A stretch of 64,000 nt of DNA, from assembly GCA_905178155.1 (NCBI GenBank), contig CAJINV010000002.1, forward strand, positions 270,354 to 334,353. Direction: 5' to 3'. The notes beneath the pieces were generated by a model. It made no database searches. It was given only the letters and a program-made list of their open reading frames with translations, and was not told the DNA's origin. This document shows, one piece after another, positions 1-64,000 of this stretch. A program made the translations under genes and the position numbers. This DNA is from Amoebophrya sp. A120. Lineage: Eukaryota; Protista; Dinoflagellata. Each line of letters starts with the position of its first letter. The first letter of the stretch is position 1.

Positions 1-3000
1 CACTGCATTCGTACGCTGTTCGGGCTGGAAGGGAAGTGCGACCACCGGCACCCGGGCCTGCATCGCTTCGCCCAGGCTCGAAACGCCACAGGAGGAAGCG
101 AAGACCAGGCGGCGTTGGGCACCAAAGTAGCAGAGCAAAGCGGTCTGGTCGATGCTGTTGCGCTCGAGTCGGATGAAGGGCGGCAAAGCCGATGCGGGTA
201 CAACATCTTTCTTTAAGCTCAGGCGGAGTACCACGTAGTACTTGGCAGGGCCGAGGTGCGAAAGGTCGGCCACGATGTTGTCAAACACCTGTTTTTCCAC
301 GTGGTAAAGCGTCCCGAGCGACAAATACACGATCTGCCGGCCCCCCGCCGCGGCTTCCAAGGATTGCAGAAAAAGCTGCGTCGTGTTGTCGGGGCTGGTA
401 TAGGAAGTTATCTTGGTTCTGTCCGTAGGGCAAAAGCCGGTTTCCTCCTGTCCGGAAACCATCAACGCGGCAACGGGGGCTTCATTCGAAAAAACGCCTT
501 CATCCTTAGCTAGAAAGGGAGCTGCAGGCGGGGATCTAGTGTTTCCGCTCGCGCCGCGGATGGGAAACACGCGACCCACGAAAATTTCTGCACCCTGGAG
601 GTGTTCCTGTGAAGAAGAAGATGCTGAGGATATCATTTGTAAAAACGTCCCCAACCCAGAGTTGCAATGCAAATCTGCATGCTGAAAATGTTTCTCATGC
701 GGAGACCCATCAGAAGCAATGTCTGATCGTGTTTCGGAATGTTCATGCTCCAATCAGCATGACGTGCGAGCTCTGTGATGCTGCTCTGCTAGCTAAACAG
801 GATTACGCTACTAGAGCACGCCTGTCATGCGAAAGCACCAAAGCTGGCTGATTTGTCTAGCAGATTTCCCATCTTGACTCTGGTGTGGAAAGTTTTTACT
901 CAGCATAGGGGACCGTCCTGCAGCCGTGGAGCAAGTAGCGGCAGAAGTGGTCTGAAGCCCCGGATCTTCGGTAGTTCCTGAGCTGTAGAGCTCCGTATGC
1001 ATTGCAAATATGTCTGGGTCTGGAACGCTGGAACTTGTCATGCTATTTCTGGATAGTGCAAAAATCTGTGTTGCATGAGGACCAAAAGCTGTCCGCTTTT
1101 GACCAAATTGAGAGGCAGGTTCTCATGCAGGTGAGGCATGATAGAGGTCGCGCACAGTCTGTCATGCCAGGCCATGCATGACAGACCTCATGCGTCATGG
1201 AAAATCTGCACGACAAACAAGGCCCACCCGAGCGTGGGGCCAGGGTCCCCACGCTGGGGCCTTGTGCTCGTCCCTAGTGGCGCTAGTGGGGGAAGGGTGT
1301 TCGGCATCGGGGCGGACAGCGTCCGCCCCTCGCCTCACACCAGGCGCGCGCGTAGTGGCTTAGTGCGCGAAACGCTAGTGGGGGAAGGGTGTTCGGCATC
1401 GGGGCGGACAGCGTCCGCCCCTCGCCTCACACCAGGCGCGCGCGTAGTGGCTTAGTGCGCGAAGCGCTACTGGAAAAAGGGCGAACTAGGCGCACTGCAT
1501 TTTGCAAGAAAAAACAGAAATAGAAGCAAAGTGAGTATCTCTGTGTGGCTGCTGCAAAAAAGTTCTCTAGTGTTGAAGCGCAACGCCTTTCCGATTCCAC
1601 AGAGCAAAGTAAGCAGCTGTCGCCTGGCCGTGCATTGCAGTGATAGCCGCTTTTTTATTTTTGCATCGCAACGCAAAGACTTCTTTGTTTATGGAGGCAG
1701 TTTATGTTACGGCTTTAATCATTTTCATTTTTGATTTTGTTCGCGTCGCATTTTTTTGTTTGGGCGCTCTTACTTTATTTTTCACGTCAAGAGCGGAGGT
1801 TGGCTTGAAAAATAAATATTTGCGCCCAGGCCCTGGTCTCGCCTTTGCTTTATCCTCTCGCTTCGCCTGTCGCGGCCACCTCTCCAGGTCACCTGTCGAA
1901 GTCACCTGTCAAGGTCACCTGTCAAGGTCACCTGTCAGCGTCACCTGTCAAGGTCACCTGTCGAGGTCAGCTGTCAAGGTCACCTGTCAAGGTCACCTGT
2001 CAAGGTCACCTGTCAGGGTCGCCTGTCAAGGTCACCTGTCAAGGTCACCTGTCGAGGTCACCTGTCGAGGTCACCTGTCGCCGGGGGGTAGGCGGGACCA
2101 GAGCCCGGAAGTCATCAAGCAATGTAAATATTAGTCTCGCAGTCTTCCAGACCCAGACATTTTTACATTTGATACTCCGAAGGTAGGCACAAAACCGCTG
2201 AGTCCTCGGCTCGCAAGGAGGGCAAGGTGCTCGGACGCGGGTCCCCCATCACGTCTGTCACCCACTCCACGTAGGCCTTTTCGCCTTTCCCGTCGCCGTC
2301 AAAGCCCCCCTGCGCGCGACTGTCCGGGCTTCTCGCGTAGTCTTTGGAGTTGCCATACTATCACAGGAAAAAAGCGGTACAGTTACACATTTGTTGGAAT
2401 TTCAGCATCACAAAGTTGCTCTGCATGGCTGATGCGCAGACTATAAGGGAAAACACGAATGAAATGTAAATGAGGCTGCCTGGCATTTCCTGCATGACAG
2501 AGGTTGTCTGTCTTGCTTGTCTTACATCAGAGTGTGTAACTGTAACACTTTTTTCTCACGATACATACCAGACCGACTGCGCAACCTGCGCGGGGGTCCA
2601 AGTCGTGGACGCATACTGGGGCATGGCCGAAATCCAGTCAGCGATCCAATAGTCCACGTTTCCCTGCACTTTCTCGCGGATGGTCGTGTCTAGCCACTCG
2701 CGCAAACTGGGGCGCATGTCCTTTGCCCGCACGTCGGAACGGGTCCTGAGCCATTTTCTCGCTTCCTCCACCGGGCCGCGTAGGATTTCCACCCGCGGCG
2801 CCACTTCTTCTACCCTCGTGGCCAGCAGCGCCGAAAAGGTGATGAAATACACCCTCGCCAAGCCTGCGAAATCTTCGCTGAGTCGCTTCATGACCAGCGT
2901 CGCTTGCATAATTTCCGTGTCGAGGAAGCCGCCCGCAAACACGATGTTCACTTTTCTTGGTAGTTCTTTTTCGAGCTCCGCCTGTGCCTGTTCCAGTTCC

Positions 3001-4389
3001 TCACTCAGCTCCTCGGTCCGGTGACGCAACTGGTCCGCCGTGGCCACCTCCTGTGTATACAGTGCCTATGAACTGCAAAAGTAGCGCACTCGTGTAAATG
3101 CATTACAAATTTCCTCAGCATGAGAAATAAAATTTGTATATGCGGACTTCCGTTAAGAAAAAAAATTGTAATGCATGACTGCAATACGAGTATCAGATAC
3201 TTTTGCACAGGATAGCACCAAGAACACGGCAAAAGCAGCGGCAAAGAGGACCGCCAAGGCAAAGAGCGCGACCACAACTGGCAAAGCAGTTATCAAATGC
3301 AAAAATGTCTGGGTCTGGAAGATTAGAACTTGTCATGCTAAATCTGAATGATGCAAAAATCTGTGTTGCGTGAGTACCAAAAGCTGTCCGCTTCTGAACA
3401 AGTTGAGAGGGAGTCTCTCATGCAGGAAAGGCATGATAGAGACCTCAAGGAATCTGTGATGCTGGGCCTCGCATTCCAGACCTCATGGGCCATGGAAAAC
3501 CTGCATCACAAATCTTGCATTCTTCCAGACCCAGACATTTTTACAATCCATAGCAGTGGCGAACCTGCAAAAAGAACGGGTGCAGCAGGAAGGAAATGAT
3601 GATAAAAATCCCTGGATGTCTGGAAGAATGCAACTTGTCACGCTAAATCTGAAACAAGCAAGAATCTGTGTTGCATGATTACCAAAAGTCGTCCAGTTTT
3701 GACCAAGTCGGGAGGGGGTTTCTCATCGACAGGATAGGCATGAGAGAGGTCGCGCAGAATCTGTCATCGACTAGGTCCTGCATTCCAGAGGACCTCATGG
3801 GTCATGGAAAAGCTGCATGACAAATCGCTCATTCTTCCAGACGTCCAGGGATTTTTACATTTGATAATGCTGTCGTTGAGTCGACGTCGTCTTGCTCTCC
3901 AGCCTTATGAAATGCAAATATGTCTGGGTCTGGAATAAACTTGTGTTGTTAATACTTGGATTGCATGATACTCTGGCGGCTTGTACGGCAGAACAGCATG
4001 AGAAATTTTTGTCCTCGGCTGTCCTTGGGCGAAAAATTGATTTTTCGTATTTGGCATTACAAACTGCAATCCACCACGACAAAAAACTGGCCAATGGTAT
4101 TCATGCACTACAGATCTTGTTGTCCTTGAAGTACCGCGTCACAAATTCAGACCCAGATCGGTATTTGCAATGCATAAGCCTTAACATCATCGTACAACAG
4201 CTCCAGGTCGTCAACGTCCTGCTGGTCGTCGTCCCAGGTCGGGCCTGAGTCGTTCTTCTCGACATGGTTCTTCTCTTGCTCGTCCTTCTCGACGTCTTCA
4301 GGCAATAGAGCTTCTACCCCAAATTCATCTTCCACGTCCTCGACGACATGGTCACGGCAGCAACTGCTCGAAGAACTGTTCTCGCGCAT
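1..4389 (-). CDS. UDP-glycosyltransferase (GT1, GT-B fold) with N-terminal transmembrane helix; runs off the window; 7 introner introns
   Basis: Exons 4389-4177, 3900-3867, 3595-3553, 3285-3215, 3061-2564, 2353-2175, 990-908, 625-1 join without stops. Motifs: TM LPVVVALFALAVLFAAAFAVFLVL, IVYLSLGT, and PSPG-like IDQTALL...FASSCGVSSLGEAMQARVPVVALPFQPEQRTNA. Confidence 0.88.
631..907. mobile_element. TIR introner, family A
   Basis: TIR tatcatttgtaaaaacgtcccc / gtggaaagtttttactcagcata; direct repeat gagga/gggga. Confidence 0.9.
1281..1469. repeat. 92-bp tandem duplication
   Basis: cgctagtgggggaagggtgttcggcatcgg unit starts at 1281 and 1373, with a partial start at 1465. Confidence 0.95.
1886..2080. 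repeat. 14-bp minisatellite (aggtcacctgtca)
   Basis: About 14 consecutive units. Confidence 0.95.
2359..2563. mobile_element. TIR introner, family F-like
   Basis: tatcacaggaaaaaagcggtacagttacac / gtgtaactgtaacacttttttctcacgata; TSD catac. Confidence 0.88.
3067..3214. mobile_element. TIR introner, family C
   Basis: tatgaactgcaaaagta / tacttttgcacaggata; direct repeat gtgcc/gcacc. Confidence 0.9.
3291..3552. mobile_element. TIR introner, family B
   Basis: Family B TIRs; TSD gcagt. Confidence 0.95.
3601..3866. mobile_element. TIR introner, family B, with variant TIR
   Basis: aaaaatccctggatgtctggaag / cttccagacgtccagggattttt; direct repeat atgat/atgct. Confidence 0.88.
3906..4176. mobile_element. 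TIR introner, family B TIRs with a different core
   Basis: TSD agcct at 3901-3905 and 4177-4181. Confidence 0.9.
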
Positions 4390-5012
4390 TTTTCTTCACC
4401 TACTAGAGGTACTATTTTTCTCTACTATACTTCCTCACGTGATGATGAACGTAGGTTTTTAGTTGCAATGTCAAATACAAACGGTGAATTGAAATTACGT
4501 AGACGTACACATGGAATGAAGAAAAAATAAACAAAGCACCGGAACAATTTTACTCACCACAACAAGAAAATCATACGCAAACAACTAGCCGATACTTCGG
4601 ATTTTGAATTCTTCTACTGCTGCTCAGCCTGGTTTGTTTATAGACATCTTTGCGCCCTGTTGAGCATCGATGGGAGGAGCGCTTTTGTTTCAAAAACATA
4701 TTTGATCTGCAGCAAGAACTCTGCCAGTCAAATTTCTTCTCCTTTCCACATGAAGTAGAAGAACCATGGACCTTTTTCGATCGGATCTTTGATTTAGATC
4801 GGTCTGAAGAATTTCGAAAGGGAACCTGATGTTGACATTTCGACGTCCACCGACGAGATCATCGATCACCGACTGATGTCTAGTACTAACTGTGGATCAT
4901 TTTGATCATACTTTAGAGCGGCAGGCTGAAGAAGATGGAGAAAGCTTTTATTCTCTGACCTTCAAAGAGGAGACCGTCTCTTCTTTCACGGCAGGTCTCG
5001 CCACGACTTCTG

Positions 5013-5141
5013 TTTTGGCCGCTGTTTTGCATGACAAAGTTGGACTCCGAGTGTAGTTCTGTTTGAGGTAGTTCAGCAGCAGCATCACAGCTCTAGTACA
5101 TCATGCTGATTGGCGCATTACAAATTCCAAAACACGTCAGA
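5013..5141. mobile_element. Internal fragment of a family A element
   Basis: Matches 15620-15750; no TIRs. Confidence 0.75.
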
Positions 5142-5164
5142 GTCATGCTGATTGGCGCATTTCA

Positions 5165-5580
5165 AAGAGCAGACCGTCTCCTCTTCGTATACCCAATCCA
5201 CGGATCTGAGTCCGTTCTTCGAGTACTACAAATTGCTCAGTTCGGAATACACGACTTCTATTCCAGCGGCCAAAGGAGAGGCATTGATCCGTTTCTTGAT
5301 CAACAATACAGTTGCAGTGTCGATGAACACGGCGAGGACCCTTCGGCCAGCACTGGAGGTGCATTTCAAGTTGCGAGCGACTAGTAGTACCTTCGACCAT
5401 TGCTTTGCCAGCTAAGCTTTTAGCTTTTAAATCGGACGCACCAAGAGCCTGTGAAGAACTTCTAAAAGTTTAGTTCAGGCGCGGAATGCGACGCCATGGG
5501 GTTCCACCTCAGGCCAATAGTTTTCATCATCCCATTTAGTGTTTCATGTTTTTTGTTTTTTCAGTACGACGACCATCATC
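5165..5580. repeat. Dispersed ~400-bp repeat, copy 1 of 3
   Basis: Shares ggagaggcattgatccg...ttcaagttgcgagc...cacctcaggccaatagttttcatcatcc with 36520-36870 and 39915-40270. Confidence 0.9.
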
Positions 5581-5636
5581 TTTTTGTTGTTTTCAATTTC
5601 CTTTGAAAGCGTATCGGTATGACGATCACTATCCGA

Positions 5637-5731
5637 GAATCTATCCTTCAGTGAAGGATAGATTCCTCCATCCTTCAGCGTAGCAGATAGACTCCCAGAT
5701 GGTGAAGTTCACCATCTGGGAGTCTATCTGC
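5637..5731. repeat. Two perfect palindromes (14-bp and 24-bp arms, 1-nt loops)
   Basis: Arms 5637-5650/5652-5665 and 5683-5706/5708-5731. Confidence 0.95.
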
Positions 5732-5872
5732 ATCGTTCCTGTGCAACAGCATTACTACTACTACTACTACTACTGTCTGCTTAATCCGGTTATTAGTCTA
5801 ATAGGCTTTCTTTAACTTAAGGCTATATTCGGATGCGCAGCGTGACACTATTTCCTGGTGCCCGGGCGGGCG

Positions 5873-8800
5873 TTACTGGCCGGGGGGCAGGTCGTCGGCA
5901 ACCCATATCTTAGTACTGCTGTCTTGTCTAAAAATGGAGCCATAGACCGTCGCCTCCTCCTTTCCCGCGTTCTCACAGAAAAAGAAGCTACTGACTCGGA
6001 ACTGCAGCTCTTTGCCGTCGTCCGTTTTTACGAAGAAGCTGTACTTGGACCGTGGTCGCTTTGTCCACACTTTCCCGCTAATTCGCTGCAGCGTTTCCCT
6101 GTTCCTCTCTTCCTGTTCCTCTCGCTGCTGTTCTAGTCTTCGTCGTCTCTCTTCTTCCATCGCTGTCCGCTTTTTGCTTTTTGGCGCGCCTGCCTTTGCG
6201 CCTTTTGGCTTTTTCGGTGTCTTTACGCGCCTGGCTGCGTCTATTGTGGCCCGGATTGCGATTCCCGTCGGCTTTGTTTCTTTGATTACTTCCAGCGGTA
6301 TTGCGTAGTAGTCTAAGTCCTCCTGCGCTTGTCTCCCCCAGGGAGTCTTGTGTTTTATTTTTGCCTCGATGCGCGCAAAAGACCCTTCGTTTTCGTCTCC
6401 CCGACGGGCGTGGGCAATCCACGCGACCCGCTTCGCGCGGATCTCGTCCTCGATAGGCTGCACCCCGAGCTCGTGGCAGAGCTCGAGCCTGCTTTTTCCT
6501 ATCCTTCGTTACGGAAGTGGCCCCCGAGGATTTCGCGAAGAGCTGAGTCTTGGAACCGCCGCAGCGCGGCGTCCTGCGCTGTTGTGGTGGTCCACGTCTC
6601 CGCGTTGTACAACGCTATGCTCAAACTCAACGCCCGATAGAGGTCGGACTTGAGCCTGGTCGGCAGTGTGGCGTCGCGCCACACCGGGGCTAGTTGTTTT
6701 ACGACCCCGGCGGCAATTGCGCACCGCCGTGTCGTTTCTCCCTCTGTGCTGCCGTCCCGCCCGACTTCTGTCCCTAGGTATCTGAAGCAGCCCACTATCT
6801 CCACCGCCCCGCCATTGTACTCGAAGGGCGGGACGCTTTCCGGCGCCAAGGCTTTCGCCTTTTGCTTTTTCTTCTCTTCCACCATGCGGCTGACCCGCAG
6901 GGTTCTGAGTTCTTTCAGCGTTTTTACTGGGCGGCAAAAGCCGGTGGCTTGGTGGAATTGCAGCGCCGTCTCGTCTGCCAAGATGCCGCCACACCGCTCA
7001 CACACAAACTTGTTTTTCTCCTCCAGCACGTACTTCCTGTGGCCCAACATTGTTGTTCTCATGCTTTCCCCATTGTGTGTGCGCGCCCACCCGGACTGCT
7101 TGCATGATAAAACTTCTATACCCAGGCTCGGGTCGTCCCACACGAGAAAATGTGTGGGAGCTAGATCGCCGGATGCATCCCGCGGCGCTGGTAGCTGCTG
7201 TATTTCGGCAGCCCACTCTGAACACCAGTCCGCCCCGCTCCAGTCGATCAGCCACCCCTCTGCTTCGTCTACTACTAATCTTTCCATTACTGCCTCTGGA
7301 TTTTTCCGCTTCTCCACTTCCGGGTTGACCGCCATGACCTTCGTCTTTTTCACGTTCAACTCCAGGCCGACGAAGCGGCACGCAGCCGCCAATTCGCGGA
7401 GCGCAAACTCCGCCGCCGCCCTGCTGGCCTCTTTGACGACGAGGTCGTCGACGAACCCCAACCAGGTCAGGGCGTGTGCCCACGCCTCGTCTTCGGTCCA
7501 CCCGTACTCTTCCGCCATCGTCTTGGCGAGTTGTCGTATCGCCCAATCCAGGCATAACGCAAAAAGGAGCGGGCTCAGGCCGCTCCCTTGCCTGATCCCG
7601 CTCTTTTGCTTGAACGCTGGGGCGCTCTTGTTGTCGCCCAGTCGTGTGACTACCTGCGCGCACTTTTGGTACATGTTTTGCACCACTTTGCAGACATTTT
7701 CTGGTAGGCCCTGCTTCCTCAAAATGGGGAACAAGACCGACCACGCGAGGCTATCGAAAGCTTTCTGGAAGTCTATAAACGTGTAGTAGGCCCGGCGCCC
7801 CTCCCTGTTGTTCTTCTCTATGTCCCGCAACAACTGGAAGACTGCGTGCCGGCAGGACAGCCCGCGGCGGCAGCCCTTCTGCTTTGGGCTCATGTGCTTG
7901 TTGGCCTCGTCTTCGATCCGCCGCAGGATTACCAAGCAAGCCGAGCAACTTCTCGCCCAGGGTTATCAGGGCTATGGGTCGGTAGTTCTTCGGGTCCCGC
8001 TTCACCCCGTCCTTGTGAAGCATCGCCACTACCGCCTCACCCCATTCAGGGGGAATGTCGTCCCCTCTGAATATGCGGCGCACTAGGGACACTAGTACGG
8101 CCTGCGCCGTCGGGCACTCACGTGCGAATTCCGCCGGGATTGGGCCTGCAAAGGCCTTGCCCCGCTTCAGCTCTCGGAGCGCGGCAACAATTTCGGCTTC
8201 GGTCGGAATTTCGTCCAAGCCGCTGCGCCATGCTTTCGCCGTCTCGTCTTTTTCTAGTTCTGCCGCGCACCTTTTCCACGTTTTTGTTTGCTGGACGTTG
8301 GGTGGTGCTGTTGGTCTCTCCGTCCCGAACACGCCCCCCCAGAATTCCGTCCAGGCTTCTGGGGGGCCGGGCAGTTCCTGCGGTCTCTGTCTCCCCCGCC
8401 CTGCGAGCTGGCGCACTGTTTCATACACCATTTTCGTATTGCCGCATTGGTCTGCCCGCCTGAGAGATTCTACTTTGTCTGCCACCCATGCTAATCGGTC
8501 GCGTTTCACCAACTTATTGATCTCCCTGGTTAGCCCGGTCACCTTCTTCTTTTGCTGCTTCGCCCGTCTTCGCTCTTCGGTCTTCCCCCAGGTTTCTGCC
8601 GTGATCCACGGCTTGCGCGGTCCGGCCGGGGTCAGATTGTTCAGCTTGTCGAGGGTCGTGCGGGGGTCTTTCTGAAATTGCGACCAAAAGGCCGCCGCGC
8701 TTGTTTCCCCCTCTTCTATTTGCGCGATGGCTTCCGGGGTGTATTTTGTTGCTAGTAAGTTGTCTGCTGCCTGTGCTTTCTCCTTGCTCCTGATGATCTG

Positions 8801-9826
8801 GGGGGGGATCTTCCTCACCACCGGTTGCTTTATTGCTCCCAGCTTCATCTCCACCACCACTAGGCAGTGGTCGCCCTGCACTGCAGTTCCCCGCACTACA
8901 CGCAGTTTTTCGAAAAGGCCCTTGTCTCGAAACGAGACCAAAAACCTATCATATTCGCGCAGCCTCCGCGCGCCCTCCGACTTCCATTCCCCCTCAAAGG
9001 TGTGCCGCTGGCTCCATTTCTTTCTTTGGAGGCTCGAAAGGTCGACCAGGTGGTTTGCCGCTGCCAGGGCGTGCAGCCTTTCGCGATTATCCGAGCGGAG
9101 AACAAAATCGCTGGTAAGCCCACATCTTCCAACTACATAGCTTAAGCCTGCGTCTGCAAGCTCCGTCTCTGGGCCCCCCAATTCACAGTTGTGATCGCCG
9201 CCAAGGATGGCGACGTCGTATCTACTGTGTCGCTGCATCTCCTCCCGCGCCAGGTCGTAGTAGTTCTGCTTTGCCTCTGTTGCTGCTGTGTTGGTGGGGG
9301 CGTACACACTGTAAATGTGCACTCTCTTCCCGAAGCCGCCCCGGATCGAAACCCGGACCAACCTCGCCTGCTGTGTGTCGCTGACGTCCTCGACTTTTAT
9401 TCCCGATCTGATCACTATTACGGTGCCTCCTACCGGTGCCCCGCTTGAATTCGACGTCGCTCCCCCACCATACGCTCTGCATCCGCCCGGCCATTGTTCT
9501 CCCACAAGCCACTCGCGAGTTTTTGTTTCTTGTAGCAGCACTACATCCAGCTTCTGCCGCTTCGCGTCGTCCACGAGCGAAAGAAGCTGCACCGACCAAA
9601 CGTCGCGACCTTCGTCGCGTTTCCCAAGCGTCCTGACGTTAAATGTGCCCAGCCTTATCCTCTTTGTTGTTTTGGTTTTCGTTTTCGCCGTCGTCCGCCA
9701 GTCTCGGGCGGGAGCTTCCCATCCGGTGCTCTTGGCACTGCTGCCGCTGCTGGGGAGCTCCCCCTGCAGGGGAGCTGACTGCGCGGCGTTTGTGTGGTTT
9801 CTCGGTGGTTGTTTTTCGTGGTCCAT
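5873..9826 (-). pseudogene. LINE ORF2 (APE endonuclease + reverse transcriptase) with two frameshifts (~7935, ~6500)
   Basis: GTFNVR, LQETK, YAPT, GGDHN, GDH; NYRPIAL, FIDFQKAFDS, GIRQGSGLSPLLF, FVDD, FRYLG, LYNAETW, RVAWIAHARR, spread over three frames. Confidence 0.92.
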
Positions 9827-10606
9827 CTTGAGTCGGGTCGTAGTTGTTGTTGTTCCGCTCCGCTTGAGCCACTTCCCGCTTGAGCCGCACTCCTTGAGCC
9901 AACTCTCGAAGCAGGTGTAGCTTCTCTCGAGCAAGAAAAAACGCTCTCTCCGCCTGATGCAACCCGACGCTTCCCGCCGACCGCTCAGTGCTCTTCCCTC
10001 CGCCCGCTCAACGTCCAGAAGTTTCTCTCTGCCCCGCTTCCGGCGGCAAGGAAAAATCTAGATAGATTAAAAAATTACTTCTTCTGTCGCGTATAGTACT
10101 GATGCTAATAGCTTCGAATTCCCGATCGAACGCAAATTCTTCTTTCGTCACTGTTAAAAACCGCGCCCGGGGGACGCTCTTACTTCATTCGCGGATAGTG
10201 TCACAATTAAGCCTGCAATAAGAACAAACGGATTGGCGATCCGATTGTCTGAATGACGCGCCTTCTGTGCGTCGTGCTCACAAGTCAAGGCTTGTGTGCG
10301 CCATTATTCCGCTCCACGTTCAGCTATCTTCCTTCAGAGTAAAAACCGGCAAAGTGCCGGGACTTCTTGGTTGCAAATGCAAGGGCTGACCCGCTGGGCC
10401 CGCCCTGGGATAATCTTCGTCGCTCGTTGGTTCGGTCTCTTGGTTAATTTCGGTCGGGACAGATGAAAACGATCTTGCTCTACGCCATGGCTATAACAAC
10501 AGCCGCGGCCTCGCTTACTCGCCCCACAGAGGTGTCGAATTTCTAATTTGCGTGCTCCGGAGAGAGAAGTACTCAGCAGAAGAAATGGCGATCTGCGCGG
10601 CGCAGA

Positions 10607-11725
10607 TCAACGTCGCCTCGAACCGCCGGCGATGATCCGCCTCGGCTTCTCCTCCGCTTTTTTCGTGGTGTTTGTGGCCCCGCCAGTGGTGCTGGTCCCG
10701 CTGCCACCACTGGTCGTCTTGTCTTTTTTGTTTTTCTTATTCGTACTCTTGCTCCTGGTCCGCTTATTCAATTTGTTCTCCTTGTTGCCCCCGGGATCTT
10801 CGGCTTCGGCGGGTGAGGGGGAAGACGTGTCTTCCTGCGCCCCGTTCTTGGGCCGCTTTGCGGACGGATCCGCTTTGTCACCCTCGCCCTCTTCGTCTCC
10901 TTCCTCGATCCCTTCCATCGCTTTCTTCTCGTCCTCTTCCGCCCGGTTCGTGATTTTTCGCTCTTTTTTCAGTGTGTCCTCCGGGTTGCGGACGATATGC
11001 TCCTTGACCTGCAGGGAGGTCAAGTGCTGCTTCGTGACGTTTCTCTTGCGGCTCTGCACCAAACTGCGCAGCTTCATCGTCTCACTGTTGGGCTTCAGCA
11101 TCACCTCAATCCACCCCGACTTGAAAACTGCAATGCTGGCGATAAAGTCCGGCTCGATGCGGCGAAAGGCTTGCGCCATCTCCTCCGCCAACCGGTCGCT
11201 CTTTTTCTCGTCTTCATCCCCGTATTCGTCCATTAGATCGACCAGCTGCAGCTTACCGTCGTCGTCCTCTTGCAGCTCCTGCACGTTTTCGCCCTCTATG
11301 ACTTTAGCGTGCGAAACTGCGTCGCCGACGGTCTCAATGAACTTCTCCTTCCACTTGTCGACTATGTCCGGGAATTTCATCTGCGAAATTGTGATGATCG
11401 AGGTGGAAGTCGAGTTCTTCGTGTGTCCCGGGGAGAAAGGCGGTCGCGCCGCCTGTACTGCACTACTACTGCTGGCAGCCGCGCCATTCTCGGCTTGTTC
11501 TGCGGCGCGTTTCTCCTCCTCGGCTCTTTCCTCCTTCCACTCAGCGAGAGGTAGCCAATCCACACCGTGGATGGACACAATGTTGCGAGCTTTCAAGACC
11601 GCAGTGTCGTACTGCGCGCGGGTGAAGGCCTTGGTCTGGGTCGGGGCAACGGCCGGCTGGTCGGCTTTGTTCTTTCCGCCGCCCTTCCTGTTCTTGCCCT
11701 TGCCCTTCTTTTCTGGTTTGGCCAT
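10607..11725 (-). CDS. LINE ORF1-position protein (372 aa, basic termini)
   Basis: Intact ORF inside the TSD-bounded element, upstream of ORF2; no domain recognised. Confidence 0.8.
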   Translation of the reverse strand: MAKPEKKGKGKNRKGGGKNKADQPAVAPTQTKAFTRAQYDTAVLKARNIVSIHGVDWLPLAEWKEERAEEEKRAAEQAENGAAASSSSAVQAARPPFSPGHTKNSTSTSIITISQMKFPDIVDKWKEKFIETVGDAVSHAKVIEGENVQELQEDDDGKLQLVDLMDEYGDEDEKKSDRLAEEMAQAFRRIEPDFIASIAVFKSGWIEVMLKPNSETMKLRSLVQSRKRNVTKQHLTSLQVKEHIVRNPEDTLKKERKITNRAEEDEKKAMEGIEEGDEEGEGDKADPSAKRPKNGAQEDTSSPSPAEAEDPGGNKENKLNKRTRSKSTNKKNKKDKTTSGGSGTSTTGGATNTTKKAEEKPRRIIAGGSRRR

Positions 11726-12128
11726 TTTGAGACGTTTGTGCGTTTCTTACGATGATGCTTCTTATGGTGCAGAAGCGAAATAAAGTTGCAGTGTGTGTGA
11801 GCGTTGGGGTGCAGTGTAGGTCTAAATGTGTCTTACTTCGGTAAAAATTGGTCGCAGTTCAAGAGAGGCACAGATGCGTAAGAACGGTCTGACTATAATT
11901 CTTCTACTAGGGCTCTTGGCGAGGCTTAGGCTGAGCGTTTTATTTTTTCATCGTGCAACTTTTGTATCTTTGTGGTCTTTGGATCTTAAAGCTTTTGGAT
12001 TGTGTTCCTACTGATTCAAGTTGTCAATAAAATTGCAGCTTCTACACTAGTCTATCCTTCACGGGGTCGCTGTCGTGATAGTGAACTGCTCAGCGGGCCC
12101 CCCCCGGAGGGGTTGGTATATTAAGGAC

Positions 12129-12142
12129 CTTGAGCCAAAATG
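12129..12142 (-). other. Dinoflagellate spliced-leader (DinoSL) relic CATTTTGGCTCAAG
   Basis: 14-nt exact match to the 3' end of DCCGTAGCCATTTTGGCTCAAG, located at the LINE 5' junction. Confidence 0.9.
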
Positions 12143-12213
12143 CAACAGCATTGAATATACAGAATACTTCGAGTGCTACATCTACATCTAATCGCCGGAT
12201 GATATCTGCTTTA

Positions 12214-12791
12214 TCACATACTTTCCGCACAGCCGGATGATGTCTGCTTCATCATATCTTCCCCTGCGCCGCTCTCAAACATGGAACGCCCAGCGCTGAG
12301 TCTCAGGACACGACAGCAGGGTTTGGCGGTGCCACATTTCATCGCCCAGTTTGTTCCATATCGCAAAAACGACGCTTGCACGAAGAAGCCCTTCGGTCTA
12401 CCTGCTACTGTAGCAGGCATCTAGAGGTGGATTCAGATGTAGTAAACCTACTAGGGCAGCCCCTTGCTGATGATGTACCCGGCTGCTCCTTGTTGATAAA
12501 AAGTTTGCGGAGTGGATCGCCATGCGATTTTCCGGCACGAACGGCGATTTTTTCCCAGCTCGACGGAACGCATTGCCATTCCTGTGGCCGGTTTTCCGGC
12601 ATGGCGAGAGACCCGCCGGGCTGGAGGCAGTTTTTGTAAATTGCCTGCGTAACGAGGTTGGTCATGAACTCGCTAAAAGGGGCATCCGCGTTGTAGTTGC
12701 AATACTCATCGATCACTGCATGATAGCCCTGCGGACCCGCGCCCCAACATGCAGTCTCCTGAATTTCGCGCTCAGTCGTGTCATCCGTCAA
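12214..12791 (-). pseudogene. Possible coding remnant, product unknown
   Basis: Two overlapping ORFs with protein-like composition; no motif recognised. Confidence 0.3.
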
Positions 12792-13009
12792 GGTCGAAAC
12801 GCGAATAGGCTATGCATTGCCACTACCGATCTGGGATAAAAAGGAGGAACTTCTGACGCTTGTCTGGCAAAAATAGTCCGGCAAATTCATCAATAATCTG
12901 TGTTCAACTTCAACGAGCAGCAACAGCGAAGTTTCGTATCAAACGGAAACGAAACGCAGTTTGTATATGCTTATGCGCGTATGTACATACGAAACGAGAA
13001 GGAGAAAGC

Positions 13010-13095
13010 GTTGCAAAAAAAATCTCATGCTTGGATGCACTTGGAAGCTCAGCATCAGAAGTTTCGTCCAGGCCCAGACCAATTTGCAATGCATA
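13010..13095. mobile_element. One-ended family B fragment
   Basis: tccaggcccagaccaatttgcaatgcata terminus only. Confidence 0.6.
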
Positions 13096-13476
13096 TTGGC
13101 GAAGCGTCTTGATCTCGCAGACGTTTGAAGACTGCGATGTCCGCTAATCCCACCCCAGGTTCGCGAACTGGATGGGCGGCCGTTTCTTTGGACACGATGT
13201 AGGTCGGCTCGGGGCTATCACACAGAAAAACTCAAGCAAACCACATTCAAAGTTGATTTGTCATAATATAAATACTTTTGGATTTGGCGTCACTAAACGC
13301 CTACGGTTCGTCCGAGTGCAGCCCTAGATAGAAATTAATTTTTTATCACCGTTTGTATATGTAATCCCAATTTCATTTCCAACTCAGCGTCGTCTGCATC
13401 TCAACACAGGACAAAAGATTACCTCTCTGCTCGCTGACTCAGTTGCAAGAGCTGTTTTGCTTTTCATATTTCACTT

Positions 13477-14104
13477 TCAGTCGCGTTGAGCATGAGAAAT
13501 TTTTACTTTTTTGGTCATATGGGTTGTGGTGTGCTGGTGCTCTTCTCCTGAATCATAGAGGTTGTCGAAGACGGCAAGGGAAGGATCCTGAGCGAATTGC
13601 GCCGCATATGGACGTAGAAAATCCTCATAGTATACCCTGCCCGCGATACTGCCTGCGGTCGCGCAGAGCACCAAAACCTTGCGCTTCAGTTCCGGCAGAC
13701 GAGCGGAAGTAGTTGGGCCACTCACGGGGACCTCCGTCGTGGTAGAAGGCGGAAGTAGTGGTCCTCGCGCACCACGGCCTGGGCTCCTAGGGCCACTCGC
13801 TGTAGAGCCTTGTCCCCCACATCGTCGAGGACCCCGCGGCCCGTGAACATGATGAACGTCCGACGCGGAAGGTGCTGAGCCCTCGGGGGTGGATTCACGG
13901 GAACTTCCGCGAGATTGATGATGAACGCCCCCTGCTCCCTCCGATCGATCCTTGAGGAGGTAAAGCATAAAAGGCTTGACTGGCACCAGATAGACCAGCT
14001 GCGTCGACGACGGTATGCTTATAATTAACAACCACTTCGTGTAGCAGCATGGTGGAAAGCAAACCGCGGAAAACGAAACTCTTACTCCGGGGATGGAGCA
14101 CCAT
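13477..14104 (-). CDS. Hypothetical protein, possibly frameshifted
   Basis: ATG at 14104 (69-aa frame) overlaps a 184-aa low-complexity ORF in another frame. Confidence 0.35.
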
Positions 14105-15491
14105 TTTTGCCTCTGATCCGTGGATGTGGGTTGTAGACTTCAGATTTCTAAGGCTGCGCTGCGCCCAATGTGCTGAAGTAATGCTGTAAGTTTTTACTTC
14201 TCAACCTTAATACTCGTCCCAGTTCTCGTGGTCGGGGGCTCTGTCAAAAATAAAGCTGCTTGCTTTTTCAGTAGAATGAATATGAAAACACTGCCTTCGT
14301 AGTTTTGTGCACGGGAAAGATACTAGTCGAAGTTGTCCTTTGATGGAGCGACGCGATTCAAAACGGAAAAATGATGTGCGGAAGTTGGGGCTTTTACTGT
14401 TCAAAACTTATCCTCAAGGACGTTCGAGAACGGAGCCTGGTGGGTGGAAATGATGAAAATGAATCGGGAAAAAATATACGTATAAGATTACGTCAAGCAG
14501 AGCAACAGGCGTGGCACACATGATTCAAAACTTGCACTTGCACTACCGATACAAATCAGCCCCGTCTTTTTATTTCTTTTTACCTTCTTGAGGTTGACCT
14601 AGGAATAGCTCGACGTCCTTTGCCCCCTTGCGTTTCTTGAATTCGCAAAAGGAAGATGATTAGTTCGCCTGTTTTATTTTCCGAACCAACCACCTTCATC
14701 GCAAGGTAGAACGCGACCTCTGCCTTGCTGGAGGAGCAAATACCGACTGATTTCCGATCTGGATCTTCATCATACTTTAGACCGGCAGGTTGATCGATAT
14801 TAAAGCTACTTTTGTCTGGATTTCAAAGATCAGACCGAGTGACTGCTCTCACTTTGATTGATGTTGGTGCTGAGGCGACTTCTGCTTGGCTGATCTCGAT
14901 CTTGATCATTTCCAACGAAAAAAGTTATGTTCCATAGCACCGGTGGATCGCACGTCGAACTCGAAGTACAACATCCGAATGCTGCAAAAATGAGAAGTCG
15001 TGAAGCGACTACACGACGCCCACAAACAGCTGATCAAGTAGAAGCAGGCAACTTTGTGTGCTAAGAGACCTCTCCTCTTGATCTTGTTCCTTCAGAAAAA
15101 TTGTACCTTTTACTTCATCTGCTCTGCTGTATTCTCAAGAAAGACAATGTTGCGCATCGGCATTGGAGATGGTATTCCAAATTTTTACTTTCGCAGAAGA
15201 GGTTGCAGGAGATTGCTCTTCCCACCGGCTTTTACCGGTGCCCGAGCCCGCCTGTTCTTTGGAATTAGTAGGTGAAGAAGCAGTGTCGAATTAGGTGGTA
15301 AATTGAATCGCGAGCCCGCACGAGTAGAATCGCGTCAGCTCCTGCGCCATGTTGTAACTATCGCTGCGCCGGTGGTCCGCTTGCGGCTCGTAGGTACTAC
15401 AGTACAAGAATTGGTTAGTACTTATTCGGCTCACAGTTATTTTCGTGTACTTACAGCATGTAGAAGACACGACCGCGGCGAAACTTCATCT

Positions 15492-18400
15492 TCATTGCAA
15501 AACTTCAACACCATAGTCCACCACGTCCCCCACAGAGAACCCGGTCTCCTCCGTATCCTATGTAAAAACGTCCCCACCCCATAGTCACGATGGGGAATCG
15601 GCTAGACAAGTCCACAAGTTTTGGCTGTTTTGCATGACAAATTTGGACTCGGAGTGTAGTGCCGTTTCTTTGAGGTAGTTCAGCAGCATCACAGATCTAG
15701 TATTCATATCATGCTGATTGGCGCATTATAAATTCCAAAACACGTCCAGAGAATGCTTCTCATGGGGCTCCGCATGACAAACATTTAGAGCATGCAGATT
15801 TGCATGACAACGCTGGGGTGCGGACGTTTTTACACAGGATACTCCGCAAACCTGGGATCCGGCTTCGTCGACAGAAAACGCAGCCGGTCCGGCCGGAGTA
15901 TTGCGAATTCTGATTTACGTTGGGCGGCGGCACTTCTTCTTGGGGACTGCTTCTGTTCTTGTGGTCCTTGTTGATGAAAAGGTTGTGAAGCAGGGTCGTG
16001 ACGACCACCTTCTGGTTCTGTCCGCCCCACTTCTTGATCCTGCTCTGGGGACCAGTTGTTGCTACGTCCAGCAGGTTATGAACTTCAAAATCATCGCACT
16101 AGGACTAGTTTAAATTGCAATACAAATTAGCTCAGCGTGAGAAATAAACTTTGTAATGCGGATCTACCTTAAAAAAAGATTTTTATATGCGTAAAAGCAA
16201 TTAGCACAAGTACGATACTTTTGCACAGGATACAGGAGACACAGGTGAAGAGAAGGTCCTCATTATTGTTGACAAGCCTGCCAGCACTTCCCTATCCCCG
16301 CTGGCTCTTTCGTCTTGACACGGCTCCTGCTCGAGAATAATGGTAGTCCCGAACGTATCCTGAGTAAAAACGTACCCACACCAGAGTCAGGATGAGGATT
16401 TTGCAACACAAACCTAGGAGTTTTGTGAGTCACGCATGACATAAACAGACTGCGCTACTGCGGGCGGGACATTGTGTATCAGGTGAATTGATCAACCCGA
16501 AGACGCCGCCCCCCCCGGGCCCTATGGACCAGGCACTCCCCACTATACTCCTCACACAAAACGCCACCAATACAACTGTAGGACATAGCCAACCACCCCG
16601 GAGCACCAGCACCAGCAACGGGGGCGGAAACGGCCCCACCCACTTCACATTCCTATCTGTGAGTCACGCATGACAAGTTGCACTATGCAGCTTAGTGCAG
16701 GTTAGCAAGTGCAGCCGCGTCACAGATTCATCTGCTCATCCTGTTCACAGCATCACAAATTCCAAAACACGATTGGAAATGGGTCTCATGGGGATGCGCA
16801 TTACAAGTCTTCCTGTCTTTGCGAATCTGCATTACAACTCTGGTGTGGGTACGTTTTTACTCAGGATAGAACGAGTCGCTGTCTGTTCCTGTTGTCGGAG
16901 GCACAGCATGATCTCCTTGGTGCTGTACTACAGATCCGGCTGCACGAGGAGCCGCAGAAGATGACGAAGTAAAAGCGGCTCCTGCAGTACTACCGCTACT
17001 TGCTTGCTCTGGTGCCGCTCTACTAACTGCCAAGTCGGTTGTTCTCGAAGTCGGGAAACAAACATCTTCCAATGGAGTGGCGAAATAACTGTTAGCTGTG
17101 CTGTAGAAAACGCTCGGAACAGAGAATGCTGTCGTGCTCTGCTCTTGCCGTCCTCCTTGCTCTGCAGTTAGTAAATTTTCTCCTCTCTTCTGCAGAAAAT
17201 CGTGCGCTTCGTGAAGAGGACCGGCGGAATTTGATGCACTATGTTGGCCAAATCTAGTAGTAGTACAACTCCGGTCCTCCCCCATATAATCTGTCCACTG
17301 GTACACCGCCGTTGCCGAAGCCGGGGGCGTGCGTAAAGGAGAACCAGCTTGATGATCATCCTCGGGGGCACTACTTGGAGGTGCCGCAACGGCAACACCT
17401 CGTCCCACTGGCCCCTGCGATGAACAAGGGAACGAGAAGACACAACCTTCTTGCCCTGGTGCTGTTGACGGTGCTGTAGTAGGATGGGCAAAAACTTCTG
17501 TAGTACTTCCGTCTACCGCCACGGCTGGCTGTTCGTGCTGGTTCAAAAATAGCTCTTGCGCGTAGAAGAAGTTGCTCTGCGGGTCGTGTGCCGGGCGCGC
17601 TTCTTGTTGTGTGTCACAATGATGCCAAAAAGTTTCAGAAGGTTGCGGCATCACATATGGCCTGCTCAAAAGTTACAATCTCAAATGTTACAATAGAGCC
17701 TGGGTTTTGTGCTGCATGATGAGCATAACAGACGCGCACGGCGTTCCACGTTTTGCAATACAAATTTCGCCAGATTCTAGTGCGGATTGGGGCTCCAGAG
17801 CTTGTCATGCGCAATCCTGTGGGAGCAGTAGAGTAGATCATGCACTTCTTGCATCACAGATTTTCATATTCTGTTGTAACGTTTGAGATTGTAACAGCTG
17901 AGCAGGTCATATTACAACGCCGCCCACGGGAAGACAGGCAACGCTCCCCGCCGGGAAAAGTGCAAAATTGTTACAGCTGTACGTCGCAAGAGGAAGAGCG
18001 GCAGTGGCTCCAGGTGCAGCTGCGATTGTGCTTCTTGCTCCGATCATTCTTGGGTCGCTGGAGGTGCACTGGAAGTAGTCCGCAGCCGCAGCTGGTTGGT
18101 GTAGAAATCTGTTTGCACAACCGCGCTCCTGTGCTGACGTAATATTAGTCGATGAATCATTGCACTGAAAATACTGCGGAAGTGGTGGGTTTCTGCGGTC
18201 GCCCGTCCGAGGAGCTTGCTGTCGTGCGGTGTTGCGGTTGTGATAGGGCCTTTGAGGTGGGGTTGTTGCGTGTTTTCTAGACTGCGGATGATGGTTTTTC
18301 CACTGTCGCGGACCGGTGGAGTAGGCATGCCAATCTGGTGGAACTGGATCCGCTGGTGGCACTTCGGAAATAGACCGGGGATGCGTAGTTATAGTTTGTT

Positions 18401-19595
18401 GGAACGAAGAGGCCCTGTTCACCATCGCAGGGGCGCGAGTACCACCCCACCCGCCACAATTGGAGGACGACGACGTAGCAGCACGACTCCTCTGTGGCCC
18501 GTTGCCCTTGTTGTAGGTCCAGCTTTTCGACGCTTTGTGGCTGCTCCTCTGTACAAGTTCGCCGCCAGCGCAGCTGTAGTTCTGCTCCTCGTAATCTTTG
18601 CCGCAACCGCTAGTGGGCGACGTCCAACGGCATTGCTGCTTCCATGATTCCTCTGCACGCTGTGGGGGTTCTATTGGTGTTTTCCTTCGCGGGCTTAATA
18701 TTGCTCGAACCTCTTCCTCATCATGCTCTGGAGACAGCTCGTCCTCGTTCACTTTTACCTTCCGGGAAGACGGCCATCGGGAGGACGTGGCCCCGTCACA
18801 AGGACTGTGCTGGTTGCTGTAACTACTGTCTTGCCTGTTGTAGTTCCAGGCCTCTTTCGCACGCCGACGACGGACTGGATTTTTGCGTTGGTGCTGCTCC
18901 TGCTGCTCACGAGGGCCATAATTTCCTGTGTCGTCTGCCGAGTTATTAGCTTCATCATGCGAGACTAGGAGCGACTGCGATCCGGTTTTGGAGGGGTGAG
19001 CGGCCCCAGGTAGATGCAGCTGGTCTTGAATGGGATTTCCGTTTTCACCTCCCGGGGGCACATAGTAATCTTCAAGTCCTCCGGCAACATGAAGATGGCC
19101 CTCCTCTGCCTCTTCCACGTCGGCTCCAGCACCTGACTGGTGTTCTACCACGTCAACCAACTCGTCGCTCCAGCGCGGGCGGCGACTGGAAAGGACGCGG
19201 TGCTTCGGCGCCAAACCCCGCGACAGCGAGGGGGAAGCGGAACTACCAGCGAGGTGCTGCTCTTTGACGAGTCCTTCCGGATGAAGGTAGTGGTCCTCTG
19301 CGGAATGAGCTGCTTCTTTCGTGACCGATTCAACCTCTGCACCTAAATTCGCCTCATCTTTGTCCGCAGTTGTAGTACTGGGAGCTGCTGGGGAATTTGC
19401 TGCAGCTGTGCCTCCACAACTTGCGGCGCGCAAGACTGAAGATTTTCCGGTAGTAGACAAAAATAAAAACGTCGCCGTCCAGCATCTGACAAAAATGATC
19501 ACTGCTCCACACCGAATGGACACGCGGGGCCGGACAGTAGGCTGGGTGCGATTTCGATTGAAAGACCTCAACGGTGAGAAGAATGTAGATGCCAT
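15492..19595 (-). CDS. Hypothetical ~956-aa low-complexity protein with hydrophobic leader; 4 introner introns
   Basis: Exons 19595-17912, 17650-16869, 16350-16233, 16071-15842, 15548-15492 total 2871 nt and are open throughout. Confidence 0.82.
15554..15841. mobile_element. TIR introner, family A
   Basis: TSD ctccg. Confidence 0.95.
16077..16232. mobile_element. TIR introner, family C
   Basis: Direct repeat caggt/cagga. Confidence 0.88.
16356..16868. mobile_element. TIR introner, family A, with nested insertion 16442-16657
   Basis: TSD gaacg; internal 18-bp duplication tgtgagtcacgcatgaca. Confidence 0.93.
17656..17911. mobile_element. TIR introner, family E-like
   Basis: tatggcctgctcaaaagttacaatctcaaa / tttgagattgtaacagctgagcaggtcata; direct repeat tcaca/ttaca. 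Confidence 0.92.
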
Positions 19596-20307
19596 TGTGT
19601 GTCTGGTGTTACGAGCTTGATGGGTGGTTTGAACAGGAGAATGAGTTGTTGTGAACGTAGGCAGCTTGAAGAAACGTGCTGCTACGGATGCAATAAGTAC
19701 GGATCAACAAACGGCAACGTTCAGCGACGAGAAAATTGCATGTGCAAGACGGGCAAGGGTAGCACAGCGCCAAGTCTATGTCCGGTCGTGCTTGATGTGT
19801 ACGAATCACCCATCTGCAACAAAAAAACAAAAAAGGATCGCCTGTTCATCATTTTAAACGCGAGTCAAAGTGCACGCCAACGCGAAAATGTCAAGCATAA
19901 CCGCTGCTACATAACGCCAGACCAGGTCACCACAGTGCTGTTCTAGTGGTCTTCTGTGGCGTTGCCAGTGGCGGTCCTGCGGATCTCGTGTTTTGGTCTT
20001 TGCACACAATAGGAACAATATCCCAATAAAGAGCACGGATTTAATATTTCCAGCTCTCATGAAAGGCAGCTTGATGCCGGAGAATCATATCAAGGACAAA
20101 GACGATTCTTCCAAGTGCAATTTCACATGTGGTGCAGTTACTATGCACTTTTCGTCGCTCTGCACCTGGGAAAGAGATTGTTGCTCATCATCAGACAGCG
20201 AATGAAGTCAAAAGCAGGTTACTCTTCATCTCACAGCCGAAGCTGTGATGCAGAAAAGAGAGAGAGTGCTAAATTTTCTTCATTTGGGCGAGAAAAAGTT
20301 GTTTAGG

Positions 20308-20429
20308 TGTCACTACGTACCATATCGATCTCCCTTCAGAGGTATAGGAGGTACGAGTCTCAAAAAAAAAAGTCTAGCTGTCACTACGTACCATATCGAT
20401 CTCCGTTCAGAGGTAGAGGAAGTACGAGT
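20308..20429. repeat. ~71-bp tandem duplication
   Basis: tgtcactacgtaccatatcgatctcc occurs twice. Confidence 0.85.
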
Positions 20430-21265
20430 TCCAGACGACGAAAGTAACGCTCAAAACGCTCCCTGTGTGTGGTTGTAACAAAATCGTACCGAAAAGTGTT
20501 GTTGCAGACAAATGTGACGGCAAGGACAAATCGCTTTTAAGCCACCAGCACACCGAAGTTCCCTCGGAAATGTGAGCCGCACACAACATGACAATACCAA
20601 CGACAATTTTGGGGGATGTACGTAACTTCTCTATGCTGCAGCTCACACAAGACCGAATCTGAATCCCATGATCTGGACAAATACTATAGCATCACATGTT
20701 GCGAGTCAGCAGGGTTTAATACGCGCTCCGCCGAACAACCTCGTCCGAATGTGCGTCACAGCTCAACACACCACGTGTGAGGGAGGGCGGCACACTACCC
20801 GAAGCACTTTTTTTTTCTTGCTTTCCTGGCGGAAACTGAATCTAAATCACACGGCACAGCTTGTTGCTCAACATTGTCTCACGAAGAGTTCAACATTTAG
20901 GCACACAAATCCTTCACTCTCGCTGTCACAACAACTGCTCGGGGAGGAATGATACGACAGGACCATATCTTCTACCCCCAGGGACCAGTACATGTACAGG
21001 TAAAGAATGCGGCTTGCAAAAATCTAAATCTGCTCTCTCGAAGATGATGTCGTTGTGTTTAGTTAGCGCAGGTAGGAATTATGGTAACAGAGGTATAAAT
21101 ATTTTTCGCGAAAAAAAAGGCACAATTCTCAGCTCTGTCCCATCCTATACTTCTACCTTGTATTAAACCGATGTGATTGTTTAGTTCCAGATCAAATTTC
21201 AATCTATACTTTACGAATCCACACGACACAGAAGTTTCACCAACAGCAATTCCAAAGTGACTGAC

Positions 21266-22274
21266 TTAGAAGCGCAGCTTCTTCTTCAGGAACAACACCG
21301 CGGATTTGCCGGAGCCGGACTTGTCGACGGCGATGGAGGAGGTCGGGTTCTGGAATTTCTCCTTGAACATACCGGACAAGGTCTTCTTGGCCTCGGTGCG
21401 GCCATCGGCGTTCTCCATCTGGGCGTCAGTGACCAAGCCCTTGGCGTCCATGTCACCCGGGATCGAGTAACGGGTCGGCATCAGGTGGGTGTAGTTGACG
21501 TACTTCACGAAGGGCTTGACGCGGAGGCTGCGTTTTGATATTGCGAGTGAGTTTTGGGGATATTTTGATGTGGTTGCGGTGCCGGTGCATCACAAACACT
21601 AGCACAAATGCTGTTATAGCGCAACAAATAGCATAATGCCGTTATGTACGACAAGACCTTGTCTTCACAGAGACATAATGTAGGAGATGTCGCTTTTCTC
21701 ATGTACGAGGTACTATAATCTGTCCCGCTCTACATGAAGTCGAAACGCTTCATCCTGTAAAACCAATCTAAATCTAAATTCTCATGGCAGGAACTCTCTC
21801 GACCACTCGACCTAAACATAGGTGTCAATACAGCTCCTTCTATTTATATGATCATCCTCAAGCGTCACACTGTCCACCTCAGAGGATGGCAACAATATGC
21901 TCTTTCTAATGCTAAAATGCTACATTCGTGAATCAAAAAATCAAAATTACGCATTGCAAAAGCACCGCACTCGTAGAAATACATTACAAATTCCCTCACC
22001 ATGAGAAAGAAAATTTGTAATGCGGATTTACCCTATAGCAAAAAATTTGTAATGCAAGACTGCAAGAATAAACTCTATACCGCTTCATCTGCTTTTTCTT
22101 GCTCATGGAAGTGGTGATCTTGAGCGGCGCCTTCTCGATACCCGCAACCAGGCAGTGGCCGAAAGCGCGGGACTTGGAACCCTCGTCGAAGGTCTTGACG
22201 CAGACCGCCTTCTTCCCCGCCATGCGACCGGAGGTGATGATGACAATACGTCCGGCTTTCAGGAATTTGCCCAT
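21266..22274 (-). CDS. RPL27: 60S ribosomal protein L27 (eL27), 151 aa, one GT-AG intron 22080-21528
   Basis: MGKFLKAGRIVIITSGRMAGKKAV...RVKPFVKYVNYTHLMPTRY...FLKKKLRF; exons 22274-22081 and 21527-21266. Confidence 0.97.
21948..22079. mobile_element. Family C relic inside the RPL27 intron
   Basis: cattacaaattccctcaccatgagaaagaaaatttgtaatgcggattt core. Confidence 0.85.
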
Positions 22275-23036
22275 TTTTTTGTGTGGTTTCTGTGTGATTC
22301 GATAAAGTACGGAAATTAGAAATTCCGTTCTATTCGCCAGGTAAAACTCTGGGTCCCTGTGAGAGGTGGTTTGAAGGAGAATTTCGAAATTGACGTTGGG
22401 ATACGGAATTTGCTTTGTCAAAATTTAAAGATCGGATTTGAAATGCGGATCATTTTCGATAGTACAACAACTCATGCAGCAGAACTGAACATTTTTTCAA
22501 GCCTTCCAGATTTAGGATGATCCCTTGGAGGATTATACTGGTCGAGGGCGGACCTAAAATTTCTGGAGGAGTGTGGAATTTCCCTAATTATGTCGTGTGA
22601 TCTGGAACTCTTTCATCTCTACGGCCAAAGATGTTGCTTTGTCCAATATTTTCACTTCTAAAGAGCCGAAATTTAAAAATCTTGTTTGTCAACGTCAAGC
22701 GAAGCACTACTTGATGTTTCATGATCCATGTTTCGATTTATTCTTTGCTGCCATTTAGAGTCTGGAACTGGATCTACGCTATAGTGCTGCGCATGTGCTT
22801 GCGCTCCAGAACCAGGTCGAATCGGTGAATTGTTCAAAATGCTCCGAGATCCGTAGAAGTGCTCAGATTCAGAAAGGAACTGTCGCTAGATCGCGCACCT
22901 TGTTGCACAGCCACTTTTTTTGAGGCGCACTTCCGATAGGACGCACAATGGCGACCAAAGTTCTACTTTAGATTCGCGCGACATGGATGATCACAAGAAC
23001 CTCTCTAGCTCCGAAGTACTGAAGACATAGCAGAAA

Positions 23037-24115
23037 GTGTCCGATCAAACAGGTCAACAGATGCTGTCTTGGTGAAACAGCAAGACAAAAAAACATCCGG
23101 TGGTTTTTCTGAGCTGCATTTTGTTGTAGCAAATCCGTCATCAATTCAGAGGCCTATGATTTTGCAAAAAAGGCGGACCAAACAGTTCACGGTGCGCAGG
23201 GGAATGTCAATGTAGTTTGTTCTTGATCAACATGACAAAATCCCTTCCCCAAGCGAGTTGTACAAGGCAACGTGTCCGCTCAGACAGGTCAACAGATGCT
23301 GTCTTGGTGAAACAGCAAGACAAAAAGGCACCCGTTGGTTTTTCTGAGCTACTTTTTGTTGTAGCATTGTTCCGTCATCAATTCAGAGGCCTATGGTTTT
23401 GTAAAAAAGGCGGACCAAACAGTTCACGGTGCGCAAGGAGATGTTTGCTCTTGATCAACATGACAAAATCCCTTCCCCAAGCGAGTTTATGCAAAACAAA
23501 CTGTCCGCTCAGACAGGTCAACAGAAGCTGTCATGCTGAAATTCTGCAAGACAAAAAGACACCCGTTGGTTTTTCTGAGCTGCTTTTTGTTGTAGCATTA
23601 TTCCGTCATCAATTCAGAGGCCTATGATTTTGCAAAAAAGGCGGACCAAACAGTTCACGGTGCGCAAGGACATGTTTGTTCTTGATCAGCATGACAAAAT
23701 CCCTTCCCCAAGCGAGTTTATACAAGACAAACTGTCCGCTCAGACAGGTCAACAGATGCTGTCTTGCTGGAAACAGCATGACAAAGCGGCACCCGTTGGT
23801 TCTTCTGAGTTTTTCGTTGTAGCAAATCCGTCATCAATTCAGAGGCCTATGATTTTGTAAAAAAGGCGGTCCAAACAGTTCACGGTGAGCATGGGAATGT
23901 TTGTTCTTGATCAACATGACAAAATCCCTTCCCCAAGCGAGTTGTACAAGGCGAAGTGTCTGCTCAGACAGGTCAACAGATGCTGTCTTGCTGAAACAGC
24001 AAGACAAAAAGGCACCCGTTGGTTTTTCTGAGCTGCTTTTTGTTGTAGCAAATCCGTCATCAATTCAGAAGCCTATGAGGAATGATCAAGGCGGTCCAAA
24101 CAGTTCACGGTGCGT
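23037..24115. repeat. ~230-bp tandem satellite, about 4.7 copies
   Basis: gtccgctcagacaggtcaacagatgctgtc recurs at ~23038, 23274, 23503, 23733, 23957. Confidence 0.95.
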
Positions 24116-24303
24116 AGAAGAAATTTGTTTCCGGCAAGTACTAGATCTGGATAAACAACAGATTTGTTTCCTGCAACCACATATGCTTCTCCTTTCTTGT
24201 TGTGCTTTAGATGAGGGCGCGATCGGAGAAAAAAAATTTATCATCGCGGCGCACGAAATTCGCAAGCAGTTCCTGTTGTTAATACCGAAGTATCTTCTGT
24301 GAT

Positions 24304-25611
24304 CTACTTGCCCGACGAATACATCGAAGTGCAGCCAAGGTCTTCGAACCTGCTGCCGTGCGACAGCGGTTCGCTAAATTTCGGCCCTCTTGCTACTTTT
24401 TTCTTCCCGCCCAGTTTCGCTATTTCTGCTATCGCCGGTGAGAGTCCGCGCTGTTCGAAGAAGTCCTCCGCATCAGCGCAAACCCGCTCGGCGAATGCCT
24501 GCCTATCCTTCCTCTTGACCCATTTCATCAGTTTGAGGATTTCAAGGGCTTCTGCTTTTTCCCCAGCCGCCAGAAGCCGGCATCTTTCCTGCCAGAGGTC
24601 CGTGAACTCGACCGAGATCCACGGCTTCCGGTCTGTTTTGGATTTTTCGAAGACTTTGGTGCCCGCCTCCCGCAGGCTGTTTTGCAAGGTGTCGCCCTTC
24701 TGTAGTCCTTTTTCAAATTCAGAATTGAAGAAGTTTTTTTCGTCCAACGTAGCTGCTTTCGCGGTAGGAATGCGGGGTGTGGGCTTGTTTTTCTTCTTCC
24801 TCCCGAACCACTGAAGGTCGCGCTGGCTTACTTTCACCACCACCAGGCGGTGATCAAATTTACTTTTTTCGGAGGGGTCCAGTGCTTTGCAGTCCTTTAT
24901 CGCGTTTTTGAAGCCCCTGGGCGCGATGGCGTGGTCGATTTGATGGTAGCCCCGGTGCCCAAGATTGAGCGTCTTGTGCCCCGGGTGCCGCCATGTTGCG
25001 TAGCTGCGGAAGCTGTGCCGGAAGTATGACGCCAAGCTGCAGGCGTTGTTTTCTTGAAGGAAACCTTCTAGCAGGGGGGTGTTGCGATTTGCGATTTCGT
25101 TTCGGCCCCAAGGGCCCGCGAAGTCCGTCCGGAGCGGGAGGCGGGCATTGAAATCGCCCAGGAGGAGGCACTTTGTTGCTGGGGCGACGGTCGCGCTGAG
25201 CTGCGCGTAGAATTCCAGTTTTTGCGTTTCGTCTTTGTCGTCCGTGGGGGCGTAGCAACATATCACCCGGAACGGCCTGCCGGCCTTGATTTTGAAGTCG
25301 ACGTAGACTATTCGCGGACTGACTTTCCGCCAATCCACGACCTGCCCGGGGAATTTGTTGCTCACTGCTATCGCTACCCCCGCGTTGCATTTTTGCCCCC
25401 CTGCGTGGTAAATTTTCCAGTCTCCTGCTGTCTCCTCCCCCGTTTTTGTTCCCTTTGTCTCCGCGATCGCAAGACAAAGGATCCCGTGTAGTTGTGCTTC
25501 CAGTAGTATGCTCTTCTTTTTTACGTCGTCCTTGGCTTTCAACCCCAAGCCATTTACATTCCAGGTTCCAAACACAAGGTCAAGGAGGCGTTTCTTTTGA
25601 ACAGCAGCCAT
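24304..25611 (-). CDS. LINE-type APE endonuclease ORF with no RT
   Basis: GTWNVNG, IAETK, CYAPT, LLGDFNA, QIDH, FDHRLV; the ORF ends inside the flanking repeat. Confidence 0.88.
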   Translation of the reverse strand: MAAVQKKRLLDLVFGTWNVNGLGLKAKDDVKKKSILLEAQLHGILCLAIAETKGTKTGEETAGDWKIYHAGGQKCNAGVAIAVSNKFPGQVVDWRKVSPRIVYVDFKIKAGRPFRVICCYAPTDDKDETQKLEFYAQLSATVAPATKCLLLGDFNARLPLRTDFAGPWGRNEIANRNTPLLEGFLQENNACSLASYFRHSFRSYATWRHPGHKTLNLGHRGYHQIDHAIAPRGFKNAIKDCKALDPSEKSKFDHRLVVVKVSQRDLQWFGRKKKNKPTPRIPTAKAATLDEKNFFNSEFEKGLQKGDTLQNSLREAGTKVFEKSKTDRKPWISVEFTDLWQERCRLLAAGEKAEALEILKLMKWVKRKDRQAFAERVCADAEDFFEQRGLSPAIAEIAKLGGKKKVARGPKFSEPLSHGSRFEDLGCTSMYSSGK

Positions 25612-26045
25612 TTGCCTAGATCGCCACCGCGGTGCTCACAAGAACACCAGTAGCGCGAGCTGTTTCGCTTGCTTTCGGTTTTGGAGATGTAGAAGAAGAT
25701 TTTGGACGGATTTATAATTCGTTTTTCACATTGACTTTGCTGTGGAGCAAAAAAAAAAATGCTCCACGCTAGCTCTTTGGCTAGCCTTTTCCGGTTGTTG
25801 TCGGACTGCTTAAAACGTAGCTGCTTTCTAGTTATTGCATGGTGGCTCTTTTCGCAGTTGCAGTGCACCGTCCCCACACTGACAGACTTTGCAGCGCGGG
25901 CACAAAACTTGTTTCCGGGCGACGGCTAGAAACGGGCCGCGCTTCAAGGATTAGTCGTTTTCGCAGATGGAGCAGTGTTTCGCGTCTTTTCGTAGTACGA
26001 GTTGAAGACCGCGACACGCTGCAGCTCGAACTGAAACCGTAGAAA
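24348..26045 (-). mobile_element. 3'-truncated LINE fragment between 56-bp direct repeats
   Basis: Repeats 24292-24347 and 26046-26101 (1 mismatch). Confidence 0.85.
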
Positions 26046-26869
26046 ATCTTCTGTGATCTACTTGCCCGACGAATACATCGAAGCGCAGCCAAGGTCTTCG
26101 ATTTTACGCACACGACACGACGAGACAAACACTGCGAGGGTTGAAAACAGGTCCTAGAATCAGATCAGAATATTACCGCTCGGTATGCTCGCACTCGTTG
26201 GTGCGGCGGTGCAACAGTTTTTTGGAGAGAAACTCAACAGACCCCCAGTGAGAGATAGATAGATAGAGCTGGACGGACTAGTGGAAAGAGAAAAGACGAA
26301 AGAGAGCTATAGTGGGCCACTACCTGTACTCAAAAAATAAAAAAAACGCTGATAAAAAGTAAACCTCGACTGAGAACTAGCTTTTTTGTTACAGTTATAC
26401 TCGTACAAATCCCTGTGCTCGTGAGTGAAAAGTACAATTTTAGATGGGGACCAGGCGAGCTGTGCGAAGTCTACTTTTTGAACCTTTTGTAGTGAGGAGA
26501 ACTAACTTTTTCACGTGATTTTCGGACCCTAGCATGCGGACAAGGCGAGACGTTTCTATTGGTTTCTTCGCGGGAAAATTATTAGTGAGCTGCTGTTTCA
26601 AGGTTTTTCAAAGAGGAAGCGTGAAAAACGAGTTTTCGGTCGAGGAGATAATATAATTATAATAATAGTGAAACGAACTTGGCCTCCCCCTTTGCTATAA
26701 TCTATAGGAGGCACTTAGAAAAATAATTCTAAACGAATGTGCTTAGAAGGTCTCATCTAGACGCTTCGTGTAACAGATTGAACGCGTTCCCGTTATCTGT
26801 ACCCCGTACCGTCGTGCAAAGTGTTATCCTGCACGCCCTGGCGAGCATGTGAATGCCAGCACCAGAATG

Positions 26870-28615
26870 GCCAGAGTGGCCGAATCATGTGAATGAATGA
26901 TGGCCAGAAGCTCCTTGCCCAGCCGGGCGGGGCAAAAGTGACGGCGAGCGGCTCCTTGGCCATCACCTCCGCTCGAGCAAAGTTGAAACTTTTGGCCATC
27001 ACTTTCCGGCCGGGCAACAGTGGTGGCCAAGAGCTCGTCGGCCACCACTTTCCGCTGGCTCGGACATAAGTCATGGCCGAGAGCCCCTTGGCCATGACTT
27101 TCCGGCCGGGCAAAAATGATGGCTAACTAAGGGCCCCCGCCGGCCTGGCCATCAATTTTGGCCATCACTTTCCGGCCCGCCGGGCAAAAGAGACGGCCAA
27201 GGGCAGGAGCTCCTGGGCCATCACTTTCCGCTTCCGGTCGGGCCCTTGGTCACTCCTTTGACTTTCCGGCCGGGCAAAAATGGTGGGCAAGAGCTCCTCT
27301 GGTGCCATCATTTTCCGGCGGGCCGGGTAAAGTGGTGGCCAGGGGCTCCTGAGCCTTCACTTCCCGGCCGGGCAAAAGTGATGGCCGAGAGCTCCCTGGC
27401 CATCGCCTTCCGCCCGGGCAAAAGTCCTCGCCAAGAGCCCGCTGGCCATCGTTTCCCGGCGGGCCGCTGGCTCGGGCTGAAGTAATGGCCTAGAGCCCCA
27501 GGGCTATCACTTTGGGCGGGCAAATTGTGAAAACCGACCTCAAGTCCGAATCCCCCTGCTGTCGTCGGGATGTCTGTTGTCGCGAAAGCCTTCGCGACGG
27601 CATCCGGGCGACAATAGGGGGACTCGGACCTGAGAGCGGTTTTCACAACTTGCAGCCCAAGCGTGAGAGCCATTCCCAACCTCGAGCCCCCCTGTTGTCG
27701 TCAGGATACTGTCGCGAAGGGCTTCGCGACAGTATCCTGACGACAGCAGGGGGACTCGGACTGGAAAAATGGGAAAGCCATTTTCTCGAGTCCGAATCCC
27801 CCTGCTATCGTCAGGATACTGTCGCGAAGCGTATCCTGACGACAGCGCGGGGCCTCAAGCAGCTTGAAGCTGGTTTCTTTCGATAAAAAAACCCTTTTCA
27901 AGCGCTGGCAAAAGTGATGGCGAAGAGCTCCCTTCCTGGGCATCGCCTTTCGGCCGGGCGCAAGTGATGGCCAAGAGCCCCCTGGCCGCCAACGTGGCCA
28001 TCGCTTCTCGGCCGGGCCAACGTGATGGCCAAGAGCCCCGCGGCCATCGCTTTTCGTTCGAGCAAAAGCGATCGTGGCCATCGCTTTCCGGTCCGGCAAG
28101 AGTGGTGGCCGAGAACTCCGCGGCCATCACTTTTTGCCATCGCTTTCCGGTCGGGCAAAAGTAACGGCCAGAAGCTCCCTGGCCATCACTTTTCGGCCGG
28201 GCAGAGAAAAACGGTGGCGACAGCTCCTTGGCCATTACCTTTGCCCAGCGCTTTACTGTCGGGCAAAAGTGATGGCCAGTAGTTCCGCTTCCACCGCTTT
28301 TCGCCCGGGCATGCCTGCGAAAGTCCTCGGCCATCACTTCTGGCCATCCCATCGCTTTCCGGTCGGGCAAAAGTGATGGCCAAGAGCTCCCTGCTCATCC
28401 ATTTCCGGTCGGGCAAAAATGATGGCCAAGAGCCCCATAGCCACCCAGCCACCGGCGTTCGCTCGTTTGCCATCACTTTCGTTCCGGGCGGGCAAAAGTG
28501 GTGGCCAGCAGCTCCTTGCCCGGGCCATCACTTTTGGCCATCGCCTTCCGGTACGGTCGGGCAAAAGTGATGGACAAGAGCTCCCTGGCCGTCATTTTCG
28601 GCCATCAGTCAGGCG
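26870..28615. repeat. GC-rich palindromic minisatellite array
   Basis: Degenerate ggccatcactttccggccgggcaaaagtgatggccaagagctccct units; alternating-orientation ~42-bp units at 27544-27846. Confidence 0.9.
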
Positions 28616-29174
28616 GTAGCGCCCCGGGCGGATTTTTCTTCTAAAAACTGGCTAAAATTCCCGGTCTTTCAAGAATTTGCAAAGGCGCGCGCCCGGCCCC
28701 GCCCGCCCTCAGTTTCCTGCTGCCGCGCCCTTGTGTGGGCCCTGTTGCGATTGTGAAGCGCCAAGAGGCCCCCGCCCCTGGCGTTTCGGTTTGGCGTCTC
28801 TCCCGGTTCCCTTTGTCTCTCTCCCTCGCGCCGGGCGCGCAGAAAATTTAAAATTTAAAAATTCGCACCGTTTTCGGGGAAAACAAATTTTGGCTGGCAT
28901 GCCGGTTGTCGGCCGGTTCGGGTGCGTTGCGCAGGGCGGCCCTGCCTGGGGTTGCCGGGTTATGTCGCAGGCAGGACAGTCTCGGGGAAAGCGTCGCCAC
29001 ACCTTGCTTGTGTTCGGGGCCCCCGAACACAAGTAAGGTGTGTTGCAGGGGATGACGCTTTGTAGGAGATGATGTGCGAGCGTGGTGTGGGAAATGATGT
29101 TCGACGTGCATGTCGAACATCAGCTCCAAACATCACCTACATTCAGCTACACCCGGCGGGAATGTTTCGCGTGA

Positions 29175-29500
29175 TCCAGTTTTAGAAGATCGGAACGAAT
29201 TCCGTTTTCGTCTTCTAAAACTGGTTATGTTCGGCTTCTAAAATCCCGGACGCGCGGCTTCTAAAATCACAAAACACGCAAATCGTGAGGGAATTTGCGT
29301 GCTCAGTGATTTTAGAAGATTTTTAGAAGCCGGACAGGGTCCGGGATTTTCCCACCTCCGGCTGGGAAATTAGAAGAAAGCTAGAAGATTTTTTAGAAGG
29401 AAAATTAGAAGCGCACTTTAGAAGGTTTTTTAGAAGGTAAATTAGAAGGAATTTTAGAAGGTAAATTAGAAGGTTTTTTAGAAGGTAAATTAGAAGGTAG
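29175..29500. repeat. ttagaag/cttctaa-rich repeat
   Basis: Many ttagaag(g) units, some inverted. Confidence 0.85.
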
Positions 29501-29964
29501 GTGGGGAAGCCATTGCCATGGCCATTTCAGAAATGAAAACTAGAAGCCACCCCCGCGGGTGGCTTCTAGCATTCGCTTCTGACCTGGTTGTGAGCGCTAT
29601 CCTGCGTTCTGGTTTTCCCTTGGAGGCGCGCTCGAGGTTTTCCTCGAGTACAGTGCCGGACTCGGAAGCTTCGCAAAATAGGCCGCCCTACTTGTGGTTG
29701 CCGCTTATCCTAGGTCGGGGCGATGGTCTGATGGTGGTGGTGGTTGTGTGGTGATGGATGTCCGAGGCCATTGTGGTGCCAGGGTGGTGACATGGGGATT
29801 CTTCGACGCAGTGCAGGTTGTCTGTCTTGTTTCGGGTGTGGGGCCTGGGTTATATGTTGGGCAGGAGGTTCGGGAGTGGCAAAATTTGAAAATGCCGGGA
29901 AAATTAGAAGCGTTTTAGAAGCAGAGGCCGCCCGGGTGTTTCCCGCCTGACATCAGCCAATTTC

Positions 29965-30150
29965 TTTCCGTGCGGGCAAAAGTGTTGGCCAAGAGCTCCG
30001 CGGCCACCACTTTCGGGTCGCGCAAAATTGTTGGCCAAGTGCCCCATGGCCATCACTTTTGCCCATCGCTTTCCGGTCGGGCAGCCGGGCAAGAGTGATG
30101 GCCAAGAGCTTCCGGGCAGGCACTTTTTGCCACCTCTTTCGTTCCGGCCG
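29965..30150. repeat. Second patch of the palindromic minisatellite
   Basis: Same unit as 26870-28615. Confidence 0.85.
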
Positions 30151-30381
30151 GGCACGCTTTTCCTATCCGGCTTCAACCACTTTTCTCGCGCACGCTTTTG
30201 CCCCTCGGCTTCTGGTGCATGGCATGGGCGGGGGGGCGCGAGGCAAAACCGCGCAAACAAGCCCCCGGAAGCGTGAGTCCCATCCCCATCCAGGGGCGGG
30301 GGTTTTCTTTACGCCGGCCGCCGAAGCCGCCCCAGATCAGAATAAGCTTCGCAACTGGCCCCCTCGCTTTGCTTGCCGCGT

Positions 30382-30677
30382 GCGGCTAAAGGGCTGACGG
30401 CGGGCCGGCGTCCTGGACGCCGGACCGCAAAAGGCGTTAAAGCGGCGAGGCCGCTAGGGCAAGCGCAGGCGCGGCAACGCGGCTAAAGGGCTGACGGCGG
30501 GCCGGTGTCCTGGACGCCGGACCGCAAAAGGCGTTAAAGCGGCGAGGCCGCTAGGGCAAGCGCAGGCAGGCGCGGCAACGCGGCTAAAGGGCTGACGGCG
30601 GGCCGGCGTCCTGGACGCCGGACCGCAAAAGGCGTTAAAGCTGCGAGGCCGCTAGGACAGGCGCAGGCGCGGCAACG
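30382..30677. repeat. ~98-bp tandem repeat, 3 copies
   Basis: gcggctaaagggctgacggcgggccgg at 30382, 30479, 30580. Confidence 0.95.
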
Positions 30678-31891
30678 ATCTTCCTCGCGGCAGGCAGCGC
30701 TATGCTTTTCAACCTTCTCGCCACATGACATTCTATTCGACTCCAAGCCAGACCTTCTGAACACATTCCCATCTTTAGAATTATCTTTAAATCTACTAGC
30801 CCAGCGGGCGTCCGGGACGCCCGCGTCAAGAGGCTAGGAACTATACTTCTACTTACCGCTAAGAAAAGCACACACTTCTCCATACACAAACTTCTCACCT
30901 CTTGCAGCAACACGACCCTCACTTCCGCGCGCTCGTATGTCTGCGTATTGGTAGAAAAGCACAGGCGGAACTCGCATCAGGCATCGTGATTTACTACGCG
31001 CAAATCACTTACCGCGTGTTCTTCCTGGGGGGATTAGTGTTACCAAAACTGCTCCGCTGCCGTGTGTGAGGGTCGTGTTGCGTGTGCGTCTGCAGCTACT
31101 GCTGCGGGTTCACGCGCGCCGCTTCCCGTGCCGCACGCTGGCGCTTCAATCTCGAAATTTGTTGGTCGCGGGTGCTGATAAACTCGTCCCAAAGGAAGAA
31201 CAAAGAACAAATCGCGTTAGCTTCCTCTTCCGAAAAGAACGTCCAAAGGAAGTGGGACCATCACTACCACTGCTCCTGGGTAGTGTGGCGCAATTTTTGT
31301 TCGGGTAAGACAGAAGTGCTGCGCATTCTTGATAAAACCCAAGCCCTACTTTGCTGGGCATTTGTTTCTAAGCGGAAGTTTCAACACCATATTCCCCAAC
31401 ATGATCGCGATTCTTCTTCCATTTTTTCCTGAAGGGGAGCGCTACTTCTTTTTGTCTTCGGAAGTAAAAGTATACAACAACTTTTAAATCATACAATGAT
31501 TGCATTGTCAAAAACCCTGCACGCCTACTTGGAAAATCCGACAGCACGAACGAGCGACAATTTTGCTCCACGAAGGATCTCTACTTGCACTTTCCAAAGC
31601 AGGATACGGAAAGGACTATAGAGATCGCCTTCAATTATACAGCAAACTTTAAGTTTGTTCGTCTTTGTGTTTCAAAGGGCCTCGTCCAGAATAAAATCGG
31701 CGTCATTCTCAATAGGCCGGGCAACGACCATTTTTCTCCTCCGGCAAAACAAAATCCACACAGTTGTGGAAAACAAAACTCAGGCGGCGCTGTCTTCAAA
31801 ACAGAATTGACTGTACCTACCGCCCTGCTACTTGCGCTGCCACCGTGGTATCAAAATCGGGGAACGCGGTAGTACGTTACAACTGCGGAGT

Positions 31892-34545
31892 CTAGAGGAG
31901 GGACTGCGGGAGCGAAATCGGCGTACCACGGGATGATCGCGGGGCGCCTTCCGTAGGACGAGGACCCGTAGCTGGTTCACGGTGCTGAGCGGCTACGGTT
32001 ACAACCCCTTGCTTTGTCTTATCAACTTCAAATATACAATCCGGGTCTGGAGGAAGAGTGTGAGATTAGATTTGTCATGCACATTTTGCATGACCCATGC
32101 TGTCTGTGATGTATGCCCTAGCATGATCACAAGCTTCCTGAGTGCTTGCTTCTTGCTGCGTAATATTCGGCAGAAGCACTAATTCCCTGCTCTCCACGTA
32201 GTCAAAACTGACCTCGTCTTCCTCTTCGCTGTTCAAGCAAAATTTCCGATTTCTTCAGCATGAGAAGCTTCCATCAAAAGCAGCACCACAAGTGGCACTC
32301 TCGTCCCAGACCACCCAGACGTAATATAATTTGCACTGCATATGCCTCGTCCCAACACCGCGACGCGAAGTGGGAAAACTCTGTTCCCTTGTCCCTCCAG
32401 AAAGAAGCTTGGCTCATTGCAATAGCCGACGCACAAGCGGCAGGAAAGGCGATTATACAGTACTCGGAGCCAAACGCCAACGCCGCCACGCCAACAAGGA
32501 GGACACAAACGTTGCAGTATGGCGTTCCGAAGCGTAGTTACTTACACCCCCAACTGTTAAAGTCAAGTGAGTTCGCGATATAAGAATGGCAAAAGCGCGT
32601 CTTGCGTGATAGATTTGGTAGAGGTTCTCATCCTGCTTGGCTCTTCGAGAACTTGTCATGCGAAGCAGCTTGATTGTGATTTTGCGTGACAAGAAATCAT
32701 GATAGAACAGCTGAGAATGTAGTAACACTGGAGAACGCCATATCTCACGCACACGCGCGCTTCTTCGGAATTGTTTGGCAATCGCGTCACGGCATCCAGC
32801 CTCTATGGCGCAGCGCAAGCTCGGCTGAGTAATGTGACGAATATCGTTGCTATTGATCAGCGCACCGCAAGCTGGGGGCTGCGCGTGCATCGCCGCCCAG
32901 GCACGTGTGTCCTCCAGCTCTTTGAGAGTGATCCCGTTCTTGCTATCCTGAGTAAAAACACCCCCAACCCATAGTTGTAATGCTAAAGGAATTGCAGCAC
33001 ACTTTGCCCCCACCTCTGCCCCAGGCCGCAGATGGCTTGACACGCAGGGAGGGTAAGTCAGGCGGACACAGAAGTGCCATAACACATAGTTGTAATGCAA
33101 ATCTGCGTGCCAAAAAAGTTTCTCACGTGGAAGCGCATGAGAAGCATTTTCTGGTCGTGTTTTGGACTTTGCGATGCTATAATCAGCATCATGCGCTAGA
33201 TCTGTGACGCTGCTGAACTACCTAAACAGGACTACACTACGAGGAGAAACTTGTCATGCGAAACCACCAAAGATGGCTAATTTGTCTTGCAGATTTCCCA
33301 TCTTGACTCTGGTGTGGGGACGACGTTTTTACTCAGGATACATGTCTTCGTTTCTGCAGAACGGGCACCGCAGCTGTTTCCCTGGCTCCGTCCTTCTCCT
33401 CCACTCGTTCCAGCAGGGGCATCAAAGTGAAAGCCCCCCCCTCCCCACATCGAAACGAAATTTCTGACGCTGGAATTGCGCACACAAATCAAATTTGTCT
33501 CTGCAGGCCCATATCGTGCCAATGTAGAGAGGTTTTGGCCTAGGCAGTTGGCAGGAGGAACGTCTATGCTGTAGGACCAACAGCATTGCAAATCGCCGGC
33601 ATAATCGGGCGGAGCCCGTGCCGTCGCTTTCTTGCAAGACAGACCCGATTTGTGGTCACAAATCAGCATTACAAATTCTCTGAGGCGTTCCTTTTCGATA
33701 AGGGGAGGGGGGATTTTTCCTCACGATAAGGAGTCGCAGAACCTTTTTGCGCAACACGGGGTCTATCCTGTGCAAAAGTATCGCACTCGTAGTAATTGCG
33801 GTTATGCATTACAAATCTTTTTCCTAAGGTCAATCAGCATAACAAATTCCATTTCTCACGCTGAGGAAATTTGTAATGCAATTCATACTAGTACGATGCT
33901 TTTGCAATTCATAGGGTCAATTTTACTTCGGCGATGTTGGATTCCCCACAGATGGGACAGCAATTATCCTGCTGTATGGGAGAGCACAACAACTCCCCCT
34001 CTCCCTCATTTGTCAATCCAAAATTATAACAAATCCAAGCGCTCCTGTTGCGTGGTGCCGTAGTTTGCATGACAGATTCCGGAAGGAGCCGAAACAGGTG
34101 GACTACATTCGGCACGACACACATTTACCATGAATTGGCTCCACCTCCACGCGCTGTGCTTGTGTTTGTATTTACTGTTCATGCCAACATACACATGAGG
34201 GGGAAAAGGGGGGGTTGTTACTCTCATATCCTGTTCTTGCCCATCAGCTGCTGCGGGCGCAGTTGTACTAGCCACAACAGGTGCAGCGGTTGCGGCGGGT
34301 GGAGCAGCAGAAGGATTGTCGGGCGGGTTTACTATTGCGCTGGACGAAGCACCTCTAGCTCTAGGTGGACTACGATTGATATTATTACCACGACGATGGC
34401 GCGGTGGCTGCAGAGCGGAGACAAAACTACCAAAGCAATATTGGTCTTCGAACAACCCGACGTGCTGGAAGAGAGTCTGCACGCACAAGAGGCCGGCGAC
34501 GCAAAGACGACCGAAGTTGATGCTCTTGCAGTGGTGCGCCGTCAT
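31892..34545 (-). CDS. RING-finger protein (321 aa) with hydrophobic leader and C-terminal hydrophobic segment; 6 introner introns
   Basis: Exons 34545-34229, 33969-33914, 33758-33729, 33414-33341, 32938-32743, 32512-32343, 32014-31892 total 966 nt; CPICGESNIAEVKLTPCCAKRFCDSCWNEW...CPFCR. Confidence 0.88.
32020..32342. mobile_element. Degenerate family B introner
   Basis: Direct repeat tgtct/tgcct. Confidence 0.78.
32518..32742. mobile_element. TIR introner, family E
   Basis: tatggcgttc / gaacgccata; direct repeat decayed. Confidence 0.85.
32944..33340. mobile_element. TIR introner, family A, with nested insertion 32984-33084
   Basis: Direct repeat cttgc/catgt; internal 14-bp duplication catagttgtaatgc. 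Confidence 0.9.
33420..33728. mobile_element. TIR introner, family H
   Basis: gaaagcccccccctcccc / ggggaggggggatttttcctcacgata; direct repeat agggg/aggag. Confidence 0.85.
33764..33913. mobile_element. TIR introner, family C
   Basis: TSD gggtc. Confidence 0.95.
33975..34228. mobile_element. TIR introner, family G
   Basis: Direct repeat tgctg/tcctg; TIR resembles 62690-62910. Confidence 0.88.
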
Positions 34546-35036
34546 GATTGCAGTTTTGGGCTTAGGAAATGATGATTTTAAAAAATAAAAATGATGATTT
34601 AGGAAATGATGATTTAAGCTTCGGAAATAAACTTGTCCGATTTTTGCAAGGAGTACAGTAAAGCTCTGCTTCAGGATTTAGTTCGTACTTGTAGTTGTAG
34701 AGGTATCTTTTATTTGTAACGCAGGGTAAGCACGTAGTAACGACTTCAAAAAAAACGACTGTTCCGGTTACTGCATTTGTTGGTCCAAGAATGGAGTGGC
34801 TTAAATGTATTTTCTTTGGCAGAAACAATTTGCCGAAGGTGCGGCAGCACATTGATCCTTATTCTTAAACCGACGACCCGTCGACAAAAATTGATTCCGC
34901 AAAATTTGCATGGATGCACACTGAGTGGTCGTGGGGCTAAAGCTGACTAGTGTCCCAAAACTTTCATTCATCATCATCATCATCATCAAAATTTGCATGG
35001 ATCTTTCTCCTGGTAGGACAACATTTCTTGCACAAG

Positions 35037-35271
35037 TATGGCGTTCTCAAACGTTACATTCTCAACTGTTACATGGTTTGTCATGCAAAATTGCCTTCAG
35101 AAGCGACACCATCAAGCTGCTTCGCATGACAAATTCTCAGAGGGCCAAGTAGGGTGATAATGGGCGCCAAGTCTGTCATGCAAGACGCGCAAGATCGCCC
35201 CTATCACTTTTGCCATTCTTGCATCACGAATTCATGTAACAGTTGAGAATGTAACGTTTGAGAACGCCATA
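35037..35271. mobile_element. Intergenic family E element
   Basis: ~37-bp perfect TIR; TSD acaag; empty-site paralog near 39510. Confidence 0.96.
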
Positions 35272-35364
35272 ACAAGGTAATTTGGATCGCGGTTTCGGGT
35301 GTGGATCTTCATCTTGCTTTGGTTTCTGTTCTTGACTCCTCACTAGTACCGCCGCCCGCGGTAG

Positions 35365-35623
35365 TATCAAATGTCTGGGTCTGGAAGAATACAACTCGTG
35401 ATGCTACTTTTGGAATCTACATAAAAACTGTATTGCATGAACAGCAAAAGAGGTGTAATTTGTGCTACGCGGAGAGGGCATTTCTCATGCGGTATGAGCA
35501 TCAGAAAGCCCTCGCAAAATCTCTGATGCTAGGGCATGCATCACAGACCTCATCATGGGTCATGCAAAATGTGCATGACAAACTCCTGCATTCTTCCAGG
35601 CCCAGACATTTTTGCAATCCATA
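35365..35623. mobile_element. Intergenic family B element
   Basis: TSD ggtag. Confidence 0.93.
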
Positions 35624-35847
35624 GGTAGATATCAACGGCAATTTTCACTAGTAACCGACAGACTCAGTTCTGGAGTGCCTTATAATTGGATCATTCTGTT
35701 CCTCCTTTCTACTTGTTGTGCCTTACATTAGGGTCTGATCGGAGTTCATGGAGGGAAAATTTTATCGTCGCGGCGCACTGAATTCGCAAGCAGTTCCCGT
35801 TGTTACCGAAGTATCTTCTGTGATCTACTTGCCCGACGAATAAATCT

Positions 35848-36010
35848 TGGGGAAATTTCTGCTGTGCGGTTAGAGAAAAAGACCATTTGTTGACTTTTTT
35901 ATTCCTTGCTCTAAGTTCCAGGCACGATCCATTCTTGGCACACACAAACACACCGTCGTCCTGGCGATCTCAGAAGTAGTTCTCTGGGTCATCAGAAATT
36001 TTCTTTCATT
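35848..36010. repeat. Dispersed duplication (second copy 43625-43795)
   Basis: gaaaaagaccatttgttgactttt...ggcgatctcagaagtagttctctgggtc. Confidence 0.9.
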
Positions 36011-36519
36011 TATGTTTTTCCTATTTGGCAGAAATTAGCCACAGTGGCGGCACATTGATTTTCTTCAAGAAACCGACTCTACTTCGAGGAAAATTCGGAA
36101 AAATTTGCATGGATCAGGATCTAGGCCTTCACTTCTTGCTTAAAAAAATTTTGATCGCGTTTTGGGAAGTCGTGGATCTTCATCTTCTTTTGGTTTCTGT
36201 TCTTTTTAAAAGAACAGAAACCAAAGGAAGATGAAGGGAAAAGAGTATGGAAAGGGTAATGCTCTTTCCCCTTCGCGGCAACTACCATCTAATACGTAGC
36301 GACCTCCTGACCACCCCACTTCTCAACCGACTTCGCGTGCAGCTCCTTCGTGTTTTTAGAATCGACATTGCTACGGTTGTTATCTCGAAGTTAGTTACCG
36401 ACGTTGCGCACAAAGTAAGAACCGGCTGTAGAAGCGCACAGGATGGGTGTTCCCACACCTCCACGTCCACACAATGTCACAACAAGACGACTTTCTTTCA
36501 AAATACCCAACCCACGGGT

Positions 36520-36870
36520 GAGTCCGTTCTACTTCCTCAATGCGGAATACACGAATACTACTTCTACCCCAGCGAACAAAGGAGAGGCATTGATCCGCCC
36601 CTTGATCAATACAATTGCAGTGCTGATGAACATCACCCTTCGGCCACTGGTGCACTTCAAGTTGCGAGCAACTACTGCTTACCTTCGACCACTGCTCTGC
36701 CAGCTAAGCTTTTCGACGAAAATCGGACGCACCAACAGCCTGTGAAGAACTTCTAAAAGTTTAGTTCATGCGCGGAATGCGGCGCCATGAGGTTGTTCCA
36801 CCTCAGGCCAATAGTTTTCATCATCCGATAGTGCTTGATGCTTTTTGCTTTTCAAATACGACCATCACCG
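36520..36870. repeat. Dispersed ~400-bp repeat, copy 2 of 3
   Basis: See 5165-5580. Confidence 0.9.
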
Positions 36871-37920
36871 GGGAGGGTAATAGCGGTACTAGTAGTACTG
36901 GGAAATAAACGACTGTTGAGTCGCTAATCTGCTTGAGAAAGCTCCAAGTAAAAGGAGGGTTCCGCGCATAAAATGAGGCTACTCTTGATGTCAAGGTTTA
37001 GGCGTAGTTCATTATAGATACAATTTTTTCTAAAAATGAATAAAAATCCGTTGGCGTAGTCTTTTTTCCATTTTCCTCCCCGTTCTTGATAGAAATCCTA
37101 ACAGGGAAGAAGTTTTCGACCTCGTTTTTGTCCTTACAACGACGCTGTGTTCTTTTTCGTAGATAGGCCTAGTCTACCTTAATTTATCACCAGGTGGTTG
37201 TTGTAAAGGTGGCCCGCATCGTCCATCAGGACGTGCTGATCAACAAAAACAAGACAATAAACCCCAACTACGTGGTGACGGTCTCGATCCCTTTAGGATT
37301 ATGTACTGAATCAGTATGAAAGACGAGCAGAGCAAATTTTGGACGTGTTTGATTTGTCATTGTCTTGCATGCAGGTGCATCTTTTTTCATACGGGTCAGC
37401 CTCTTCCTTGCCTATATATAAATCAAGCAAAAAAAACAGTTGGCTTTCCTTCCGATGGATTGCATCCACAAAAGACATCTTACATTTTCCATGACAGGCT
37501 GATTCAGATTCTTCTACTTGAATACAAATTTATGATCGATCTTCAACAACTCCTACTTAAATATACTAGCACTGCTACTTTACTTGCAATTGTGCTCCTC
37601 GACACCTGAAATTATGTCTCCTGTACTGCCCACCTGCTAGTTGCGCTGCCATCGTAATAAAATCGGCGAACGCGGCAGTACGTTACTGCGGTGTCTACAT
37701 GCTGCGAAGCCTGTGTTTCCAGCCTGCCCAACGTACACATCAGCGTCGCGGTAAAGGCAGCTCGAACATACACAAAATTTGCGTCAGCGTCATCTAAAAG
37801 TGCGTGTAGAAAGTATGTCCAAACTATTGTTCGACTTCTATATACAAAAAATGAGTTTTATATGTTTCCAAGCCCAATGGCCGCAATTTCGGCTTCATTC
37901 TGAAATGCTCACCATAATGA

Positions 37921-39108
37921 CTAAACGTATATGGTTTCGGTGCCTCCAAAACTCACGCGGCGCTCAGTCGGGCTCCCCTGGCTGCCTACAGCTCTGGTCT
38001 GCTGACTGCCAGATCCGCCGCCACTTCGGCGCGCAGTCTGGCTCCACCGGGTTGCGGCGGTCGTTTTCGGGGCGGCCCGGGCTGCGCGCGGGTTTGGCAT
38101 TGCGTTGGAACCTGCACTAGGACGACTATGGCCGGGGCTTCCTGCTCGCTGCCCACTTGCTTTCCCGACGGGTCGCACAGGATGAACACCAGCCGCAGCA
38201 CGCCGCGTCCCCGTTACGGCGGTCGTTTTCGGGGCGGCTGGGGCAGTTTTACCAGCCGCAGCACGCCACGCCCCCGTTGCGGCGGTCGTTTTCGGGGCGG
38301 CTGGGGCAGTTTTACCAGCCGCAGCAAGCCGCGTCCCCGTTGCGGCGGTCGTTTTCGGGGCGGCTGGTGCAGTTTTACCAGCCGCAGCAAGCCGCGTCCT
38401 CGTTACGGCGGTCGTTTTCGGGGCGGCTGGGGCAGTTTTACCAGCCGCAGCACGCCGCGTCCGCGTTGCGGCGATCGGTTTCGGGGCGGCAGGGGCAGTT
38501 TTACCAGCCGCAGCAGGCCGCGTCATCGTTGCGGCGGTCGTTTTCGGGGCGGCTGGGGAAGTTTTACCAGCCACAGCAGGCCGCGTCCTCGTTGCGGCGG
38601 TCGTTTTCGGGGCGGCTGCGGCAGTTTTACCAGCCGCAGCAGGCCGCGTCCTCGTTGCGGCGGTCGTTTTCGGGCCGGCTGTGCGCTGGTTTGTCATCGT
38701 AAGAAAAAGATGTCTCAGTCTCAGCTTGTAATGCGGAACTTCCTTGAGACCGTTTTTCTTTTTTGATGTAGACATGCTCACCTCCATGCAAGAGAGTCGC
38801 CTTTCATGATAGGGGTTTATTTCCCTTGCTGTTTGAAGCATCAGAAATTTTTTGCTTCTTGTTTCGCAAATTTGTAAGTGGTGTTGAGTCAACATCTGCA
38901 TCAAAGGTTTGGGACTGAGACAGATTTTTCTTACGATATTTGTGGCTGTGGAAGCTGTACTAGGACAACTGGGACTCGGATTCAAAGCGAAAACAGCAGC
39001 ACCACCAAATAAATCTTGTCCGAGCAGCGCGACGCGGAGGCAACTACACAAGAGGCCGGCAACGCAAAGGCGACCAAGATTGGGGTTCTTTTTGTAGTGG
39101 TGCGCCAT
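37921..39108 (-). CDS. Intronless leader-sharing paralog with a 21-aa T/A/K/P repeat (~395 aa)
   Basis: MAHHYKKNPNLGRLCVAGLLC...VFAL leader resembles 31892-34545; upstream flanks are also homologous. Confidence 0.65.
   Translation of the reverse strand: MAHHYKKNPNLGRLCVAGLLCSCLRVALLGQDLFGGAAVFALNPSPSCPSTASTATNIVRKICLSPKPLMQMLTQHHLQICETRSKKFLMLQTAREINPYHERRLSCMEVSMSTSKKKNGLKEVPHYKLRLRHLFLTMTNQRTAGPKTTAATRTRPAAAGKTAAAAPKTTAATRTRPAVAGKTSPAAPKTTAATMTRPAAAGKTAPAAPKPIAATRTRRAAAGKTAPAAPKTTAVTRTRLAAAGKTAPAAPKTTAATGTRLAAAGKTAPAAPKTTAATGAWRAAAGKTAPAAPKTTAVTGTRRAAAGVHPVRPVGKASGQRAGSPGHSRPSAGSNAMPNPRAARAAPKTTAATRWSQTARRSGGGSGSQQTRAVGSQGSPTERRVSFGGTETIYV
38188..38680. repeat. 63-bp coding tandem repeat, about 8 copies
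   Basis: accagccgcagc units at 38188, 38251, 38314 and onward. Confidence 0.95.
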
Positions 39109-39604
39109 GATTGCAATTTTTCGGTGTCGACGTAAGAAAAAAATGAACAAAAAAAACGGGAGAGTTTTGTAGGTTTGTGAAGGCGGTCTAAAGTAGACAA
39201 GTAAAGTTTTTCTTCAGGTTTATTTTGTTGTACTTGTAGTTGTACCAGACCCAGAGGTATAAATAACCTCTTCGCACTAGTACCACGCAGAGTAAAAAGC
39301 AAGTAGTAGCGACTTCGATGAAAAAAACAACGACTGTTCTGGTTACTGCATGTAGTTGGAGTGGTTTAATATTTTCTTTGGCCGAGGTAATTAGCCACAG
39401 TGGCGGCACGACATTGATTTTCCCAAAGAAACCGACTCTACTTCGACGAAAATTGAATCTTCCGAATTTAATTCGGAAAAATTTGCATGGATCAGGATCT
39501 AGGACAAAGCATTTCTTGCATAAGAAAATTTAGATCGCGGTTTCGGAAGTCGTGGATCTTCATCTTTCTTTGGTTTATGGTGCTGTTCCTCATTTGCGAC
39601 ACTG

Positions 39605-39869
39605 TATTTGAGTACACAAACCGAATTGTACTGCTACAAGGCCAAGAGACGCAGCAGTGGCCTGAAGAATTGCAGGTAATTTGTCATGCTTTTTTCCACT
39701 TCCACTTGCCTCCTGTCGTGCTGAAGATGCAAGGCTTGTTTCCCACGCTAGCCAGCACTACAGTCCGCATCTTTTGTCTTCTAGCATGACAAAGCTGATT
39801 TGTGATTGCAAATCTGCATCACAGATTTCCATATTGATATGGGCGGAAGGGGGGATTTTTCTCTTGATA
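39605..39869. mobile_element. Family H element, left end uncertain
   Basis: Right TIR ggggggatttttctcttgata. Confidence 0.6.
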
Positions 39870-39914
39870 CTACGTCCAGCAGGAGACACAGGTGAAGAAG
39901 CGGGTCTGCGTGCG

Positions 39915-40270
39915 TTCTACTTCCTCACTTCGGAATACACGACTACTACTTCTACCCCAGCGAACGAAGGAGAGGCATTGATCCGCTCGTTGATCAATAC
40001 AATTGCAGTGCTGATGAACATCACCCTTCGGCCACTGGTGCACTTCAAGTTGCGAGCAACTAGTGCTTGCATTCGACCACTGCTCTGCCAGCTAAGCTTT
40101 TAGACGAAATAAATTGGACGCACCAACAGCCTGTGAAGAACTTTTAAAAGTTTAGTTCATGCGCGGAATGCGGCGCCATGAGGTTCCACCTCAGGCCAAT
40201 AGTTTTCATCATCCGATTAGTGTTTGATGCTTTTTGTTTTTCAAATACGACCATCACCGGGGAGGGTAAT
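39915..40270. repeat. Dispersed ~400-bp repeat, copy 3 of 3
   Basis: See 5165-5580. Confidence 0.9.
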
Positions 40271-41357
40271 GAATGAATGAAGTGGTGCGGCGGCGGTGGC
40301 CTCTTACCTCAAAGCTCGATAGACCGGGGCAGGGAACACCGCAATGCTTTGCACCACGGGCACACGACTACTAATCGGCAGTGTGGACGCCTCCGGACAG
40401 CAGCAACTGCCCAGCATACAAAACTAAGTTATCTCTAAGTGCTGGGAAAATGTCAAAACTAAGGGTAAAAAATCTCTGAGAGCTGGGAAAATCTCTGAGA
40501 GCATACAAAACTAAGGGTAATCAGATCTGTAGTGCTGGGAAAAAATAAAGGTCCACTCGCGACGTCCTTGCGAGAAATTTTTATACTCGTGGTGCGACGG
40601 GTGGTTCAGAAGTACTATCTTGGAGCTGCATTCCGGTCAAAAATCTACGACAACATCATACATAGGTATACTTCGGTTAACGACTTGGGTTTGGTGGGGG
40701 AAAGATTCAGACGTAGGGCTTCTGAACCATAACAGGCTGTGTGCCAGATAATTCTGGCGTCTCCAGCGCGAAGCCACCCTAAGTAGGACCGAGGGTGGCT
40801 CGAGATTCCTGCACCCCCGAGGCCCCCTGCCAAAGCAGTAGCAGGCTGCTCGAAATTATACTAAATTCCTCCCAAGGTCGTGGGCTCCTCCTCCATAAGG
40901 TTCTTTTATTTTGGCACAACTCTAACTAGTAAAAGTAAAACGTCTAGTACAACTCTTCGCCCGCCACAGAAAATAAATTTAAACGGCCATCCATGCAGGT
41001 TTCTTTGTTTTAGTTGCCGCGGGGTCAAAATCATAAATATAGCGAAATAAACCAAATTATGACTCAGCACAACCATAATGACTCGCAAAGCATCAATCTA
41101 GCAAATAAGTGGGCCACAGCTCCTCCCCTCCTAGCTTCGGCTCACCGACGTGATCATGCTGCTCCAAACTCACTGCTCTGCTCCCTCCTGCTCATCACCC
41201 TGCGCCGAGCGTACCAGTCTGGCCGCTTCGGCTAGCAGTCTGCGTGCTTCGGTATACAGTCTGTCTGCTTCGTCGAACAGCTGCTCCCGGCGGACTAGAT
41301 CCGCACGTGGTATTTCCATTTCGGCTAGCACCAGTCTGCTTCCTTCTTCCCCCATGT

Positions 41358-41633
41358 TATCAAATGTAAAAGTGTCTGGGTCTGGAAGGATGCGACTTGT
41401 CATGCTAAATCTGAAGCATGCAAAAATCTGTGTTGCATGATTACCAAAAGTCGTCCAGTTTTGCCCAAGTCGGGAGGGAGGCTCTCATGCAGGATATTAG
41501 GCATGAGCAGAGAGATCCTCGCACAGAATCTGTCATCGACTAGGTCCTGCATTCCAGACCTCATGGGTCATGGAATAAAAGCTGCATGACAAATCTGACA
41601 ATCTTCCAGACCCAGACATTTTTACAATCCATA
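41358..41633. mobile_element. TIR element, family B
   Basis: Family B TIRs; direct repeat catgt/cattg; core shares diagnostic variants with 3601-3866. Confidence 0.9.
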
Positions 41634-42292
41634 CATTGCGCTTGCTCGCTCCGTCAGTCTGATTCCTTCCCTTAATGACAACTCCTGCGGGGACAACTGC
41701 ACAACCTCCCGGCACACTGGGCAGCTTGGTTCCGTCGTATCCTGCGTAAAATTGGATTCCCACACCATCCATAGTCGACTAGAAGTCGAGAAGATCCGTA
41801 TTACAAGAAGCTGTTGAAGAGAGGTTTTGCTTTCGGGTCGTGTTGCGCATCACAAAATTGCATCGGGCAAGTAAAAATCGGCGTCAGCTAGTGTAGGTGC
41901 GAAGCTGTCACAAACGGACTTTCTGATCTCGACGAGAAGAATATGACAACATGACATGATTCCCAAAGATTTACATTTAACACCTTCTTGTATGCTTACA
42001 AATAAACGTTCCTTCTGGAAGTGCGGTTTTTCATGCGACACACTGACCATCCATCATCATCATCATCGTGATTGACTTATCTCCTCTCCTAGCATGCTGC
42101 AAATTTGCGTGACCGTGAACATGGTGTGGGTCCTCGTTCGTTCTTTTCAGCTGCATATAATTCACATGTCGATAACCACTGGCCGATGCAGCCGGTACAA
42201 AACTTGTGACCGCAGGAGCTTAGGGCCTTTTCGTCGCGTATTTGTTCCAGACAGATTGGACAGTTGTCACGGTTGGGCGAGCCGTCCTGTGC

Positions 42293-42531
42293 TATGGCGT
42301 TCTCAAATGTTGCATTCTCAACTGTTACATAAATTTGTGATGCAAGAGCTGCAACAGTCAAAGGTGCAAGCTTGCAGCTTTCGCATCACAGATTTGGCAC
42401 GGATTCAGATGGTGTTTAGCCGTTCGGAGATTTGTCATGCGAAGCAGCTTGATCATCTACCGGATCAAGGTAGTTTTGCATGACAAATTAATGTAACAGT
42501 TGAGAATCATGTAACATTTGAAAACGCCATA
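42293..42531. mobile_element. TIR introner, family E
   Basis: Direct repeat tgtgc/tgtac. Confidence 0.92.
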
Positions 42532-42593
42532 TGTACATCGCCAGCACTGTGGCCGGACAGGTGGGCGACGTCGTGTGCATCGCCAGCCCCACG

Positions 42594-42801
42594 TATGCAA
42601 GAAAAAAACTGTGTAGGTGTAACTCTGTAATGCAGAACATGTAACAGAGTTACATCTGTGATGCCAGAAAGCCACGAGGCCTCTTTTCATGTGTGTTTTC
42701 CCTTACATGCCACGCATGACAGGTTTTCTCTGTCATGTAGAGCAAACTTGTGATGCTGTTAGCCAAAGAAAGTTACACTAACACAGTTTTTTTCTTGGAT
42801 A
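42594..42801. mobile_element. TIR introner, family F
   Basis: TSD ccacg; near reverse complement of 63241-63449. Confidence 0.95.
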
Positions 42802-42864
42802 CCACGACTACGACTACGACTACGAGGACGGACCTGCAAGGCGAAAACAGGAAAGAAATCTCTG

Positions 42865-43125
42865 TGACGTAGAAACATGTCTGGGTCTGGAAGGAACTTG
42901 TGATACTACAGTATGGAGGATGAGTCTGGTGCAGCTTTCAAGTGCAAGCAAGCACGACAAATTTTCTTGACGCTGTCTGAAGATGCGTAGCACGCATCAC
43001 AAACTGCGTCTTTGCCTGACAAAAAAGTAACACCTTTGCTGGCTATGCAACACAGTTTGCTCAGGAATGCTAGACAGGCAACACAAGTTTCACTTTTCCA
43101 GACCCAGACATATTTGCATTTGATA
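42865..43125. mobile_element. Family B-type introner, left end decayed
   Basis: Direct repeat ctctg/ctcta. Confidence 0.8.
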
Positions 43126-44722
43126 CTCTACGGCGACGTACAAGAATGCGGTCTGCAGGCACAAGAGAGCGGCAACACAAAAACGAGAGGAGCTGCTACG
43201 AAGGCGCGCCATCTTTGGTTATGTATGCTGTTAAATGCAGTTCAACGCGTTAGCCAAATCGATTTCGGAAATAAAAGTGTCCTATACTACGTAAAAAACC
43301 GCTGTCCTGTGGCTATGGCTTCACGCAAAAAAAATAGTGGATATAGCTGAGTATACTGCTGCTACTTGTCAAATCAAGCGGCTTCAGTCTTGACTTTGGA
43401 CTTGAGTTTGCTTCTTCCGGTCCTATCTTTAAAGCGACTACGTTCGAGTTTTATGGGATTCGTGCTCCTTTACAAATGTAAATGATTTCAAGCAGAAATG
43501 GTAACGGGCTCAAAAAGTAGAAAAGTCGTTTTTTGTTGTTGTTTTTCCAAGAAGGTGAGTTGCGTAGATGTCAGGTAAAGATTGTCAGAGTTGTTGTCCT
43601 AGTCCCGACGGTGGGAAGTGGGTCTGGGGGAAATTTCTGTTGCGCGGTTGGAGAAAAAGACCATTTGTTGACTTTTTGAATTCTTTGCTCTAAGTTCCAG
43701 GCAGGATCCATTCTTGGCACACTCACACGCCGTCGTCATGGCGATCTCAGAAGTAGTTCTCTGGGTCTAAGTCGTGATAAATTTTCCTTCATCATTTTCG
43801 GAACCAATGGATCTCGATCTTTTTTTATTCACACCGACTCAGATCTCCTTTCGTCAGCGAGCTACTGACCTAAGCACATCGAATAAAAACACGCACGGAC
43901 CAGATCAGATCAGATCAGATCAGAGTTGTCAGCCCACGTGACGCCGTCACGCAAGCTGGGCTCAACGCAGCGGTCAGGCAATCCTAACCACCACGTCGGC
44001 CGTAAAACAGATTTGCGTTTGTCAGAAGTTTGGAGCTGAAACAGAATTAACTAAACCCTTTTGCAGACTAGAGAGGACTAAAAAATAGGCTCCGAAGAGC
44101 TGAGCTGGAATGGGCGAGAAGACTAAGCTCCGAGGAGCTACTTTGGAAAGGTTTGAAAAAACTATGCTCCGAGGAGCGGGCCTGGGGGAGCTAAAACAAA
44201 ACTAAGCTTTCAGATTTTGGATTTCAATAAAAAAAAAACCTACACGGCAATAGGTCAGAATAATGGTCTTCGTCATGTGAAAACCCTCAAACCGGCTACA
44301 AGTCGTGATTTGTCGAAGTCGTCACGTTCCCGTCTACGTAGGATTGGTCTTTTCGCAGGAAAAAAACTCACGCTCTTTCTACTACCTGAACTATCAAAAC
44401 TGCAGTTTTAGATGGGGACAAGGCGATACGTGTGAGATCATGGAAAACAACAGCTTTTTTGGTTTCTCGCTCTCGTTAGTGAGTCTGTTTTTCCACCATA
44501 GCATCGGGACAAGGCGAGCACGATGGATCCTCAGAGCTTGTAAGAGTTTAACTACGAAGTGCGAAGCCTTTAACACGTACCGCGGTCCCTTCCCGGCGAC
44601 CAAGTTTAGAATGGAAATCAGGTAAAACTTTAAACCAAGCATTCGTGTAATAGCCTCATCCTGGCCACCTCACTTCAACCGACTTTGCGTGCTCCTTCGT
44701 GTAAGAATCGTTGACACGGTTG

Positions 44723-44846
44723 TACGTTAACGGAATTTGTGATGCAGTAACGCATCAGAAAAGGCGCCCAAATTTGTATTGCGCAACATGCATGGACGGC
44801 AAAATTTGTAATGCATAGCTGCTATCTGAGAAAACCGTTAACGTTA
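44723..44846. mobile_element. Small TIR element
   Basis: acgttaacgg / ccgttaacgt arms with GCATNASA motifs; absent from the homologous block at 36310-36440. Confidence 0.55.
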
Positions 44847-46267
44847 AGACTTGTTTTTTGTCTGATAAATTAATGTTACCGACATTGCGCACTAGCACGA
44901 CATAAGAACCGCGGCCTGCAGTGCACAGGATAAAAATGAGGAGAAAGCGCATAGACACACGACTACCATCCGATGGTCTTGTTTTCTTTTTCTTTTTTCG
45001 TGGAAGATAAAGAGGAAATTTTTTGCGACAGTCCCTCGTTTTGGTTTTTCAACATGATGCAGCACTTCTTTCATTCTCCTCCATGCGATTAAAGTCGTGT
45101 TTGTGCTGTTGGTTTTTCTACGTTTATTAATGGACCCGTGGGCCGATAATTTTTCCAAAGTACTATGTATAATTGGTCTCGCTGCTTGAGCATTGATTTC
45201 TCGTCAGACGCTCTCTTAGCTATTGCTTACGGGAAGACATCAAGTACCTCCCGACTAGTGCAGTAGCATGATCCTTGAACAAACAATATTACGCTGCAAG
45301 GCGAGGCAGCTGAGCTTCATGTTTTATTACAACCCATGTGAATGTGAAATAAGAAAAAGTGTCTTACTATGAGCTTGTCTGGAACTACTTCTATCGTCGA
45401 AAAAGGTACTACTAGTAGTCCTTGCATATAATCTATTATGCTTCTAGCTGAAAGTCAAAGTTCATCAAATTCGTTGGAGTGATCAGGTGAGACCGAGACC
45501 CAAACACGACCTGAGAACAAGTGCTTGTTTGAAGAAAACCATGGTTACTAAAGTGTGCTGTCGCTGATGAGGTAGTCGCGTGAGTAACGTAAGTAACTCG
45601 ATAGATAAAGATACTCATGCACGGAAACTAACAAAAGGTCCTGGATAGGCGCGCGCCTGATCGATGATAATTTCCTCAATAGAGCAGGGGAAACATAACT
45701 AGCTAAGTATATGAATCTTCTAGGCCCGCTACAATATTAGCGAGCTGACCTTCGCCTTCCTGCCTGACATTTTGTGAATTCAAACATTTCGAAGTAGATG
45801 CAACCTTATTTATTGACACGAAATAATTCTTCTCGCTTCGACATAGAATTATCAATATTTGGCCTGTACTTCGAGGATAGGCTTTTCGGTACAAATTTGA
45901 TGCTTCATGCGCACGATCATGTTAAGCACAGCTACTTTGCTTGCTACTTGTTACTCTAATATGTTAAGAAGATGATGCTGTGACTGTGTTTTCGGTTAGT
46001 ATGTACTTTACACATAAGCGTGTTTTTCATCTTGTCGCTTCAAATAGTAATGCGTAGTTCACGTATCTACTACATAGGGAAGAAAATACTATATGGTAGT
46101 TTTCTTTATACTCTTCTGGAAAATATTAAAAGCGACCGACCTGCTCCTGCACCTTTCTTTTCGTGAAAAAGATCCGACAGAAGTGTGGAGATGAGAGTCA
46201 AAGATACAAAGCGTGTATTTTTAAAGGACCTCCACATGATAATCGGGACCACAGGCATTTCCATTTT

Positions 46268-49200
46268 TTACACCGAAGATGCGGCAGCATTTGTTGTACA
46301 ATTAGAGTCTTCATCTTCTGCTCCGTCAACACTTTGCCCTCTTCTACTTCCGCGACAGTGAAGATCTTCTTCGGGACAATTTTGGTGCGTTTCTGTCCCG
46401 TGACTTTGCTCTTCTTCGCCCGAAGCGGCCAAGTTGGCTCGGACAAATGTTCCTGCCGCGGCCGAACAAGATGCGGATAGAAGTTGTACTCCTTCTGTGC
46501 TACTACAGCTGTACTGCTCGCCATCAGCTTGGTACCTGGACATCAAGTTTTCGAGTTTATTCTGTGTAAAAACGTCCCCACCCCAGAGTCAAGATGGGCG
46601 ACATCTCGCAACACAAATCCAGAAGCTTTGGGAGTCACGCATGACAAGTTTCTCTCTGCATTGTAGTGCAGTCTAGCAAGTGCAGCCGCATCACAAAGCC
46701 ATCTACTTATCCTGTTGACAGCATCAGAAATTCCAAAACACGATTGAAAATGCATGCGCATTGCAAATCTTCCTACAAGTACAATTGCAAATCTGCATGA
46801 CAACTCTGGGGTGGGGACGATGTTTTTGCATTTGATAGAGTTCGTTAAGTTGCCACTTTTCGTATTCCGTGTGCGCATGACTTGTATCCACTTCCTCCGG
46901 CGGCGGGTATAATCCGCCGACCACCCGCGCCCGCTGCAACAGCGCGGCATCCATGTCGGGATTAGCAGTTGTAGGGGCCCGACTCAATAAAACTCCCGAT
47001 GTATGTAAAGGTTGTTGCACTGTGATGACGTACTCGGTCTGCTTCAAATTTAAGGGGCGGCTGGAGTAAAAATGCTTTGGAGCTTTTATGTGGGACGAGG
47101 CGGGCAATGTTGATGTAGTTCGAGTTCCCCCGACGGACAGCGGTTTAATATTAATATTTCTCGTCGCGCTATTTGGGGTCCACATCGTGTTCTTTTTCTT
47201 TTCCTGGTGATAGTACTCGAGATGTTGGGCCTCTTTAGAAGTACAACTCTTGTGCAGCTGCGGTCCCTTGTTATTCAGACCAGCTCCGGCGCGTCGTGCA
47301 GCTGCAGTCGTTCCTCGGCCGTCCTCGTCGGAGAACATCAAGCTACCTGGCACATCAACACCCTCGGAGCTGTGGTCCCGCGAAGATGACGAAGAAGAAG
47401 ATGGTGGACCTTGTTCTCGAGAAGTAGAAGTAGTACGGGGATTTGTATAGTGGACCACGCTAGAAGTACGCTGAAGATGCTGATGATCACCCAGCTGCGT
47501 GGCGTTTGCGAAGGCGGCTTGTGGTACGTCGCGGTGACCCGCCCTAGTATTTGTTCTCGTAGAAGGAGCAGGCGCAGGAGCTCTTGGTCCTTTATTCACG
47601 AAGCGCCGCCTCTTCACATCGAAAATTCTTGACTTGGAAGCGCTCTCCTGTCTTTTCCTTCTCTTCTTCAAAACAGCCCGGAGAAGCAGCACGGCCACGA
47701 ATATTCCCGCGAGAAACAGAACAGCACCGATTACAACAAAAGCGTAGAATATCAACTGTAAAAATGTCTGTGTCTGGAGAAATCCAACTTGTCATGCTGA
47801 TTTTGGATCCTAAAAAAATCTGTATTGCATGAGCAGCAATGAGAGTCCAAGTTTTGCTACACGTAAAGAGCACTTGTCATGCGGTATAGGCATCAGGAAG
47901 CCCTCACAAAATCTGTGATGCTAAGGCATGCATCACAGACATCAGGAGTCATGCAAAATGTGCATGACAAACCTGGCAATCTTCCAGACCCAGACATTTT
48001 TGCATTTCATATAGAAAAGGGCTTCCTGCCTCCGCTCCTCCGCTGCTATGGCGTTCTGAAATCTCTGCGAAGTGTCCTGCATCGCTATCGTGAGCAAAAA
48101 CGTCCCCACACCAGAGTCAAGATGGGAAATCTGCTAGACACATCAGCCAGCTTTGGTTGTTTCGCATGACAAGTTTGCCCTCATAGTGTGATCCTGTTTA
48201 GCTAGTGCTAGTTTTAGCAGCATCAGAGATCTAGCGTTTCATGCTGATTGGAGCATGACAGATTCTAAAACACGACTAGAAAAGGCTTCTGATGGAGCTC
48301 CGCATGAGAAACATTTTCAGCATGCAGATTAGCATGACAACTCTGGGGTGGGGACGTTTTTACTCAGAATAATCGCGTTGCGGTTTTGCGCCACCGCTAA
48401 GTGGCAAATGTCGTCGTCATCGCGGAGTTTGTGATGCAAAAACCGGAGGGCACGCCCGCAGTGGCACACCGCGGCAATCGCCAGCTCGCGGTTTTGTAGA
48501 AGCATACTGGACGATAGTGTCGTGGTAGAAGTACTTCTTCTGCCAAGGAGGTGGCGGGACACGACGACCTCGTTGTTGATGTGTAGTTGCTTGTGAGAAG
48601 ATAGTAAGAGCCGTTGCTCCTCGACGTCCCCTGCTTGATTTGCTTCTGCATGATGGGCAAGAAATAAACTTGTAGTCCTCGTCTTTCCAGCAGCATTGTG
48701 TGTTTTCGCTCGTGCTGTTGCCAACGGTTGATGTCCTCTCTGATCGGGGGAGGAAGTAGTCCATCTCGTCGTGTGAGCATGTTCATCATCACCTATTCCC
48801 CCACCACGACACGTTGTTTCTTTCACGAAGGACAACACCCGGCAGTCCTCAGACCGGTCATTTTGCACCGCTAGTGTCACGATTTCCAAGGAGCTTTTTC
48901 TCAACCTTTCCGACGCGTATCAAATGCAAAAATGTCTGGGTCTGGAAAGTTGTGATGCTAAAATGTGCATGATGGAAACACTTCCGAATGCAGACCAGCA
49001 TGACAACTTTCCGGAGCACTTTCCAATAGGCAGCCCGCATGAGAAACTGCGTTTTTGCATGACAAAAATGGCTGCGGCTTTTGTCGGTTATGCAATACAG
49101 ATTTTCCAGGAATGCAAAGCTAGCATGACAAGTTCCAACTTTCCAGACCCAGACATTTTTGCAGTTGATAACGCGAACTCCAATGCCATACCCGTTTGCT

Positions 49201-52200
49201 GAACCGCGACGGAGACCACTTCTTCATCGTCAGCGAAATTTAGTGGCTGGTCGCCGGCGTGCGCCTGCGCGTTGTTGTTCCTATCATTGCGGAAGATTGC
49301 TTTGGCTTCCTCTCTGTAGTGTCGTGGGTTCATCTCCTGTTCGTGTAGTCCCCTGTCCTGCTCCTGCCGCAGACGAGAACCATGATGTAGATTTTCCACT
49401 ACAAACTGCAAGCTCAGGCCGTTTTGCCGGACTGCAGCCAGCACCAGGTCCCGGTTGCTTTCCTTCAGTTATGCATTGCAAATATGTCTGGGTCTGGAAG
49501 ACTGCATTAAATCTGTGTTGCATGAACGCCAAAAGCTGCCCAGTTCTTGCTAGGCAAAAGGCGGCTTTCTCATGCGGAGCGGCATGAGGAAGGCCTCGCA
49601 AAATCTGTGATGCTTCTGTGTGCATTCCAGACCATGTGCGTGATTCGCGAGATGCATCACAAATCTCCCAACCTTTCAGACCCAGACATATTTGCATTTG
49701 ATATCAGTCTGGCACTCGCAAATTCCAGCATCAAGCCCTCTTTCCCCACGGCCAGCAGGGCGATCTCCAAAGAGTCGCGACAGTGAACCGAACTGAACTG
49801 GAACGCTCTTGGGTTATTCCCCACTTATCAACTGTAAAAGTGGCTGGGTCTGGAAGATTGCAAGATTTGTCATGCTAGTCTGGCATGGCTCTGCACTCTG
49901 TATTCCGTGGCCACGAACAGCCTCTTTCGCCTGTCATGCAAAAACGCACTTTCTCATGCGGAATGCGCAGCAAAGAAGCACGAAAAAAACTTGTCATGCT
50001 TGGCTGCGCATTACAGCTCACCTATTGCAATTGCTCGCTGACTTGCATTACAAATTTCCAGACCCAGACATTTTTGCATTTGATACCACTGCGTGTTTCA
50101 CAATGTTGTAGTCGAGTACCGCTTATGGATTGCAAAAGTATCATTGTAGTAGAAATCGCATGACAAATTCCCTCAGCATGAGATGAAACGAAATTTGTAA
50201 TGCGGATTCACCTGAAGAAGGACATTTGTGATGCATGGCTGCGATTAATCTACAAGTGCAATGCTTTTGCAGTGGATACCGCTTCTTGCGGGAAATCGCG
50301 CAGATCGGTGGAGGACTTCATCGCCTGGTTGAGAAAATAGCTGTAATTCTGCATGTTGCTCTCGTTGTTCCCGCAAAGGCGGTGGTCCGGGACGATGGAA
50401 GATGTTGAGCTTGGTTCAGGGTCAGGTCCTGCTGCTCGCGGGGGTCTGTGGTCACTAGGGGCGCCAATATTGTGGTGGTTAGTCGTTGTACGTGTTGTAG
50501 TACCTCCATGATGTCCGCCACTGCTCACGACAATGGGAGGGCTGCTCGAAGACCCTGGCTGCATCGTCGCCGTGGCGACGACATTGTTAACAGGCGGGTC
50601 CCCGTCGCGCTGCGTAGTTGGTGGCAGGTGAGGCCGCGCAGCTCCCTGTGGAGGAGGTGCAGCTTTCTGCTGTGGTTGCGGTGCTTGCTTTGGCTGAGGG
50701 CAAGGTGGCGCTTGCTTTGGCTGTGGATGGCAAGGTGGCTTCGGCTGTGGCGAATGCTTCGGCGGCGGCGGTTGTTGTGGCTCCGGCGCTGGTGGCTTTG
50801 CAGGCGGCGGGGTGGAAGCCGAAGCAGCTGCACCACTACCACCCGGGCACGGTGGAATTGTGCCAGCACCTGTCTGCGGCGGAGGCAGCGGTGGCCTAGC
50901 AGGAGGAGGAGGTGGAATTATGTGTGCATTTACAACTCCCGGCACAACTACAGCAGCTCCTGGCGCTGCAACCTGTGATGCAGCAGCAACAGCAGCAGCA
51001 GTAGTACCACAACATGCTCGCAACTCTCCAACAACACAAAAATTCTGTTCCAGTCGAGCGATATCATGGGGGGTAAGTCTATTACTCCCTTCATCCACAA
51101 TTGTTCCTGGTCCTATTGACGCTCCGCGGGCCTCTCCACAATTCTGTTCCGCGAGAGAGGTAGAAGTAGATGAGCCTTGTCCCGCGGATGTTGAACCAAC
51201 ATCACCATTTTCACCTCCTGCGGATGTTGTTGACAATTCGTGATGCTGGTGGTTATGTGAATGTGATATCAGCTCCTGCGAAGTAGATTGCTCTACTTCA
51301 CCTCCTCCTGCCGCGGCGCCGTCCCCCACTAAAAATGGTTCCTGCAGCTGTGCTGTTCCACCGGTTGATGTCTTCGCGGCGGAAGGGGCTGCAGACGCAC
51401 GACACGATGACGCAGCAGCAGAATGTTCTTGGCTACTACCAGAATGTTCTTGGCTACTACCAGAATTAGGTCCTTGGATACTACCAGGAGCAGCGCCAGG
51501 TGGTGTTGTACCACCACGACCCACGAAGATGTTCTTGTCACCACCAGCAGGAGCTGCTGCGTCACTGCTGCTACTTCCACTAGGAGAACGAGAAATGGTG
51601 AAGTTGCAGTTCCTGGAAAAACTCCATGGTCGTGATGTAGTTGCAGCTCCTGGAGGATGAACCACGCTTGTTCTACTTCGCACTGGTGAGCAGTTGTCCA
51701 TGGGTCGATCGACAAATAAGGGAACAGTAGAGTCGACTACGTTGTCCCTGTCCGCCGGCCAGCTCCATGTTGTCGTATCCGGCTCTGCCGGCTCATCTGC
51801 GGGATCGTACTTGTATGGAACAATCCCCACTTCTGTGACCGGATTTGCCCTCCGTCCATCCGACTGTGGGCGCATCCACCAGAGCTGCTGTTTCGGTGTT
51901 GCCGTTGTGATTGAAGGGCTATCTCCTGCTTCCGCATCTTGAAGTTCCACTGGAGAACGAGCTGCGGTACGAGGACCAGTGGCAGGTCGTTCCGGGGGAC
52001 TACAAGAGGGGTCGGTTCCATCTTTTGAAGCTGCCCACTCGAGGACGCGGCACGTTGTAACATCTTTTGAATCTTCCCGGGTTGCAACGTCATCTTCGAC
52101 CAGCTTTTGAAGCGCACTCGAGGAGGGCAGGCAGTAGATACAACCGGGCAGTACCTCTTCCTGAAGGACGCAGGGAGCTCCTCCTCCTGCAGATGGTCGT

Positions 52201-55200
52201 TCTAGAGCCGCAGGAGCTGCGTCCTGCTCCGGGGGAGCTGGCGAGCATTTTTTCTGCTTTTCTTCTACTGTCGTCGTTTTGATGTTCTTGTGCACAACAT
52301 CTACTAGCTCTTCTTCCACCGGTGGATCATTTTGATCTAGAGAAGAAAGTTCCACCAAAGATGGAGCTGTGGCACAAGGACCAGCGGCAGGTCGTGTCGG
52401 AGTAGAGGACACGACTTGTGGTCCTCTGGCCATGCACCAGCGGCGCAGGTTTGCGCGGCATATTTCTGTAGTCGCGTTCTTTGCGCCGCCTATTTCTGCA
52501 GTTCTTGTGTAAAAATCCGGCGGCCGCTCCTGCAAGTCGGCGTCATCGTCCACACGAGAACAACCGGCCCCAAGAACTTCGTGCCCAACAAGCGCAGGAG
52601 AGCAAGACTCGTCCTTCTGCGCGTGGTGAAGAACAACTTCGTGCTCATCAGGCACAGGAGTAGAAGAGCACGCAACGTCTCGGTTTTTACTATTATCCCC
52701 AACTACAACTTCCGGAGTCGCCGGCGGGACGGTCGGAGGGCCTCGAATGGTTGCTCTCCTGTGACGGGGCATCAGCAGCACTCTCTCATTGTAGTCTGTC
52801 AAAGCGGCGCGAAATTGCAGTATCTCTGCTGCGCGTTCTCTCTCTTCGCGGACGTGGTTACAACAGCGAGAAAAAGGAGCATGACCACGGGCATTTCTTT
52901 ATCCTGAGCAAAAACGTACCCACACCAGAGTCAAGATGGTAAATCTGCTAGACAAATCAACCAGCTTTGGCTGTTTCGCATGACAAGTTTGTCCTTGTAA
53001 TGTAATCCTGTTTAGGTAGTTCAGCAGCATCACAGGTCTAGCATATGATGCTCATTATAGCATCACAAATCCCAAAACACGATTAGAAAATGCCTTTCAT
53101 GGGGCTCAGCATGAGAAACTTTTTTGGCATGCAGATTTGCATTACAACTCTGGGGTGGGTACGTTTTTACTCAGGATATTCTTGGCGCAGCAGCCGCTGC
53201 TGCTGGTCCAATCCAGGCATCGGTTACCGGAAATATATGGAACTGTCAGGTTTGAAATCGTCAAAGTTGAAATAGTTTGTCATGCATAAAATGCAACACA
53301 GAAAATGCCTCTCTTGCAGAGTAGGCAAGGGAAGCAGATTGTCAGCCTGTTTCGGGGTAGAAATAGAGCTGCTAAAGTAGCACGACAAAAGGCGTCTTCC
53401 TTACCCAAACAGCATGACAAATTGGATTCCGGTGCTCCGAAAATTTGTCATGCGCTGCTTGGAAATTGGTCTTCCAACTGGTATCCATTTTATGCATGAC
53501 AAATCATTTCAACTTTGTCGATTTCGATCCTGACACTCCCATAAAATAAATATGCAGGTTTAATAGGAAGCAATAAAGCTGCACTATCGACGGGTTTTGG
53601 TATTTATAGGAGTATCAATCGCATCAGAATTTACGTAAGCTATTCTTGGTGTTCAAAAATGCAATTTGCGTGATGTAGTCACGCTGAACAATATGACATA
53701 GTAAGAATGCAGAAGTTTTTAGTCGCAGTATATGCAATTTGATGTCGGAGTTGTATCCAACTACGATAGAAGACTTTACTGTTTCTCAGCATGTAGTTCG
53801 ATAACAAGTCTCCAAGCGGGCAGGCCCCTGCTTCACCTTCATCCGGATCGCGTATTGTCTCAGTAATGGTGGATTCATCTCTCGGGTACCGCTCAGGCAG
53901 TTTTTTCGACATCAGGTTACTCCAAATCATCTTTATTTTTTCCTGGTTGTCATGGTTGATTAAATCAAGCATTCCAGTTGGAGCTTCTCCTTCACGACCA
54001 CCTGAAGCAGGCGCGGCTGATGCAGACGAGGCTGATGCAGATCTGATGCAGCTGTCCTCCGGTACTGTGTCATTTTTCCGTGGTTGTACAACAAGGCTTT
54101 TGTCGTCGGGCTCAGGTCATCACATGCAAAAGTGTCTGGGTCTGGAAAAGTGCAACGTTTGTCATACACGTTTTGCATGATGCGTGAGGCCTGTGATGCA
54201 TGCCCTAGCATCACAGATTCTGTGAGATCGTTACCATGCCTTTTCCGCATGAGAAACTGCCTCTCGGCATTCTCACAAGTGATCAGCTTTATTGGTAATC
54301 ATGCAACACAGATTTTTGTATGATTCAGATTTAGCATGGCAAGTTCCACTCTTCCGGACCCAGACATATTTGCAATGCATACAGGTATTTCGTTTCCGCT
54401 GTACAAGGCTTTTGTCGTGTCGTGGTACAAGGCGTTGGTGTTCGTTTTAAGCAAGCACGTAGTTGATCCCTCGTCGGTGTGGTGAAGATCAGGCTGTGTC
54501 TTATGGTCCTCCTCCGCGTCCGCACGCCCGGACCACGATGAACAGGCGGCGGCCAACGTCAAGCCCTCGTCTTTTTCTTCTTCCACCTCTTCTCGACCTC
54601 CTTGCACATCAAGACCTGGCTTATTCCCTCTCCAACTCGTCGCACTCAGTTTTTTTCCCTTGCTTTGTGGAAAGTGCAATGTTGCCGACCCCTTCCTTGT
54701 TCTTTCCCTTTCCCCCGGGAGGACATTAATAGGACGGCGGTCCCATTTCAAGGACCACGACGGGGGTCGGCTGCGGCGCTGTTGCTGTTCTGCTGGTACA
54801 TCAACCTTAGACACCGGGTTTTTTTTGTTCGTCTTCTTGGTCTTCGGCGGGGACTTGGACTTCTGCTCGGAACTGATCATATGGGGTTCATCACAAATAA
54901 CTTGTTGCCCGCAGGAGATAGAGCCAGCAGCAGCAACAGACTTTGTTTGCACTAAAGTTATTTCTGGCTCAACAACAGCAACATCCTCCGCTTGATGTAG
55001 ATGTAGTCCTGCATGATTCTCGTCCACACGAGCATCTATTTCGGCTTGTTGTTCGACTAAGTCGGTCGGCGAAGTTGTACTGGAATTTGAGTAAAAATTG
55101 TCCTCACCTCCTGCAGCAGTTGCACAGGTCGACGTCGAGCCATCGTCCTCTGCCTCATCTCGTCTGGGAGGTTGCTGCATCTGCGGCTTTTGGTTCATTT

Positions 55201-56765
55201 TTTGTTCCCCATGAGCACGGCCTGCTGGACCACACGCCTTCTGAACATGAGTAGAATTATGATGGTCAACATTTAATATTTCGTGCTGTAGAAGGTGGTC
55301 ATCATCGCTTCGAAGAGGGCGTGGTTCTTCGTCGTCTTCAAGTTCATCACGAACTATAGCGTCAGAGGTCGTGCAGGGAACTTCGTCTACCGCGGTCTGC
55401 TCTCTAGTACTCGTACGACCCGGCGCGGTCGGGCAGCGGCCAGGAGCAGGTGTAGCTGCTTCTAAGGAGATCGAACCTGCAGAAGAGCTGGATGAAGAAC
55501 TTCTACAGGGGGTCGTCGGCGAAGCAGGTATAGTTGGGGGTTCTGCTTCGACTCTACTTTCGTCTTTCACGACGACCGGGCCAAGGACTCGTTGTGCCGC
55601 CTTATCTATGCATTGCAAAAGTATCGTACTCGCATAAATGCATTACAAATTTCTTGAGCATGAGAAATAAAATTTGTAATGCGGATTTACTTTCAGAAAA
55701 AAATTTGTAATGCATGATTGCAATTACTACGAGTACGATACTTTTGCACAGGATATCATCCTCTTCCCCCTTTTCTTCCTCGCCGCCGCCACTGCTATCG
55801 AAAAATTCCAAGGGGGATAAAATACTCCTCCTTCTGGAACGAAGGTTTTGCTTTTGTCTAGTACTGCCCCTGCTTGTAGGTGTTTTCGAGGTGATGGTGG
55901 TGGAGGCGCTGTCGGTAGTAGAGTTTTTGGCTTTTATTTCTTGTTCGCTTATTTTTTCGTCTTGATGATGTTCCTGCAAAGGAGGTGAAGATGAACTAGA
56001 ACTACTCGAACTCATCGAGGGGCTCCCAGCATAATTACGAGCCACGTGGGGTTGCTGCCCCTGGTCCATCCCATTGTCCTCCTCGCTGTTCACCTTATTT
56101 TTCTTGTCCCTGCTTTGCTTGTTTTCCACTTTCCTGGCCCTTCTCTCGATGTCGCAGCTCCTTGGGTGGAGCGTTTGGAGGTCCTCCTCGTCGTTGTCCG
56201 ATATGTAATAGCTGGCTTCTTCTGCTCCTGCTGCTCTGAGTTTTTTCTTTTTCACGCCCGCTGGTTTTGGCGATTGCAGCCTGGTTGCGGATGCGAACAG
56301 TGAGGACTTCGTACTGATACTTCTGTAATTTGGTCGCCGTGAGGAGGTGGACCACCAAGTTGTGATCGTATTTTCAGCCACGACCCCGGAGGACCAGCAC
56401 CCAGCGGGATTACAGGAGAGCCGGTCGCCGTGAGTCCGACTCCGAACTGGTATCGAAGTAGGCGCATCAAGTCCTAAAAATATTCGTGTTCCGGCAGAAG
56501 TACTGGTCGTGTGCTCGGTAGTTGGGTGCCAACGTCGTGCAGATTCCGATTTTTTCAAGAGCTTAATACAGAAGTCACCAACCGTGGTCCTCTCATCTGC
56601 CTCTCCTTGCCCAAGCAGTAGTTCTAGTTCATCGTCCACTGTACAGAAATAACTGTTGCAGATGAATTGTTGATCCTCGAATACGGTTGTGTTGTTAAAG
56701 AGGAGAAGGAACAGTAGCGCCGCCTGGATCCGTCTGAAAACCGGGTAGTTGTCGACGATCAACAT
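46268..56765 (-). CDS. ~2,520-aa single-pass membrane protein with DUF4116-like repeats; 12 introner introns
   Basis: Exons 56765-55756, 55601-54382, 54112-53745, 53600-53549, 53235-53184, 52899-50279, 50118-50086, 49820-49704, 49464-49171, 48912-48372, 48080-48012, 47744-46838, 46552-46268. Repeats DSLEIALLAVGKEGLMLEFAS, NRDLVLAAVRQNGLSLQFV, DEEVVSVAVQQTGMALEFAS; TM AFVVIGAVLFLAGIFVAVLLL. The 53601-53744 junction is the only uncertain one (could be two genes). Confidence 0.8.
46558..46837. mobile_element. TIR introner, family A
   Basis: TSD gagtt. Confidence 0.94.
47750..48011. mobile_element. TIR introner, family B
   Basis: TSD tagaa. Confidence 0.95.
48086..48371. mobile_element. TIR introner, family A
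   Basis: TSD atcgc. Confidence 0.95.
48918..49170. mobile_element. TIR introner, family B-type
   Basis: TSD acgcg. Confidence 0.95.
49470..49703. mobile_element. TIR introner, family B
   Basis: TSD tcagt. Confidence 0.95.
49826..50085. mobile_element. TIR introner, family B-type
   Basis: TSD ccact. Confidence 0.95.
50124..50278. mobile_element. TIR introner, family C
   Basis: TSD ccgct. Confidence 0.94.
52900..53178. mobile_element. TIR introner, family A
   Basis: TSD ttctt. Confidence 0.96.
53236..53543. mobile_element. TIR introner, family D
   Basis: tatggaactgtcaggtttgaaatcg / cgatttcgatcctgacactcccata; TSD aaata. Confidence 0.93.
53601..53744. other. Probable decayed introner
   Basis: AT-rich 144-nt segment containing stops, between two same-frame open regions; weak termini. 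Confidence 0.45.
54118..54381. mobile_element. TIR introner, family B (opposite orientation to 47750)
   Basis: TSD caggt. Confidence 0.95.
55607..55755. mobile_element. TIR introner, family C
   Basis: Direct repeat ttatc/tcatc. Confidence 0.95.
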
Positions 56766-58887
56766 TGTCGCGAGGTGAACGACCTGTGGGGCCGCTAGTA
56801 AGTACTACCGCTTACCACGTCGATTGAAGACGCCATCATCGTCTTTTCCCTCACGTTCGCCCCACCGGCGCGGCTCTGATGATTCCTCTTGAAAATCGCT
56901 TGTAGTTCGTCCTCCCCGAAGGTGTCGGCTGACTCATGGTATCGTCGAAAAAAGCCTTAATATGGCCCGGCATAAATTTTTCTTTGTCAGTACTTATATA
57001 AGATTACACGAGGTGAATCAATAGCGCGGATGCTGTTCTGCAATGGACATCTGCGTAAACTAGGGTCGTATCATATAAAGGCAAAGAGTGCCCCCTTCTG
57101 TAGCGTTTTCGTTTTGTCTGTCTAGAAAGGTTTTTTTAGTGTCGAGCAAGCGATTTCTTTTTGTTTATATAGTTTTCTTGATGTAGATGCCGTAGTTAGT
57201 GCTGATTTATACTATTCGGTAGAAATTATCCGCCTTAACAAATTTCATATCACAATATTCGCGATCAAGTATGGAGTGACCACTGATTAGTTTCTTCCTA
57301 TTGATGTTGTGTTTAACGAGTTATAATTAAGGGAAAGTACGCAGTTCCTCACTTTCCACCCGAGGTATTACAGTCCAACCGTGCCGGCTGGTAGTTCGTC
57401 TTTTTCATCTCCCCCGGGGGGTGCAAATAATGTGTAGGTGTCATGTTGACACAACAGAGGCGGCCCATATTGGAGTAATATAATTCTACACTAAAAGCAT
57501 CTATTACTACTGTATTAAAAACGATATACGAATAGTAACTACGACTAACCACTGTGCCGGTCCGGAAGAAGTCAAATTTTGAAAAAAAGAAAAGAGCACG
57601 CGCTTTCTGCGAAACAACACCTCACAATTTTCGCCACGAGTCTGTTGAGCAGAGATCTTCACAGCGTTGGATTTGGACCACCGTAGCTTTGTTCTCGGAA
57701 CTTCTACGTAGGAACGCCTCAGAGCAGTAGACCACCGGGCGATCCTGCCAACCCGTTCTTCTGCAATCTGCCACGACAACGTCTTTCTAGAAGATCAAAG
57801 GAACAAAAATGTCGGCGGAGATCAAAGCTTACTCCGCCGGCATTATGTGGCGGAACCGCCCACAATTGTGCGGATCTCATGATCTCGATGTTGAAGATGC
57901 ACATTTTCAGGTAAACTGGTTTGAGCAGGACCTGTATGTGTACAAATAGAGAACGTTTTGGGATCGTGTGTTTTTCCCACTGCCGATAAGGCACAAAAAT
58001 AGCAGATCTGCGTTGAACTTGTTTCAAAGAACGAAATTTGTAAACCGGCCCATGCTGTGATAGAGCCCTGGTTTTATGTCAATCTCACGACAAGCGGCGA
58101 CTATACCGTGGTAGTTTGCATTTCTAACATATCATTACGTAAAAGCCACGATCATGCTCGAAATTAAAAGAACATTTTGATTTTCTATACCAAGCTATTA
58201 AGACACTGTGAAGTCAAATTTGATCAAAAAACCACTTCACCCGCCTTTGCTTGAAAAAAAAGCCGCAAAAGGAAGACAATTGCGATCTTGAGGGAGACAC
58301 GAAAATTGCATTTATGCGTGAAGGCCACAAAAGGTAGCCCTTTGGGCGTCCAGGAGTATTTTTCTTGAAATTAAAATGATAATTGACATTTGCGTTTGTA
58401 AAGATAGCTAGCACCCGCAAAACATCGTACTTAGCGGCGCCTCTAACATGAGCATAATCCTTAAAGCGGTTCCTTGTTTCTCGTCGTTGTTGAAAAGGCA
58501 GACGAACGAATGAAACTCGCTGCTGACACACGATTTTTCTTCAATTTCGAAACTAAGCACGCACCTCCTCCCCGCGAAAAACGAAGAGGAACGCCGCGAA
58601 TTTTCCGTCGGCGAAACAGGAAGAAACCCTGCGCAAATAGTAGAGGATTTGCGTTGACCCAGCACGGAAAAGTTGGCGAAGCGCGCCGCTTTCCTGTGCC
58701 CACCACGGATCGAAAGATAACCTCCATCTCGTCGGACCACCCTAAGCCGCTCTGATTTCCGCCCCAATAGACACCAACCGCCCGGCGCCCCGTACGATCC
58801 AGATCCCGCGAGCGAGCAGGGCGTGCGTTGGCACCCACTTTCATCTTTCCACGAAGCGGTGGAGATAGGAACCTGGTCCCCAAGATA

Positions 58888-59313
58888 AATCCGCGAAATT
58901 TGAAAATTTTATCTTTATTGCTGTGTGGGACAAATAGAAAAAAACGGAATTAGCCTGACAACAGAGGCGTATCGATTCAAGAGTTCCAAAAGGCATTGCA
59001 CATACACACAAATGCACTAATACATCCTGATATCCTGTATTTTGATTGAAAAAATTAAAATTTTATTTTTGTTCAACTTGAAAATCCGCGAAATTTTAAA
59101 ATTTTATTTTTATTGGAAGGAAACAAAAGCCGCAATCTGCATCACACATACCTGGCGCTGATGTTCACACAATGAAAACCGCCTGACAACATCCAGTAAT
59201 ATCGCTCCAAGCAATATTCCTTGGACCTTTTCTTTATAGAATCCGCGAAATTTCAAAATTTTATTTTTATTTCCTTCGAAAATCCGCGAATTTTCAAAAT
59301 TTTATTTTTATTG
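58888..59313. repeat. Four spaced copies of a ~33-bp AT-rich motif
   Basis: aatccgcgaaatttNaaaattttatttttatt at ~58888, 59082, 59240, 59280. Confidence 0.9.
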
Positions 59314-60489
59314 GCGACGCATTCTCTTTTCCACAAACAAACATAAAATCCCAGCTCTTTGTCTTACAGCGACCGTCCACTCCCCTAGACCGGCCCCAAC
59401 CCAGTGGCCCCAGAAGATCTTGTCCTTCGTCGCAGCAATCCACCCTCGTGAATGATGCGCCGCACGATGCTCTGATGGATCGTACTTTCCCCGGCGATCA
59501 TACCGTCGCGTATCACATTATTCTGCATGGTATACTACTAGAGGATGATCTTTTCGAAAATAAGTGGCAGTTTGGTTTGCACGGCGCGATCATACACATC
59601 CTCCTTCTGAAATGCACGTTTACAAACACCTTCCTTTCGTCAAAGATCATAGTGGAACACCAGCTCTCGTCGCTCTCGGCACTGCGATTAGCGACACAGC
59701 GCTTTTCAGAAGATCTAGGGCGATACCCTCAGGTAGAAGCTCCTTGTGCAGCCCATAATGTTCTTGTGTACAACAGTTCATGAGAATTGTGGTGGTGCGG
59801 TTCGATGGTGATGGAGAGTTTTCTTCTTTTTTGTAGTTTCAGCAGTCAAAATGCTATTATACAGGTGCGATGCTCTTTATAAGAAACTGTTTAGATTTTT
59901 TCGCAGACGAGCACTTTTAAGCTGTTGGGCCACCAAGTCCTCGTGGTGACCCATTTAACTCACAATTGTGCTCACAGTTCGTTTTTCGTTTTCGCAAAAT
60001 AGGCCGTGCGTAACCTTCATCTCTGTGTATCCGACGTACAAATACGGCGTGACGTCATTTTTTTCAATTTGAAATTTGCTTTAGAGCTAATTGGTTTTGG
60101 TGTAATGTATTCTTTAACTTGATAAAAACTAAAACGCGGCGAAAAAAAATCGCGGTCCTTCTTCCCCCGGTTGCTGCTGCAGAGCGTCGATTTGCCCCTT
60201 CTACGGCCTCCACGTATCACCAAACAGCACCTAGAATCTCCATCAGCTCATAGGGTATTTCCTTTAGAAACAGAGTTCTGTATCGTAGGGAAGAAAACAA
60301 AAAGCAAAAGTCACTCCAACTCGTCGTGTCTTGCATCATAGCTAAACGAGCTTTTTGCCATGCTGGCGCCAATGCATGGATAAACATCTGCGCTTTGGTT
60401 TCTTGATGCATGGAAGACAAATCACTTGTTTTATGATACGCTTGTTGTAAAAGCAGGTTCCTTACAAGGGATACGGTGGTGGCGAGCAG

Positions 60490-61205
60490 ATGGCGCTCTC
60501 TGTTGATCGGGGACCGCATGTGTTCGAAAACACGCAGTGGATGCAGCATGCGGCGGCGGCTGCATTGGCGCACTCTGGCGGGCAGTTTGTTGCGACTGGC
60601 GACAGGCAGCAGCTGAAGAACGTGCAACAAATGCAGGTCGCGACGTTCGGGTTATTTAAGTGCCTGCAAATCCAGAACGTTGGCGGGTATCGCTATCGCC
60701 TGGCGTGCGGGTCGAAACCACACATGACTTATGCATTGCAAATATGTCTGGGTCTGGAAGAATGCAGGAGTTTGTCATGCAGATTTTGCATGACCAGCTA
60801 TAGGGTTTGTGATGCCTGCCCTAACGCCAGAGATTCTGCGAGGGCTTTCTGATGCTCATACCGCATGGGAAATGCCCTCTCCACATATCAAAAATCGGAC
60901 GTCTTTTGCTGTTCATGCAATACAGATTTATTGTAGAATCCAAATCCAGCATCACCAGCTGTATCCTTCCAGACCCAGACATATTTGCACTGGATATGGA
61001 TTCGGTGTCGCTGCAAATCAGCTGGAAGTACCTCATACAGCAGAACTCATCCAGAAACCAATCGAGGAAGCAAGGTATGGAAAATAAATTGAGCTCGTTT
61101 ATTTTGAACAAATCTGATTGTCGCCACGTGGAAAAATGCCTTCGCTCCTATTTCTCGTTTTCTCTTCTCTCTAGATTAGTCTCGAAGCAGCGAGGACTAC
61201 GTTAA
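60490..61205 (+). pseudogene. Possible SF1 helicase-like fragment interrupted by an introner
   Basis: SVDRG...FVATGDRQQL resembles motifs II-III; frame continues after removing 60730-61001. Confidence 0.35.
60730..60996. mobile_element. TIR element, family B
   Basis: Family B TIRs; direct repeat decayed (tgact/tggat). Confidence 0.9.
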
Positions 61206-61476
61206 AAGCATTCGGCGCACTACGTTTTTTACAAGATGCAAAGCACTACATCACATGACAAACTCGACGTTTGGGCGCAGCTTGTTCTTCAAAAAGCTCG
61301 TTTATTCTTCCTCCGCATAAAACAGTCTCGTGGCGTCGGATTTCGTTTTTTATGGAAAGGAAAAATCATAGACGAGAGAGCTACAAAAGGAGATGAAAGT
61401 TGTCGGTGTTTGCATAAACTACCCAAAGAATTTCGGTTTCAGCACGTTCGTACAGCTTTTAAAAAGGAGAGAATTG

Positions 61477-64000
61477 TCACACCGTGAATAGACGTTCGAC
61501 AAAAACAAGGAGCCGTCCACCTCTACATCTTTCTGCGCTTCTCGGCACTAAAATAGTCAAAGCACTTTCCAATTTTCGTACGGTGCGGTCCAGTACTGCG
61601 GGGACGAGGAAAGGTAGTGTGGTACTAGTATTCATTTTTCTTGCAAAAGCATCGCATTGATAGCACAAATCGCATGACAAATTTATGGAAGATGAAAAAT
61701 GGAGTTTGTTTTTGTACGCATGCAGACTTAGGTATAGAAACCAGATATGCCAACATGCATGGTTGCAATTCGTATCACTATCAGCACGATGCTTTTTGCA
61801 GTGAATAAGTGAGTGCTGCGAGGGTGGGCGTTCTGGGGAAGTAGGCGCCATTTCGTGCTGCTGCGGTGGCGGTGTCAGGTCATCAGCTTCGGCGGGACTC
61901 CTCCCTCTACTTTCATCGCCAGCTACACGACTCTCCCCCGCTGGTCGTGCTTGTGTTCCACCAGCCTGAATTCCGCCCTGTCCACCTCCGCTTTATGCAT
62001 TGCAAAAGTATCGCACTCGTATATTAAACGCATTACAAATTTCCTCAGCATGAGAAATGAAATTTGTAATGCGGATCTACCTTAAGATTACAATTTGTAA
62101 TGCATGATTCCAATACGATTATCAGATACTTTTGCACAGGGTACGCTTCTTCCGCCACCCATTCGTTCCGCCGCTTGGCTCGCTGTTAGTTCCAACAGAC
62201 TGCTGCCATCGGAATTCGAAGCACTTATCCACGAAAAAAAGTCTGTAAGTGTAACTTTTTTGCAGGAACAGCATCACAGATTTGTTTCGCATGACAGAGA
62301 AAACCTGTCATTCGTAGCTAGTACGCGAAAACACGTAAGTACGAAAATTCCCTCTGATGCACATCCAGCATGACAAGTGTAACTGTATTGCAACGTCTGC
62401 AACACAAAGTTACACTTACACAGTTTTTTTCTTGCATAGCGCTACCCGAAGGTCCTCTAGCGGCACTACTTGCTCTATCGCTCCTGCTAACGTACGTCGG
62501 TGAAGAGGCAGGACGAGCAGTAGCGGTCCCTGCTGTGGTCAACTGCTCCTGCCAATCTACTGGGCTGGTTTCTATAGTTGGAAGTGCATTGCTGTTGCTG
62601 TTTTCAGGACCACCTCGACTTGGAATTTGTATTGCAGGTCTACTCGCTGCATCTTCCTGTCCTACTGCTCTGCGTCTGGCTTCTTCGCCTATGAGAGTGC
62701 ACAACTCCCCCTCCCCCTCATTTGTCATGCAAAACACCAAACCCAATCTTTGCCTTGCGGCACTGTTCGCATGACAAGTTCTGGCAGCCCAAACAAAACT
62801 ACACTCCTGTGCTGGAATTTTGTCATGCAAGACCTGCATTCTCGCTGACGCTTGTATTGCTGTGGATGCTCTACCCGAATGAGGGGGAGAGGAAGTTGTG
62901 CACTCTCTTATCGCCCACGCCGACCTCATTTCCATCTTCATCCACGGTCCGGAACTTCTGCGCGACATTTGTTATGCGTTGCAAAACTATCCTACTAATT
63001 GCAATCCAGCATGACAAACTCTCTTTCTCTACCTGTCCTCGCATGACAAACTCCATTGTCGTTGTTCCTGGGAACAAATTTTTTCGTGCAAGTTCGATGT
63101 TGACTAGTACGGCACAACTTTTGCAACACATATTCGTTCGCGCCCGGCAAATCGGGCACTTGAGCTGCTTGTAGCCCTTCGTTGTGACATGGTGTTTCAA
63201 GTGCCGAAACAGGCACTCTTTGTGGAACACGTGCCTGCACTATCCAAGAAAAAAACTGTGTTAGTGTAACTTTCTTTGGCTGACAGCATCACAAATTTGC
63301 TCTACATAACAGAGAAAACCTGTCATGCGTGGCTGGTAAGGGAAAACACACATGAAAAGAGGACTTCGTGGTTGTCTGGCATGACAGACGTAACTCTGTT
63401 GCATGTTCTGCATTACAGAGTTACACTTACACAGTTTTTTTCTTGCATATGCACTGCGGTAAGGCCCGCACCTGCTCGTTGAGGCGGGCCAGGGTCTCTT
63501 GTTCCGTGTCGTCCGTTATTTCCACTGAAGATGCGTTCGTACTAGGCGTTGTTGTACCTCCATGCTGCGAGGAGGTGGTGGTGGAGCAAGGTGTTCTCGT
63601 GGATGTTGGTGTAGGACTGCTGCTTGTATTTTTATCAGTACCTCCCGCTTCTGCGCTGCTGGTGCTTCTGTCACTGCTACTTCCAGCTCCTCCCCGACCT
63701 CCGATAGTGGTGTCCTCATCTCTAGTGCAGCCCGGCCGCCGCCTGAAGAACCACTGTGAAGTAGACGCGTGATACGTTATTGAGAGGAAAAATCCCCCCT
63801 CCCCGTATTGAAACGGTATGCTTCCGCAAATTTGCGTTGCTGATTCGTGGCCACAAATCACATTTGTCCTGCAAGAAGACAAGAGCAGAAGCTTCCGTCC
63901 CATCATGGAAGCGCTTTGCCATGCTAGTGGGCCTGAAGGGGAGCCGTTTGCAATGCTGAACAACTAGACCCAAACGCCCCTACGTAGGCTGAGGATCTGG
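61477..64000 (-). CDS. RING-H2 finger protein, 5' end outside the window; 6-7 introner introns
   Basis: Exons 63772-63450, 63235-63133, 62967-62911, 62684-62439, 62220-62144, 61988-61808 or beyond; VRALPQC|RHVFHKECLFRHL...CPICR. Confidence 0.82.
61629..61807. mobile_element. Family C-like TIR element
   Basis: tgcaaaagcatcg / cgatgctttttgcagtgaata; direct repeat unclear. Confidence 0.65.
61994..62143. mobile_element. TIR introner, family C
   Basis: TSD cgctt. Confidence 0.95.
62226..62438. mobile_element. TIR introner, family F
   Basis: Direct repeat gcact/gcgct. Confidence 0.92.
62690..62910. mobile_element. TIR introner, family G
   Basis: TSD tcgcc. Confidence 0.95.
62973..63132. mobile_element. 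Family C-like TIR introner
   Basis: tatgcgttgcaaaa / ttttgcaacacata; direct repeat tttgt/ttcgt. Confidence 0.82.
63241..63449. mobile_element. TIR introner, family F
   Basis: TSD tgcac. Confidence 0.96.
63778..64000. mobile_element. TIR introner, family H, cut by the window end
   Basis: tattgagaggaaaaatcccccctccccg left TIR. Confidence 0.8.

Follow-up and report, generated by a model that had tools for sequence, protein, structure and literature searches.

A LINE headed by a spliced leader relic

The window, by which we mean the entire 64,000-nucleotide (64-kb) stretch of the Amoebophrya sp. A120 genome analysed here, carries on its minus strand a 6.4-kb LINE flanked by two copies of a 12-bp target-site duplication (TSD), and the positions of its parts are compiled in Table 1. 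In Pfam searches ORF2 matched a reverse transcriptase (RT; RVT_1, E 2.6e-26) and, N-terminal to it, an AP endonuclease (Exo_endo_phos, E 1.8e-8), the corresponding values in a sibling copy on contig C3 being 2.4e-29 and 3.8e-8, and the best PDB matches of the RT were L1 ORF2p (E ~1e-17) and R2. Possessing an RT, an AP endonuclease, a TSD together with a 3' tail and no LTRs, the element belongs to the APE-type non-LTR retrotransposons. No Pfam domains were found in ORF1 or in the neighbouring host ORFs. The LINE is full length, as the initial annotation had it, in that its first nucleotide is the same as that of the sibling; this copy is nonetheless defective, since ORF2 is split across three frames by breaks near 7940-7960 and near 6502-6508. 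Intact coding capacity is absent from it, which leaves its membership of the LINE family unaffected.

Table 1. Features of the LINE and its boundaries in the 64-kb window, in the 5' to 3' direction of the element.
Feature	Position	Strand	Basis
5' TSD copy, AATGCTGTTGCA	12141..12152	-	identical 12-mer at 3' end
SL relic, CATTTTGGCTCAAG (DinoSL positions 9-22)	12129..12142	-	14/14 match
5' UTR, SL junction to ORF1 ATG, 403 nt	11726..12128	-	
Leader module: +1 G, TCCTTAATATACCAACCCC, G/C hairpin, GCTGAGC, ACAGCGACC	12065..12128	-	alignments
ORF1, 372 aa; 67% identity with the C3 sibling's ORF1	10607..11725	-	
Inter-ORF spacer, 780 nt	9827..10606	-	
T-rich tract, then AG at 9904-9903, upstream of the first motif	9943-9930	-	
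TTGGCTCAAG, inter-ORF spacer	9902-9893	-	
GGCTCAAG, inter-ORF spacer	9886-9879	-	
GGCTCAAG, inter-ORF spacer	9870-9863	-	
CTCAAG adjoining the ORF2 ATG (9826), inter-ORF spacer	9832-9827	-	
ORF2 part 1, ATG at 9826, AP endonuclease (Exo_endo_phos)	7961..9826	-	Pfam; tblastn vs intact sibling ORF2 (frame 2)
ORF2 part 2, reverse transcriptase (RVT_1), other frame than part 1	6502..7935	-	Pfam and sibling comparison
ORF2 part 3, C-terminal region, another frame again	5882..6508	-	sibling comparison
Tail CA(GTA)7, microsatellite, no poly(A)	5753..5775	-	
3' TSD copy, then CAGGAACG	5742..5753	-	

Two further features of the window were recorded. Positions 24304-25611 (minus strand) hold a fragment of a different LINE family (Exo_endo_phos, E 2.4e-7) with no tblastn similarity to ORF2 of the window LINE, and a few bases past the 3' TSD lie a perfect palindrome of 2 x 23 nt (5685-5731) and a second, shorter one (5637-5665), both unique in the genome.

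We confirmed that the LINE is headed at its 5' end by part of the dinoflagellate spliced leader (SL, or DinoSL), the complete 22-nt form of which is DCCGTAGCCATTTTGGCTCAAG. On the minus strand the 5' junction reads ...TTC-AATGCTGTTGCA-TTTTGGCTCAAG-GTCCTTAATATACC..., and the 2 nt that the initial annotation took to be common to the SL and the 12-bp TSD can be read directly at 12141-12142, where CA forms both the last 2 nt of the TSD copy and the first 2 nt of the relic. The base 5' of the 14-mer is G here and C in the SL, so the match stops at this point, leaving 12 nt that are unambiguously insert-derived and a 2-nt microhomology shared with the TSD. At the opposite end the second TSD copy directly follows the tail and continues into CAGGAACG, not TTTTGG, from which it follows that the target before insertion possessed only the CA of the 14-mer. 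An empty target already containing the 14-mer (...TTGCATTTTGGCTCAAG), the case that the initial annotation had named as fatal to its reading, is contradicted by this 3' copy within the one genome available. The placement of SL bases at the exact 5' end of the LINE indicates that the LINE machinery itself took an RNA with the leader on it as the template for this element.

The exact SL 14-mer occurs once in the 64-kb window and 82 times in the 115.5-Mb genome (231 Mb counting both strands), where ~0.9 copies are expected and the reversed control gave 0; the full SL 21-mer is present in 51 copies in the assembly. A direct word of at least 12 nt was common to 150-nt windows drawn at random from the 64-kb stretch in 0.8% of trials, and the 12-nt word observed here coincides with both ends of the LINE, which are set independently by the sibling copy and by the tail. 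No empty paralogous site was found in the genome, both flanks of the LINE being single-copy.

A sibling copy with the same first nucleotide

The C3 sibling (L049) is 81.6% identical to the window LINE across its whole length, with ORF1 and ORF2 open (1337-aa frame), a (CAGT)n tail and a TSD of 13 bp (AAACAGGACGGAG). Its first base is the identical G (GTCCTTAATATAAC...), and its SL sequence is limited to an AG that is common to the TSD and to the end of the SL. The family is low-copy and 5' ends are kept in these two copies only, giving n=2 for all orientation and 5'-end statistics. Alignment of the 5' ends of the copies, proposed in the initial annotation, shows a shared first G and not a shared SL, which extends beyond AG in the window copy only. 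With CA (SL positions 9-10) at the window junction and AG (SL positions 21-22) at the C3 junction, both 5' junctions overlap the SL by 2 nt, and these overlaps would fit the microhomology-assisted joining of two cDNAs that had extended into the SL. For the C3 copy taken alone, a transcript starting at +1 is possible.

The same SL-leader junction at other loci

The first ~75 nt of the LINE form a leader module whose general layout is R-TCCTTAATATACCAACCCC, a G/C hairpin, GCTGAGC and ACAGCGAC. We found only seven genomic copies of its core at no more than 2 mismatches, and in six of them the SL lies directly 5' of the same nucleotide, with 14 nt of the SL in the window copy and the complete SL at the other five loci. 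A diverged eighth copy (L058) also carries the complete SL, making seven SL-bearing copies out of eight, and a contig from a related genome (JACKZZ010005792.1; L084) contains a ~90% identical leader with the complete SL; this was the one real match among 32 returned by a metagenome scan for the leader, the other 31 being chance. The module is therefore common to the window LINE, the C3 sibling, L003-L007, L058 and L084, and at six non-LINE loci and the related-genome contig the complete SL is joined to it at the same nucleotide.

That SL-headed units of this type are real insertions can be seen at two loci (L047 and L048), where 1.3-1.4-kb non-coding sequences that start exactly with the SL, and have SL-plus-leader as their 5' end, interrupt copies of a terminal-inverted-repeat element. 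The window itself supplies the empty sites, at position 16659 for L047 and at 16827-16829 for L048, within an uninterrupted ~510-bp introner/MITE-like element with ~27-nt terminal inverted repeats (16356-16868). Neither insert has a poly(A) or a clear duplication. At a third locus (L046) the leader is present and the body matches another SL-headed repeat family.

The association of the SL with diverse bodies extends beyond this leader. The full SL also heads L044, an unrelated element whose 2070-aa ORF contains an RT, and the 51 full SL copies precede many different sequences, several of which are repeat families (the longer downstream survey, over about 9 kb, covered 8 SL sites). One constant SL placed ahead of many bodies is a signature of trans-splicing and not of a single gene, and is what would be expected if LINE mRNAs were processed like host mRNAs. 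The proposal of the initial annotation that the LINE RNA was SL-trans-spliced and copied nearly to its cap is thus well supported by comparison, the same junction being found at six loci and on the related-genome contig.

RNAalifold and pair counts predict a stem in which the 3' end of the SL (GCUCA) pairs with UGAGC of the leader. In this predicted stem 97% of cells are paired, versus 47-58% when it is slid, with one covarying pair only; the A or G at +1 covaries with its predicted partner (A-U versus G-C) as a single event. A general complementarity to the SL among the leaders of SL-headed families was considered and rejected, the best match to the SL 3' octamer averaging 5.15/8 against a null of 5.2.

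Two arrangements at related loci are recorded here. At L006:1460-1520 (C15:1716869) a 21-nt leader fragment (...CATATACCAACCCCTG) separates the target from the complete SL and its leader, as though the RT, once at the cap, had switched back to another leader. In addition, SL-headed copies of another repeat family (leader GAGCCTAACTTAGTAGAAACC...) have, 1.1-1.3 kb upstream of them, 3' fragments of the window LINE family or of a related one (L032, C7:80960-81657; L102, C11:2950256-2950845).

Orientation and the acceptor AG

Both full-length copies keep an AG at -2/-1, so that a further round of trans-splicing there would be feasible for each; tandem SLs at three loci (L020, L035 and L040) indicate that other acceptors are used too. 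The initial annotation had noted that the LINE is co-oriented with the neighbouring genes, and this is so for both copies (n=2) with respect to the long ORFs around them. Open frames of at least 150 aa outside the LINE amount to 6599 aa on the minus strand of the window, where the LINE lies, versus 3086 aa on the plus strand, and the C3 copy shares its orientation with an upstream phospholipase-B-like exon and a downstream LINE. That downstream LINE (L100:1478-6994; C3:8296167-8301683), ~1.4 kb away on the same strand, has a 1839-aa open frame with APE and RT, and no SL-like sequence was seen 5' of it in the stretch examined. The genes of this genome are arranged in long co-oriented blocks (PMC7789003). 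A promoter-less, read-through life cycle with a re-created AG acceptor is plausible on these sequence features.

Origin of the insertion

The window LINE is probably a full-length, now defective copy of a low-copy APE-type LINE that was inserted by target-primed reverse transcription (TPRT) from a LINE RNA already carrying the SL. The template would have been a LINE RNA with the host 22-nt SL joined to its first nucleotide (the G at 12128), acquired by ordinary trans-splicing at the AG immediately upstream of +1, in which case transcription of the source copy began at a point 5' of the element. Reverse transcription would then have entered the SL and halted 8-10 nt short of the cap, and the 5' junction would have been sealed on the 2-nt microhomology (CA). 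We infer that trans-splicing, rather than another joining route, made the SL-leader junction; transcription of the source copy was presumably by host read-through, and the retained AG may be used again in the next cycle.

Other explanations of the SL sequence have to be set against this one. Chance resemblance, or an SL relic that already lay in the target beside the landing site, has next to no probability: the 14-mer did turn up in a single one of 100 dinucleotide-shuffled versions of the window, but its 82 occurrences across both strands (231 Mb) against none in the reversed control, a match at the exact element boundary, in the orientation of the element and inside the TSD, and a 3' TSD copy without the 14-mer leave it little room. 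Somewhat greater weight, although still improbable, can be given to the idea that the LINE has a start site of its own at the G at +1, that its RNA is normally unspliced and that the SL piece was added secondarily, for instance through a change of template to a free SL exon or to the 5' end of another SL-mRNA. The promoter would in that case be internal to the leader, as is Pr77 in trypanosomatid LINEs, or would be the TTT(T/G) motif of the relic. The C3 sibling, which begins exactly at +1 without an unambiguous SL base, is compatible with such a start site, as are the parallel with Pr77 of a ~75-nt 5' module common to the LINE and to non-autonomous elements (PMC1874656, PMC8190864) and the proposal by Song et al. 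(2017, PMC5585692) of a TTT(T/G) core promoter provided by SL relics. What tells against it is recurrence, in that the SL is found at exactly the same junction in 7/8 independent leader copies, whereas a rare secondary event would not recur so often. Moreover, for an SL to be joined at +1 an AG and an outron must lie 5' of that base, so that transcripts would begin outside the element, and the SL bases overlapped at both 5' junctions (CA and AG) are expected if both cDNAs ran into the SL.

It is also conceivable that the 5' end came from an SL RNA gene or from unspliced SL RNA, either through capture of an SL RNA intron by the LINE lineage or through a template switch of the RT from the LINE RNA to SL RNA (compare U6/L1 chimeras). 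The GT that follows the SL in the window copy, taken in the initial annotation as a possible sign of this, points in that direction, as do the predicted pairing of the SL 3' end with the leader, which resembles that of SL exons with their introns, and the presence of the ~95-nt SL-plus-leader module before different bodies. All six SL-bearing relatives, however, read AT at the junction, with A in place of this G, which counts against the idea. Genome-wide, GT comes directly after the SL 3' end at nine sites, with the continuation GTCC at the window LINE only, and a stand-alone SL-GTCC gene is absent from the nine. The other eight are L037, a related repeat family (L050, L053 and L055), three SL-RNA-like sites (L051, L052 and L056) and L054. 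Two kinds of these are candidate SL RNA gene-like units: no full SL 21-mer except that of L037 (C11:2800777, minus strand) continues into GT (GTACCATATCG...), and a CCCTTTTCACCC block is repeated on both sides of it; in L051, L052 and L056 (C6:190535, C6:201172 and C223) a variant exon (AACGTAGCC...) runs into GTTGAGC, a sequence able to pair with the end of that exon. At L051 this reads GCTCAAG followed by GTTGAGC, a point in favour of a link with SL RNA.

Comparison of the leader with the genome's SL RNA-like genes, another proposal of the initial annotation, yielded nothing in favour of such a link, as its similarity to the introns of the candidates (L037, L050 type and L051 type) was no better than that of shuffles, and a search of Rfam returned no relevant match. 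The window LINE holds 14 nt of the 22-nt exon (12-14, depending on how the shared CA is counted) and not the complete exon, GT and intron of an SL RNA gene, and the exon is missing from the C3 sibling, in which the leader is present. With unrelated introns in the candidate genes and a GT that amounts to an A/G polymorphism, an SL-RNA-gene origin of this 5' end is unlikely, and an origin from SL RNA in the wider sense deserves less credence still than an own start site at +1. An ancient derivation of the leader from SL RNA is conceivable in view of the predicted pairing. Insertion from an RNA that had been trans-spliced remains the reading we prefer.

SL-like motifs ahead of ORF2

The inter-ORF spacer contains three or four motifs resembling the SL 3' end before the ORF2 ATG (Table 1), and these are kept in both full-length copies (L049:2500-2600 in C3). 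All five GGCTCAAG octamers in the 64-kb window are on the sense strand of the LINE, where 0.1 would be expected, and across the 573 kb examined the only other clusters of this kind were those of true tandem SL relics. A relative with 62% identity (L101) lacks the full array, and in L102 one homologous motif is found. A search for SL-headed retrocopies of ORF2 only (SL end followed by ATGGAC) gave just two extra matches, both unrelated and due to chance and equal in number to the reversed control. The motifs could be an internal array of SL relics, or a signal for a second trans-splice site that would give ORF2 an mRNA of its own; given the absence of the array from the 62%-identical relative, we treat them as a lead.

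Although speculative, the LINE family might be viewed as a miniature operon that depends wholly on host SL trans-splicing. It would be promoter-less and reside in a block of co-oriented host genes, with each copy carrying the AG by way of an SL relic or of microhomology, with a second acceptor in the spacer providing a leader-capped ORF2 mRNA, and with the ~75-nt leader, predicted to pair with the 3' end of the SL and common to non-autonomous retroposons, acting as a portable cis-signal. We consider this full scheme doubtful as it stands, with perhaps a minor share of the probability.

Comparison with known systems

Retrocopies bearing DinoSL relics were reportedly described by Slamovits and Keeling in 2008 as products of 'mRNA recycling'. 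The window LINE resembles such retrocopies (Song et al. 2017, PMC5585692) in that a DNA-encoded, 5'-truncated piece of DinoSL heads a retro-copied transcript, and here too the SL is situated at the exact 5' end and is absent from the target. It differs from them in that the tagged RNA is that of an autonomous LINE with a classical TSD and a microsatellite tail, which ties the SL-capped template directly to LINE TPRT, and in that no tandem arrangement of SL plus relic exists at the window locus. The literature searched leaves open the enzyme behind dinoflagellate retrocopies or, in one review, favours copia (PMC6050394), and for relic-bearing genes it gives only a GO enrichment for 'RNA-dependent DNA replication'. 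In the literature that we searched on SL relics no SL-headed LINE is described. Farhat et al. reported a single complete DinoSL-like sequence per Amoebophrya genome, whereas this assembly contains 51.

Pr77 of the trypanosomatid L1Tc/ingi, NARTc/RIME, SIDER and DIRE elements is an internal promoter that gives rise to unspliced transcripts (PMC1874656, PMC8190864). As with the leader described here, it is a sequence of ~75-77 nt at the extreme 5' end that is common to an autonomous LINE and to non-autonomous retroposons, in a host that trans-splices its mRNAs. The module in Amoebophrya, in contrast, is preceded by the SL in seven of its eight copies, so that its first base would be a trans-splice junction, and the likeness drawn here is one of layout.

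Human L1 (ORF2p structures 8c8j and 8sxt) shares with the window LINE an ORF1 and an APE-RT ORF2, a TSD, microhomology at the 5' junction and 5'-truncated relatives; the window LINE departs from it in having a microsatellite tail in place of poly(A), a 780-nt inter-ORF spacer with SL-like motifs and no sign of an internal promoter in the 5' UTR. LINEs that insert in the exons of SL RNA genes, use a restriction-like endonuclease and borrow the SL promoter are known from trypanosomatids (SLACS, CZAR and CRE) and nematodes (NeSL-1), and in these, as here, a LINE is physically tied to SL sequence on its 5' side. Assignment of the window LINE to the SL-gene-specific type (SLACS/CZAR/NeSL) was rejected on account of its AP endonuclease, its unique non-SL flanks and the position of the SL piece inside the TSD.

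Significance

This locus contributes a TSD- and tail-bounded LINE with a truncated SL, an SL-less sibling starting from the same base, a leader shared with other elements, and the motifs between its ORFs. Dinoflagellate genomes are full of retro-copied genes with SL relics, and the RT responsible is left open in the literature searched; an SL on a LINE with a textbook TSD and tail indicates that LINE TPRT copies leader-capped RNAs in this lineage. Where polycistron-like transcription is combined with universal trans-splicing, a retrotransposon may dispense with a promoter altogether, and the leader would set where its RNA begins and might serve in the expression of ORF2 as well.
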